Position numbers and translations under genes: made by a program. Below the pieces are notes generated by a model, which did not search any database, was not told the origin of the DNA, and saw only the letters and a list, made by a program, of their open reading frames with translations. A DNA stretch of 64,000 bases from an uncultured delta proteobacterium (GTDB taxonomy: Bacteria; Desulfobacterota; Binatia; UBA9968), in the NCBI GenBank assembly GCA_963847445.1, contig CAWJZV010000018.1:1-64000 (forward strand), read 5' to 3'. Positions 1-64,000 of the stretch are shown here, one piece after another. Numbering within the stretch: position 1 is the first letter of the stretch; every line of letters starts with the position of its first letter.

Positions 1-9
1 TCACCGGTG

Positions 10-417
10 ATTGTGATCGCTTCGGGTTTGAGACATCGATTTCCGGTCTTCCTAACTAACAGGAGCAAACAGAGGAACTGAGTTTTACTTCAACAAAATT
101 TCTCTCTGTTATCTCTGTTACCTCCTGTTCAAAAGCTCCTCACCGGTTCGCCCCCGGCAGGATCAGCCCCGGCGGACTTGGATAAAACATGAAACACCGG
201 CGGCGCATTCTGCGGCAGCCGCAACCCGCTCTCAATGCTTGCCGCTGGACTATCAAGATCGTTCATTGTGATCGCTTCGGGTTTGAGACATCGATTTCCG
301 GTCTTCCTAACTAACAGGAGCAAACAGAGGAAACAGAGTTTTCTTTAAAACAATTCCCCTCTGTTCTGTTACCTGCTGTTCAAAAGCTCCTCACCGGTTC
401 GCCCCCGGCAGGATCAG
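10..417. repeat. Imperfect direct repeat of ~155 bp (copies 10-166 and 265-417), including the 3' end of the GxxExxY gene
   Basis: attgtgatcgcttcgggtttgagacatcg...ctcaccggttcgcccccggcaggatcag occurs twice with small differences in the middle. Confidence 0.95.
167..265 (-). pseudogene. 5' fragment of an anaerobic sulfatase maturase-like radical SAM gene
   Basis: MNDLD...PPVFHVLSKSAGA resembles the anSME N-terminus (FHxxxKPxGAxCNL) but stops at the repeat junction before the CxxxCxxC motif. Confidence 0.5.
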
Positions 418-800
418 TCGATGAACCCCATTCGTTAATTTCATTTCGTGAAAATTCATCAGCAATCCAACCGGTAAGACAACATCTCGAGAAGCTTCAT
501 GTAGCTCAATAATTGCGCTTTATGAATCGGTAGTAGTTTTTCGACGGCTTTTGCCTCGACCAACACGCAGCCGCCAACGAGCAAATCAAAACGTAACAGA
601 TCCTCCCGCGTGAAGCCTTTATATTCGATCGCCACAGTCCGCTGACAGACAAAAGGCAGACCGCGCAGTTCGAGTTCTTTCGTCAGGCACCACTCGTAGA
701 TCGACTCCATCAGACCCGGTCCCTTGTCGCGATGCACTTCAATGGCCGCGCCAATGACAACCTCAGTCAACCCGCAGGCTTTTTCGTATAGGAGGTGCAT
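391..800 (-). CDS. GxxExxY protein (PD-(D/E)XK-like); frameshift near 470-485
   Basis: IGAAIEVHRDKGPGLMESIYE motif, RFDLLV..VLVEAK, AQLLSY; C-terminus PVGLLMNFHEMKLTNGVHRLILPGANR* continues in another frame to 391. Confidence 0.9.
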
Positions 801-1007
801 GACTAATTTAAGACGAGGTAACAGAGAAGATCGAGTTTCTCCCAAAGATTCCCGTCTCTGTTATCTCCGTTTGCTCCTGTTCAAAATCCATTCTGTCTGA
901 GTTCGTTCTATTTAACAGGAGCAAACAGAGGAAACAGAGTTTTCTTTACAACAATTCCTCTCTTTCTCAGTTACCTCCTGATCAAATCTCTTCTCTGTTT
1001 GATTTTT

Positions 1008-1326
1008 TCATCCACCGCGCCGGCGGTCTTGTAAAAGCGCATCGAACCCGGCACCAGATTCTCCACCGGCGCGCCGGGATAGTCCGCGGCATTGAGCGGC
1101 CGCTCGGCGAGCGTGGCATAACCGGTGGCGGCGACGAAGGCGCGAATTTTTCGTTGGTTACCGTGTGGCGGTCGATCCAGAAACCGTCGACGCTGACTTC
1201 GTGAACCGGCCGCTCTTCAGGGTAAGACTCTTCCGAACCCATGCGAAAAGTTTCGCCGGCAATCCAGATGATATCGGGATACTGCGCACCGCCAGGTTGG
1301 TTGCTTGAAGCGATTATGTTGGCCAT
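1008..1326 (-). pseudogene. 5' fragment of a formylglycine-generating enzyme (SUMF1/FGE) family gene
   Basis: WIAGETFRMGSEESYPEERPVHEVSVDGFWIDRHTVTNEKF then (frameshift) FVAATGYATLAERPLNAADYPGA; breaks off next to a hairpin repeat. Confidence 0.8.
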
Positions 1327-1785
1327 CGGAGACCTGCGAAAAGAGAATTGAATAGGAGTTAACAGAGGAAACAGAGTATTCTTCGAAATCAATCTCTGTT
1401 ATCTCCGTTTGCTCCTGTTCAAAATCCATTCTGTCTGAGTTCGTTCTATTTAACAGGAGCAAACAGAGGAAACAGAGTTGAACAAGATCCATCTCAGTTC
1501 TCTTCGTTGCCTCCTGTTAAGTCTCTTCTTTCCGGCGGTTAATGCCAAAACGCCGCTGTGTTTATCGGACACCTGCCAAAGATAATTGAACAGGAGTTAA
1601 CCGAGAAAACAGAGTATTCTTCGAAATCAATCTCTGTTATCTCCGTTTGCTCCTGTTCGTTTACCTTCTTCTTTCCTCCCCCGCACCCGTCACACGTTTT
1701 CTTAGAGCCTCCCGCACCCCCCGGCGATACTAACGAAAAGCAAGCTGCGCCTGTATTGGACCTTAGTCCAATGGCTGAGCAACGA

Positions 1786-2631
1786 TCATTTCTGCTTCGC
1801 GCCGTGCAGCGCGGATTTCAAGGCGGCAACGGCATCCGCATGCGCCGCTAATCCAGATACCGACGCGCGCAAGACGACGGTGTTCTTGCCGATGGTGAAC
1901 GCGTCCGCCGATAAGTAGCCGCCGGAGCCGGCGGAGCGGATCGCGACGACCAAACTGGGCGAACCGCCGTTCCCCAGGTCGGCGAGAAAGACCTTGTCAA
2001 TCGTGCCGTCGCGGGCGCGGACGATCCCCGCCGAGAAGAAAGTGGTATCGTCATTCGATTGCGCACTCCTTGTCGCGTAAATGCGCACGCTGTAGCTACC
2101 GATCGAGCGGGCTTCAAAGTCGCCCTCGGCCACCACCGCCGTATGTCCGCTGGCGAGAGCGAGCTTGTGCACGAACCGGCCGGTCGGTTCGGCGCGCCAG
2201 AGCCGGTGGCGCACTTCGACGCCGGCGGGAACGTAGACGACGATCGGCAGGCGGCTGTTATAGCGCAGCAACCGCGGTTCGCCGCCGAGGCTGATGAAGC
2301 GCACGACCTGCGGCGCGTTTGGATCGACGGCCATCAGGGTTCCGGCCATGGGGCCAAGTTTGCGCAAGATGTAGCGCTCGAAACCCCACCCGGGAATAGT
2401 CTCGGTCTCGACGGTGCCGGCAAAGAAGTAGCTGTTTTTCGCATCCGTCTTTACCCTCTTGCCGATGATGAGCTCGACCTTTAAAGCGCTTTCGTCCGAC
2501 TGTTTCGGCAGGTTGATGACATGGCGAGTCATGCCCTCCTCAGCAGCCGGAAACGCCTTCATGACATCGGCAGCAAAAGCGAATGGGCTGGATACGAGCG
2601 TGACCAGTGCGATGGCTAAGATTGATCTCAT
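1786..2631 (-). CDS. Secreted ecotin / PliI lysozyme-inhibitor fusion protein
   Basis: Signal peptide; ecotin motifs KVELIIGK, GWGF, GTLMA, RYNSRLPIVVYVPAGVEVRHRLW; then PliI-like EARSIGSYSVRIY, RDGT, SAGSGGYLSADAF. Confidence 0.8.
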   Translation of the reverse strand: MRSILAIALVTLVSSPFAFAADVMKAFPAAEEGMTRHVINLPKQSDESALKVELIIGKRVKTDAKNSYFFAGTVETETIPGWGFERYILRKLGPMAGTLMAVDPNAPQVVRFISLGGEPRLLRYNSRLPIVVYVPAGVEVRHRLWRAEPTGRFVHKLALASGHTAVVAEGDFEARSIGSYSVRIYATRSAQSNDDTTFFSAGIVRARDGTIDKVFLADLGNGGSPSLVVAIRSAGSGGYLSADAFTIGKNTVVLRASVSGLAAHADAVAALKSALHGAKQK

Positions 2632-2818
2632 GGTTTTGCCTTGCATGAAAATATACCTGGCGTGCAGAAAAAGATTGTCACAATTACCGGGCCTAACCGC
2701 CGTGGCTCTTCATGGTCGTAACCTCCTTGGTTGCGATTTTTACCAACCATCTCTGGGCTAATTTCATTATCAGTCAAGTCTCACAAAGTTTTTTTAGCTG
2801 ATCTCTCAACCCGGTCCC

Positions 2819-2848
2819 TTGACACCTTCACTGCTCGCGCCCTATGAT
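2819..2848 (+). promoter_or_regulatory. Putative sigma70 promoter
   Basis: TTGACA-N18-TATGAT upstream of ATG 2915. Confidence 0.5.
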
Positions 2849-2914
2849 TCGCCGGTGTTTTCGTGCTTCGGCTATCGGCCGCAAGGCCTGGTTCCAGTCA
2901 GTTTGGAGGATAGT

Positions 2915-3943
2915 ATGAAACGCATCGCGTGGGCGCTCTTGTTTATCCTGGCCTCGGTCACGTTCGGGCAAGCTCAGACGCCCTTCTATCAAAAATAAAA
3001 CCATCAGGATCGTCGTCGGCAATCTTGCCGGCGACGCCTACGATCTGTATGGCTTATAATTTTCGCCCAGCATATGGGCAAATACATCGCGGGAAATCCC
3101 ACCATCATCGTGCAAAACATGACTGGAGCGGGCGGCGTGATCGCGGCCAACTACGTTTATTCCGTGGCCAAGCCCGATGGTCTGACCCTCGGCACATTCG
3201 GCCCTTCGACGTACTTCGACCAGCTGGCCCGGCGCCCGGAAGTGCGCTTTGACTGGGCGAAGTTCACCTGGCTCGGCACACCGGAGCAAACCGAATTTAT
3301 CCTGGTCATGCGGACGGACAATCCGTACCAATCCATCGAGGACGTGCGCAAGGCCGCGCAGCCGCCTAAGTGCGGCGCCACCGGCACGAGCACTTCCGGT
3401 TATTACATGCCGAAATTTTTGGACGAAGGGCTGGGGCATCAAGTTCACCATCGTGACCGGCTATCCCGGCGGCGGTGAGATTGACCTCGGCATCGAGCGC
3501 GGCGAGCTGCAATGCCGCAATCTTACCATCAGCACCTATTTCGCCCGCGAGCCGTTTCTGACCTGGCACAAGAAAGGATTTGTCCGGCCCATCCTGCAAA
3601 CCGGGAAGAAGCGAATCTCGTCGCCGACGTGCCGTCGATCTACGAGTTGATGGACCAATACAAAACCCCGGAGGCGACCCGGCGTGTGGCCAACGTCCTG
3701 CTCGCTCCCGCAGTCTTCGGCCGGCCGATGGTCGCCAGCCCGGGCATACCGCCCGACCGGGTGAAAATTTTGCGCGACGCTTACCACCAGTCGCTGAAAG
3801 ACCCGGCGCTGCTCGAAGAGTTGAAGAAGCGCCGTTGGGCGGTGGATGCGATCGGCGGTGAGGAGTTGGCCAAGCTGGCGAAAGAGGTGGTCTCGCAGCC
3901 GCCGGATGTGGTCGATCGGATGATGAAATTGTTGGGCAATTAG
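2915..3943 (+). CDS. Bug/TctC-family tripartite tricarboxylate transporter substrate-binding protein (several frameshifts)
   Basis: Signal peptide, KTIRIVVG, GNPTIIVQNMTGAGGVIAANY, KPDGLT, GYPGG, PGIPPDRVKILRDAY in successive frames. Confidence 0.85.
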
Positions 3944-4082
3944 TCAGGGTCCCTGCCTGCGGCGTCAAGCTGCAGCCGTCTCGGCGTGTGCTGCCAATTT
4001 GAGGCAGCGTCTAATACCGAGAATGCTCCGACTGCAATGATGGAAGACCTGACCCTGTCGCCGCTTTGACCCTGTCGCCGCT

Positions 4083-4237
4083 TGTAGAGCCAATGAACCG
4101 CCAGCTCCAACGCCCGGCGGCAGTGAAGAGGAGCTGCGCGAGTCCGGATAAACCAGCGACTCCGCCTGCGCCGCCGGTTCGAATAACATCGGCCACTCGC
4201 CGCGAAGAAACTCGAATTGGGAGTCGGTGGTCGCCAT
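4083..4237 (-). pseudogene. N-terminal fragment of a type I restriction enzyme R subunit (DUF4145-like)
   Basis: SQFEFLRGEWPMLFEPAAQAESLVYPDSR then LELAVHWLYK; truncated at a short tandem repeat (4050-4084). Confidence 0.65.
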
Positions 4238-4246
4238 TTCGCGATC

Positions 4247-5438
4247 CTAAGACGATAGGAATCCGTGGACCTTTGCTTTCGGCATTTCTTTTACCCGTTT
4301 GAAGAATTCGCTTTCGGTAATTTGTGTCGGCCATTCCAGGTTGATGGAAAGGATAATAGTCCACTTTATCGGCTGCCGTTTGGTCTCGATAGCCTGCAAC
4401 TCGACTAGATAGGATAAATCGCGTATCACCGCTTTTCGCGGATTTTTGACGTGATAGAGTCTGCCGTTTGTTTATGAATCTCAGCAATTTCTGACTTCCT
4501 CGATCCAACAGCATTTGCAGCAACTGCACGTGGCGATCTGACATGACCCGCTTTCGCGGCGAGCGCAGCCGGCCGAAGAGATCCGTCATGGTATTGCGAT
4601 AAAGCGCCTTGGCAACCTGGAGACGGATCTCTGCAAACAGCCTGTTGCATTGCTTCTCGATTCCCTTGAGAGCGAACTTGAGAAACGGCGTCAGATCGTG
4701 ACTGAGCGCGCGCGTTTCGGCGGAGAGCGTCCAGATAACCGGCTTTCTCCTCGTAATAATAATTCGACATGGCGATGAACAGCGTATCGCGCAAGCCGAC
4801 GCGCTGGAGCATCAACGCTTCCAGGGCGCGCGCCGTCCGGCCGTTGCCGTCGAGAAAAGGATGCATCGCGGCAAAGTGGTAGTGGAGCGCCAGCGCCTGA
4901 ATCAGTGGATCGTGAGCCCGAAAAATCGTCCGCGCTGCCTGGCACAACTGGCGCAACGCGGCTTCGCAATCCTCTCGCCTTCAACGCCGCGATGACGCGG
5001 CGTACCGAAAGTCACGTTATCGTCGCGCCCCCTGGGCCGCCCTGGAGGACAATGATCGTCGTCGCAACCGGAGACGATGCGGCGATGGATCTCACAAACC
5101 AACGACTCGTCGACCGGCCGATCCGTTTCAAGTTTGGCAATCCAACGATAAGTCGCCAATGCGCAAGCTGCTTGGCGCTGCGATCGAGTCTCAAGTTGTT
5201 GCGGCGTCTCCCGCATCGCGGCGTCCAGTTCTCTTTCCGTGAACTCCGCGCCTTCGATCCGCGATGTCCCGGCTACCTCGCGCTTGAGCTGGATTTGCTG
5301 GAGTTCCTCCGCCCAACTGCGCTGATAGGGGATCTGCGTCAGCGCCAGCATCGCCGCTTTCGCTCCAGTAAGTTCGACTTGCACCGCCGCCAGGTCGAAC
5401 AGAATCCACTGCCGGGGCGTCTCATAGGGGATCGTCAT
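4247..5438 (-). CDS. Fic family protein (frameshifted)
   Basis: TSRIEG N-terminal motif and HPFLDGNGRTAR Fic motif; pieces in ORFs 4902-5438, 4426-4956, 4011-4589, 4247-4429. Confidence 0.88.
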
Positions 5439-5693
5439 GAGCCTATTGTAGCTCAGTTCATTTCCGATAGGAACGCCTTAATCGACCCATAAAAATCGTT
5501 ATATATCAATTAGTTATATATATTATTACGCGCTGTCACAGCGTTTTCATTTCCCAGCTTCGTTTCCGTGTCATTTCCGGTCCGATGTCGTCGAGTGAGC
5601 TGGCAAGGTCGACAAACGTGTAGCTGTTTCATCGCCAAAAAGAAGCGTCATCCCGGCGAAGGCCGGGGTCCAGTCAGATGTCACAGCTCCATG

Positions 5694-6155
5694 TCACAGC
5701 TTGCTCACAGCTCTCCAAGGACATAGTGGCGGTTGGGATCGGTCGGTCCGAGTTGCCACCTCCCGAAGCAGTCCTTTGTCGAGCATCGCTTTGAGATCCC
5801 GTTGCAGAGTGCGGCGGTTGACCTCGGGAAAATTGCTTTCCAGCTCGCCTAACGTAATCCTGCCGTGGGCGAGCAAGTGATCGAGCGCCCGGTCTGCCGC
5901 GGATTGAGCCGATGCGCCCGGGCCACCACGTCAGTGCGTATCGCGACCTCGCCGCGCGCTTTCACTTCTTCCAACTGTGTGGCCAGACCGCCGACAAAAA
6001 ACTCCAGCCAGCCGGTCAGATCCATGCTCTGCTCTCGAACACCTTGAATCGCCCGGTAAAAAGCGCTCCGGTCGCGGTCATAATACTCGCTGATCGTAAA
6101 CAACCGCTTGAAGTCGTAACCCGCCCGGTAAAGACACAATGTCGACAGCAGCCGA
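5694..6155 (-). pseudogene. 3' fragment of a second Fic family protein with C-terminal HTH
   Basis: [55 protein letters not shown]; HPFxDGNG motif and N-terminus missing. Confidence 0.75.
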
Positions 6156-6262
6156 ATGCACTTTGAGCACTTTGAGGGTCAGGGCTAGAGTCGTAGTAAA
6201 TGGTTTCGAAGGGAAGGTCGGCGCCATCTCGTCTGTTACGGATCATCCAATCAACCGAGCAA

Positions 6263-6362
6263 TTCGCGATCGGGGTATGCACCCCGCTCGCGACCAAAGG
6301 GGATGTTCAACCCCCTTTGGAAACCCCAGCAATTTTCGTGCCCGCAGCAAGCTGCGGGGAAT
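6263..6362. repeat. Cluster of REP-like palindromes
   Basis: tcgcgatcggggtatgcaccccgctcgcga; ccaaaggggatgttcaaccccctttgg; cccgcagcaagctgcggg. Confidence 0.6.
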
Positions 6363-6421
6363 ATTAGATTTAACTTGCCATCCCGTATGCGGTTCTTTCG
6401 GCCGCCCAAACCAGCCTGGAG

Positions 6422-7445
6422 TTATTTCAGAATATCCTTTAGCTTCGCCACCAACCCTGGCTCCAGCTGCAACACGGCCTGCACGCTCTTCGCCAGCTCT
6501 TCGCCATTGACCGGATTGATTTCGAGATTGCCTTTTTTCGCTTCGGCGACGAAATCGCCGTCGACCAGGGTGTCCATGAAGGCTTTGCGCAGGAGCTGCA
6601 CGCGCTCTTTGGGCGTGTTGGGCGGCAATACGAAGGGGCGCACCGAGGCGCCATGGGCGAACGTCACGGCTTGCATCAGCTTCCTCGCCTCGTCGTTTTT
6701 CACCAGGTCGCCTGCCAGCGGATATTTGGTCAGCTCGGGGTGAGACTTGAAGGCGACGTGGAGCAGGATATTCAATTGTCCCGAGTCCATCTCGTTGCGC
6801 CAGGTCGAGCGCGTCGATTGCCAGGAGTTGCCGATGCCATGAATCTCGCCATTGTTGAATGCCAGGCGGATATCCGCCGTGCCTTTGTAGCCGGCGACGA
6901 TTTGAATCGGCACGCCAAATACCTCGCGCACCATCGCGGGGATGTCGTCGGTGCCGGCGCCAAACCCGGAGCCGCCAAACTTGACCGCGGTCTTGGCAGC
7001 CTGCCATTGCTGCATGCTCGTGACACCGGAAGCTTTCGAAACCCCGATGATAAATACGTCCTGCGCCGGGGCGCCGACATATTCGAATTTGCGCGCGTCG
7101 AACTCGATGCCCGGTTTGCCGAGCAGCTGCTGCAAAAACAACCCGCCGATGAAATGGCCGACCGTCAAGCCGTCCGGTTTGGCGACTTTATACATGTGAT
7201 TGGCCGATATCATGCTGCCGGCGCCGCTCATATTGTCGACGGCGATGGTCGGGTTGCCGGGAATATGCTTGCCCCAATGACGCGCCAAAAGCCGCGCATA
7301 GGTATCGTAGCCGCCGCCGGGCGGAAAGCCGACGAAGATGCGCAGTAGCTTTGCCACGGTAAAACTGCTCCTGGCTTAACGCCGGCGCGCCGCTACTCAG
7401 CAATCCGGCGAATATTAAACCCACGAGAAACAGTTTCTTGATCAT
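6422..7445 (-). CDS. Bug/TctC-family substrate-binding protein (frameshift near 7355)
   Basis: Signal peptide, VGFPPGGGYDTYAR, DNMSGAG, KPDGLT, GYKGTADIRLA. Confidence 0.9.
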
Positions 7446-7517
7446 CCCTGCCCTTTCCTGCTCCGTACCAAACCTTGAACTTTTGAACCCTTGAACCTTG
7501 AACGATTCCTACCGTCC

Positions 7518-8549
7518 CTACGGCACGAGAATCTGCTTCATCTTGGCCGCGAAGGCCGAATCGATCTTGTAGAGCCCGTGAACGATGGCTGCCAGTTCCT
7601 CGCCGGGATACATACTCGATGACGAAGTTCGCCTTCTTCGCCTCGGCGAGCAAGTCGGCATCCTTGAGCACGTCGGCAAACGCTTTGCGCAAAATTTGCA
7701 CCCGCCCTTTGGGCGTCCCGGGGGCGAGGAAATACGGCCGCGCCGAATAGGCCAGATCGTAGGCGCCATGTTTGATCAGCTTCTTTGCTTCGTCGGTTTT
7801 CGCGTAGTCCATCGCCGAAGCGACGGCGGCCAGCTCGGGATGTTTCTTCGGCATGACTTGAATGATCGGACTGACCTCGCCGGACTCGATCTGTTTGCGC
7901 CAGGTGGTTTTGTACGAATCCCAAGACAGACAACTGCCGGCCAGCTCGCCGCTTTCGGTCGCCAGACGAATGTCCGAAGTGCCTTTGTAGCCGTCGATCA
8001 CGCGGATCGGCAGGCCGAGCGCCGCCTGCAACACGCGCGGCAAGTCGGAGGCGAATCCGCCGGGACCGACGCCGCCGAAGCGCACCGGTTCCTTGGCGGC
8101 GAACCACCGGTCCATCGAGGTCACGCCGCTGGCCTTGGCAATGGCGCAAACTAAATGATCCACCGCCGGCGCGCCGAGATATTCGAATTTCTTGCCGTCG
8201 AACTCGATGCCCTTGGCGCCCATGACCTGCTGCAAGAACAAGCCGCCGGAGTTGTTGCCGATGGTCAGGCCATCCGGCTTGGCCTGCTTGAACATGTAGT
8301 TGGCGTGGATGAAGCCGCCGGCGCCGGTCATGTTGTCGACGACCACCGAAGGATTGCCCGGAATATACTTGCCGAGATGGCGCGCGATGGTGCGTGAATA
8401 GGTGTCATAGCCGCCGACCGGGGAGAACGCGACGATCAGCCGGACCGTCTTACCTCGGTAAAAACCATCGTCACTGGTTGCGGCGTGAACTGAATCTGCG
8501 AGACAACGCCCGATACACAGGCGAACACCACCAAGCTTTTCATCAACAT
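7518..8549 (-). CDS. Bug/TctC-family substrate-binding protein (frameshifted)
   Basis: FYRGKTVRLIV, GGYDTYSR, DNMTGAGG, KPDGLT, GYKGTSDIRLA. Confidence 0.88.
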
Positions 8550-8599
8550 CCGGTCACCCATTACTCCATCACTCCTATACTCCACCGCTCGAGCCCGTT

Positions 8600-8947
8600 C
8601 TAGGCGAACTTCTGGTAGATCGCATCGGTCTTCGCCGCCATGATGAAGTCGTTATGATGCAAGTTTTTGATCTTGTGCGTCCACCAGGTGACCGCGACTT
8701 TGCCCCACTCGGTGGTCAGACGCGGGTGGTGCCCTTCCTCTTCGGCGGCGGCGCCGACGGCATCGGTGAAGGCGATGGCGTCTTTGAAGTCTTTGAATTT
8801 GTACAGGCGGTCGAGTTTGGGAATGTTATCTTCACTGATAATCCGCCAGTCGGGAACTTTGGGATGCAGCTCTTTGATTTCATCCTCGGTCACCGACGGC
8901 GCGCCGACCCGGCACGCGACGCATTTCTGTTCAGTCAGCTCTTCCAT
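8600..8947 (-). CDS. phhB: Pterin-4-alpha-carbinolamine dehydratase
   Basis: EEEGHHP motif, WWTHKIKNLHHNDFIMAA. Confidence 0.95.
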   Translation of the reverse strand: MEELTEQKCVACRVGAPSVTEDEIKELHPKVPDWRIISEDNIPKLDRLYKFKDFKDAIAFTDAVGAAAEEEGHHPRLTTEWGKVAVTWWTHKIKNLHHNDFIMAAKTDAIYQKFA

Positions 8948-9061
8948 GTTAAACTCCTTTTGAGAAATTACTTTTCACCACGAAGTGAATCATCATCTTA
9001 CGCACGCCCACAGATAATGAAAATACCGGAAGCCCCCGCCCGAGGGTTCATTCCTTAGGCT

Positions 9062-9420
9062 CGTCATGCCGGCGTAGGCCGGCATCCAGAGGCGGGAGGG
9101 GGGATGGATACCGGCCTGCGCCGGTATGACGGAACAGAGAGTCGTTACCGATGCGCAGATCGTCGCTGCACGTGTATTTTCGAAGGAGTGCTTCATGAGC
9201 TTATGCTCGCCTACAGAGCATGAAAATGGTTGGCATTCCCAGAACATGCCCCCCTCCTCGATTCGTCATTCCCGCGCACGCGGAAATCCAGGTTTGTTCT
9301 GCGCCGAATTAGCCTAGATACCCGCTTTCGCGGGTAAGACGGAGCCAAGAAGGCGGGTTTCAAACCCGCCCCTACGACTCCCGATTCCTTTTTGCGCCCT
9401 TTGCGTTCTTTGCGGCCATT
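9062..9420. repeat. Intergenic cluster of REP-like palindromic elements
   Basis: cgtcatgccggcgtaggccggcatcca...tggataccggcctgcgccggtatgacg (9062-9131); cgtcattcccgcg...cgcgggtaagacg (9264-9341); ggcgggtttcaaacccgcccctac (9352-9375); relatives at 5646-5672, 10811-10832, 60069-60095. Confidence 0.8.
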
Positions 9421-9481
9421 CTTCTTTTCGGTTGCGGCTCCGCCGCGCTGTGTTCTTCGTGGTGAAACCTCTTAGCCATCC

Positions 9482-10547
9482 TTATCGTGAACTCACAAAT
9501 TCGGCATCACGTCCGTCGGCGAAGCGCTGCATGGCGTCTTTGACATCGGCGTGCGGCATATTGCCGATGTTGAACCAGCCGAGGATCTGCGTGGCGCTGG
9601 TTCGCTCGCATAGGGCTTGCAGTTTCGCCACGGCGAACGGTGCATCGCCGATGACCGCGTGTTTTTCGCAGACCGTGGCGTAGCCAACCATCGCGCCCGC
9701 CGCCGTGCGCAAGCGTGCCGGCAGTTCGACGCCGCGTTGGTTGAGCCAGTCGGTGTAATCCAACCGCAGATCGAGAATGGTCTTGAAATAGCTCATCACG
9801 CCGGCTTCGGCGCGCGCTTTGGCTTCCGCGGTGGTCTTGGCAATATGCATCGGCACGAGCAAGCCCAGCGACCGGCTTTTGCTGTCATGGCCATGCTTCT
9901 TCAATCCCGCCCAGTAGGCGTCGGCGAACTCGTAGACTTGATCGGGCATGCGCGTATGGATCGGCAAGAAACATATTCACGCCCAACCGCGCGCCGACTT
10001 CGACGCCGTCGAGGGAGCTGGTCGCCATCCAAAACGGCGGCAGCGGTTTTTGCACCGGCTTGGGATTGACGATCACTTCGGGGATTTGGAAAAACTTGCC
10101 GTTGTGAACCAACTTTTCGTCCGACCAGGCCTTGCGGATCACCTCCATCGCCTCGGCCATGACCTCGTGGGTCGCCTTGTGATCGGCGCCGAAACATTCG
10201 TAGGCCCGGCTGTGCGGATGGCCGCCGCCGCAGGCGAACTCCATGCGCCCGCCGCTGACCAGATCCAACATCGCCGATTGCTCGGCCAGCTGCACCGGAT
10301 GGTGCACCGGCAAGGTGTTGACGGCGACGCCCAGGCGCAATTTCTTGGTGCGCTGCGCCACCGCGCCGAGGGCGACGTAGGGCGCCGACATCAAGGAAAA
10401 CTTCGGCTGGCAATGGATCTCGGCAACCCAGTAGGTGTCGTAGCCCAGACGATCCGCGAGCTCGGCCTGGTCCATGAACTCGGCTAAGCGCTGCACCGGC
10501 GACGACCCCTCCGGACATTGGATTTCAGTAAATAGACTACATTTCAC
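9482..10547 (-). CDS. LLM-class flavin-dependent oxidoreductase (frameshifted near 9960)
   Basis: LADRLGYDTYWVAE, RTKKLRLG, HPVQLAEQSAMLDLVSGGR, PKPVQKP. Confidence 0.9.
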
Positions 10548-10606
10548 GATTGAACTACTTCCTCTCTCTGATTACCATCGTCGACAGGTTGCGGATTCGG
10601 ATATTC

Positions 10607-10870
10607 CTCGCGCCAAGGCGCAAAGGTCGCGAAGTGACAGGCCAGAGGCCTGTCAAGCTGAACGAATGCGAAAGATCTGCAAAGGATTTCTCCAACGTTC
10701 GGAATGACAACGTTCGTCATTTCGCCCTTTGCGCACATTGCGGGAGAAATTCCGAAATTCGGTTACGGCTGTCACCGACAGGCGAACCTTTTGTCTCCAT
10801 CGAAGCCAGGAGGGCGGGTTTCAAACCCGCCCATCGCGCCGTTACTGTTTGCGCCCTTTAGCGCCATTCT
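10607..10870. repeat. Intergenic palindromic/REP-like elements
   Basis: cgcgccaaggcgcaaagg...ccctttgcgcacattgcg and gggcgggtttcaaacccgccc. Confidence 0.55.
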
Positions 10871-10927
10871 TTTTTTGGCAGGAATGACTCCTGAGATATC
10901 GCGAATGCAGGCACGTTGGCTCACCGC

Positions 10928-11766
10928 TTAGCTTCTTTTTTCATTGGCGCTGACGACACGATCGGCCGCGGCGGCGAGCTGTTCGGTGATCGGCGTGTCG
11001 GTGTTGAGTAGCCGCGCCAGCTCGGCCACCAGTGGAATATCTTTGTTCAACACATTGCGGCCCGAGTGCGGCAGCGGATCGCTGCCGCTTGGATCAAAGG
11101 TGCGTTGCCAGCGATTCAGGACGCTGTCATGGCCGATGCGCCGCATCATTTCGAGCGCTTTGGGGTACGGGATGCCGCCGGCGATGCCGATCTGAATCGC
11201 TTCATGGACGATCAAGCGTCTCGGCGCCGCCGAGCATGTTCTTGATCAACTTGCCCACCGCGCCGGTGCCGATCGGTCCCATGTGAAAAACTTCCTGGCT
11301 CATCTTTAGCAGATGGGGTTTGGCGCGCTCGACCAAATCTTCCGGCCCGCCGACAACGAAGCTCAACTTGCCGGCGCGCACCGTGTTTGGCACGCCGGTC
11401 ATGCAGGCATCGATGACGTGCACGCCCTTGGCCCGCGCCGCGGCTTCGACGCTCGTGACCGTCTGCGGCAGAATCGAACTATGGAGCAACACGAGCGTGC
11501 CCGGCGCCGCCGCTTCGAATCACACCGTTCGGCCCAGCATGCAATCGAGCATGTCTTGGTCCGTGCGCACCACGACATCGATGAGCGTCGGCGCGCTTCG
11601 CGACTTCCGCCACGTTGGCGACCGCGGTAAATCCCAGCTGGCGCGCCTCCGCCAACGCCGGCGCATAGGCATCGTAGCAGACGACCTCGCCGACACCGGC
11701 GAGCTTGAGCCGCTCCAGGAGCGCCAAACCCATGGCGCCGGTGCCGATCATGCCGATCGTTTCCAT
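10928..11766 (-). CDS. NAD(P)-dependent oxidoreductase, 3-hydroxyisobutyrate dehydrogenase family (frameshifted)
   Basis: IGMIGTGAMG Rossmann motif, HSSILP, GPIGTGAVGKLIKN, KDI. Confidence 0.88.
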
Positions 11767-11769
11767 CGC

Positions 11770-12287
11770 CGCTCCCGATGCCCTGTCGCGTTTCAAGGTT
11801 GGTTGTTCTTTGCGCTGGCGCAGATAGGTGCGCAGAAAATAATTCTCGAACGATCCCATGGCATGCTCTTCGACGCGTTTTTTGCCGCTCCGTTCTTGGA
11901 ATTCGAGGTACAAGCATCCCGCCGCTGCGGCGCAGGGACAAGATCGGCATGGCCCGATTTTCGACGTAGCTGCCCACGGTGCGCAGGGTCTGCGACAGGC
12001 GAAAATAATCGGGAACTGATTGGGGTCTTTGCGCATCGACTCGCCGCGGATCTGCAGCCAAAGGACGCTCTTTAACGCGTAATGAATTTCGACGCTGCGC
12101 TCGGCTGCGGACCAACCTTCTGACCGAGAACTTTGTCGACCCAACGTTGCTCCAACGGCGCAATCCGTTTGCCGCGCACGACGAATTCGCCGTCCTGCCA
12201 TGCCAACGAAAAATCCTGCACGCCCCGTTCTTCCAAAGATTGGCCGATGACGCGCAGGACTTGGGAGTAAGACCAACCCTCAAACAT
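11770..12287 (-). CDS. Hypothetical protein (frameshifted; end approximate)
   Basis: Coherent protein across frames with an internal repeat YSQVLRVIGQSLE / LSQTLRTVGSYVE. Confidence 0.55.
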
Positions 12288-12444
12288 AACCTAAGTCGAC
12301 TCCAGCGTTACGAAAAACATCGTCATATTCACTCGAACAGAAATTGCCGTACGCTCTTTGAGCACCGTCTGCGAGCGAGTCGCAACCGGCGCAGCTCGAC
12401 ACCGCAGGGCGTGATCGCACTTCGAGGATTAACCAACCAGATAG

Positions 12445-12565
12445 CAGCTATTGTTTGTAGAGTCGATCAATAAGCCGGACTTTTCCAGCTCGGCGATCAG
12501 CGAATTGTCGACGAACCGCTGGGTTCGCGCTCTGCCCACCGGATGATTGGCGAAGTTGATCTTCG
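12445..12565 (-). pseudogene. C-terminal remnant of an SsuA-like substrate-binding protein
   Basis: FVDNSLIAELEKSG resembles the terminus of the SBP at 47206 (LIDSRLIRKLDESGFID). Confidence 0.5.
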
Positions 12566-12618
12566 TCTGAACGCTGAGACATATGTCGACAACCAAAGAC
12601 GATAATGGGCTTGCGAGC

Positions 12619-14227
12619 TCACCAGCCCAGGGCGTAGCCGACCCGGCGCGGATCGGCGCCGCCCAAGCCACGTACCATTGTCACGGTCGCGCACGATGAC
12701 CTTGGCGCTGCCGAACGACCAACGATCGACGACGGTGACTATATGCCCCTTGGCGCGAAGCGCATCGAGTGTCGCGCTCGGATACCCGTCTTCCATGCGC
12801 AGCGCTTCGGGCAGCTGATCCCGCGGCGGGGTGCCCGGCATGTGGCTCCAGCGCGGCGCTTCGACGGCGGACTGCGGGTCCATGTCGAGGTCGACCAGGT
12901 CGTGAATGATTTGAAAATTGGTCTGCGGTTGATCGTCGGCGCCCGGGCTGCCGCCCACTGCGAAGACTTCGCCGCCGCGAAAGACCATGTACGTGTTGAG
13001 CGTGTGCGCCGGCCGCTTGCCGGGCTTGAGCGCGTTGGCCTTGCTCGGATCGAGACCGAAGCTGCATAGCCGGTTGTTCATGATCACGCCGGTGTCGCCG
13101 GCGATCACCCGCGAGCCGAAGGGCGCGAAGATGCTCTGAATGAACGAGATCGCGTTGCCGTCGCGGTCGGTGGCGCAGAGATAGGTCGTGTCGCTGCTTT
13201 GATGACCCGCCGAGACCGCCGGCCGGCGCAGAATCTCGTCGACGAGCTGACGCCGCTTGGCGGCATGTGCTTTGGAAATCAATCGGGCAATGATCTTGGC
13301 ATCGCCAAACGCCGGATCTTCGAGATACTTGATGCGATCTTCAAAGGCCAGTTTTTTGGCGGCGATTTGATAATGCAGCATCTCCGCCTGGCTCATGCTG
13401 CCATCGTGAAACGGCCAGGCCTCGGCGATGTTGAGCATCTCCAGGACCATGAAGCCTTGGGACACCGGCGGCTGCTCGTACACCAGTGGTGTCGCGATAG
13501 GTGGACGCCAGCGGCTCGAGCCACTGGCAAACCACCGGCTGCAAGTCTTCCGGCGCGAGCATGCCGCCTTCGGCCTTGACCGTCGCGCAAATCTTGTCGG
13601 CAATCTCACCGGAATAAAAACCGGCGCGGCCCTGACGCGCGATTTTTTCGAAGACGCCGGCCAAGCCCGGTTGCACGAGAATCTTACCCGGCTTGGCCGC
13701 GCCGAAGGGCTGGCGATAATATTTGTCGACCCAGGGATAGTTCCGGCGCCAACTCATGCACCGCTTCGGAAAATTCCAGAGAAATCGGGAAACCCTCGCG
13801 GCCGATGCGCACGGCGTCGGCGGTCAAGCGCGGCAAATCGACGGTGCCGTATTTCTTGTGCAGTTCGAGCCAGCCGTCGACGGCGCCGGGCACGGCGATG
13901 GCGAGCGGCCCGTATTGCGGAATGCTTTTCAAGCCGCGCCGGTGAAACTCTTCGATGCTCGCCTTGGCCGGCGCCGGGCCGCTGGCGTTGAGCGCTTCGA
14001 CCTTGCCGGTTTTCTTCATCGTACACCAGGGCGAACAGATCGCCGCCGGGCCCGCTGGTTTCGGGTTTAACCACCGCGGAGACGAAAGCCGCGGCGAGCG
14101 CGGCATCAACCGCGTTACCGCCTTCCTTGAGAATCTCGACGCCGGCGAGCGACGCCAGATAATGACCGGACGAAACCATGCCGTTCTGGCCCATGATGAC
14201 GGGACGGGCTGCTTTTGAGAATTTCAT
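12619..14227 (-). CDS. ggt: Gamma-glutamyltransferase family protein (frameshifted)
   Basis: GGNAVDAA, SGPGGDLF, VPGAVDGW, DTTYLCATDRDGNA, PGKRPAHTL, GGADPRR. Confidence 0.9.
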
Positions 14228-15286
14228 GCGCTCCTAATCGCAAGAATTTTCGCGGCAGGGTTACTGGACATGCCGAGGATTTTGGCTGCGTTCCGTCGAG
14301 AATCTTGGCTTTGTCAGTCTCATCGAGATCGAGGCCGTCGATGGCTTGCAGACTGTTGCGCAGCAGGATGCAGCCCTCTTGCGGGCCATAGGGATAGTTG
14401 CGTTCCCAGCACCATCCGCTCCGGCGTGAAGAAATCCTTGACGCAGCGCAGCGTCGATGCCGGATGATCCGCGGTGTCGACGTAAAAGCGCCGGAACGAA
14501 TCGAGCGGATTTTCTTGCAAGCCGTACTTGTGGCGAATCTCCTCGGTGCGGCCGGTGTAGATATTAATCGCCCGCTGGGCGAAGAACGCCAAGACGCCGC
14601 CGACATCGGCAACCACCCAGTTGATTTCCGGAAAGCGCTCCAGCACTCGGCCATAAACCAGCCGGGTCATCGCCACCGTGCAATCGTAGGCCCAGCCGAA
14701 GATCAGTGTCGGCATGATGTCGATGCCGCTCGAAACTGCGTCGCCAGCGGCGCGGTCGGATGGATATAGACCGGCAGTTTATACTTGGCCAGCCGCTCAT
14801 AGATCGGAAACAGTTCTTCGCGGTCCAACGCCTGGCTGTTTAGATTGGCGAAGCCGCCGAAGCCGCGCAAGCCCAACTCGTTGACCGATCTTTCCAACTC
14901 GTCAAGCGACGCCTTGATATTGCACGTCGGCAGGGTGAAGAAACCGATGAAACGTTTGGGATGCTGACGCGCGATGGCGGCGATGGCGTCATTGGCGATG
15001 CGCGGCAATTCGACTGGCGCCCTCGCCCTCGAAGCGGTCCGCCCCGGGCGCCGGGATCGTCAACACATGAATGTCGACGCCATGCTGATCCATATGCTGT
15101 AAGCGGCGTTCGATGTTCTGCCCTTGCAGCGTGCAGGTGTTGATCCGGCAGGCGAGCTTCTTGTCGTAAAAATAGCTCATGCCGCTATGCGGATCGGGCG
15201 CTTCGAGAATCACCACGCCGTCGCTGCCGCTTCATCTCGGCGAGATAGGCTTCGGGAAATAGATGGGCCTGAAAATCGATGATCAT
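14224..15286 (-). CDS. Amidohydrolase family protein (frameshifted)
   Basis: IIDFQAH, NDAIAAIARQHPKRF, VYIHP, FYVDTA, YPY. Confidence 0.85.
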
Positions 15287-15315
15287 GCTAGGTTGCCGCT
15301 CCTGAACAAGCGCTC

Positions 15316-16350
15316 CTATAAGCCGTATAACGCGCGCGCGTTGTCGTCGAGAATCCGGTTCACCACCGGCGTCGGAATCGTCCCGTCTTCTTTCAGTTTG
15401 CGCAGCGCCAAAATCTCCGACGAGGTATCGTTGTGGCCGTAGTCGGTGCCGATCACCAACATGTCGTCGCCGGAGATATTTCAGCACGTAGGGCAGATCG
15501 TCATCGGTCTGGCAGGCCACCCAGATGTTGTTCTTGCGCAGCACTTGGGATCTTGTCGATCTTGGCGCTGCCGCCACGCTCGAAGCGCCGGGCGTAATCG
15601 TGAATCGCGTAGGGCACCCACTGGGCGCTGACTTCGATAAACGCCCACTTGGTCTTGGGAAACTTTTCCGGAATCTTGTAGAAAATCAGCGAGTGAAACG
15701 AACCGACGACGGCGAGCTTGAAACGGTTGAAGCCGCACTCGTCGGCGAAATAATCATGCACGGCAAAACTGCCGGTGGCCGAGTGCACGCAAATCGGCAG
15801 ATCGAGCTTGCCGGCTTCTTCGTAGAGCGGATAAAAATAGCCATCGTGCAGCCGCTTGTCGCCTTCCAGGCCGCGAATGAAAATGCCGCAGGCGCCGTTT
15901 TCTTTCGCGTAACGCGCTTCTTCGATGGCTTTGTCCATCGACAGCAGCGGCAGCAGCGCCACCCAGCGCAGGCGATTCGGCGCAGCTTTCCAGATATCGA
16001 TCAGCCAGCGGTTGTAAGAGCGCGCTAAGGCCAACTCGACATCGGGCCGCCGGGTAAACGGCCGCAAGCAAAAGGTTGGATAGAGCACTTGAACGTCGAT
16101 GTTGAGCTCATCCATATGCTGGAGCCGGGCGTTGATATCCTCCATCTCGCGCGCTTCACGGGAAGTATCGGCGCCGACGTTGCGCGCTTTGCCCAGATAG
16201 AGTGCCGTCGATCAACCAGGATTCACCGCCCGAGCTCGGGTCGTTGGGTGTCGGCACGATCCGCGGTGTGAGCGCCCGCTCGGACGCCAACATATAGTCC
16301 CAGGTATGTTCGGTCTCGAGCACATGGGCATCGGAATCGATCACTGCCAT
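15316..16350 (-). CDS. Amidohydrolase family protein (frameshifted)
   Basis: IDSDAHVLE, VQVLYPT, YNRWL, GTDYGHND, NARALYGL. Confidence 0.88.
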
Positions 16351-16352
16351 GG

Positions 16353-16571
16353 TTAAAGTCCTCCTAAGCGAGATTTTGTGCCGCCGCTGTTTTGATTCAC
16401 ACCGGCTTTTTCGGTTTTCGAACCGACCGAACTATTACAGCGCTGACAAGTGTAGTCGTACATCTCACCGTCGGGCAATACCAGCAATAAGCGCTGGCGC
16501 ACCGGCATCGCCTGGCCGCACTTATTGCAGTAGAGCAAACTGGCATTGAATTGACCGTAGGATTCCGCCAT
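16353..16571 (-). CDS. Small zinc-ribbon protein
   Basis: CNKC and CQRC pairs; immediately downstream of fusA. Confidence 0.75.
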   Translation of the reverse strand: MAESYGQFNASLLYCNKCGQAMPVRQRLLLVLPDGEMYDYTCQRCNSSVGSKTEKAGVNQNSGGTKSRLGGL

Positions 16572-16579
16572 GGCAACAC

Positions 16580-18696
16580 TTACGCGTGGGCTCGATGCTC
16601 ACCCTCTTGCTCAGCCATCTTGCGCGCCTTGGTTTCCTTTGATCACTCTTCTCCGCCAAATGCGCCGGCAGCTCTTCATAGTGCGCGAACTCGAGATGAA
16701 ACTCACCCCGGCCGCTGGTGATGGCGCGCAGATCGGCGGCATACTTGAGCACTTCAGCCATCGGCACTTTGGCTTTGATGACTTGCGTATGTCCCTTGGT
16801 CTCCATGCCCACCACCTTGCCGCGCCGGCTGTTGAGATCGCCGATGACGTCGCCCATGCATTCGTCGGGCACCGATACTTCCATGTTCATGATCGGTTCG
16901 AGCAGCACCGGCTTGGCTTTTTCGACGGCGTTTCGAAATCCCATGGACGCGGCGATCTTAAACGCCATGTCCGAAGAATCGACATCGTGGTAGGAGCCAT
17001 CGTAGAGGGTCGCCCTGACATCGACCATGGGATATCCGGCCAGGTAGCCGCCCGCCATCGCTTCTCGAATCCCCTTCTCCACCGCCGGGATATAATTGCG
17101 CGGGATCGCGCCGCCGACGATCTTGTCGACGAATTCAAAACCGGCACCATGGGGCAGCGGCTCGACTTTGATCCAGGTATCGCCAAACTGGCCGTGGCCG
17201 CCGGTCTGTTTTTTTTGCCGGCCCTGGGCGCTGGCGCTGCCGCGAATGGTTTCTTTGTACGGCACCTTGGGCGCTTTGAGCACTACCTCGGCGCCATATT
17301 TGCGTTTCAATTTCTCGACGGCGATTTCAATGTGCTGCTGGCCCATGCCGGATAAAATAAAATCGCGGGTCTCCTCGTCGCGATGCAGTTCGATGGTCTG
17401 ATCTTCCTCGCGTCATGCGATGCAAGCCTTGGGCAGCTTGTCTTCGTCGGCTTTGCTCTTCGGTTCCAAGGCAAACGAAATGTTCGGCGTGAAGTGCACC
17501 GGTCCGTCATATTGAATCGGCGCCTTTTCGTCGCACAGCGTATCGCCGGTGGCGATGTCCTTGAACTTGGCGACGGCAACGATCTCGCCGGCCAGCGCTT
17601 CCTTGACCGCCTCCTGCTTCTTGCCTTCGAGGCGAAATATATGGCCGACCTTTTCGCGAATTTGCCGGCTTGGCACATAGGCCGTCAGGTCGGAGGTGAG
17701 CTTGCCGGAAAGCACGCGCAGAATCGACAGCTTGCCGGCGAATGGATCGATCACGGTCTTGAATACATAGGCCGAAAACGGCGCGTCGGGATCATGGTTG
17801 CGCTTGAGCGCTTCTTCGTTCGCCGGATTCTTGCCTTCGAACTCCGCCTCATCGAGAGGCGCGGGCAAATAGTCGGTCACCGCATCGAGCAGCTGCGCGA
17901 CGCCGATCTGGCGCAGCGGCGAACCGAACAGAATCGGAAAAATCCGCCGCTCCCGGGTGGCGTCACGGATGGCCTTTTTCATTTCATCCGCCGAGAACTC
18001 TTTACCGTCGAGAAACTTCTCGATCAGCTCGTCATCGAATTCGGAAATCATCCTCGATTCAATTTCTCGCGCCACTCCTGCGCCTCGTCCTTGAGCTCGG
18101 CGGGAATATCGGTTTCCGCGTATTTGCCCGTGTCGCCCTCATAGATGAAACGCCTTCATCGCCACCAGGTCGACGACGCCTTTAAAACCGCCCTCAGTGC
18201 CGATCGGCATCTGCAAGTAAATCCCCTTAGCGCCTAAAGATTCCAACATGGGCGCGATACGCTCGCGAATATCGGCCTGCTCGTGATCCATCTTGCTCAC
18301 GAATAGCAAACGGCTGACGCCGTCTTCATCCGCGCGCGCCCATAAGCGCTCCGATTCGACGCGCACGCCGACGGTGGGATTGAGGACAAAAACGGCACCG
18401 CCCATGGCGCGGATGCTGTTGATCGAGTCGGCCAGAAACGCCGCGTAACCCGGCGTGTCGATCAACGTGATGCTATGTTTCTTCCAAGCCAAGGAGTGAA
18501 ACGCCGTCGAGATCGTGACCCGATGTTTGATCTCTTCCGGCTCATAATCGAGCACTGAAGTGCCGTCTAGGACCTTGCCCAGCCGCTGAGTCGCCCCCGC
18601 CGCAAACAACATCGCCTCGCCTAATGAGGTTTTTCCCGAACCTCCCTGACCCAGAATGCCGACGTTACGCAGTTTATCGAACTCGGTTGCAGCCAT
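16580..18696 (-). CDS. fusA: Elongation factor G (divergent EF-G2-like; frameshifted)
   Basis: GQGGSGKT, DTPG, SKMD, KKQTGGHGQFG, DGSYHDVDSSDMAFK, LLEPIM. Confidence 0.92.
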
Positions 18697-18740
18697 ACAA
18701 AGGATTCCTCCTTCCAAATTCCGCTCGGTTGCTATTTTCC

Positions 18741-19517
18741 TTATTGCCTCGTTACTGCATTCCTTTCATGGATGATGCGCAAGCCGTCAAGAGTTAAAAA
18801 TTCGTCGACTTCGTCAATGGTCGCGCACTCCGACGCCACCAACGGCGCCAAGCCGCCGGTGGCGACGACTTTGACCCGGATGTTCTGTTCCTGTTGAATT
18901 CGCTTGACCAGGCCGTCGACCAGCCCGACATAACCGTAAAAAATTCCCGCCTGAATCGAGTTGACGGTATTGCGGCCGATCACTTCCTTCGGTTTGACAA
19001 TTTCGATGCGCGGCAACTTCGACGCCCGCTGCACCAGCGCTTCGAGGGAAATCGACAGCCCTGGCGCGATCGCGCCGCCGATGTATTCGCCTTTTGGCGA
19101 GATTAGATCGATGGTCGTAGCCGTGCCGAAGTCGACGACGATGCAAGCGTCGCGATACTTGTCGTAGGCGGCGATGCCGTTGACGATGCGGTCGGCGCCG
19201 ACATCCTTGGGGTTCTCGTAAAGAATCGGCATGCCGGTTTTGATGCCGGGGCCGACGAAGAGAGGCTCGCGATCGAAAAACCGGGCGGCGAATTCTTGCG
19301 TCGTGGTGAGCATGGGCGGCACCACGCAGGAAACCGCGATGGCCGAAATTTGCGCGCAGCGAAAACCGCCATGCTCGACCAGCTGGGTTAAGATGACGCC
19401 GTATTCATCGGCGGTGCGCTCCGCTTGCGTCGCCAGGCGCCAATGGGTGATGAGTTTCTTGCCTTGGTACAGGCCAAGAACGATGTTGGTGTTACCGATG
19501 TCGATGGCAAGCAGCAT
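18741..19517 (-). CDS. coaX: Type III pantothenate kinase
   Basis: [26 protein letters not shown]. Confidence 0.96.
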
Positions 19518-19527
19518 GAATTGCGTG

Positions 19528-20365
19528 TCAATTCTCCACTAAAATCACATCGCCGGCGAGGATCCTCCGGGCGCTGCCGCCGTCATCAACGATCACCAGG
19601 GCGCCATCGCGATCGATGCCTTGGGCAGTTCCCGCGGTCACTTGATCGAGTAACTCGACCCGCACGCGCCGCCCGCGCCAGGCTGAAATAACTCTCCCAA
19701 CGGGCCGCCAAAGCAGCGAAGCCAGCTTGTTCAAGCTCTCCATAACACCGCTCGATACCTTGAATCAATCGTTGCAGAAAGCTTTCCCGATGGACCGCAT
19801 GGCCGGCCACTTCCAGCACCGAGGTGGCGCGCCGGCGAATCTCTTCAGGCATCGCCGCGCCGGCGTAATTGAGATTGACGCCGATGCCCAAAATCGCATA
19901 CTCCAGGCGCTCGGCCGAGCAGGCCGCTTCCGTGAGTATGCCGGCAAGCTTTTTACCGCCAATGAGAATGTCGTTGGGCCATTTGATGGCGGGCCGCTCC
20001 GGCACGAACGCCTCGACCACTTCGGCCACCGCCACCGCCGCCATCAAAGTGATCTGCGCCGCATGGGCCGGCGCAAGTTTCGGCCGCAGTATTATCGAGA
20101 CATAGAGATTGGCGAATGGCGGTGATTCCCAGCGCCGCCCTAAACGACCGCGTCCATGACTCTGCGATTCGGCGACCACCAGCTCGCCCTCGGCTGCGCC
20201 TAACTCGGCGCGCTCACGGGCATAGCTGTTGGTCGAGCCGATCTCGTGAAAATAGTGAATGGTCTTGCCGAAGCGGCCGGCACCGAGGCGTTGCCGCACC
20301 CGTGCGACATCCATGGCAGCGAACCCCGCGCCCGGCGCTGATGAAACGGTCTTGGCTTCAGACAT
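19528..20365 (-). CDS. birA: Biotin--[acetyl-CoA-carboxylase] ligase (frameshift near 19680)
   Basis: [27 protein letters not shown]. Confidence 0.93.
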
Positions 20366-21207
20366 TCATGGTGATTTTCATGTTGAAGTCGACCACCGGC
20401 GCCGAATGGGTGAGCGCGCCGGAGGAAATAAAATCGACGCCGGTCTCGGCGACTTGGCGGATCGATTCCAAGGTAATGCCGCCGGAAGCTTCGACGCCGG
20501 CGCGCTTGTTGATCAGCTTCACCGCTTCGGCCATCTGCGCCAGGTTCATGTTGTCGAGCATGATGACATCGGCGCCGGCATCGAGAGCTTCCTGCACTTG
20601 CTTCAGGTTGCCCGCCTCGACTTCGACCTTGGCCATGAACGGCGCGTGGCGGCGCACCGCCTTGACCGCTTCGGCGATGGAGCCGGTGGCTTCGATGTGA
20701 TTGTCCTTGACCAAAGCGGCGTCGTAGAGACCGATGCGATGATTGGTGCCGCCGCCCATGCGCACGGCGTACTTCTGTAAGGTGCGCAGCCCCGGCGTGG
20801 TCTTGCGCGTATCGAGAACTTTGCAGGGAAAATCTTTGACCGCATCGACCAATTTTCTCGTCAAAGTAGCCGTGCCGGACAGTTGTTGCAAGAAATTCAG
20901 CGCCGTGCGCTCGCCCAAGAGCAGCGCGCGCACCGGTCCAATCGCTTCGGCGACCACAGTGCCGGACTTCACCGCAGTGCCGTCTTTGACCAGCAAACGA
21001 ACCTCGACTCTGATGATCGATGAAATAAAAAATCCGGTCGAGCAGCACCAAGCCGGCGACCACGCCGTCCTTCTTGGCGCGGAACAGCCCCTTGCCGCGC
21101 GCGTCCGCCGATATCGTCGCCATGGTCGCCAGATCGCCGGCGCCGATATCTTCGTCCAGCGCATCGCGGATCAACCGTTCAATCTGTGGGCTGACGTGGA
21201 TGTCCAT
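20358..21207 (-). CDS. nadC: Nicotinate-nucleotide diphosphorylase (frameshift near 21015)
   Basis: ALDEDIG, ERTALN, DTRKTTPG, KDNH, MLDN, EASGGI. Confidence 0.95.
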
Positions 21208-21211
21208 AAAA

Positions 21212-23971
<2,760 letters not shown>

Positions 23972-23991
23972 TTTTGTCTTAATCCTGGAGC

Positions 23992-24490
23992 TCAGCCGTT
24001 CCCTTCCTCGTCCTCCACCACGTCGACCAATTCAATTACGTTGTCGGCAGCTGGCGGCGCAGCGGCGGATTTCTCGCTTTTCTGGCCGCGCGCCTTTATC
24101 GGCGCAGCGGCGCGGGGTTCGATCTTTCTTCCCGCCGGCGGCGCTCCGGCCGGCGCATTGAGACACTCGAACAGCGCTTTGTGCAACTGCTCGCGTTGCA
24201 CCGGCGGTTTTCAGATTTACCCAATTGGCGCGCGCCGGCGATGCAGACAGTTCCCTGTCGTCGATCCACACCGTCGGCACTTGCCAACGTTCAATCGCCT
24301 TGAAATCTACCAGCGGTGGCTTCTCAGCCACCCGCAACGTCGCCGCATCGACGATTACCGCATCGACATCGGCCAACGCCGATGATTCCGGCAGCGTATC
24401 GAAAAACTGAATCCCATGATCCGGCGTCAGCGCCACGGCCAATGCATATCGCAGCATAAGGTTCGGTTCTATGATTAATAGTCGACTCAT
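23992..24490 (-). CDS. Hypothetical protein with atypical receiver-like domain (frameshifted)
   Basis: RLLIIEPN..DAVIVD pattern; C-terminal VIELVDVVE. Confidence 0.55.
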
Positions 24491-24568
24491 CTCGGCCCAT
24501 CACGCTGGTCAATCTTGACAACCCCACACCCCCAAGCTAGATACATATGGTTGTCAACGAGCTAGTGC

Positions 24569-24655
24569 GCGAAAGTGGCGGAATTGGTAGACGCGCAGGA
24601 CTCAGAATCCTGTGGGGTAACAGCCGTGGGGGTTCGATTCCCCCCTTTCGCACCA
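24569..24655 (+). tRNA. tRNA-Leu(CAG)
   Basis: GCGAAAG/CTTTCGC acceptor stem, anticodon loop CT-CAG-AA, long variable arm, GGTTCGATTCC, encoded CCA. Confidence 0.96.
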
Positions 24656-24785
24656 ACAAATATTTAACATACAAGCCAGCGATTCTCTAACGTTCGCCGC
24701 TTTCATCCCGCCAAGAAACGTCGCGTTAGTCCGGCCACGCTTCTCTTGGGGCTAAACCCATCGCTGTGATTAGTGGGAGCCTCTC

Positions 24786-25125
24786 ATGCTCAGGATCGGC
24801 CAGTTCATCGTCACCGCTTTGCTCCTGACCGCGCGTCACCGGCTGCTCAAACGATGCCGATCAAACTTCAGGAAAAAGTCCAGATTGGCAACGGGGCAGG
24901 GGTGTTTATCTGGCAAACTGCATCGCTTGCCATAGTAACGATCCTTCGAAGGACGGTTCCATCGGTCCGGCGATCGCCGGATCATCGAAAGAGTTACTCG
25001 AAGCCCGAGTGCTCTCCACCAGCTATCCGCCCAACTATAAACCGAAGCGGCCAACTAAGGTCATGCCCCAATTCCCATTTCTGAAAGAGGAGCTGCCTTA
25101 CTTGGCCGCTTATCTGGCGAAGTAG
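24786..25125 (+). CDS. Lipoprotein mono-heme cytochrome c (frameshift near 24835; absent from ORF track)
   Basis: MLRIGQFIVTALLLTA..VTGC lipobox, then RGRGVYLANCIACH, GPAIAG, VMPQF, LAAYL*. Confidence 0.85.
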
Positions 25126-25134
25126 AGTGAACGC

Positions 25135-25834
25135 TTAGGTCAGCGCGAGCGTTAACAAGAAAAGAATTCCGGTCAACAGAAAGCCGAACCACAGGGCGCC
25201 GCTAACGGAGTCTAAGGGCTTTTTGGTTGCGCCCTGGGTGCCGACCAAAGCGTTTGCTTCGACCGCCGCAATAATAACGATGACCAGCAACCAGTAGAAT
25301 ACACGGGAATCCGATTGATGGACCATGGCACCGTAATGACTCGCGGCGCCCATGAAGAAGAGCATGGGAATTGAAAACACTGTATTGGTTCTGGATGTCA
25401 GAGCCGCGCGCCGGCCCGCTCCCGCCGCCGCCGGCAACGCTTGTCCACCTGAAGCAACCTGATTGGTCGACGCCATGACGATCTGCTGTTTGGGCCAAAT
25501 CACCAGCCAGACGTTGAGAAACATCAGGGTTCCCATCAGCCCGCCCACGGTAATCGTCACGCCGTAGGGCGATGCAAAGAACACACTGCCGCCCATCTCA
25601 CCGAGGCGCATGATATAGATCAAGATACCGGCCAGGAACGTAACCATCGCGCCCCAGCGAAACCACCACAACGCACGCGGCAAAAGTTTTTGAATCGCGC
25701 CTACCCGTACGGGCGCTTCGGTTTCGGCAAAAAACGGCGTCTGGACAAAATTAAAATAGTAAAGAATACCAATCCAAGTCACGCCGGCCAAGAAAATGAA
25801 TCCACCGCAAGAAAAATAAAGTAAATTCGTGCAT
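25135..25834 (-). CDS. DUF989 / urate hydroxylase PuuD-like membrane protein lacking a cytochrome c domain
   Basis: LRWIHFLAGVTWIGILYYFNFVQ, WWFRWGA, FLNVWLVIWPKQ, SRTNTVFSIPMLFFM. Confidence 0.8.
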
Positions 25835-26138
25835 CGCTCGTCTCTCCTTTTGTCGTATCGTTTGATCAGTATGGTTACAAACAAACCAAATGGTATGTTG
25901 CGGTTTATATATTCGGGGATGGTCATTTTTGTCAAGGAATATTCACGTCTTTTGGCTTCGGCGAGAAGTTTCCCAGCGCCGCACAAGCCTCATGCGTCGG
26001 CAGCGATCGACACAGCGCAAGCGTCGCTACGACCATCACGATTAGCTTGACCTGACTAGGGATCTATGACATTTTTCCTGCTATCTTTTCTGGCCGGCCC
26101 GTGGAGATTATCTGATCCAAGAGAGCGAATCTGGGACG

Positions 26139-27155
26139 TTGACGGCGGAATCGGCCGCCCCGTCCGATGGTGAACGGAAAATCCCGCTACTGACGGGACT
26201 CAACGATCCGTTCAGCTATGTCAGCGACGAACTCAATCTCGTCGAAGCGAATCTCACGCGGGCGATCCGCTCGCGCGAACAGCAACTCACCGACATCTCC
26301 GGCCATCTGATCGTCGGCGGCGGCAAACGCGTGCGGCCGATGGTGACACTCCTCGCCTACGCCGCCTTCGGCGGCAATCGGGTTCGAGACATCGTCGATA
26401 TCGCCACGGCCATCGAGTTGATTCACACCGCGACGTTGCTCCATGACGATATTATCGATGGCGCGGACACCCGCCGCGGCAAGGTTTCGGCGTATAAAAA
26501 ATTCGGCTTGAAATCGACGCTGGTCGCCGGCGACTTTTTGTTCATCAAAGCTTTTGAATTCGCCGGCAAGTTCGATGAGACCGTGGTGCAGTGGACCGCC
26601 GATGCCTGCACACTGTTGACCGAAGGCGAGATTCTGCAAAGCCATTTCAACCGCAATCGCGCCGTGACCCTTGACGACTATATCGAAATCGTCAAGCGCA
26701 AAACCGCCTCGCTATTTCACACCGGCACTAAAGTGGGCGCCTATCTCGCGGGGGCGAGCCAAGCCATGATCGACGAGACCGAACGGTACGGCCTGAACAT
26801 GGGCATCGCCTTCCAGATGGTCGACGACATCCTCGATGTGGTCGGCCACCCGGACCTTCTCGGCAAGCCGATCGGCATGGACCTGCGCGATGGCAATCCG
26901 GCGTTGCCGATCATCTTGGCGCTCAAATATAGCGATCCCGCTGTATGCGCGGCGTTCGATTGCGACACCCCGTCCGAAGCGCAAATCGATCGAGCCATAC
27001 AAGCGATCAAAAGCGGTCCGGCCATCGCCGAGGCCAAGGCCTTGGCCAAAAATGCGGCGCAGGACGCGTTAAAGTCAATTCGGAAACTCCCCCCTTCGCA
27101 GTACCGAAACGGTTTGAAAACCCTGGTTCAACTCATCATCGATCGAGACTTTTAG
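26139..27155 (+). CDS. Polyprenyl diphosphate synthase
   Basis: GGKRVRP, LLHDDIID..RRG, KTA, FQMVDDILD. Confidence 0.95.
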   Translation: MTAESAAPSDGERKIPLLTGLNDPFSYVSDELNLVEANLTRAIRSREQQLTDISGHLIVGGGKRVRPMVTLLAYAAFGGNRVRDIVDIATAIELIHTATLLHDDIIDGADTRRGKVSAYKKFGLKSTLVAGDFLFIKAFEFAGKFDETVVQWTADACTLLTEGEILQSHFNRNRAVTLDDYIEIVKRKTASLFHTGTKVGAYLAGASQAMIDETERYGLNMGIAFQMVDDILDVVGHPDLLGKPIGMDLRDGNPALPIILALKYSDPAVCAAFDCDTPSEAQIDRAIQAIKSGPAIAEAKALAKNAAQDALKSIRKLPPSQYRNGLKTLVQLIIDRDF

Positions 27156-27218
27156 AAAGCCACAACGGCTTGTGCCGGCGACTTCGCTGCGAGCCAATGC
27201 CGATTTGCGTTTCAATTC

Positions 27219-27953
27219 ATGTCCGTCCAGAGCCATCCGCGCGACCAAGCGGTTCAGGGAATGTTCGACCGGATCGCCGGCCGCTACGATCTGCTCAATC
27301 GCGTCATCAGCTTCAAGCTCGATAACTGGTGGCGCAAACAAGCGATTGAAATCCTTGTCCAAGGTAACGCGCCGCTGATCGTCGACCTCGGCACCGGCAC
27401 CGGAGATATGGTCTTTAGCGCCATGAAAAGCGCTCGAGGCAATGCCCGCATCGTCGGCCTCGATTTTTCCCTGAACATGCTGCACCTGGCGCAAGCCAAG
27501 CGCGTGCAGCAGCCGATCCGTGGGCGCACTGCGTTCGTGCAGGGCAGCGCCATGGCGTCGCCCTTCAAAAGCGCCGTCTTCGATGGCGCCATGAGCGCTT
27601 TCGTGCTGCGCAACGTATCGGATCTCGGCGGATTTTTTACCGAGGCTTATCGAGTCCTCAAGCCCGGCGGCAAGTTAGTGACTTTAGATATGTTTCCGCC
27701 GCAAAAGAATTGGTTCTCGCCGCTTTATTGCGTCTATTTTTATCGCGTGATGCCGTGGATCGGCGGCTTGCTCGCCGGCGACCGGGGTGCCTACCTCTAC
27801 CTATCCGACTCGGTGCGCCAATTTCATCCGCCCGAAGTGGTTAGCGATAAGATTCGCCGAGCCGGCTTTGCCCAGGTCACCCTGCGTAAATTCCTTAACG
27901 GTGCAGTGTGCATGCACATCGCGGAAAAAGCCCGCGGCGAAGGTTCTGCATAA
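27219..27953 (+). CDS. ubiE: Ubiquinone/menaquinone biosynthesis methyltransferase (UbiE/MenG)
   Basis: MFDRIAGRYDLLN, DLGTGTGD, LRNV, RVLKPGG, AYLYLSDS. Confidence 0.92.
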   Translation: MSVQSHPRDQAVQGMFDRIAGRYDLLNRVISFKLDNWWRKQAIEILVQGNAPLIVDLGTGTGDMVFSAMKSARGNARIVGLDFSLNMLHLAQAKRVQQPIRGRTAFVQGSAMASPFKSAVFDGAMSAFVLRNVSDLGGFFTEAYRVLKPGGKLVTLDMFPPQKNWFSPLYCVYFYRVMPWIGGLLAGDRGAYLYLSDSVRQFHPPEVVSDKIRRAGFAQVTLRKFLNGAVCMHIAEKARGEGSA

Positions 27954-27957
27954 GAAG

Positions 27958-28790
27958 ATGCAAGGTTTTTCCAGCAGCTTTTTGATTTTCTTCTACCAGA
28001 TCGCCTTGGGCGGCATGTTCGCCCTGGCCGGCACACCGTTTCACGAAATCGAGCGAGGATTTTACAAATCCACCGCCGGCGTCTTGTACTTCATCGCCCT
28101 GCTGGGATTGTGTCGGCAAGAGCGTTTTTTATTTGCAAGCTTTCAGCCAACCCATAAGCCCAGGCCTGGGCTTTGAGATATTCTTTCACAGCGCTTTCAT
28201 TACGGCGTTTACCGCTTACATGATTTCTCTCTGGGGCGAACGGCAAGTCTTTCGCGCCCGCAGTTTCGCCGCCACCGTCCTTACCGGCCTCGCCGGCTTG
28301 CTCTGCACCACCGCTAGTTTTTCCAGCGCGCCGCTACTGTCCGTGGAGAACGGTGATTTACCCGGTGGCATTTTTTCTCTCGTCGCTGCTCCTCGGCGGG
28401 GTCACGGTGGGCATGCTGATCGGCCACTGGTATTTGATCGACACCGGGCAAAGCCTGGAGCCGTTTATTCGCATTTATAAATTCTTTATCTACGCCTTGG
28501 CTGCGCAATGGCTGTTTTATCTGGTTGCCGCCCCGATCTTATATTTGGCCGGAAACGCAGCCAGTGTCACGGCACTCGATCGTCTCTGGCAACACCATTC
28601 GACGTTGCTCGTCACCCGGCTCATGGCCGGACAAATCGCGCCGCTGATTTTGTCGTGGATGATCTGGCGGACGCTGAAAATTCCCCACACGATGGCGGCA
28701 ACCGGGTTATTTTATATTGCGCTGTTGGGGGTTTTTGTCGGCGAGATTTTGGGCCGGCAGATACTCGCGCTCACGGCTCTGCCATTTTAG
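27958..28790 (+). CDS. Polytopic membrane protein, DmsC/NrfD-anchor-like (frameshifted)
   Basis: Multiple hydrophobic helices, MLIGHWYL and ATGLFY motifs. Confidence 0.55.
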
Positions 28791-28815
28791 CCAACCTGCG
28801 GCAATCGCTCGCCGC

Positions 28816-29079
28816 TTAACGATAGGTTTTTATCTTGGTCACGCGCAAGCCGGCCGAAGTCCAGCCCAGGTCGTAGCCAACCTGTTCGCCAACGCGCAAA
28901 TCAAGCGCTGACTTGACCGTGCCGACTAGATCCACCAAGTCGTATGAAAACGTCAATTCACGACCGCTCTCGGTACGCACCACGCCGGTGTTATTTGATG
29001 GAAACAACTTCGTGACCACGCCTTGGTGATACATATCACCGCGGTTTGAGAGCAACGGGTCTTTGTCTGGTTCAGCCAT
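28816..29079 (-). CDS. Hypothetical small protein, cold-shock/OB-fold-like
   Basis: GVVTKLF..GVVRTESGRELTF..LRVGEQVGYDL pattern. Confidence 0.6.
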   Translation of the reverse strand: MAEPDKDPLLSNRGDMYHQGVVTKLFPSNNTGVVRTESGRELTFSYDLVDLVGTVKSALDLRVGEQVGYDLGWTSAGLRVTKIKTYR

Positions 29080-29163
29080 TGAGGTGCGGCAAGTGGACCG
29101 GAACCGTTTGGCAAGGCGTCTTGGCGGCAACCGCCGAACAGCGGCGCAAGATTGTCAAAACGT

Positions 29164-29661
29164 TCAGGTGACGGGATGTTTTTGTTGCGCAATCCGGCCT
29201 TGTAACTCCATGAGCCCGTCCAAGACGGCCTCTGGACGTGGCGGGCAGCCGGGTACATAGACGTCAACCGGAATGATTCGGTCGATGCCTTGGACCGTCG
29301 CATAGTTGTCGTAAAAGCCGCCGCTGGCGGCGCAAGCGCCGAATGCCATTACCCATTTGGGCTCGGACATTTGCTCGTAAACTCGTTTCAGCACTGGCGA
29401 AAGCTTATGGTTGACCGTTCCAATGACCATCAAAAGATCCGCCTGTCGCGGGCTAAAGCGCGGCAATAAGGCGCCGAACCGGTCGATATCGTAGGGCGAC
29501 ATGGATAACGACATGTACTCCATGGCGCAACAGGCGGTGGCAAACGGATACGGGAACAACGAATACTTGCGCGCCCAACCCAAGGCTTTGTCCAAACGCG
29601 TCAATACCACCGAATCGGCCAGTAACCGGTCCGGGCCAAAATGCGAATCCGTCTTCGTCAT
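29164..29661 (-). CDS. nuoB: NADH-quinone oxidoreductase subunit B (stand-alone)
   Basis: ACCAME, SPRQADL, GACAASGG, DVYVPGCPPRP. Confidence 0.93.
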   Translation of the reverse strand: MTKTDSHFGPDRLLADSVVLTRLDKALGWARKYSLFPYPFATACCAMEYMSLSMSPYDIDRFGALLPRFSPRQADLLMVIGTVNHKLSPVLKRVYEQMSEPKWVMAFGACAASGGFYDNYATVQGIDRIIPVDVYVPGCPPRPEAVLDGLMELQGRIAQQKHPVT

Positions 29662-30120
29662 CGCTTGATCTGTTGGATTCAATTGACCACCTTTGCAATC
29701 TCAAATAAATTGATAACTGACGGTACTCTGTTTTTACGTTGTTGACAAATCAAGCTGACGACCGCGTCGAAGGAAAGTTGCCGAATAACTCGGGCACCAA
29801 ACCAATAAACTAATACCGCCGACATTCAAGAATGCCCAGCACAATCGCCAACAAACATTCACCCGTCACCGGCGCGCCCATCGATAGACAAATGGCTTGA
29901 GGATTTTCACCAAGTTCTGATGGATAAACCAGGCAGATCAATGTAATTGTCAAAACCTGCAATAAGGAAAAACAGCAGAGAGCCCAAGCTTGTACTAACG
30001 CCTTAAACCCACCAAGGAACGAACAAGCTTGGCCGCGATATTTTGCCAATTAGAGTCAATCTAAAAAATCACTTTATGCACATAACAAATTGAATTTATT
30101 GACATATTTCTAGATAAACC

Positions 30121-30149
30121 TTGACCTGGTGAGGCAATTCCGATATAAG
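30121..30149 (+). promoter_or_regulatory. Putative sigma70 promoter
   Basis: TTGACC-N17-TATAAG upstream of ATG 30231. Confidence 0.45.
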
Positions 30150-30230
30150 TAGCGAAGTGACAATTTCATGCTGCTGGCTAAAGATTGAGCATGACGATAA
30201 ACGGTTCAGCCCACTCCAAGAAAGCGATTA

Positions 30231-31253
30231 ATGGCTATTTACACAACAGTGACGAAAAAAGAGATACTGAACATTGTCGATGAATTCATGCTCGGCGATT
30301 TGGTTTCATTTACCGGCGTTAAAAATGGCTCCGTCAACACGCACTACCTCATCGAGACTAAAAAAGGGCGATTCTTCGCGAAAATAGATGAAGTGAAAGG
30401 CGAACTTGAGGTCAAACAGGAACTCGATTTGCTGTTGCACCTACGCAAGCAAAATTATCCTTGCCATCAACCACAGAAAACTAAGACCGGCCGATTCACG
30501 ATCGATCTACAGGGCAAGTGCTTGACCGTGACTCGCTATATCGACGGGGTCGAGCTTCCGGTCACCAGCATCACCCCCACCCACTTGACCGCTATCGGTC
30601 ACGCGTTGGCGAACCTGCATCTGCTGGGCAGAAGCTATAAAAAGGGCATCGATAATCGTTTCGGCTTCAATCGCATCGTTGGCATCTACCGCGATGTCCG
30701 GCGTCAGCTGCCGCCCCATCTAAAGAACATCATTAGAGTTCTCGACGATGAGTTCGGCTACCTGGAAAACTACTTGGACAACAACTTGCCCAAGGGAATT
30801 ATTCACGGCGACCTCTTTCCCGACAACGTGAAATTCAAAGGAAACCGTCTTACCGGTGTGATGGACTTCGAAGCTTCCTGCCGCGGCAAGCTGATATACG
30901 ACTTAGCCACCGCGGTTAACGCTCTGTGTTTCATCGAGGATCGCTACCAAATCGACCGCTTCGAAGCATTGATCGCCGGTTATGAAAGCTTACGGCCCCT
31001 GTCCCTGCCCGAATGGGATTCTTTCCCCAACGAACTGAGGTTTTCCGCCCTGCGTTTCACCGTTACTCGAATCAAGGATTTTTATCTCAAGAAAATGGAT
31101 GAAAGCCTGCGGGTGCACAAAGACTACAAAGAATTTTACGACCGATTATTAATCTTAAGGCGGGAAAAAAGCGGCGGCATGGAAGATATCTTACTGGCGA
31201 TGGCGACCGGATACGACTACCGAAAATACCAGAAATCAAAACCAGCGAAATAA
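30231..31253 (+). CDS. thrB: Homoserine kinase type II (APH-like)
   Basis: MAIYT N-terminus, GSVNTHY, LPKGIIHGDLFPDNV, DF, ALRF. Confidence 0.85.
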   Translation: MAIYTTVTKKEILNIVDEFMLGDLVSFTGVKNGSVNTHYLIETKKGRFFAKIDEVKGELEVKQELDLLLHLRKQNYPCHQPQKTKTGRFTIDLQGKCLTVTRYIDGVELPVTSITPTHLTAIGHALANLHLLGRSYKKGIDNRFGFNRIVGIYRDVRRQLPPHLKNIIRVLDDEFGYLENYLDNNLPKGIIHGDLFPDNVKFKGNRLTGVMDFEASCRGKLIYDLATAVNALCFIEDRYQIDRFEALIAGYESLRPLSLPEWDSFPNELRFSALRFTVTRIKDFYLKKMDESLRVHKDYKEFYDRLLILRREKSGGMEDILLAMATGYDYRKYQKSKPAK

Positions 31254-31282
31254 TGCCGACCCACGGCATAAGCCGTTAAAAC

Positions 31283-31657
31283 TCAAGTTTTTGAATCTTC
31301 GATTGGGCATCGCGCCGAATCAAACCAAACAACGTAACTACCGCGATCAACGATCCGATTAGGAACAATAGCCTGCCCGCCGATCAGCACGACGTAGAAA
31401 AAGTTTAGCTTTACCCGCGCGGCATTGTATTTTTCTCGACTCTCAGTCAGGCGGCGCAACACCTCTTCATTGCGCTGCTGATCGAGCTGTTGAAAATTGC
31501 GATAGGACTCTTCCAGCCCGGTATGGGCGGTTTTGAGCAGCAGGTTTTGATATTTGGCGGTCTCTACCGCACCGATAATCCAATTGCCCATGCCGAGCAG
31601 CAGGCAACCGAGTCCGGCAATCAGGAAATAATTGGAGCAGAGTTCGCGTATTTTCAT
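31283..31657 (-). CDS. Hypothetical membrane protein
   Basis: N- and C-terminal hydrophobic segments with a helical linker. Confidence 0.55.
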   Translation of the reverse strand: MKIRELCSNYFLIAGLGCLLLGMGNWIIGAVETAKYQNLLLKTAHTGLEESYRNFQQLDQQRNEEVLRRLTESREKYNAARVKLNFFYVVLIGGQAIVPNRIVDRGSYVVWFDSARCPIEDSKT

Positions 31658-31758
31658 GCCAAGTCGCGCTTCTCGAGCAACGCGGATACCCATTCAATCG
31701 CACCGAGGCGTCGCGCATTAATTTGCACTGCCAGCACGGGTAGCTTAGACTTAAGACG

Positions 31759-32487
31759 ATGAGCAGTTTCGTAATTGGCGATATCCATGGCTGTTCGGAG
31801 GAGCTGCGTCATTTGGTTGACGCCTTACCGGTTCGTCCTGGCGATGAAATGGTTTTCCTCGGCGATTACATCGACCGCGGACCCGACTCCAGCGGTGTGG
31901 TTTCGTTCCTCATTGAGCTCAAGGCGTCCCTGAGTGAGAATAAACTGGTATTTCTAAAAGGCAACCACGAGGATATGCTGCTCTCCTATTTAGAATTGAG
32001 CGGCCGACATGGCAAAATGTTTTTGCTGAATGGCGGGCGGGCCACCATGCAAAGCTATGGTTTCGCCGCCGACAACTTGTCGCCAACTCGCCTCCAGGCC
32101 GCGCTGCCGCCCGCGCATCTAGCTTTCTACCAGGCTCTGCAAAGTTATTATTTGAGCGAGCCCTACCTTTGCGTCCACGCCGGGATACATCCGCGCAAAT
32201 CCTTGCAGGAACAGACCGATGAAGAACTGCTGTGGATTCGCGAGCCGTTTCTGCACAGTTCCCATACGCTCCCATACACGATACTCTTCGGTCACACCCC
32301 TCAACACTCTGTCCTCTACCACTTGCCCTACAAAATCGGCCTCGATACCGGGTTGGTTTATGGCAATATGTTGACTTGCTTGGACACAGATGAGAAGATT
32401 CTTTACCAGATCGGCCGAGGCAAAAATCGCGTCAGTAAAACCTCCGTTCAGCAAAAGTGGAGTGCAGCTTCAACCACTTTCAAGTAG
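31759..32487 (+). CDS. Metallophosphoesterase (Ser/Thr phosphatase family)
   Basis: GDIHG, GDYIDRG, GNHE, HAG, GHTP, DTG. Confidence 0.95.
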   Translation: MSSFVIGDIHGCSEELRHLVDALPVRPGDEMVFLGDYIDRGPDSSGVVSFLIELKASLSENKLVFLKGNHEDMLLSYLELSGRHGKMFLLNGGRATMQSYGFAADNLSPTRLQAALPPAHLAFYQALQSYYLSEPYLCVHAGIHPRKSLQEQTDEELLWIREPFLHSSHTLPYTILFGHTPQHSVLYHLPYKIGLDTGLVYGNMLTCLDTDEKILYQIGRGKNRVSKTSVQQKWSAASTTFK

Positions 32488-32529
32488 GTTGATATTTTCT
32501 CCATCTCGTCATAGCTTATCGCACGGTTT

Positions 32530-32606
32530 GGCGGTGTAGCTCAGATGGTCAGAGCACGCGGCTCATATCCGCGGCGTCGACAGTTCGACTCTGTCCACCG
32601 CCACCA
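32530..32606 (+). tRNA. tRNA-Met(CAT), probably elongator
   Basis: GGCGGTG/CACCGCC stem with paired 1-72, anticodon loop CT-CAT-AT, GTTCGACT, CCA. Confidence 0.93.
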
Positions 32607-32697
32607 AATCGCCCCCCGAGAATCCGAACACTTCCAGATGATTTTGCAACTTAAGGGATTCTCGGGGGGACGTCTTTTTAGCTTGTCGCGGCAATCG

Positions 32698-33417
32698 TCA
32701 GAATTTTTCATGCCACGCCGCGCACCGGTAGCGTTCATGCATTAGGCGATCTATCCGGTCACCTGGGATCGCGCTGAAGTCCTCTTCGGCGGACCATTCT
32801 AACCGTAACGCCGCGCGCAGCTGTGCCGGGTCAACTTCCAGGTTGACCAAGAAATCGCTATGATTTCTCTGGCGGCGATAATCTGGCTGCTTAGCCGGCA
32901 TACTGAGATAACGCTCGATCAAGGAAAAGTCGTAATGCAGCAGGAACGTGCCGTGAACCAGCACATACTCACGTTTGCGGTATTGCGCGTTGCCGGAAAA
33001 TTTTCGTTCGCCGAGGGTGAGGTCGCTTTGGCCTTTGACCGACACCGGTTGGGAGGTCAGCGCTTCCAGAGAGCTGCGATGACGATCAAGAACAAAATCA
33101 AAGGCAGCTTGGACACTATCGCTGGAAAAGTTATCCTGCCGGAGAATCAGCGAGTAGTTCAAACAACCGGGGCCCTGCATTACGGTTCCGCCGCCGCTAC
33201 AACGGCGCAATACCGGAATTTCGTCGGCAGCGCAGGCGGAACTCTCGACTTCATCGCGCCATTTATTGCCATGACCGAGCACGACAAAGTATTGGACCGG
33301 TTGCCAGATGCGCAGCAACTCTTCGTTACCGCGGGCTTGTTCGAAAAATTCTAGCAAAGCTTCGTCGCAAGCAAGATTGTGCACCGCATCAGGGAAAGTT
33401 AGATCAAGATATTTCAT
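32698..33417 (-). CDS. Lipoate--protein ligase family protein
   Basis: NLACDEALL, RRCSGGGTV, KFSGNAQ, HGTFL; divergent from the PDH operon. Confidence 0.92.
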   Translation of the reverse strand: MKYLDLTFPDAVHNLACDEALLEFFEQARGNEELLRIWQPVQYFVVLGHGNKWRDEVESSACAADEIPVLRRCSGGGTVMQGPGCLNYSLILRQDNFSSDSVQAAFDFVLDRHRSSLEALTSQPVSVKGQSDLTLGERKFSGNAQYRKREYVLVHGTFLLHYDFSLIERYLSMPAKQPDYRRQRNHSDFLVNLEVDPAQLRAALRLEWSAEEDFSAIPGDRIDRLMHERYRCAAWHEKF

Positions 33418-33471
33418 ACGCTTTAGTTGATTTTACCGTAGTTTTGTTGTCTCCTGAAAATCCTGGAGCTA

Positions 33472-36198
33472 GTGCTAATGGAGTTCGAAACCAAACCCAC
33501 TGCCAACGGCAGCACCGTCATCGGCGAACAGGACAATGGCAAAGCCGCCAAGTCGGACCGTCATAAATGGGTCGCGTCGCTGGAATACATCCTGGAATCT
33601 ATCTTAAAGAACGAAGAACCGGAACAAGCCGCGCTGTTGGTCGAGGAGTTGTCCGACCGTTTGCGCCAATCCGGTCTCAAGATTCCTCTCGCAGTCAGTA
33701 CGCCCTATATCAATACGATCGCGCCGGAAAAGGAGCCACCCTATCCTGGCAACCGCGAGATCGAGCGGCGCATCAAGAGTTATGTGCGCTGGAACGCCAT
33801 GGCGATGGTGGTCAAAGCCAATCGGCTTCATGCCGATATCGGCGGCCACATTTCCACCTATGCATCGTCGGCAACGCTGTACGAGGTCGGGCAGAATCAT
33901 TTCTTCCGCGGCAGCGACGGTAGCCATCTAGGCGACATGGTTTACTTTCAAGGTCATGCCTCGCCGGGGGTCTATTCGCGCGCCTATGTCGAACGGCGCA
34001 TCGACGCGCCGAAGTTGCATCATTTCCGCCAGGAGCTCTCGAGCGTCGACGGTATTTCCTCCTATCCTCATCCTTATCTGATGCCCGATTTTTGGCAGTT
34101 CCCCACCGTATCCATGGGGCTGGCGCCGATCATGTCGATTTACCAGGCGAGGTTCGTTCGCTACCTCAAAAGCCGCGGCCTGATTAGCGGCGAGGAGCCG
34201 CGGATATTTTGTTACGCCGGCGACGGCGAGATGGATGAGCCCGAATCTTCCGGCGCGCTAACTTTGGCATCGCGGGAAAATCTCGACAATTTGGTCTGGG
34301 TGGTTAACTGCAATCTCCAGCGCCTCGACGGACCGGTGCGCGGCAATGGCAAGATTATTCAAGAACTCGAAGCACTATTTCGCGGCGCCGGTTGGAACGT
34401 CATTAAGGTAATCTGGGGCTCCGACTGGGACCCGCTGCTCGCCAAGGACGACAAAGGACTTTTACTCAAGCGCATGGAAGAGGCCGTCGACGGGGATTAT
34501 CAGAAATACTCCGTGGAGCCCGGCAGCTATTCCAGAAAGCATTTTTTCGGCAAGTATCCTGAGCTGCTCGAGATGGTCAACCACATGTCCGACGACCAGA
34601 TTCGTAAGCTTCTGCGCGGCGGCCATGATCCGATGAAAGTCTATTCCGCCTATAAAGCCGCGGTGGAACATAAAGGCGCACCGACGGTCATCCTGGCAAA
34701 AACCGTCAAAGGCTACGGACTGGGCGAAGCCGGCGAAGGCCGCAATATTACCCACCAGCAAAAGAAGTTGAACGAACGGGAGCTACGCGAGTTTCGCACG
34801 CGCTTCGATATTCCCCTGCCGGATGAAGAAGTCGTCGAAACGCCTTTTTACCGCCCGCCTCTCGACAGCCCGGAGACCCAGTATCTGTTGGAGCGGCGCA
34901 AGCAGTTGCACGGCTTCGTGCCCGAACGCAAGGTGATTGCCAAACCGTTAAACGTGCCCGCCGACTCGGAGTACACAGAGTTTTATAAGGGTTCGGGCGG
35001 CCATTCGATGTCGACCACCATGGCGGCCGTGCGTTTGCTAACCAAGCTGTTGCGCCATGAAGGCATCGGCAAGCGCATCGTGCCGATCATTCCTGACGAA
35101 GCTCGTACCTTCGGCATGGATTCCTTGTTTCGCCAGATCGGCATTTACTCTCCCAAAGGGCAGCTCTACGAACCGGTCGATAGCGAGACTTTGCTTTTTT
35201 ACAACGAAGTGAAAGATGGCCAGATTCTCGAAGAAGGCATCACTGAGGCCGGCTCCATGTCGTCGTTCATCGCCGCCGGCACCGCCTACGCCAATCTTGG
35301 CGTCAATATGGTTCCCTTCTACTTCTACTATTCGATGTTCGGCTTTCAGCGCATTGGCGATCTCATTTGGGCCGCCGCCGACAGCAAGAGCAAAGGCTTT
35401 CTGCTGGGCGCCACCGCCGGCAGGACCACGTTGAATGGCGAAGGGTTGCAGCACCAAGACGGCCATAGCCATTTGCTCGCGAGCACGATTCCGACCTTGC
35501 TGACCTACGACGCCGCCTTCGCCTACGAGATCGCCGTGATCGTCAAGGACGGTATGCGCCGGCTCTACGCCGAGGGCGAGGAAAGTTTTTACTACCTGAC
35601 GCTCTACAATGAGAGCTACGAGATGCCGGCTATGCCTGAGGGAGTTGAAGAAGGCATACTCAAGGGCCTGTACAAAGTGAAACCGGCGACCCAGGGCAAA
35701 AAATACAAAGCGCATCTGTTCGGCAGCGGCCCGATACTGCGCGAAGCATTGCGCGCCCAGGTAGTCCTGGCCGAGCAATTCGATGTCAGCGCCGATGTCT
35801 GGAGCGCGACCAGCTACAAGTTATTGCGTGGCGACGCCCTGCGCACCAAACGTTGGAACATGCTCCATCCCACGGCGGTGCCGAAGAAATCCTATCTCGA
35901 ATCAATTTTAGAGAAGGAAGATGGCGTGTTTATCGCGGTTTCCGATTATATGAAGATGGTGCCGGATCAAATCGCGCCGTGGATTCCCGGCGGATTGACG
36001 ACCCTCGGCACCGACGGTTTCGGCCGCAGCGATACCCGTGCCAACCTAAGACGATTTTTTGAAGTGGACGCCGAACTGACGACCCTTGCGACACTCTACG
36101 CATTGCACCAGAAAGAGGCGTTTCCGGCGCGAGTCGTTGAAGCAGCGATCCGCAAGCTCGGCATCGACCCGGAAAAACCATTCCCGTTCTATCTATAA
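33472..36198 (+). CDS. aceE: Pyruvate dehydrogenase E1, homodimeric
   Basis: GGHIS, FQGHASPG, SYPHP, GDGEMDEPES, CNLQRLDGPV, GEGLQHQDG. Confidence 0.97.
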   Translation: MLMEFETKPTANGSTVIGEQDNGKAAKSDRHKWVASLEYILESILKNEEPEQAALLVEELSDRLRQSGLKIPLAVSTPYINTIAPEKEPPYPGNREIERRIKSYVRWNAMAMVVKANRLHADIGGHISTYASSATLYEVGQNHFFRGSDGSHLGDMVYFQGHASPGVYSRAYVERRIDAPKLHHFRQELSSVDGISSYPHPYLMPDFWQFPTVSMGLAPIMSIYQARFVRYLKSRGLISGEEPRIFCYAGDGEMDEPESSGALTLASRENLDNLVWVVNCNLQRLDGPVRGNGKIIQELEALFRGAGWNVIKVIWGSDWDPLLAKDDKGLLLKRMEEAVDGDYQKYSVEPGSYSRKHFFGKYPELLEMVNHMSDDQIRKLLRGGHDPMKVYSAYKAAVEHKGAPTVILAKTVKGYGLGEAGEGRNITHQQKKLNERELREFRTRFDIPLPDEEVVETPFYRPPLDSPETQYLLERRKQLHGFVPERKVIAKPLNVPADSEYTEFYKGSGGHSMSTTMAAVRLLTKLLRHEGIGKRIVPIIPDEARTFGMDSLFRQIGIYSPKGQLYEPVDSETLLFYNEVKDGQILEEGITEAGSMSSFIAAGTAYANLGVNMVPFYFYYSMFGFQRIGDLIWAAADSKSKGFLLGATAGRTTLNGEGLQHQDGHSHLLASTIPTLLTYDAAFAYEIAVIVKDGMRRLYAEGEESFYYLTLYNESYEMPAMPEGVEEGILKGLYKVKPATQGKKYKAHLFGSGPILREALRAQVVLAEQFDVSADVWSATSYKLLRGDALRTKRWNMLHPTAVPKKSYLESILEKEDGVFIAVSDYMKMVPDQIAPWIPGGLTTLGTDGFGRSDTRANLRRFFEVDAELTTLATLYALHQKEAFPARVVEAAIRKLGIDPEKPFPFYL

Positions 36199-36233
36199 GC
36201 GATCTGAAAACTTAACAGCAGCGACATTTCTCC

Positions 36234-37559
36234 ATGGATGTAAAACTTCCCCAACTCGCTGAAGGCGTAGAGGGCGGCACGGTGGTCAGCATCTTGGTCG
36301 CCGAAGGCCAGGTGATCGAGAAAAACCAGCCTTTCATGGAACTTGAAACCCAAAAAGCCGTGGGCTCCATCCCGGCGCCGAGCGCCGGCGTGGTCACTAA
36401 GATTCATGTCAAGCAAGGCATGGAAGTTAATATCGGCCAGACGCTGATCTCCATCGAGACCGCAGCCATCAGCGCTCCAGCTGCAGCCCCCGTGGCGCAA
36501 GCTTCGCCAAGCGTGGCGGCGAACCCAATCAGCTCTCCGACGCCACCCGGTGAACAATCTTCAAGCTCGGGGCAAGCGACAACCGTCGCGCCCGTTGACG
36601 ACTACCGCTACCAATCGAGTAGCGGCATGGCGCCGCCCGCGGCACCGGCGATCCGCAAAATCGCCCGTGAACTTGACCTCGACTTGACCAGGGTTCGCGG
36701 TAGCGAAGCCGGCGGGCGCATCAATATGGGCGATCTCAGAGCCTATGTTCGCAAGCTCCAAGATCTCGCCTTTCAAAACACAGCGCGGGCGGCTCCGGCG
36801 GCCGCGGCGTCGCCGGCAGCGAGGCCAACGGAGACCATCGACTTCGCCAAGTGGGGAGCGATCCGGCGCGAAAAGATGTCGCCGCTGCGGCGCACGGTGA
36901 GCCGGCGCATGGTGGAGTCCTGGACGTCGATTCCGAAAATCAATCAGTTTGCCGACGCCGATATCACTGCGCTGCTCGCCCTGCGCAAAAAGTACGCGCC
37001 CGCCTATGAGAAAAACGGCACGCATCTGACCTTGACATCGCTTCTCCTGTTCATTCTTGGCCGCGCGCTGAAAAACCATCCGCGCGCCAATGCGAGCATC
37101 GACGAAGTAGCGCTCGAGATCGTTTACAAAGACTACTGCCACATCGGCGTGGCCGTCGACAGCGAAGGCGGCTTGATCGTGCCGGTGCTGCGCGATGCCG
37201 ACAAAAAAGACTTGCTCCAGCTTTCCTCGGACTTGCACGCGCTGACGGAGAAAACCCGCCAGCGCAAGATTTCCATCGAAGAACTGCAAGGCGGCAGCTT
37301 CACCATCTCCAACCAAGGGAGCATCGGCGGCGGCCACTTCACGCCGATCATTTACGCGCCCCAGGTGGCGATTTTGGGCATCGGCCAGGGCCAAGCCAAG
37401 CCGGTCGCCATCGACGGCAAGATCGCCATCCGGACGATCCTGCCGCTCTGCTTAGCCTACGATCATCGCGTGCTCGACGGCGCCGACGCCGTGCGCTTTC
37501 TCAAAGACATCATCGCCGGCCTCGAAGCCTTCGCTGAAGCCGACATCAAAGTGAAATAG
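36234..37559 (+). CDS. aceF: Dihydrolipoamide acetyltransferase E2
   Basis: Lipoyl domain (ETQKA), E3-binding domain, YDHRVLDGA. Confidence 0.93.
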   Translation: MDVKLPQLAEGVEGGTVVSILVAEGQVIEKNQPFMELETQKAVGSIPAPSAGVVTKIHVKQGMEVNIGQTLISIETAAISAPAAAPVAQASPSVAANPISSPTPPGEQSSSSGQATTVAPVDDYRYQSSSGMAPPAAPAIRKIARELDLDLTRVRGSEAGGRINMGDLRAYVRKLQDLAFQNTARAAPAAAASPAARPTETIDFAKWGAIRREKMSPLRRTVSRRMVESWTSIPKINQFADADITALLALRKKYAPAYEKNGTHLTLTSLLLFILGRALKNHPRANASIDEVALEIVYKDYCHIGVAVDSEGGLIVPVLRDADKKDLLQLSSDLHALTEKTRQRKISIEELQGGSFTISNQGSIGGGHFTPIIYAPQVAILGIGQGQAKPVAIDGKIAIRTILPLCLAYDHRVLDGADAVRFLKDIIAGLEAFAEADIKVK

Positions 37560-37570
37560 CTCGACTGATT

Positions 37571-38991
37571 ATGGAACCGATTACGACGGAAATTCTGGTC
37601 CTGGGCGCCGGTCCAGGCGGCTACGCCGCCGCCTTCTACGCGGCGGACAAAGGCAAGCAGGTTACTCTGGTCGAGCAAAGCCCGCGGCTCGGCGGTATCT
37701 GCCTCAACGTCGGCTGCATTCCGTCGAAAGCCTTGCTCCACGCCACCGAAATCCTCCGCGAGAGCAAAGAGTCGGCGGCCCGCGGCATCGCCTTCGGCGC
37801 TGCGCAGATCGATCTCGATAAACTGCGTGCTTGGAAAATTGGCATTCTCGACAAGCTCGGCCAAGGGATCAAGACGCTCGCCGAGCATCGCAAAGTCAAG
37901 GTCATCCATGGCCGCGGCCACTTCGAAGACTCGCAGACGCTCAGGGTCGAAACTTCCGACGGGCAAAAGTTCGTCCGTTATGAAAAGGCGATCATCGCCG
38001 TCGGTTCCAAGCCGGCCCTGCCCAACGCTTTCGATCTCGGCAATCCTCGAGTAATGACATCCACCGGAGCCTTGGAGATTCCCGATATTCCGGAAAACCT
38101 GCTGGTCGTCGGCGGCGGCTATATCGGCATGGAGCTCGGCACGGTCTATGCGGCCCTCGGCAGCAAGGTCGTCGTGCTGGAAGCCTTACCGTCGATTCTT
38201 GCCGGCGTCGATGCCGACCTCGCCCGCCCGGTGATGCGCGCGGCACAGAAGGCCTTTAAAGAAATTCGCCTCAATACCAAAGTTTTGAAGATGGCCACCG
38301 CAGGTAAACAGATCAAAGTCACGATCGAAATGGACAAGCAGCCGCGCGATGAGCTCTACGATCGCGTACTCGTCAGCGTTGGCCGCACGCCCAATCTCGC
38401 CGACCTCGGTCTGGAAAACACCAAGGTCACCAAGGACGATAAGGGGTTTATTCACTGCAACGCCCAGCAGCAGACCGAAGATCCCAACATCTACGCCATC
38501 GGCGACGTCAACGGCGGCGCGCTGCTGGCGCACCGCGCGACCCGCGAAGGCAAGATCGCCGTCGAAGCGATTTTCGGCGAGCCCAGCGCTTTCGAAAACA
38601 TTGTCATCCCGGCGGTGGTCTATACCGATCCCGAGGTGGCCTGGTGCGGCCTCACCGAAGCCGAAGCCAAGCAGAAAAACATCGCCATCAAAGTCGCCAA
38701 GTTCTTGTGGGGCGCCTCGGGCAGAGCGCTGACTCTCGACCGCCCCGATGGCTTAACCAAGCTGATTATCGAACCGGAGAGCGAACGCATTCTCGGTGTC
38801 GGCGTGGTCGGCGCCGGCGCCGGCGAACTTGATCAGCGAAGGGGTATTGGCGGTAGAGATGGGCGCCACCGCACGCGACATCGCCGACTCGGTGCATCCG
38901 CATCCGACGCTGTCGGAAACCTTCATGGAAGCCGCGGAATCTTTCTACGGCACGGCGACGCACACTCTCGTCACGGCGCAGCGCCTCATGA
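37571..38991 (+). CDS. lpdA: Dihydrolipoyl dehydrogenase (frameshifts near 38830 and 38970)
   Basis: [34 protein letters not shown]. Confidence 0.95.
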
Positions 38992-39873
38992 CGGATCAAG
39001 CCCGGCGGCTGTTCCTGATCGACGGCAGCGCTTATATCTTTCGCGCCTTTTTCGCCATCCCGCCGCTGACCAACGGCGCCGGCCTGCCGACCAACGCGAT
39101 CTTCGGTTTCACCAACATCCTGCTGAAGTTCTTGAAGCAGTATCGGCCCGAGTATGTCGCCGTCGCTTTGGACGCCGGCCGGGTGACTTTTCGCAATGAA
39201 ATGTTCGCCGACTACAAGGGCAACCGCCCCGAAGCTCCGGCCGATCTGATTCCGCAGTTTCCCTATTTTCGCAAAGTCCTCGACGCCCTGAACTTGCCGC
39301 TGCTCGAACTGCCGGGTTACGAGGCCGACGACATCATCGCGACCTTGTGCGAGCGCTTGGCGAACCAGGGCTGCGAGCTGGTGGTCGTTTCGAGCGACAA
39401 GGATTTAATGCAGCTCGTCACCGACGGGATCAAGCTCTTAGACAGCGCCAAAGACCGTTGGATCGGCACGGATGAGGTACGCGAAAAGTTCGGCGTTACC
39501 CCGGAGCAAGTGACCCAAGTCATGGGCCTGATGGGCGACGCGTCCGATAATATTCCCGGCGTCAAAGGCATCGGTGAAAAGACCGCCAGCGCCTTGATCC
39601 AGCAGTTTCAAAGTTTAGAAAACCTCTTCGCTCATCTCGACGACATGGAGCAGATGAAACTGCGCGGCGCGCCGCGCATCCGGCAAATTCTCGAAGCCGG
39701 CAAAGATCAAGCCTTTCTGAGCCGCGCTCTGGCCACGGTCAAACGCGACGTGCCGCTCGACACGGGACTTGAAGAGCTTGAAATTTACCGGCTTCAATCT
39801 GGAAAAAATCCGCACGCTGTTTACCGAACTGGAATTCACCAACCTCATCAAGCTGATCGAAAACGGCGGCTGA
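38988..39873 (+). CDS. Stand-alone 5'-3' exonuclease (PolA N-terminal/FEN domain only)
   Basis: [45 protein letters not shown]; ends [15 protein letters not shown] with no polymerase domain. Confidence 0.88.
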
Positions 39874-40016
39874 ATCGCTCTGACTCTGTTGGTAAAATCC
39901 CCTGGCAACGGCTTGGCTTTGAACCGGGAACTATGGCAGATTAAACCAGCCGGGGGAAAAATCCCTACGGAGTCTCAACTCCGATCTATCCCCGCCACCG
40001 ATGCGAGGAGCTCACT

Positions 40017-41169
40017 GTGATAAATCGACAACGAATTAGGAATTTTCTCATCGAGCTGATCAAGATCGACAGCTTGTCGCGGCGCGAATATGACGTCGCC
40101 ATGCGCCTTAAACGGGAGCTGGAAGAACTTGGCGCGGCGGTCTCCATCGATGATGCCGGTGCGAAGGTCGGCGGCAACGTCGGCAATTTGATCGCCAAGT
40201 TTCCCGGCAACGCGCCGGCGAGCCAGCCGCTGCTGCTTTCCGCTCATATGGACACGGTGGTCCCCGGCGAAGGCATCGTACCGATCCTCGACGGTGATAT
40301 TCTGCGCACCGACGGCACCACCGTGCTCGGCGGCGACGATAAAAGCGGCGTCGCGATCATCTGCGAAGTCATGCGTGTCATAAAGGAGAACGGCCTGCCC
40401 TGCTCCGCCGTCGACGTCGTTTTCACGATTTGCGAGGAGGCCGGGCTGATCGGCGCCAAGTGTTTGGACATCGCGAGCCTGCGCGCGCGCACCGGCCTGG
40501 TGCTCGACAGCGACTCGGTCGGCTTCCTGTTCACCAGAGCGCCGGCGGCCAACCGCATGGAGTTTCGCGTCCACGGCCTGGAAGCCCATGCCGGGGTCTG
40601 CCCCGAAAAAGGCATCAACGCGATCAAAGTCGCCGCCGAGGGCATCGCGCAAATGCAGCTCGGCCGCATCGATCACGAGACCACGGCGAACATTGGCGTG
40701 GTCGAAGGCGGCATGGCGGTGAATATCGTGCCCAATCAAGTCGTCCTCAAAGGCGAGGCGCGCAGTCATGACTCGGACAAACTCAAACGCCAGACCGAAC
40801 ATATGCAGCGCTGCCTAGAAGAAGCCGCCGCCAGACATTCGTTGGAGTTCGACGGCAAGCGCCATCAAGCGCGGGTCGAAGCCAAGATCGAGCGCGATTA
40901 CGACCGCATGGATGTGCCGGAAAGCGCGCCCATCGTCCAGTTGGTTCACGCCGCCGCCAGAAATTTGCATCTCGACGTCAAAACCCGCGCCACCGGCGGC
41001 GGCTGCGACGCCAACGTTTTCAATCAAAAAGGGCTGGTGGTCGCCAACCTCGGCACCGGCATGCGCGAGATCCACACGGTGCAACGAATGGCTCGATTTG
41101 AAGGATCTCTATCTGTCGGCACAGATGGTTCTCGAAGTCGTCAGACTCAATGCAGCCGAAATCCAGTAA
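40017..41169 (+). CDS. M20 family peptidase (peptidase T-like)
   Basis: AHMDTV, GGDDKSG, EEAG, GGGCDAN, IHT. Confidence 0.92.
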
Positions 41170-41265
41170 GGAGTTCAGTCATATAGTTAGGAGTAAGGAG
41201 TATCGGATTGAAACCTTTTGCTCCTGACTCCTTACTCTTTACACTTCACTCTTTAATCCTTACTG
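41168..41265. repeat. 7-nt-period inverted repeat
   Basis: taggagtaaggagta ... ctcctgactccttactctttac. Confidence 0.55.
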
Positions 41266-41274
41266 TCTAAAAAC

Positions 41275-42721
41275 ATGAACACCGAAGAAATCGGTCTTTT
41301 ACTCAAACAAGAACGCGGTCAATTCCTCGAATTCATCAGCGCCTTCGAGTATCGGCGCAAATCCGGACAGAAAAAACGCGAGGAGGAGCTTTCCCGCGAG
41401 CTGGTGCGAGTCTTATCCGGCATGGCCAATGCCGACGGCGGCACGGTTTTAGTCGGTGTTGAGCCCGATAAGAGCGTCACCGGCATCCCCCACGATGGCG
41501 ACGAGCTGCAAACCTTGATTCAGGCGCCGCAGAACTTGCTCCGCCCCCAGCTCACTCCCGCCTGTGAAAAAGTTCGCTTGGGCAATCTGCAACTGCTCAA
41601 GTTCGAAGTCGCTTCGAGCATGGACATTCACCGCATCGCCGGCGGCCGTTCGTTTTACCGCATCGCCGCGGAAACCCCGGCCCTGCCGGCCGAGCAGATT
41701 CACTCGCTGAAAGAAGCCAAGCGCAACGTTTTTTACGAGCGCCAGCAAACCTTAAACGCCACTTGGTTCGACCTCGACACCGATCTGGTGAGCCAGTTCG
41801 TCAACAAACTGCATCCCGGTCAAGATCCCGCAGACGGTGTTAAGCCAGACCTATCATTTGCTCGACAACTCGCGCGCCATCCCCTGCCCCAACATGGCGG
41901 CGTTGCTGCTGTTCGCCAAAGAGCCGACGCGCTGGCATCCGCGCGCCGGCATCGACTTCGTCAAGTATGAGGGTAATGAACGGCAGCATGGCGCATCGCT
42001 CAACGTCGTCAAACGGATGCGCTTCGAAGCGCCGCTGGTGCGCTTGATCGACGAAGCGGTGGGCCGGATCAAGGAACAGGTGCGCGGCGCACCGTTCTGC
42101 ACGACTCTATTTTTCCGCGAACGCTTGGAGTATCCGACCTTTGCCTGGCAGGAAGCGCTGGTCAACGCGGTGGCCCACCGCGATTATTCGCTCACCGGCG
42201 CGTCCGTGGAAGTATGGATGTTCGACGATCACATCTGTGTGCGCAGCCCCGGCTTGCCGCCGGCGCCGGTGACGCTCGAACAGTTGCGCCTACAGAAAAG
42301 CATTCATTTCTCGCGTAATCCATTGATCGTCCGCGTGCTCGCCGATCTGGGCTTTGTGCGCGACATGGGCGAAGGCGTGCCGCGCATCTATCAAGAAATG
42401 GAGACCTACGGTCTCCACCCGCCGGAACTTTCCGCCGAAGGATTCGTTTTTACCGTGACTCTGCGCAACGCGCCGGTCTACGACGAAGCCACGCTGCGCT
42501 GGCTGAGCCAGTTCGCCAACAATCAAGTCAATCTGCGCCAACGCCGCTTGCTGGCTTACGCCTACTGCCATGGCAAGACCTTTTCGACCACGGAGTACGA
42601 GCGTATCGCCGAGGTCGACCGCGACACCGCCTACCGCGACATTCGCCTGATGGTCAAGAGCGGCATCGTCGCGCCGCTCAAACCGAAAAGCCGCAGCTAT
42701 CGCATCGTCGAAAAGCTTTAA
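41275..42721 (+). CDS. AlbA_2/Schlafen-domain protein with RecG-C (HATPase_c_4) and HTH domains (frameshift near 41835)
   Basis: MANADGGTVLVGV, EALVNAVAHRDY, SPG, RNPLI, GEGVPRI, RDTAYRDI. Confidence 0.88.
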
Positions 42722-42733
42722 GCGAACAAGGCG

Positions 42734-43725
42734 ATGAATTTCTCCCAGCTCATGGGTCTGGCCGGCGGCCATGTCGAGGCGCGCATCGTTCAGACGGCCG
42801 TTGAACTGGTCATTTTCGACGCACTCGAAGCCACGGATCTTGACGCACCGACTCTGGCGCAGACCTTAAAACTACATGAACCAGCAACGGAGCTGTTGCT
42901 CAACGCGCTCACCGCCGTCGGCTTGCTGGAAAAACATCGCAGGTCATTTTCGCTTGACGGAGGTTAGCCGGCGCCATCTGCTGCGCAGCTCGCCGCACTA
43001 CGTCGGCGCCATGATCGGATTCGATGCCATGTTGTGGCACGACTGGGAAAAACTTGCCGATGCGATCCGAACCGGTTTGCCAACCCGCCCGCCCAACATG
43101 TATCAGTCCGATGCGCGGGAAACCGAGGTCTTCATCAACGCCATGGACTCGTTGGTCAAAGCGCGCGGCGATGCGGAAGTTTTGACCGGTGTCCTTGACT
43201 GGTCCAAGGTCGAGTCGGTTCTCGATGTCGGCTCCGGACCCGCCACTTATCCGATTGCCTTATGCGAAAAATTTCCCGATTTGCGCGCGACCATCGTCGA
43301 TCTGCCGGGAACGTTGAAAATCACCGAACGCTTCGTGAGCAGGGCGAATTTATCGGCGCGTATCCAACTGATCGCCGGCGATTACCGCAGCGATCCGATC
43401 ATTGGCAGCTACGACGCGATCTTTGCTATCGAACATCATTCACGGTGAGAACGGCGACCGCAATGGCGCGCTGATACGCAAGTTGGCGGCGAATCTAAAG
43501 CCCGGCGGGCGCTTGATCGTTAAAGACCATATTCTCGACGATAGCCGCTCCCAGCCGCCGGTCGGGGCGATCTTCAGTCTGCTCATGCTTCTCACCACCG
43601 AGGGCGGCCGTTGTTATAGTTTCAAAGAGATTGAATCTTGGATGCATCAGAGCGGGAATGAACCGCGTCGAACACATCGAACTGCCTGCGCCGATGACTT
43701 CGTCCCTGGTCGTCGCTTCGAAGTA
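42734..43725 (+). CDS. SAM-dependent O-methyltransferase with dimerisation domain (frameshifted)
   Basis: LLNALTAVGLL, VLDVGSGPA, DLP, SNIIH, LKPGG. Confidence 0.85.
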
Positions 43726-43791
43726 GTTAGTCTCAGCCAGATTTTGTGCTAGAGTGGTTGTCATCGAACGGTAAAGGCGAGGGACCCGACC

Positions 43792-44091
43792 ATCGACGAG
43801 CAAGAACTAAAAGCCCGGCAGCAAGCGGTCATCGACAACCTCAAACCCGCCTGCATCTGTAACAAGATCCGCCGCGGCACCGTGGCCAAAGCGATTCAAG
43901 CCGGCGCTAAAACCTTCGAACAGATCGGTAAGCGCACCGGCGTCGGCACCGGCCCCTGCGGCGGGCGGCGCTGCGGCTCGCTGGTGCGCGGCATGCTCGG
44001 TGAACCGGTGACGACTTGCAATGACTGCGGCTGGCCGGTACTGGTCGGTACCGCTTGCCCGCGGTGTGAATATGCTAAGCAAGAAAGCTAG
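43792..44091 (+). CDS. BFD-like (2Fe-2S) protein with C-terminal zinc ribbon; start uncertain
   Basis: CICNKI..GTGPCGGRRC then CNDC..CPRC. Confidence 0.75.
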   Translation: MDEQELKARQQAVIDNLKPACICNKIRRGTVAKAIQAGAKTFEQIGKRTGVGTGPCGGRRCGSLVRGMLGEPVTTCNDCGWPVLVGTACPRCEYAKQES

Positions 44092-44136
44092 ACAAGCTCA
44101 TGACCTGCAAGGTTGAGCTCATTCCGCCCTATTTGG

Positions 44137-44622
44137 TTATTTCTTCAGACTGGCCGTTTTGCGCAGAAAACGCTTGCGCTGAGTGAGACAGGCCTTCTTT
44201 TTATCTTCGCCGCTATCTTCGGCGCGGCAAGCCTGGCAATTGGGGCAGATCCAGCCGCCGCAGGCGCATCGTCCGCCCGGTTTGCCGGCCAATCCGGGTT
44301 TGGTATTGAAGTTCTTTTGACAACGGACGCAGTTAATTGCGCTGGTGGCATCGAGGATTTCTAGATCTTCAGCGGGAGCGATGCAACGCGCAGCTTCACC
44401 GGTGACCACCACTCTATATTGAAATGCTTCTTTCGAGAGCGGCGTATCCAACAGCATCCCGCCCCTGGTGAAGCATGCCTTGATCGCCGTCGTGCCTTCG
44501 ATCTTGCCTTCGTATCCCTTATTCTTGTGGCGCACGACGGTGCCGTCGCGCAAACTAATCTCATGTTTTTCGTCCATAGATACCTTCTTGGTAAAAAGCC
44601 TCAGGTTCTCATTGCTCGTCAT
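44137..44622 (-). CDS. Hypothetical Cys-rich protein
   Basis: Open frame with CVRC, CACGGWICPNCQAC. Confidence 0.65.
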   Translation of the reverse strand: MTSNENLRLFTKKVSMDEKHEISLRDGTVVRHKNKGYEGKIEGTTAIKACFTRGGMLLDTPLSKEAFQYRVVVTGEAARCIAPAEDLEILDATSAINCVRCQKNFNTKPGLAGKPGGRCACGGWICPNCQACRAEDSGEDKKKACLTQRKRFLRKTASLKK

Positions 44623-44637
44623 ACTGGTTTCAACTTC

Positions 44638-44928
44638 TCACGAGGAATAAATATGCACGTCGTTTTCCTCGATGCGGCGGCCACGGGCGATGAGCTTGAT
44701 GATACTGCAAATGTTGCGGCTCACGTCCGTGATTCCCACCGCGGGATAACCGCTCTTGATATAACGACCGATAAACTTATCCTCGCCGACGTCGATGATC
44801 TGGAGATAGTCCTTGTTCTCGTTGCCTTCGAAGTAATGTTTCGTCCCCGGTGCGGGGCTATCGAGGTCGTTCTGTAACGCTTTCGATATCTTGATCCCGA
44901 CGAACAACGACTTAGACTCGTCAGCCAT
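44638..44928 (-). CDS. Hypothetical protein
   Basis: Clean 96-aa ORF with RBS, co-oriented with its neighbour. Confidence 0.65.
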   Translation of the reverse strand: MADESKSLFVGIKISKALQNDLDSPAPGTKHYFEGNENKDYLQIIDVGEDKFIGRYIKSGYPAVGITDVSRNICSIIKLIARGRRIEENDVHIYSS

Positions 44929-45069
44929 CTCACAGCTCCCTTCTCAAGCGTCGCACGCTCACACCGCGACAGGTGTTGCATTAGCCCGTAGGGGGGGCAG
45001 CGAACGCGCCTTCGATAGCCGCACCTAGCGGCCATGACGGTGGCCGTCGCGACATCGCTGGGCGAACCG

Positions 45070-45612
45070 TCAGTTGGCAATCTTCAAGGCGACGCCCATT
45101 GGCAATACGCTATCACCGATGCTCAAGGCGGTGGTTAGCTTTTCCATCTCCCAGGAGGAAACCTTCTCTGTCGAGATCGCTTCCTTGACCTTCGGATCGA
45201 CCTTCTGATCGGCTGACGGAAGTTTGATAATGTACTTGACATTACTGCCGTCGACCAGTGTCACGGAAAGAATCAGATCCTTGACCTCTTGCGCCCCCAG
45301 CGTCTGCAATGACGCGATGCGATTCAAGGCCACGGTCTTATCGACGGTATAATTATACAGCCAGACAAACGAACCGATGGTCGCGAACATTAGCAACCAA
45401 GCGAACTGCCCGACCCGCTTCTGTCGGTTCATGACAGTTATACGCTGGCGATCAAAAAACTGGCGAAAAGTGTCGCGTTCGATGGTCAGCCGCTTGGTTG
45501 GGTCTTGCTCGGCGGAGCTCGGCGGTTGATCGAACGATAAGCCCATGCTGTTTAAAACCATGCCGATGATGATCAAAACCAGGGGAATGAGCACGATAAC
45601 AATAGGATGCAT
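45070..45612 (-). CDS. Hypothetical membrane protein
   Basis: GGAGG RBS before MHPIVIVLIP; two TM helices. Confidence 0.65.
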   Translation of the reverse strand: MHPIVIVLIPLVLIIIGMVLNSMGLSFDQPPSSAEQDPTKRLTIERDTFRQFFDRQRITVMNRQKRVGQFAWLLMFATIGSFVWLYNYTVDKTVALNRIASLQTLGAQEVKDLILSVTLVDGSNVKYIIKLPSADQKVDPKVKEAISTEKVSSWEMEKLTTALSIGDSVLPMGVALKIAN

Positions 45613-45907
45613 ATTACTCCCTCCGCAAACGGATGCTTGAAATCCGCGGATATAGGAAGAGGGATGGGGTGCAAGACCGGGAAATCTTAGGGCGAAGCAT
45701 CGACGCCGCCAACCATGCCATTCGAAGGTGTAGCCCCGGTCTTCGACCTCTTGCGCGCCAATAGGATCGAGACATGATCCAGGGTACTGTATAGGAACAC
45801 CCGGCATGAAGCAAACTTAGGTCCAACCAAATTAGTCTTGTGATTCCGTGCAGTCCGAGCGTACCGGGATTGCAATCCCGCCAGCCCAAGTCTATACACA
45901 ATGCGCC

Positions 45908-46277
45908 ATGGTGATTCGTTACGCATCCGCCGTTGTCACTATCGCGGGGATACTCGGCTTCGTCTCAGGTCTAGTTTTCTGGGTCGGAGGCGCGCCAAGT
46001 TTAGTGACGATGCATATGTTGCTGGGCTTCTTAACTGTAATCGGGCTGTGGACCGTCGGCATCGCTCAAGCCCTCTCGACCGGCGGAAGCTGGATCTTGG
46101 CGGCGGTCGCATGCATTGTCGGAGCACTGACGATCTACATCGGCATGAATCAAGCCGCCATGCTTCCCGGAGAGCATCACTGGCTGGTTCAACTCAGCCA
46201 TTTACTCCTGGGTATCCTATGCATCGGTGTCAGCTCACATGGCCGCCGCGCGCCACCGCCGGGCAGCAGTTGGATAG
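45908..46277 (+). CDS. Small 4-TM membrane protein with helix histidines
   Basis: Four hydrophobic helices, MHMLLG and SHLLLG. Confidence 0.6.
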
Positions 46278-46330
46278 TATCGACAAACCCGTCCTTCGTT
46301 ATTAGCAACAGCAGCGTATTGACGGAGTGA

Positions 46331-47002
46331 TTATATCGGCCAACTCTCCAACCGATAGGCCTGTTCCCAAAACAAATATTCGTAGCGGCTGCTGAGAATG
46401 AACAAGTCCGCCATGCGCTTTTTCTCAGCGCTCGTCGCCGCGGCAGCGAGTTCATCCACAAGCCGAATCTGCTCGCGCACCGGCTGCCAAAAAGCCTCAG
46501 ACGCGTAGGTCTCGATCCACTGGCGATAGATTTTCGGCTTGGCGGGCCGGCTCCTGAATAAACGCTTGCCGGTTTCGCCGTAGATCCAATAACAAGGCAA
46601 CACCGCGGCCACCAACTCGCCCAGACTGCCGCCGCGCGCCACCGACTGTAAGTGATCGATGTACGCCTGCGTGCGCGGCCCCCTGGGCACGGCGTCCAAC
46701 TGTTTGCGCGACAGCCCCAACGTCTTGCCGAAGCTCGCGTGAAAGCTGCGCTCGACCTCCACCGCGCCCAAGGCGTGACGGCAAAAGAGTTCTAGGATTT
46801 CCAAATTCGGCGCCTTGGCGCCGCCAAGACAGAGCACCTGAGCGAAGTCGAGAAGATAAACATAGTCTTGCAAGATGAAGTAGGTAAACCGATTCATCGG
46901 CAAGGTCCCGGCCGCCAACTCATGGAGAAACGCATGTCCGTCAATCGCCCGCCAGATACGCTCGCTTCGCTGCCGCAGCTCGACGCTAAAGTTTTTTGCC
47001 AT
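46331..47002 (-). CDS. tenA: Thiaminase II / aminopyrimidine aminohydrolase
   Basis: QDYVYL, LPCYWIY, WIETYAS, YEYLFWEQAY. Confidence 0.92.
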   Translation of the reverse strand: MAKNFSVELRQRSERIWRAIDGHAFLHELAAGTLPMNRFTYFILQDYVYLLDFAQVLCLGGAKAPNLEILELFCRHALGAVEVERSFHASFGKTLGLSRKQLDAVPRGPRTQAYIDHLQSVARGGSLGELVAAVLPCYWIYGETGKRLFRSRPAKPKIYRQWIETYASEAFWQPVREQIRLVDELAAAATSAEKKRMADLFILSSRYEYLFWEQAYRLESWPI

Positions 47003-47205
47003 GGGCCAGCATTAACGAAAAAGTGTCGAGAAGAAAAGCGCCTCACCGTCGCGGCGGGCGCGAAAACAAATTGAACTTGCCGAGGCTTGGGCCGCTCCGC
47101 GCAGCCCAGCCAGGCCACGGAAAGAATGACGCGACCACGAAGTCGACGATAGCCGAAAGAACCTTTTCGTATGCATCGGGTTTTTCGTGGTGTAAATTTC
47201 GCCGA

Positions 47206-48222
47206 CTATTTCAATCCGTAACTGGCGGCGATCTTGTCGATGAAACCGCTCTCATCGAGCTTGCGAATCAAGCGGCTATCGATCAGATCTTCGACTTTGA
47301 CGCTGGCAATTTTCGGATTGAGCGTGGCCAGCAGGCGGCGAATGTTGCGCATCCCGTCCACCATGGGAATCGGCCGGCGCTCGACGCCGCTCAAGTAATC
47401 CTGATAGCCCTCCTCCGCCACCGCCGGATCGGAGATCTGAAACTTGCGCATCATAGTTTTGATCACCACCGCTTTGTTCGCTGGCGACATGCTGTAGGCC
47501 AGGCTCTCGACCAGCGTCATGAGGAGTTTTTCGGCGATGTCCGCGCGCTTTTGCAGGAACTCCGGTGAGACAACGATCGCTTGGCTGAGCAAGGGAATCT
47601 TCGCCGGCTGGAGCTCGGCAATGATGGTGAATCCTTTACTGCGCAGCCGGCGCACCAATGCGCCGTCGAGAACCGCCGCGTCTACCCGACCGGCTTCGAG
47701 TGCCTGCCCGACCAAAACCGAATCGCCGATTGGCTAGTAAATTGATGTTGTCACTCTTGTAATCTAGACCGACATGTTCCAAGGCCAGGATCGTATTGAT
47801 CCAGGTGGTGCCGCCGGGATTTTGAATGCCGAAGCGTTTGCCGCGCAACTCCTCGGCGCGCTTGAGGCTCGGATGCGCGACCAGGTATGGGTCAGGGTGC
47901 TGGAGATCGACGAGAGAATTTTCAGATAAGAACCCTGCCCCGCCGCACCCAACACCGAGGTGCCGCCGGTGTAGCCGACATCCATCTCGCCGGAGACCAA
48001 AGTCGCCACCAACGTCGCCGCGGCGCGCACCAGGACGATCTTGGGATCGAGACCGTACTTGGCGAACAGACCCTGTTCCTGGGCGAGATATAGCGGCGTA
48101 GTGCGCGGACTCACGGCGGCATAGCCGATGGTGATCTTGGTTTGCGCCGACACGAGCGAAAACTGCGCCGCGGTGATTAGTAGGAAAGCCATTAAGACAA
48201 GAACCGAACGGAAGCGATTCAT
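47206..48222 (-). CDS. ABC transporter substrate-binding protein, SsuA/NMT1-like (frameshifted)
   Basis: Signal peptide, GLFAKYGLD, LRGKRFGI, ALEAGRVDA, LDESGFID. Confidence 0.85.
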
Positions 48223-48273
48223 GCTCTTCCTCCTTAATTCTTGTTCGCAGTGCAAGATTGCCAAGCAACTAGC

Positions 48274-49116
48274 TCATTTCTCACCCGTCGGCCGCTTCAC
48301 CGGTTCCAAACCGGGGCGGTAGCTCTTTTCGTCCAAGAATTCACGCATGCCGCGTTCGCGCGTGCGTTCGGGATCGGCAGCGCGCAACGCCATGCTCTTC
48401 GCGCCCAAATATTCATACGCTTGATCCATATCCATGCCGCGCACGGCGCGGATCGCATGCTTGGTGTAGGCTAGAACCATCGGGCTTTTGGCGATTAGTT
48501 CGCGCGCAATCGTGACCGTCTCAGCGCGCAACTTTTCAGCCGGCACCGCCATAGTGGCAATGCCGATCTCGGCCGCCTTACGGCCATCGATGGTGCGGCC
48601 GGTCATGGCGTAGAACATGGCGTTGCGGAACCCCACCATTTCACCGAAGACTTTGCTGACATTGCCGCCGGGAATGATGCCCCAATTGACCTCGGACAAA
48701 CCGAAGGTGGCACTGTCCGCGGCGATGACGATGTCACAGGCCGCCAGCGAGACAAACGCGCCGCCGTAACAGTAGCCATTGACCATGGCGATGGTCGGCT
48801 TGCGCGACCAGGCCAGCAACTCGGTCGCCCAGCGCCGGTGCGCCGTCGCGGCGCGAAAGCGCGCCACCGGATCTTTATCGGTCTCGCGAAAATACTGCTT
48901 CAAGTCCATGCCCGCGCTCCAGCTATTCCCCGCCCCCGTGAGAATGATGACTTTAGTCTCATCATCGGTTTCCAGGCCATAAAGAATCTCCTCCATCTCG
49001 ACATGGAGCGTCGGACTCATGGCGTTGCGTTTCTCCGGTCGATTGAAGGTGATCCAGGTAATGCCTTCATCGTCGGTCTCGACAAGCACGCAGGTGTATT
49101 CTTTCTTCTTGGCCAT
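48274..49116 (-). CDS. p-Hydroxycinnamoyl-CoA hydratase/lyase (crotonase family)
   Basis: NRPEKRNAMSP, SAGMDLKQYFRETD, SEVNWGIIPGGNVSK, FLDEKSYRPGL. Confidence 0.9.
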   Translation of the reverse strand: MAKKKEYTCVLVETDDEGITWITFNRPEKRNAMSPTLHVEMEEILYGLETDDETKVIILTGAGNSWSAGMDLKQYFRETDKDPVARFRAATAHRRWATELLAWSRKPTIAMVNGYCYGGAFVSLAACDIVIAADSATFGLSEVNWGIIPGGNVSKVFGEMVGFRNAMFYAMTGRTIDGRKAAEIGIATMAVPAEKLRAETVTIARELIAKSPMVLAYTKHAIRAVRGMDMDQAYEYLGAKSMALRAADPERTRERGMREFLDEKSYRPGLEPVKRPTGEK

Positions 49117-49282
49117 TGGGGTTCTCCTTTTTTTGAATAGCGGTAACGAATCGCCGATTAAACTACCCTCGACTCGATAAACGTCAGCCGCACCTTCTGG
49201 GCACAGACGGAAGTGTATCCGTGATAGAGTTCAAGCATGGTCATCCTTCCTGGCGGTGAAGCACTACCGCTGTCGTGCCAAA

Positions 49283-50164
49283 CTATCGAAGATCCGCAAT
49301 CAGGTGCTCCGGTACCAGGCGGCTGGCTCGTGCATCCTGCAAGGCGACTTCGGCAAGCACGGCGGTGAGCGCGGCCGGCGCGACAATCAACGTCGGCTCA
49401 AACAGCTCGGCGAAGACGCGGTAACATTTGTCGAGAACCTCTGGTTTGCTCCGCAATGCCGGCAGTTGGCGCCCGATGGTAGCGCGCGCCAATGGCGCAT
49501 CGTTCTTGAATAGCTGGACACTGTCGCGATAGATCGCGGCCACCTTGCCCACCAGTTCGCGGTTACCGGCGAGAAATCGCCGTGTGGTCGCCAGCGGCAC
49601 CCACTGGCTATCGAGTGCGAGGGTATCGGCGACAATGCGCAAGCCATCGGCCTCGGCCAAGAAGGCTTTCTCCGGCGGCAACAGCGCGGCATCGAGTTCG
49701 CCACTGCGAAGCGCATCGAAACTGCGATCGTTGAGGCCGAGATCGACCAGTTCGAGATCCTTGTCGCGATCGAACTGCCAGCGCCGCAACAGCGCCAGCA
49801 TCATCATCCCCGCCATCCGGCGCGGTTGATTGATGCCGACTCTCTTCCCTTTGAGATCGGCGATGGCAGCGATCTTTTGATTAGCCACCAAATAAAATGC
49901 CGGACGGTTCAACAGGCCGCCAATCATGACCAGGTCGTTGCCGAAAAGTCCCCATTGAGCTGCGAGAAAATCAGCGACGGCGCGTTGGGGGTGCCGATGG
50001 GAATAGTCTGGGAGACGATGTCCTCGACGACTTTCTCTTCGTCGAGCTGATTGACGATCTCCGCGGCGATATTTTGCCGGGCGAACAAACCGGCCGCCTC
50101 AGCTACATATGGCAAGAAACCGGCCGATGCTCGATGTGCCTATACCAATTTTGACTTTATCCAT
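49283..50164 (-). CDS. SsuA-like substrate-binding protein (frameshifted; no obvious signal peptide)
   Basis: GLFARQ, DLKGKRVGI, ALRSGELDAALL. Confidence 0.75.
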
Positions 50165-50173
50165 TTGATTACC

Positions 50174-50705
50174 TCAATCCAACTGCAACGTCGCCGGCTC
50201 ATTGGCCATGCGCTCGCCCATGCCGACATGCCGCAACCTTTCCCACAAAGCGTCGACTTCCGCCAGCACGGCTGGCGTCGGGACGATGAATATCGATCAA
50301 GTGCGCGATCGGCACCCAACAGGCCCGCCCGGTTAGCCAAAACACTTCCGATCGATTGCCTTCGGGATCGAAGTAGTAGCAGCCCAGAGCGCTGACATGA
50401 TTGACCACGGCATCGATACGCAAGCCCGCTGCAAGCAGTTTTTTGTGCATGATGCGCAGGTCTTCCAGTGTCTCGACACGCAGCGAGATTTGGTTGATCA
50501 ACCGTGAATCGGCGTCCTCCGGCCGGCCGCGGAACAGCGCGATCTCGTGATCGGCCTTTTCCGGATCCGCGCTAAAGAAAACGATACCGGCGCGCCAGTT
50601 CTGCTTGGTGATGCGCATACCCAGGGTATCGCGGTAAAACTCCACCATTTTCTCCAAATCCCGAACGTAAATCCCGACATGTCCCAGCCCAACGACTGCT
50701 GCCAT
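50174..50705 (-). CDS. VOC/glyoxalase family protein
   Basis: GLGHVGIYVRDLEKMVEFY, HEIAL, YYFDPEGNRSE. Confidence 0.88.
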
Positions 50706-50854
50706 GATCCCTCCCAAGCTCTAACCGCGGACATTTTCCCTTAGCTATCTAGCGCCGAAGTGTCAGCGCAATCAAGCCATCGCAGGGACATGGCACAGGT
50801 ATCAGGCCTAGCATGGGGTGGACAATAGCGAACGCTTGCGCTACTTGGTTGGCC

Positions 50855-51601
50855 ATGAAGCCAGAAGAATTTATCGATGAACTGTGGAGCTACGCCGCAG
50901 AAGTGCCGATGGAGCAACATCCCTGGTTCGACGGCATCATAAAGCACCGTTGGACCAAGGAGCAGATCATTCTCGGCGAGGTGCAGCACTATCTGCGGGT
51001 CAGAACCAACCCGATCTTCTTCGGCCATATGGCGATCAATGCCGTGTCGGCGAAGGAATACACCGTGATGGCGACGGTCTTGGAAAACTTCATGGAAGAA
51101 CTCGGCGGCAAGCGCACCCACGTCGACATCATGCTGCAATTTCTCGAAGCAGGCGGCATTTCGCGCGAACAGGCGGACAATGCCGAACCGGCGCCGGGCA
51201 CTTTGGCGGCAATCGAGATGATCGTTGGCTGCTGCCAGCGCCGTTCAGCCCTCGAAGGCGTCGCCATGCTCGCCTTTGTCGAAAGCCAACTCGGCGGCGC
51301 CGGCAAGATTTCCGAAAACGTTTACCGCGAGCTCACTGGCCACTACGGCTTCACGCCCCGCGCGGCCGCTACCTATCAACTCCACGCCGCCCAGGACGAA
51401 GGCCACGGCAGCCGCCAGATCGACGCCATCCGCATGCTTGCCACCGACGAAGCCACGCAAAATAAAATTCGCGCCGCGGTAAAGTTGGGATTGACCGCCT
51501 TCACGCTCGAATGGGACGGCCATGTCCAGGCGATGACCGGCAAAAGAGAGTTCTGGGGCGGCGTTAAGAATTTAAATTTACGCCAACCGAGTGCAGTGTG
51601 A
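50855..51601 (+). CDS. Heme-oxygenase-like iron-containing redox enzyme (PqqC/CADD/TenA fold)
   Basis: HPWF, ENFMEELGGKRTH, E, HAAQDEGH metal-ligand pattern. Confidence 0.8.
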   Translation: MKPEEFIDELWSYAAEVPMEQHPWFDGIIKHRWTKEQIILGEVQHYLRVRTNPIFFGHMAINAVSAKEYTVMATVLENFMEELGGKRTHVDIMLQFLEAGGISREQADNAEPAPGTLAAIEMIVGCCQRRSALEGVAMLAFVESQLGGAGKISENVYRELTGHYGFTPRAAATYQLHAAQDEGHGSRQIDAIRMLATDEATQNKIRAAVKLGLTAFTLEWDGHVQAMTGKREFWGGVKNLNLRQPSAV

Positions 51602-51765
51602 GATCAGCGGGTAACCTGCGCGGAAAAAGATCAATGGGCTAGGGCTAGCGATGCCCCCATCTCAGATCTTCCCCGAACCGGGGAGAAGTCATGTGCTCCA
51701 AAGGAAGGAAAACCCGCAACCGACTCTCGAAACTCTGACCTTGAACTTTGAACCTAGAACAGCCG

Positions 51766-51987
51766 TTAAATCGGCCACTCCTTCGGCAGATCTTTCCTAA
51801 GCTTTTTGTATTCCGCGTCGTCGCTGTGCTGGGCGCGCAACCGCTTGAGCGCCGCGACGACTTCCTTTTGATCCTGCTTCACCGCGTTGGAGACCATACC
51901 CGTGGTCTCTTCGAAGCCGAGGCTTCAATTGCTGTGTCAGCCGCGCATCCGCTTGAGAATGTACAGATCGTCGTCTTTGCTAGCCAT
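51766..51987 (-). CDS. Candidate 73-aa selenoprotein with two in-frame UGA codons (U17, U21)
   Basis: MASKDDDLYILKRMRG-U-HSN-U-SLGFEETTGMVSNAVKQDQKEVVAALKRLRAQHSDDAEYKKLRKDLPKEWPI-TAA; GAGGTG RBS 7 nt upstream; hairpin downstream of the UGAs. Confidence 0.7.
51890..51909 (-). promoter_or_regulatory. Putative bacterial SECIS hairpin
   Basis: mRNA GAGACCA-CGGGUA-UGGUCUC, perfect 7-bp stem; loop starts after 22 nt (UGA2) and 34 nt (UGA1); G at loop position 2. Confidence 0.55.
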
Positions 51988-51998
51988 GTCGGTGCACC

Positions 51999-52419
51999 TC
52001 AATTCGAGATTCCGGAAAAACCAACTTTCTGTGTGGTGATCAGCTCGGTCGCCGTTTCCGGCGCGCCGTCAGCCGTTACAGTGACGCGAATACGCACGAA
52101 AATTCGCCATGCTTCGCCGCGCCATTGGCAGTGAAAAATGACGAAGGCGTTTTCCGTAACCAATCCCGCCGGCTCGTCGCAATGGACGAGAATCGTAAAC
52201 TGCTTGCTTGCCCCCGCCGCCAATTCGAGCGCCGGCGCGAAACCAGTGCTCGGCTGATCTAAATTGGCCATGCGGCAATCGCGCCGAAATCATTGTTAAA
52301 GCAGCCGCGCCAAGATTCTCCAGCTCCCAGAGAATATTCCAACCCGCCGTCATCGCATCGCGCGCGAGCGCCATCTGGCGCAATGCAATTTTCGGTTCGG
52401 TGGTCGATTGCACCGCCAC
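51999..52419 (-). CDS. Hypothetical protein (frameshift near 52245)
   Basis: ORFs 52069-52419 and 51999-52271 join: RLPHGQFRS..APALEL..ENAFVIF..WRIFVRIRV. Confidence 0.65.
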
Positions 52420-52422
52420 AGT

Positions 52423-53426
52423 TTACTTAAGCCGGCCCTCTGCGCGCAATTCTTGCTGGGCTATTTTTAGAATGCGATCGTTGATCACTCGGTCCAAGGT
52501 AAAGTTTTTCTCGACCAGCCCGGCGCGAATATCTTCGTCGAGCATCTGCTGAAGACCCGGCAAGGCCACCGACAAGATCGCCCTTGCAAGCCGCCCGAGT
52601 AGAGATCCCAAGCCGCGCTGACGATCTCCGGATCGCCCTTCAGACCGGCATCGAAGCCCGCTTTAATCGCTTCCTTCTTGTTGAACTTGGCCAACTGCAT
52701 GCCCTGGATGTAGGCCTTGAGCATGCGCTTGCTGGTTTCGGGATATTTGTCGAGCACTTCGTTGCGCGTTACGAGAATATTCTGCGGGATCCCCAGCGAT
52801 TCACTCATGTTGCTGATGAGCGAATAGCCGGCGCGCATCAGGCGCACGCCGTCTTCGGGGGAGAACGGCGCCGCCGCGATCATGCCTTTTTCTATCGCCG
52901 CGGCGCGCAGCACTGTGCCGCCGATGGCGCGCAGGATCACGTCTTTATCGGGATTGAGATTGTGTTTGCGTAGAAATGCCTTGACGGCGAATTCCGAATA
53001 GGTTCCAGCGCCGGTGACACCGATCGGCTTGCCGCGCAAATCTTCCACCGTGCGCGTCTGCTTATTGCCGAGCAGGATATAGTTGGTCGTGCTCGAGATA
53101 CAGCCAAGTATCGTCAAGTCGAGTCCGCGCGATTTGCCGCGAAAGATCGCCTGCGCGCCGCCGATGCTGGCAAAATCCACTTCACCGGAAATCAAAGCCG
53201 CGATCGCCGCCGGACCGCCGCCAATCAGGATCGGCTCGATCTGCAACCCCTGCTGCTTGAAATAGCCGCGCGCCAACGCCGCCCGGAACGGAATCTCGCT
53301 ATTCCACGCGAGACTGACAAAGACCATGCGGACATTCTTCTTCTCCTGCGCCGACGCAACCCCAGCGCAAAGTACCGCGACGATAAGGCAAATCCCAATT
53401 TGCAGTGTTTTCCGAACACCCATCAT
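52423..53426 (-). CDS. ABC transporter substrate-binding protein, SsuA/NMT1-like
   Basis: Signal peptide, GYFKQQGL, AALISGEVDF, DLRGKPIGV; frameshift near 52580. Confidence 0.87.
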
Positions 53427-53466
53427 TCCATCACCCCTCTACTCCAGCACTCCAAGCTTCTCACCC

Positions 53467-53934
53467 TCACCGTTTCGCATACACCGCGGTCTTGCCATTC
53501 TTATCGAACGTCAACACGCTATACGGCTCCGGCTTGCCGCCTTCCATGCCGGGCGACCCGACCGGCATGCCCGGAACGGCGAGGCCAACGATCGGCGGCC
53601 GATCTTTAATAACCTTGTGAATAAGATCCGCCGGCACATGGCCTTCGATGACGTAGCCGTCGATCAAAGCCGTGTGGCAAGCGAAAAGTTGTTGCGGCAC
53701 TCCACGCTGGCGCTTAAGGTCGGTAAACGCGTTGCCAAATAAGACTTTCTTTTCTACTTTGAATCCGTTTTTTTCCAGGTGCACGACCCAGCCATCGCAG
53801 CACTCTCAGGTCGGGGTCTTGTAGACCGTGATAGATTTTACCGCCGATTTCGACGGCGCTTGGCCTAACGTCGGAGCAACCATGAACAAGCTTAAAGCGA
53901 GAACGCAACAAGAGGCAAAACGGTTAATTCGCAT
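53467..53934 (-). CDS. DUF411/CopG-family periplasmic metal-binding protein with in-frame UGA (candidate selenoprotein)
   Basis: Signal peptide, VYKTPT-U-ECCDGWVVHL, CHTA, YVIEGHVPA, GLAVPGMPVGSPGME; ORFs 53806-54006 and 53467-53784 share a frame. Confidence 0.85.
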
Positions 53935-54026
53935 AGATCCTCCCAGCGCAGAGCAATTTATCAGATACGTTGACATAAATGCGAGCGCTGTTGTAACGAT
54001 TATCAATCTTGTGTAGGAGGCCGGCC

Positions 54027-55157
54027 ATGACCAAGAACGGCATGAAAGTTTTGGATAGCGACATGCACCTGATGGAGCCGGTGGATCTGTGGGAGCGCTA
54101 CATCGACGCGAAGTTCAAAGCCGATGCGCCGCGTGGCATAACCAGCGAAAACGTTCGGGACTTACGAATGGCCCACCCCGATGGCCGGCTCTGGGGCTTA
54201 CCGCCGCGCCACAGCGAACGCACCGTGATCAATCCCGGTCACAACTTCAAGAAAAATCAGGGCACCTACCGCGGCCATTCGGAGCGCGGCTGGAGCGCCG
54301 AAGTCCAGCTCGAAGCCATGGACATCGAAGGCATCGATGTCGCCGTGCTCTATCCGACCCGCGGATTGAATGTGCTGAGCGAACCGCATATGGAGCCCAA
54401 CTTCGCTGGCGCATTGGCCTGCGCTTATAACAACTGGCTCTATGATTTTTGCGAGAAAGATCCCAATCGCCTTCTCGGCGCCGGCATGCTCTCGCCCTTC
54501 GACATCAACGACGCGGTCAAGGAAGCCAAACGTTGCGTCAAAGAGCTGGGCTTTCGCGCCGTGTTCTTGCGCTCGAACATCATGAACGACCGCAACTGGT
54601 TCGATGCCTATTACGAACCGCTGTGGAGCACCTTGGAAGAGCTAGCGGTACCGGTGGGTTTTCACGAATCGTCGTCATCCGCGGCGCGCCAGACCGGCGA
54701 TTGGTTCGAGCCCAACTTCATGCTGCGCCGCGCCGTCGCCCAGCCGATGGAACAGATGCTCGGCCTGGTGGCGATTTGCTCCGGCGGGGTGCTCGCCCGC
54801 CACCCCAAGCTGCGCGTCGCGTTTCTCGAAGCCAATTGCACCTGGCTGCCCTGGCTCCTGTGGCGCCTGGACGAAGGCTGGGAACGCGAAGGGGATATCT
54901 GGGCCAAGGATCTGACCATGAAGCCCAGCGATTATTTCAAACGGCAAGTGTTCGTCTCGGTCGAACCGGACGAAGCCGGCGTGAAATATGTTATCGACTA
55001 TATCGGCACCGATCGTTTAGTCTTCTCCACCGATTATCCCCACGGCGATTCAAAATATCCTCAGGCCGTCGAAAGTTTTCTCGAGCTCAAGATCAGCGAC
55101 GACGACAAGCGGAAAATACTCTGGGACAATTGCGCCGAGTTCTACAAAGTTAGCTAA
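54027..55157 (+). CDS. Amidohydrolase family protein
   Basis: LDSDMHLMEP, AVLYPT, YNNWL, FSTDYPHGD. Confidence 0.93.
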   Translation: MTKNGMKVLDSDMHLMEPVDLWERYIDAKFKADAPRGITSENVRDLRMAHPDGRLWGLPPRHSERTVINPGHNFKKNQGTYRGHSERGWSAEVQLEAMDIEGIDVAVLYPTRGLNVLSEPHMEPNFAGALACAYNNWLYDFCEKDPNRLLGAGMLSPFDINDAVKEAKRCVKELGFRAVFLRSNIMNDRNWFDAYYEPLWSTLEELAVPVGFHESSSSAARQTGDWFEPNFMLRRAVAQPMEQMLGLVAICSGGVLARHPKLRVAFLEANCTWLPWLLWRLDEGWEREGDIWAKDLTMKPSDYFKRQVFVSVEPDEAGVKYVIDYIGTDRLVFSTDYPHGDSKYPQAVESFLELKISDDDKRKILWDNCAEFYKVS

Positions 55158-55247
55158 GTCGTTCTAGCGCTCAGACGCAACGCTTGCTTGCGGCTGGTGC
55201 GCACTCCTGCTAACAAAGAGGAATTGTCTGACGGAAGAACTAATCTT

Positions 55248-56459
55248 ATGGCGAATGAAAGCCCAATCAGAAAGCTCAAGCTCGGCATCGTCGGCATCGG
55301 CGTCGGCGCCTCGGAAATCTTGCCGGCGATGGAGCAGATCCCCGAGTTCGAGCTCGCCGCCGCCGCCGATGTCAATCCGCGCGTGCTTGACACCTTCCGC
55401 GAACGTTATGGCGCGAAGACCTACGACAGCGTCGAGAAATTATGCGCCGATCCCAACGTCGAGGCGGTGTGGATATCGACGCCCAATCGATTTCACGCCG
55501 CCCACACGATCATCGCCGCCAACGCCGGCAAGCATGTGGTGGTCGAGAAACCGATGGCGATCTCGCTCCAAGAAGCCGAGAAAATGATCGAGGCGACGAT
55601 CAAGAATAAAATTAAACTCCTGTGCGGCCATACCCAGAGCTTCGGGCCGCATATCAGGACCATGCGCAAGATCATCCGCTCGGGTGAATTAGGCCGCCTA
55701 TGCGCCCTTCATGTCTGGGCCTATACCGATTGGATGCTCCGGCCGCGCACTGCGGACGAACTGGACATCAACCAGGGCGGCGGCGTGCCCTACCGCCAGG
55801 GGCCGCACCAGATCGACACATTGAGGCTGCTCGGCGGCGGCATGGTGCGCAGCGTGCGCGGCTCCACCGGCGCTTGGTTCAAAGGCCGGCCGATTCCCGG
55901 CTACTATTCGGCTTTCATGGAATTCGACGACGGCACTCCCGCAACGCTCATGCACAATGGCTACGGCTATTTTCTGGCGTCGGAATTGGTCCCATGGGGC
56001 GGCCAGAACAGCCGCTACAGCGAAGCCGAACGCGCAGCCGTGCGCAAATCCTTGCTCGACGGCACGCGGGACGAGAACGCCGACAAGGACGCCATGCGCA
56101 TCGGCGGCGCCAACGAACGAGAAATTCGCGACCGCAGCAAGGTCAAACCCTGGCTGCCCAACGACCTGGGCATTCTGGTCGCGACCTGTGAAAAAGGCGA
56201 CATCCGCCAGTCGCAACATGGACTGTTCGTCCACTGCGACGAAGGCACCAAGGACGTGCCGCTCATCGGCGGCGGCGGTCCGTCGCGGCGCGGCGAGCTG
56301 ATGGAACTCTACAATGCCGTCATACTCGACAAACCGATCCGCCACACCGGTCCCTGGGGCATGGCGACGCTGGAAGTCTGCCTGGCGATCATCGAATCGG
56401 CGAAGCAAAGAAAAGAGATTTACTTAAAGCACCAGGTGCCGGCGCCGGAGGAAGATTAA
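55248..56459 (+). CDS. Gfo/Idh/MocA oxidoreductase (phthalate dihydrodiol dehydrogenase-like)
   Basis: GIVGIG, HVVVEKPMA, GHTQSF, YTDWMLRPR, QGPHQID, WGMATLEVCLAI. Confidence 0.88.
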   Translation: MANESPIRKLKLGIVGIGVGASEILPAMEQIPEFELAAAADVNPRVLDTFRERYGAKTYDSVEKLCADPNVEAVWISTPNRFHAAHTIIAANAGKHVVVEKPMAISLQEAEKMIEATIKNKIKLLCGHTQSFGPHIRTMRKIIRSGELGRLCALHVWAYTDWMLRPRTADELDINQGGGVPYRQGPHQIDTLRLLGGGMVRSVRGSTGAWFKGRPIPGYYSAFMEFDDGTPATLMHNGYGYFLASELVPWGGQNSRYSEAERAAVRKSLLDGTRDENADKDAMRIGGANEREIRDRSKVKPWLPNDLGILVATCEKGDIRQSQHGLFVHCDEGTKDVPLIGGGGPSRRGELMELYNAVILDKPIRHTGPWGMATLEVCLAIIESAKQRKEIYLKHQVPAPEED

Positions 56460-56467
56460 CAATCGAA

Positions 56468-56632
56468 AAAGCACGAAGCACGAAATCCGAAATTCGAAAC
56501 AAATCCAAATGACCCAATATCCAATGTTCCAAACGGTTCCGATCCGGATTCCGCGTTTTGAACATTTCAGCCGGTTTTCTAATTGTTTAGATGTTAGTTT
56601 GTTTCGGATTTCGATATTCGGATTTCGGATTT
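56468..56632. repeat. 7-nt-period inverted repeat element
   Basis: aagcacgaaatccgaaattcgaaacaaatc ... tttgtttcggatttcgatattcggatttcggattt. Confidence 0.75.
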
Positions 56633-56667
56633 TCTGTCTGTCCAAGGTAAAAATCTAAGGAGGCTCC

Positions 56668-57648
56668 ATGCATAACAATCAAATCACCGTCGACGTTCAC
56701 GGCCACATGACCACACCCGCGGTATTCCGCCAGTTTCTCGCGGAAACCGTCTCGCAAAACACGCCCAATCGAAAATTGGATATGAGCGACGAGCAGCTCG
56801 AAGCCGCCCAGCAGCGCCATCTGAAATTCATGGACGACCGCGGCATCGACGTTCAGTTGATCGGCCCGCGCCCCATCGCCATGTGGCACTGGATGCGGCC
56901 GTTCCTGCAAGAGTTCTGGGCGTTCACGACCAACAATGTCATTGCCCGTATCGTCAAGTTGCACCCCGACCGTTTCCGCGGCATGGCGCAACTGCCGCAG
57001 TCGCGCGACAAGGACACGCGTAATTGTCTGCCCGAGTTCGAGCGCTGCATCAAGGAGCTGAACTTCGTCGGCGCTTATTTGAATCCCGATCCCGCCGGCG
57101 ACAAGCAGACTCCCGGCGTGCATGAAGAGTATTGGCACCCGCTCTACGACAAGGCGGTGCAATTGGATGTCCCGCTGATGGTCCATCCATCCACTACCTA
57201 TGACCGGCGGTTAGAAATCATCCCGGCGAACTATCAGATGAACAACTATCTGGAAGAGTTTGTCGCCATGCAGCTCTACATGCACAGCAAGATTTTCCAG
57301 ACCTTTCCGAAATTGAAGATCGTCATCTGCCACTGCGGCGGCGGACTTAACCGCTTCATCCCCAACGACCACCATGTCGGCCAGGGCGATTTCAGCAAGA
57401 ATCTCTTTTTCGATTCCTGTGTTTACGACGTGAACTACCTGGAAGCCGCCATCAAGCAACGCGGCGTCGACCAAGTCCTGTTCGGCACCGAGTCCCCCGG
57501 CTCCGGCGGCGCCGTGCGCAAAGACACCGGCAAGCCATCGGACGACATGATCCCGGTGATCGATGGTCTCGGATTCTTGAGCGCGGAGGATAAGCTGAAG
57601 ATCTTCCAGAAAAATCCTTTGAAAGTTTTCACAAAAGTAAAGATCTAA
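56668..57648 (+). CDS. Amidohydrolase family protein (LigJ/4-oxalomesaconate hydratase-like)
   Basis: VDVHGH, QLIGPRP, LPQS, LNPDP, HCGG, LFFDSCVY, LFGTE. Confidence 0.85.
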   Translation: MHNNQITVDVHGHMTTPAVFRQFLAETVSQNTPNRKLDMSDEQLEAAQQRHLKFMDDRGIDVQLIGPRPIAMWHWMRPFLQEFWAFTTNNVIARIVKLHPDRFRGMAQLPQSRDKDTRNCLPEFERCIKELNFVGAYLNPDPAGDKQTPGVHEEYWHPLYDKAVQLDVPLMVHPSTTYDRRLEIIPANYQMNNYLEEFVAMQLYMHSKIFQTFPKLKIVICHCGGGLNRFIPNDHHVGQGDFSKNLFFDSCVYDVNYLEAAIKQRGVDQVLFGTESPGSGGAVRKDTGKPSDDMIPVIDGLGFLSAEDKLKIFQKNPLKVFTKVKI

Positions 57649-57781
57649 GAAGGTGGAGGATGGAGTCACAAAAGATTGAAGATGGAGACTGGCGCAGTGC
57701 GTCGTGAGTCCTCGTATCTCCCATCCTCGACGATCTCCAGCCTCCAAGACAGCGGTGCGACAAACACAACGGAGGAGTTAC

Positions 57782-60008
57782 ATGGTTTACCAAGAGCGTC
57801 AATAGAGCAGTACCGCGCATCGAAGGTGCGGATAAAGTTTCCGGCAACATGCGCTACGCAGCGGACCTGAACTTCCCCGCCGCGTTGTCGGCGAAAATTC
57901 TGCGCAGCTCATTGCCCCACGCCCGCATCGTCAGCATCGACACCTCCAAGGCTGCGAAGCTGCGCGGTGTCCGTGGCATCATCACCGGCGCCGATGTCAA
58001 AGGCGTCATGGTCGGACTGCGCATGAAAGACATGCCGCTGCTCGCCGATGACAAGGTGCGCTACGCCGGCGAGCCGGTGGCCGCGGTTGCCGCGGACACC
58101 GACGAGATCGCCGAAGAGGCTTTGAATCTCATCGACGTGCAGTATCAAGAACTACCCTTCGTCACCGATCCCGTTGAGGCAACCAAAGCGGGCGCGCCGG
58201 TGCTGCACGACGATCCAATGTCCTACAAGAATGCCCCGGAGCGCGACATCGATCTGCCCAATGTGCAGTCCTACGGCAAATGGTCCAACGGCGATGTCGA
58301 CGCCGGCTTGCAAAAGGCCGCGCGCGTTTTCGAGCATACCTTCCGCACGCCGTTGGGATTTCACGGCTACATCGAGCCGCACGCATGCACCGTCGAGATT
58401 CATGACGACGGCCGCGTTGAAATCTGGGCGTCGAACAAAGCGCCATTCACACTGCGCGCTCGTTTTGCCCGCGATGTCGGCGTCGAGGAAGCGAAAGTCA
58501 AAGTTCACATTCTTCCGGTCGGCGGCGATTTCGGCGGCAAGACTTCGGTCGCCGAGGCGCCGATCTGCTATTTTCTCGCTAAGAAGACCGGCAAAGCGGT
58601 CCGCATGGTCTTGGAATACACCGAAGAGGTTACGGCCATTTCACACCGCCATCCGGCGGTGATCACGCTGCGCACCGGCGTCGATGGCGACAACAAGATT
58701 TGCGCCATGGCGATCAAAGCGGTGTTTAGCGGCGGCGGTTATGCGGCGCTCAAAGCCAACGCGGAAGTTACCGTCCAAGGCCCGCGCCGCGCGGCGAGCT
58801 ACTATCGCTTTCCGGCGATCCAAGTCGAAACCTTGTGCGTTTACACCAATCAAGTCCCCTGCACCCAGACGCGCACGCCGGGCAGCCCGCAGACTACCTT
58901 CGCCGTCGAATCTCAGATCGACATCATCGCCCGCGAGCTCGGACTCGACCCGGTGAAATTTCGCATGAACAATCTGCTCAACGCCGGCGATCCGACACCG
59001 TTCGGGCAAAAACTCCAAGGCATCGTCGTCAAGGAAACCCTGAGCAAAGCCCTCGAAGTTTCCGGCTGGAATAAGCCCAAGGCAAAGAACGTCGGCCGCG
59101 GCGTCGCCGTCTACGAACGGCCATCCGGCGCCGGCAAATCCGGCGCGGCAATCACCGTCGAAGCCGACGGCAGCCTGAGCGTTCATTTAGGCGTGCCCGA
59201 CGTCGGTCCCGGCATCCATACCGTGGTCCAGCAGATCGTCAGCGAAGTGCTCGAATTGCCCCGCGAGCGGGTGACGGTTCGCGTGCAAGACACCGACAGC
59301 TCGCCCTACGACTCCGGCACCGGCGGCAGCAAGTCGACCAACAGCGTCGGCACCGCCGCCTATCAAGCCGTCACCGAAGTTAAGGAAAAACTCATCGCCC
59401 TCGCGGCAATGAAATTTGGCTGCAAGCGCGAAGCGATCGCGGAATCGAAGGGCCGGTATAACGTGCCGGGGCAAAAGCCGATGTCATGCACCGACATGAT
59501 CCGCCACGCCGTCGCGCAGAACGGCGGCGCGCTGACGCACTTGAGTAACTACGAACCGGCACGCGCGCCGATCACGTCGTTTGCCGCACAGGTCGCCGAA
59601 GTCGAAGTCGACCCGGGCACCGGCCAGGTCAAAGTGACAAAACTCACGACAGTTCATGATTCTGGCACGGTCTTGAATCACTTGAGCTATACGGGGCAAA
59701 TCGACGGCGGCATCATCAACGGCTTAGGCTTCGCGCTGATGGAAGACAATTCGCTCGTCGACGGCAAGATGCCGACAGTCAACCTCGGCGAGTTCAAAAT
59801 GGCCAATATCGCCGACGTGCCGAAACTGACGACGGTGCTGATGGAAACTCCGGCGGGACCGATTCCCTATCAAGGCAAAGCCATAGCGGAAATTCCCAAC
59901 GTCCCGACCGCCGCCGCCATCGCCAACGCGATCCAAGACGCCTGCGGCGTGCGCATCTTGGATTTACCGATAACGGCGGAAAAGGTTTATGGGATGCTGA
60001 AGAAATAG
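57782..60008 (+). CDS. Xanthine dehydrogenase-family molybdopterin-binding subunit
   Basis: RIEGADKVSG, LRSSLPHARI, GGDFGGK, VEVDPGTG, GQIDGG, AAAIANAI. Confidence 0.93.
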
Positions 60009-60025
60009 ATTCGGAATCTGGCAAT

Positions 60026-60210
60026 TAACCGCAAAGGGCGCAAAAAACGTAAAAAGGAATTGAGTCTTGTAGGGGCGTGGTTTTAAACCCGCCCTCTAGG
60101 ATCCACCTATTGAACAGTTTACACCGAGCGCTGGGCCAACCGGGCGGCCAAATTTTACAATACCAACGGGTGAAATCAGAACCGTAGGGGCACCACCCTG
60201 TGATTGCCCT
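60026..60210. repeat. REP-like (GTAG-type) elements between convergent genes
   Basis: gtaggggcgtggttttaaacccgccct and gtaggggcaccaccctgtgattgccct. Confidence 0.6.
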
Positions 60211-60229
60211 TCTTTATTTCGCAACCGAG

Positions 60230-60521
60230 CTACACCGACTCGACAAAATACTGTTCCACCCGGGCAATGTGCCGGGCGGGATCGGGTTGCAGCGAACGCC
60301 GTTCGTCGGAGTGATAGAAAGCTTGATTCTGCGATCTCCCAATCGTCCGCAGTATCGCGGCTCAGAAACCAGACGAATTGGTTGGTCTCTTTCACCTTCC
60401 AGCCGCCACTGACGTGAAAACCAAACTTCTCTCGCAACGGCTTAATCTCGTCGCGCCACTCGCTGGCAAAAGCATCGAGACTGCCGCGATTGATGGTGTA
60501 GATATGAATCTGCGTCGGCAT
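60230..60521 (-). CDS. NIPSNAP family protein (frameshift near 60330)
   Basis: IYTINRGSLDAFASEW..PLREKFGF..NQFVW..DPARHIA. Confidence 0.75.
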
Positions 60522-60530
60522 GGGCGGAAT

Positions 60531-61670
60531 TTAGCGACCGGCTACTTTCCCTCTTTCACCTTCACGATCTGCTTGAGCAGATCGAACATCGGCGTCATGT
60601 CGGCGTACTTGGGATCGGAGACATCGAAATACCGTTTGCCGGCTTGCATGCGGTTGACCGGAACCAAGACGTCTTTGGGAATATCGGTGCGGCGTGAGTT
60701 GGGGGCGTCTTCGCCGTAGAGGTCCTGATGTTTTTGCAGGGCGATCTGGCCGCGGCGGGAGAGAAACCAGTTGACGAAGACCTTGGCCGCGTTGGGATTG
60801 GGCGCGCCTTTGATGAAGCTCATCGAGCCGCCGCCGGAGGTTAGCTGGACGCCTTCTTTCCAGTCGACGTTGTCGAGTTCGTCCACCGGCAGTCCTTGCG
60901 ACTTGGCTCGGGCGGTATCGCGGCATCCGACGCACATGGCATAACGTCCCTGCGCCAGCCAGTCGGTGATCTGCCGGCGGTCGCGGCCGTAGACCGGCTG
61001 CATATCACCGAAGAGCTTGCGGATATAATCCGCACCCAGACTCGGGATGATAGTAATAGAACTGCAACGACGCGCCCAACCCGGTCCCCAGCGGATCTTG
61101 CGAGACGTACTTCCCCTTCCACTTTGGATTGACCAGATCCCAATAAGATTTGATCTCCTTGGAGTTCACCATATTGGTGTTGTAATAAAAACCCGACGAC
61201 GACGGATTGGCGATGTAAATAAACACATGGCGCTGCTCAGGGTCGGTGTAGCGATGGCGCCCTTCCAACCATTTGGTTTCGTCGAGGACTTCGGGAAGAA
61301 GCAACAACGATTTGATCGAGTCGAGCGCCTTGCCTTCGTACAGGACTTCGTAGTTGGTATTGGCTCCGCCGCTGAAAAGATCGGCGACCACATGGCCGGC
61401 GCGGATCTCGGTGATGATCCTGGTTCCCAGCGAATTGCCCGCGCCGTTTACGGTCACCAGCTTGATCTCGGGAAACTCTTTACGAAATTCGTTCAGCAAC
61501 GGCTCGCTGCCGTAGCGGCCGACGTAAAAGTTCAACTTGCCTTCCTTCTTGGCCGCGGCCACGGTCTGCTCCCAGTTCGCTTGCCATGCCGGCTTGGCAT
61601 CGGCGGCAAAACCCGCCGACCCTGAAGTTAGAACCAGGAACGCCAATAGAGCCAATCGAATATTTATCAT
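60531..61670 (-). CDS. Extracellular solute-binding protein (Fe3+/thiamine-type ABC SBP), frameshifted
   Basis: AAAKKEGKL, YNTNMV, SYWDLVNPKWKGK, APNPNAAKVFVNWFLS. Confidence 0.88.
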
Positions 61671-61672
61671 AT

Positions 61673-62813
61673 TTATTTTCCCTCACGCCCTTTCATGAAT
61701 TCCTTGGTCAATTGATAGATCGGCGTCATATCGGAATGCTTAGCGTCGGAGAAGTCGAAGTAGCGCCGCCCTTCCACAAGCCTGCTCGCCGCCGGAAGAG
61801 CGTCTTTGGGAATATCGATGCGCCGCGAGTTGGGCGGGTCTTCACCGTAGAGATCTTCGTATGTTTGCAGGGCGATCTGGCCGCGGCGCGACAAAAACCA
61901 GTTGATGAACAGCTTGGCGGCGTTGGGATGCGGCGCGCCTTTGATCAAGACCGAGAGAACCGCCGCCGGACGAAACATGGGCGCCTTCCTTCCAATCGAC
62001 CATGTCCAGATCATCCACCGGCAGTCCCTGCTTGTTGGCCTTCTCCGAATCGCGGCAGCCCATGCACAACGCGAACTTTCCCTGGGCCAGCCAATCGGTC
62101 ATCTGGCGGCGGTCTTTCGAATAGACCGGCTGCTGATCGACAAACAGCTTGCGCAAGAACTCCGGCCCGAGCTCAGGATGATAATAGAAAAACTGCAACG
62201 ACGGCCCGATGCCGGTGCCGGTGGGATCTTGGGAAACGAATTTGCCTTTCCACTTGGGCTGGACCAAATCCCAGAACGATTTGAACTCCTTGGGATTGAC
62301 CAGGCTGGTGTTGAAATAAAGACTCGCCGAAGTCGGATTGGCGATGTAGATGAACACATGCTGCTGTTCCGGATCGTTGTAGCGGTGCTTGCCGCCGTAC
62401 CATTTGGACTCGTCGAGCACTTCCGGCAACAATCAACGCGGACTTGATCGAGTCGAGCACCTTGCCTTTGTAAAGAATCTCGAAATTGGTCACCGCGCCG
62501 CCACTGTAGAGATCGGCGACCATCGCGCCCGCGCGCGCTTCGGCGACAATGCGCGTGCCCAGCGAATTGCCGGCGCCGTTGGTGCTGACGATCTTGATCT
62601 CGGGAAACTCCTTGCGAAACTCGTTCAAGCAACTTCTCGCTGCCATAGCGGCCGACGTAGAGATTGAGCCGCCCCTCTTTCTTGGCCGCGGCGACCGTCT
62701 TATCCCAGTCGGCTTGCCACGCCGGCTTGCTCTCGGCCGCAAGAATCGATTCGATGGGCAGTGAGAAGTACCAACAGCAACATCGAAATGACGGACGATA
62801 TTCGGTCGTGCAC
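61673..62813 (-). CDS. Extracellular solute-binding protein, tandem paralog, frameshifted
   Basis: AAAKKEG, SFWDLVQPKWKGK, APHPNAAKLFINWFLS. Confidence 0.87.
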
Positions 62814-62920
62814 GAATTTCCATTCCTGAAACTGATGCAATCGAGCTTTAACTCGCCCTACTGGATATGGGTCAGTCCTACCGATCGTCTGAGCTCGCGA
62901 GGATCGTAATCTCCCACGCG

Positions 62921-64000
62921 CTACTTCTTCGCCGGCAGCACTTCGTCGAGCAATTTATAGAGCGGCTTCAAATCCTTGGTGTCGGGATCATCGGTGTCGA
63001 AATAGGCCATCTTGTCGCGCCGCGCTTGATTGGCCGGCACATGATCCTTGGGCACGTCGACGCGCCGCGAGTTGCGCGCGTCGCCGGGAATGCTGATCGA
63101 TTTTTTGAAACAGCGTCTGGCCTTCGCGCGACAGCAGCCAATTGATGAACACCTTGGCCGCGTTAGGATGGGGCGCGCGGTTCATCAGCGCCAGGGAGCC
63201 AAAGGCCGATGACAAGTTCACGCCTTCCTTGAAATGGAATGGGTTCGAACTCTTCCACCGGCAAGCCCTGATTCTTGGCCCGATGAATCTGGCCGCCCTG
63301 GATCGGCAGAATCAAGCTAAACTTACCCGCGCCCAACCAATCCACCGATTGGCGCAGGTCGGCGCTCATGGTCACGTCCATCTCGCTGAAGAAGCGGCGC
63401 AAGATACTTTGGCCCTAGCTCAGGACTGTAATAGAGAAATTGCCAGGGAATTCCCGCGCCGCGCACTCGGCGAATATCGCTGGAGAGAATTTTGCCTTTG
63501 AGCTTTGGATTGAACAAATCCCAGTAACTCTTGTACTCGCGCGGATCGATGAGCTGGGTGTTGTAAGGCCGCGCCGGCGCCGGCCGAGACATTGCCCTCG
63601 TAGACAATAACATATTCGCCTTCTTTGTCGGAGTACTTATGTTTGCCTTCCCACCATTTGCTGGTGTCCAACACTTCCGGGAGGATCAACGCCGGTTTGA
63701 TCGGGTCGAGCATTTTGCCCGACGTAAAGAGCTTGGTAGAGCGAGATCGCCGCCGCCGTTGTAGACATCGAGGAGATACTTGCCGGCGCGGCGCTCGGCG
63801 ATGATCCGCTGGGTCATATCGGTGCCCGCGCCGGTGATGCTAGTTGACCTTGATCTTGGGATAGGCTTTCTGAAAAACTCCGGATTCGATGACTGCGCCA
63901 TAACCGCCGATGGAAACGTTGACCTGCCCTTCCTGCTCCGCCGCCCGCACCGTGCGATCCCAGTCTGCCTGCCATTTCGGCGCATTCGGCGGCGTGCAGG
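62921..64000 (-). CDS. Extracellular solute-binding protein, third tandem paralog (5' end outside window)
   Basis: AERRAGKYL, SYWDLFNPKLKGK, APHPNAAKVFINWLLSREGQ. Confidence 0.85.

Follow-up and report, generated by a model that had tools for sequence, protein, structure and literature searches.

Three described systems come closest to the locus reported here. Bacterial SECIS elements are stem-loops positioned just 3′ of the UGA codon and carrying a G in the apical loop (PMC1088965, as far as the available text describes them). Bacterial selenoproteins with two closely spaced selenocysteine (Sec) residues, in a UxxU arrangement, are tabulated in the available part of a 2026 review of prokaryotic selenoproteins, and the string UxxxU does not occur in that part (PMC13188914). 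Finally, the available account of CADD (CT610) of Chlamydia trachomatis describes a self-sacrificing Fe:Mn p-aminobenzoate (pABA) synthase (PDB 1RCW; PMC9522330) in which Tyr27 is the substrate tyrosine, Lys152 also has a role and the Y27F substitution abolishes pABA formation (PMC9522330).

The window analyzed here is a stretch of 64,000 nucleotides from an uncultured delta proteobacterium of the class Binatia (contig CAWJZV010000018.1, assembly GCA_963847445.1). Comparison with homologous loci makes it very probable that positions 51987..51766 on its minus strand are a real, translated gene, in which both in-frame UGA codons are decoded as Sec via SelB and a SECIS element. The same comparison places this gene in a widespread, unannotated family of small proteins in soil bacteria, almost certainly with two Sec residues. 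The features of the locus, in window positions, are:

51999..52419, minus strand: gene for a β-sandwich protein of ~140 aa, family unrecognized, upstream and co-directional; split by a 1-nt frameshift near 52240
52001-51999, minus strand: TGA stop of the preceding ORF, overlapped by GAGGTG
52000-51995, minus strand: Shine-Dalgarno sequence GAGGTG, 7 nt 5′ of the ATG, overlapping the stop of the upstream partner (read from the sequence)
51766..51987, minus strand: gene for the putative small di-selenocysteine protein, 73 codons (U17, U21; stop TAA), delimited by homology across both TGAs
51987-51985, minus strand: start ATG of the 73-codon gene (window sequence)
51937..51939, minus strand: UGA1, codon 17, probably read as Sec (TGA in 78/80 rows; invariant Cys in the Cys-form family)
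51925..51927, minus strand: UGA2, codon 21, probably read as Sec (TGA in 79/80 rows; invariant Cys in the Cys-form family)
51912..51927, minus strand: Hairpin A, (U)GAAGC/CUCG/GCUUC(G), a 5-6 bp stem containing UGA2 with a 4-nt loop (RNAalifold)
51890..51909, minus strand: Hairpin B, GAGACCA/CGGGUA/UGGUCUC, 7 bp, the likely SECIS (RNAalifold and frozen codons)
51768-51766, minus strand: terminator TAA of the 73-codon gene (window sequence)
50855..51601, plus strand: convergent gene whose product is a heme-oxygenase-like dimetal oxidase (HDO) resembling CADD (Pfam PF14518, PF03070)

The frame 51987..51766 reads MASKDDDLYILKRMRG-TGA-HSN-TGA-SLGFEETTGMVSN...WPI-TAA, and its full read-through translation is MASKDDDLYILKRMRG*HSN*SLGFEETTGMVSNAVKQDQKEVVAALKRLRAQHSDDAEYKKLRKDLPKEWPI*. 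A preliminary description of this DNA had proposed an ATG at 51987 with a GAGGTG ribosome-binding site 7 nt upstream, TGAs at 51939-51937 and 51927-51925, a frame passing through both without indels, and a protein devoid of Cys and of unrecognized family. The start, the ribosome-binding site and both TGA positions are present in the sequence as claimed, the translation contains no Cys, and the frame is free of indels relative to 80 homologous loci. The arrangement is more than a chance occurrence because it is conserved across homologues, rather than being seen in the window alone. No Pfam family matches the window protein at E ≤ 0.1, NCBIfam yields no more than a chance-level match, whether queried with the window protein, with the naturally Cys-bearing form or with nine distant Cys homologues, and the family profile, run against PDB sequences, returns only chance matches (E ≥ 0.62). 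Longer fused forms of the small protein were not found, which is weak evidence. The expectation that gene callers would miss or truncate the gene also held: the database entries are fragments of 43 or 51 residues labelled hypothetical, the 43-aa ORF accounting for 105 of the 120 matches listed.

Relatives numbering 193 were found in contigs representing one genome per species, and the window together with 79 usable loci formed a codon alignment of 80 rows. Codon 17 is TGA in 78 rows, TGT in one and TGC in one, and codon 21 is TGA in 79 rows and TGT in one; TGG, TAA and TAG are absent from both columns of this alignment. The in-frame stop of the relatives is thus always UGA at the same codon, and the sense codons are exclusively those for Cys, as the di-selenoprotein proposal had required. 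Locus L075 carries TGT/TGT, with Cys at both sites, and L089 carries TGC/TGA. The genuine terminators of the homologous genes are mixed (TGA 35, TAG 34, TAA 12; n=81). Conservation begins well before Met31: positional entropy in codons 7-16 (0.74/0.46/1.25 for the three codon positions) follows the same pattern as in codons 34-73 (1.02/0.58/1.43), and the stretch from the UGAs to Met31 (residues 18-30) is likewise conserved at the amino-acid level, its codons showing periodicity. This periodicity supports the reading of the 16 codons preceding UGA1 as translated coding sequence.

The gene occurs mainly within the window's order. In a sample of 201 genomes of the window's class it occurs in 22, all with two TGAs and five of them single-contig assemblies, and in a phylum sample it was matched in 1/201, namely its own genome. 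The TGAs are also supported outside this assembly: among Logan contigs from other studies, one DNA contig and two RNA-library contigs retain both, the RNA-library contigs leaving part of the stretch uncovered. Contigs of this kind carry no information on expression level, strand or transcript ends. At 52240, the site of the frameshift in the upstream partner, an independent DNA contig is one base shorter.

Beyond the Sec forms lies a family of ~80 (80-81) Cys-form homologues with an invariant C-x3-C at the columns of U17 and U21. The distant members are 71 aa long and mostly archaeal, with sources including Sulfodiicoccus acidiphilus, Metallosphaera yellowstonensis MK1, Heimdall- and Thorarchaeota and Thermoplasmata; the metagenome scan used a single protein, P0153, as query. 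A quick tree groups 77 Sec forms with L075 and L089 in a single clade (SH-aLRT 98) and nests these two Cys-bearing rows among Chloroflexota Sec forms. The best explanation is that the bacterial Sec forms represent one clade of a wider, mainly archaeal family of ~71-aa CxxxC proteins. The preliminary assignment of both UGAs to Sec, four residues apart, is supported, among other things, by codons restricted to TGA or Cys, the CxxxC of the Cys forms, and the frozen hairpins downstream.

RNAalifold predicts both hairpins independently. Across the alignment, 99.1% of the hairpin cells are paired, compared with 22.6-54.8% in slid controls, and the 69-nt stretch folds with -28.5 kcal/mol (z = -3.47), none of 200 shuffles being as stable. 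Hairpin B had been recognized in the preliminary description as a perfect 7-bp stem, and this stands at 51909-51890, the distance to the start of its loop being 34 nt from UGA1 and 22 nt from UGA2. Its codons are almost completely invariant: codons 27, 28, 29 and 31 are GAG, ACC, ACG and ATG in 80/80 rows and codon 32 is GTC in 79, the remaining row having GTT, so that the consensus GAGACCA-CGGGNA-UGGUCUC varies only at the Gly30 wobble position in the loop. This gives a SECIS-like stem-loop 3′ of the UGAs with a G in a small apical loop, as judged from the features in PMC1088965. The motif occurs once in its own genome. The second hairpin, correctly described as overlapping UGA2, proved to be conserved as well: Hairpin A begins 9-10 nt after UGA1, 97.9% of its cells are paired, G-U alternates with A-U at one pair, and its codons are nearly fixed (Gly24 GGC in 73/73 rows; Phe25 TTC in 77/80).

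No compensatory base-pair change was found at any of the 12 pairs in the 80-row alignment, because all pairs are invariant, so that the case for RNA structure is built on frozen synonymous sites. These are frozen in the stem codons 24, 27, 28, 29 and 32, as a SECIS inside the coding sequence predicts, whereas the synonymous sites of the neighbouring invariant residues Gly16, Asn20, Gly30 and Ser33 vary freely. Invariance of EETTGMV is confined to the Sec forms; in the Cys forms the EETTGM motif is relaxed. An Rfam search of 51600-52100 gave no match at E ≤ 10. For comparison within the same genome, FdhA, considered as a second SECIS comparator, was represented only by frameshifted pieces that lack a TGA. 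By eye, selD of this genome has a similar layout, with a hairpin starting in the UGA followed by a CGGG-loop hairpin, a single case that does not constitute evidence.

The genome encodes a selA-selB-selD cluster on contig C14, with selA at 569.8 bits, selD at 360.3 bits and itself bearing one in-frame TGA, and selB in four frame pieces that cover model positions 2-580. Of the machinery that the preliminary description had asked for, selA, selB and selD are thus present, and an intact tRNA-Sec gene (selC) was not found in this incomplete (91.8%-complete) assembly, where the Rfam search gave nothing above cut-off and the only remnant is a 28-nt 3′ fragment on contig C12. The tRNA-Sec scores above the Rfam cut-off in 5/5 relatives tested, three of the same genus. 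A SeC call by ARAGORN on contig C2 is probably false: it spans 82 nt, is matched by no Rfam model and does not look like the 95-nt tRNA-Sec of the relatives. In the class sample, selA is present in 21/22 carriers and in 156/201 genomes overall; it is common in the class, and its co-occurrence with the gene is therefore weak evidence. It is present in 3/3 genomes with TGA/TGA forms and was not found in the two genomes with the Cys/Cys or Cys/TGA form. The split selB and the frameshifted upstream partner agree with the earlier observation that the errors of this assembly are indels, and the small gene is indel-free in 80 rows.

These data bear on three other explanations. Given the many indel errors in this assembly, the gene could conceivably be a product of misassembly or sequencing error, or a pseudogene in decay, but the same two TGAs recur in 78-79/80 loci of independent assemblies and in the 22 class genomes, five of them single-contig, independent contigs are identical at both TGAs, and no row of the 80 contains an indel; this explanation is effectively refuted. 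Alternatively, the locus could comprise a 16-codon leader ORF ending at UGA1 and a 43-aa protein starting at Met31, with the hairpins serving as regulatory RNA (attenuator or translational coupling) and no recoding taking place. Such an arrangement would account for the 43-aa ORF given by gene callers in 105 of the 120 matches listed, for the invariance of Met31, and for hairpins that are strongly conserved without covariation. Met31 is, however, equally invariant in the Cys forms, where a start at this position is impossible, and that family reads through with an invariant CxxxC; in L075 and L089, too, Cys codons stand in place of TGA. A true stop would also be expected to vary as the genuine terminators do, yet TGA is the sole stop type at both sites; the coding conservation of residues 18-30 and the folding of residues 4-65 as a single domain by AF2 (pLDDT 88.5) point in the same direction, and we consider this explanation extremely improbable.

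The remaining explanation accepts translation through the UGAs and attributes it to something other than Sec insertion: a near-cognate tRNA-Trp, or another form of programmed read-through stimulated by the hairpins. Two database proteins, P0001 and P0002, do show W at both positions, and the missing intact selC of this assembly would fit as well. The DNA loci nearest to these two proteins, however, carry TGA at both sites, and W is therefore probably the product of a table-4 gene call. Moreover, TGG is found at neither site in 80 rows, the only sense codons being TGT and TGC, the wider family requires Cys at both columns, and the carriers possess Sec machinery. The hairpin also lies at the position of a bacterial SECIS with a G in its apical loop, going by the available description (PMC1088965). 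Non-Sec read-through is accordingly very unlikely, and Sec at both UGAs is the reading followed below.

Structurally, the small protein is modelled as a four-helix, HTH-like bundle. VIA comparisons give Z-scores of 5-6.3 against many HTH domains (e.g., 6ext_A: Z 6.3, rmsd 2.8, 70 aligned), the best match being a de novo design (Z 8.9), while Foldseek (E ≥ 0.74) and the Atlas (TM-scores 0.55-0.65) return only generic HTH-like or designed-helical folds. HTH comparators were sigma-70 region 4, GerE and the LysR N-terminal domain; no Pfam HTH family matches the small protein. At its end, helix 1 would carry the two Sec residues, separated by a single helical turn (U-x-x-x-U). For recoding, RNA structure within the coding region would be needed: Hairpin B, formed by the EETTGMV codons, probably acts as the SelB-binding SECIS, and Hairpin A may be either a second SECIS, for UGA1, or a shield of UGA2 from the release factor. 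One or both hairpins would thereby serve two UGAs 12 nt apart.

The neighbourhood of the gene is conserved on both sides. The β-sandwich gene is upstream and co-directional in 78/78 loci with enough upstream flank; its product is modelled with high confidence (AF2 pLDDT 92.6), has no match in Pfam or NCBIfam, and gives ApaG as its best fold match (1xvs_B: Z 9.8, rmsd 3.1, 108 aligned); as numerous Ig-like sandwiches match too, this is uninformative. The HDO gene lies on the opposite strand in 65/71 loci with enough downstream flank and beside the small gene in 4/4 Cys-form metagenome loci fetched. In the latter, the order is small gene, zinc-finger-HDO, Ta0938-like gene; the β-sandwich partner is present in 0/4 of these loci and Ta0938 in 0/80 bacterial loci.

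The HDO ORF is open from 50813, with a conserved start at the Met at 50855, and its closest solved structure is CT610/CADD (1RCW; E = 4e-14, residues 6-202). Seven columns (in L103 numbering E105, H108, E140, H151, E205, D247 and H250) show no variation across 26 rows, and these Glu, His and Asp columns probably constitute the dimetal ligand set, an assignment that we base on the CT610 alignment and on the CADD ligand numbering. The two proteins have the heme-oxygenase-like dimetal fold in common, CADD being the closest relative of the neighbour gene and not of the small protein. They differ in that Tyr27 of CADD aligns with Phe (HPWF) and Lys152 with Val (HMMER alignment to 1rcw). Both residues are replaced and the TIGR04305 score (58.7 bits) falls below the 200-bit cut-off; a CADD-type self-sacrificing pABA synthase, considered as a candidate for the neighbour, is therefore ruled out.

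From this neighbourhood, the most likely role of the small protein would be that of a diselenol/dithiol redox or metal-handling partner of the HDO. A more specific scenario is speculative and, taken as a whole, rather unlikely. In it, an HDO that has lost its sacrificial tyrosine would be served by the U-x3-U helix as a dedicated module for diselenol/diselenide redox or for metal delivery; the small protein would reduce or re-metallate this HDO, or supply it with a residue in trans, allowing repeated turnover. The archaeal CxxxC forms would represent an ancient two-protein system, which bacteria of the Binatia/Chloroflexota type would have upgraded once to a double-Sec version with a tandem-hairpin signal, one hairpin containing UGA2.

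The locus adds a probable selenoprotein family missed by current annotation and common in abundant, uncultured soil and sediment lineages. It offers a natural case for how SelB may serve two UGAs 12 nt apart, and it ties an uncharacterized archaeal and bacterial CxxxC family to an uncharacterized branch of HDOs, giving each a testable partner.

Compared with the bacterial SECIS as described in the available literature, with E. coli fdhF as prototype, the element proposed here is likewise a stem-loop within the coding sequence, directly 3′ of the UGA, with a small G-containing apical loop, and it likewise constrains the encoded amino acids. The differences are that the region holds two UGAs, 12 nt from each other, and a further conserved hairpin that includes UGA2, that no Rfam family matches and that SelB recognition is putative. 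With the UxxU selenoproteins, in the portion of the literature available, the protein described here shares small size, two UGAs a few codons apart, an in-ORF bacterial SECIS, Cys homologues and a presumed redox or metal role. Here, however, the motif is U-x3-U, predicted to lie on an α-helix, and not U-x2-U, and the protein, modelled as a four-helix HTH-like bundle, has no sequence relationship to them (no match in NCBIfam or Pfam). The archaeal 71-aa CxxxC proteins, likewise uncharacterized, differ in having Cys and in lacking the frozen EETTGM hairpin. Their homology extends along the entire length: C/U17, C/U21, M31, R64 and P68 are invariant in both groups, F25 and T28 are fully or almost invariant, and, like the bacterial Sec forms, these proteins are encoded beside an HDO gene.

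As shown by comparison across homologues, the small gene at 51987..51766 on the reverse strand is translated into a 73-residue protein in which UGA encodes both essential Cys positions. From the ATG at 51987 (-), the frame reads MASKDDDLYILKRMRG-TGA-HSN-TGA-SLGFEETTGMVSNAVKQDQKEVVAALKRLRAQHSDDAEYKKLRKDLPKEWPI-TAA, and the ribosome-binding site, frame, two TGAs and two hairpins of the preliminary description were all recovered in the window sequence:

52000-51995, reverse strand: Shine-Dalgarno sequence GAGGTG, 7 nt upstream of the ATG, overlapping the TGA stop of the preceding ORF (52001-51999)
51939-51937, reverse strand: UGA1, in-frame TGA at codon 17
51927-51925, reverse strand: UGA2, in-frame TGA at codon 21
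51927-51912, reverse strand: hairpin A, (U)GAAGC/CUCG/GCUUC(G), with UGA2 inside
51909-51890, reverse strand: hairpin B, GAGACCA/CGGGUA/UGGUCUC, candidate SECIS

Hairpin A begins 9-10 nt past UGA1, while the loop of hairpin B begins 22 nt past UGA2 and 34 nt past UGA1. The 69-nt stretch folds with -28.5 kcal/mol (z = -3.47), a stability reached by 0 of 200 shuffles.

Sequencing or assembly error was weighed as a source of the two stops. The assembly carries many indels: selB is broken into four frame pieces and selA contains an in-frame TAG (contig C14:191492-194790), and the gene preceding the small gene shifts frame near 52240 (window 52225-52245, -), exactly where an independent DNA contig of ~98% identity has one base fewer. 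These single-base indels are apparent assembly errors. The small gene itself has no indel relative to 79 homologous loci, and the contigs from other studies that cover both TGAs, one from DNA and two from metatranscriptome libraries, agree at each. The RNA-library contigs, which are not proof of transcription, span 51887-52148 and 51808-52008 and thus include both UGAs and the boundary to the upstream gene. Judged from these sequences, the two TGAs are not an error of this assembly, in keeping with the original argument that indels do not explain them.

With TGA translated as Cys, a protein search returned 186 matches at E <= 1 among 187 candidates. As had been anticipated, gene callers truncate the protein: among the 120 matches listed, at least 105 are calls of 43 aa that begin at Met31, 13 are calls of 51 aa, and just 2 cover the full query; NCBI and JGI entries for the family are shortened 'hypothetical proteins'. 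When one genome for each species was scanned, 193 relatives came up and 80 loci were kept, about 48 of them labelled as Binatia or 'deltaproteobacterial' MAGs and 22 as Chloroflexota or Limnocylindria; the other 10 bear scattered taxon labels, which may be binning noise. Codons were counted in 80 rows, namely the window and 79 usable loci, with L058 left out because it is truncated where the locus begins. At codon 17, 78 rows have TGA, 1 has TGT and 1 has TGC; at codon 21, 79 have TGA and 1 has TGT, so that the proposed homologue comparison yielded solely TGA or Cys codons at these sites; the real terminators of the same genes (n = 81) are TGA in 35, TAG in 34 and TAA in 12. In a sample of the class, 22 of 201 genomes carry the small gene, all 22 with two TGAs and five of them single-contig genomes, and carriers cluster in two families, the window's own (10 of 13) and a sister family (8 of 11); in a phylum-wide sample, the only carrier among 201 genomes was the window's own. 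Conservation does not start only at Met31, the outcome that would have spoken against read-through: codon-position entropies (first/second/third) are 0.74/0.46/1.25 for codons 7-16 and 1.02/0.58/1.43 for codons 34-73, the same third > first > second pattern, and by this periodicity the stretch before Met31 is evidently coding.

The nucleotide sequence downstream of the UGAs is constrained beyond the protein it encodes. Within hairpin B, all 80 rows have GAG, ACC, ACG and ATG at codons 27, 28, 29 and 31, and at codon 32 79 rows have GTC and 1 has GTT, which retains a G-U pair; invariant residues just outside the stems vary in codon (three for Gly16, two for Asn20, four for Ser33), as does Gly30 (four codons), whose wobble base falls in the hairpin B loop, CGGGNA, where the G's are invariant. 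In hairpin A, GGC encodes Gly24 in 73 of 73 rows, TTC encodes Phe25 in 77 of 80, and the pair R22-U31 is G-U in 47 and A-U in 28. Both hairpins were found by RNAalifold unprompted, with 99.1% of cells paired against 22.6-54.8% in slid-partner controls. None of the 12 pairs of the two hairpins shows a compensatory double change in the 80 rows, so covariation proper is absent. The frozen synonymous stem sites are the RNA constraint expected of a putative in-ORF SECIS. Because Cys-containing homologues have the looser xxT[IV]xM in place of EETTGM, the strictness of this motif in the Sec forms fits an origin in the RNA. No Rfam family matches the hairpin region. The selD gene of the same genome (C14:194887-195726) has its own in-frame UGA, with a 5-bp hairpin starting inside the UGA and then a short CGGGC-loop hairpin, a layout, read by eye in this one gene, that is the same as UGA2 followed by hairpins A and B.

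Cysteine-containing homologues place the two UGAs in a wider family. Locus L075, from the Chloroflexota, carries a Cys codon at each site, and locus L089 has Cys followed by TGA. When 1.84 billion representatives were searched exhaustively with HMMER, 34 matched at E <= 0.001, among them proteins of 60-133 aa with C-x3-C in the same columns, and a profile built from Cys forms gave 114 proteins among 661 candidates. Organism names are attached to 16 Cys-form rows, of which 15 come from archaea (Heimdall-, Thor- and Kariarchaeaceae; Sulfolobaceae; Sulfodiicoccus acidiphilus; Metallosphaera yellowstonensis MK1; Thermoplasmata; Geothermarchaeales) and one from Chloroflexi. Five positions, C/U17, C/U21, M31, R64 and P68, do not vary among Sec and Cys forms in either alignment (A2 or A5); F25 and T28 do not vary in A2 and hardly vary in A5. 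In a quick IQ-TREE analysis, 77 Sec forms with L075 and L089 make one clade (SH-aLRT 98) separate from 78 Cys forms, most inner forks being unresolved because only 67 columns were available. Since L075 and L089 nest among Chloroflexota Sec forms and L075 keeps hairpin B almost intact, these two loci fit a secondary replacement of Sec by Cys. Two JGI proteins (P0001 and P0002) read W at both sites; metagenome gene callers sometimes apply table 4. Their nearest DNA loci (96% and 85% identical) have TGA at both sites, TGG occurs at neither codon in the 80 rows, and the W residues are likely table-4 gene calls.

The suggested check of the Sec machinery was borne out for selA (569.8 bits), selB (pieces matching model positions 2-580) and selD (360.3 bits, with its in-frame TGA), which form one cluster on C14; an intact selC was not found in this 91.8% complete assembly, where no tRNA-Sec scored over the Rfam cut-off. 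The only trace of it is a 28-nt stretch (C12:77575-77602) identical to the 3' end of tRNA-Sec in relatives. This stretch is preceded by AT-rich DNA (43.7% G+C), with no intact tRNA there, and looks like an att site left by an element that integrated at selC. All five relatives tested, three of the same genus, have a tRNA-Sec of 75-77 bits. An ARAGORN SeC call on contig C2 is probably false, being 82 nt long, without an Rfam match and unlike the relatives' 95-nt tRNA-Sec. A sub-threshold Rfam tRNA-Sec match in the window (24569-24651, +; 39 bits, cut-off 47) is probably an ordinary long-arm tRNA. The presence of selA in 21 of 22 carriers is consistent with Sec use and not discriminating, because 156 of 201 genomes of the class have selA in any case. 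Among five other genomes, all incomplete MAGs, selA was present in three with TGA/TGA and not found in two with Cys/Cys or Cys/TGA.

An AlphaFold2 model on the family alignment confidently predicts a four-helix domain (pLDDT 88.5, pTM 0.72; helices 4-21, 25-35, 40-54 and 58-65), with U17 and U21 spaced by one turn where helix 1 ends. Structure searches gave solely generic HTH-like or designed-helix folds, and our search found no fused forms of the protein. In all 78 loci with enough flank, the small gene is preceded on the same strand, typically at 13-40 nt, by a gene for a ~140-aa beta-sandwich protein of unknown family (52419..51999, -, in the window), whose confident eight-strand model (pLDDT 92.6) best matches ApaG (Z 9.8) amid many Ig-like folds. 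Further upstream, a DUF411 gene (PF04214; 53467-53784, -) lies two genes from the selenoprotein pair and recurs upstream in 24 of 80 loci; this family is copper-related. The window also holds several NMT1/THI5-like periplasmic binding-protein genes (52485-53426, 47206-48268 and 49283-49927, all -), with apparent frameshifts in the first, whose C-terminal tail is out of character, and in the second, which is split over frames, and a TenA/PqqC-like ORF at 46331-47002.

Downstream, 65 of 71 loci have a convergent gene for a heme-oxygenase-like dimetal oxidase (HDO; PF14518/PF03070; 50855..51601, +, in the window) with invariant Glu/His/Asp ligand columns, its closest solved relative being CT610/CADD (E = 4e-14). 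In the Cys-form metagenome loci, an HDO of the same kind directly follows the small gene in all four fetched, with an N-terminal zinc finger in three by Pfam on ORF calls; in the fourth, L104, tblastn also aligns the zinc-finger HDO over its whole length. The gene after the HDO is of the Ta0938 family or Ta0938-like. The beta-sandwich gene is absent from these four loci and Ta0938 from the 80 bacterial loci; the small protein and HDO occur in both sets, and thus their pairing is the shared part. In two of the four (L102 1479-2671 and L103 878-2163), ThyX (PF02511) lies directly upstream of the CxxxC gene, zinc-finger HDO and Ta0938, an arrangement that hints at a connection with folate or thymidylate metabolism.

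Under the proposed mechanism, hairpin B would recruit SelB with Sec-tRNA as the ribosome pauses at each UGA, and hairpin A might recruit SelB for UGA1; hairpin B could thus serve both UGAs, or A could serve UGA1 and B UGA2. From its genomic context, the U-x3-U pair may be a diselenol/diselenide or soft-metal site serving the neighbouring HDO, for example by reduction or metallation. Tyr27, the substrate tyrosine of CADD, aligns with Phe in this HDO, and Lys152 with Val; the Y27F substitution in CADD abolishes pABA formation (PMC9522330). Given these replacements and the effect of Y27F, the HDO is, by its sequence, a CADD relative with different chemistry.

The family had been described as unrecognised, and neither Pfam nor NCBIfam has a model matching the protein. 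A literature search returned no paper linking selenoproteins and Binatia. The deep-Sep text does not contain 'UxxxU', nor do the deep-Sep and BSepDB texts contain 'two Sec' or 'multiple Sec'; a prior listing elsewhere, e.g. in Haft & Tolstoy 2025 or in supplementary tables, is possible. A 2026 review of prokaryotic selenoprotein families (PMC13188914) describes UxxU families with two Sec, and its text nowhere has 'UxxxU'. We rate the small protein as a new family of selenoproteins, distinguished by its unusual U-x3-U pair and by a recoding region with two hairpins, and not as a new mechanism.
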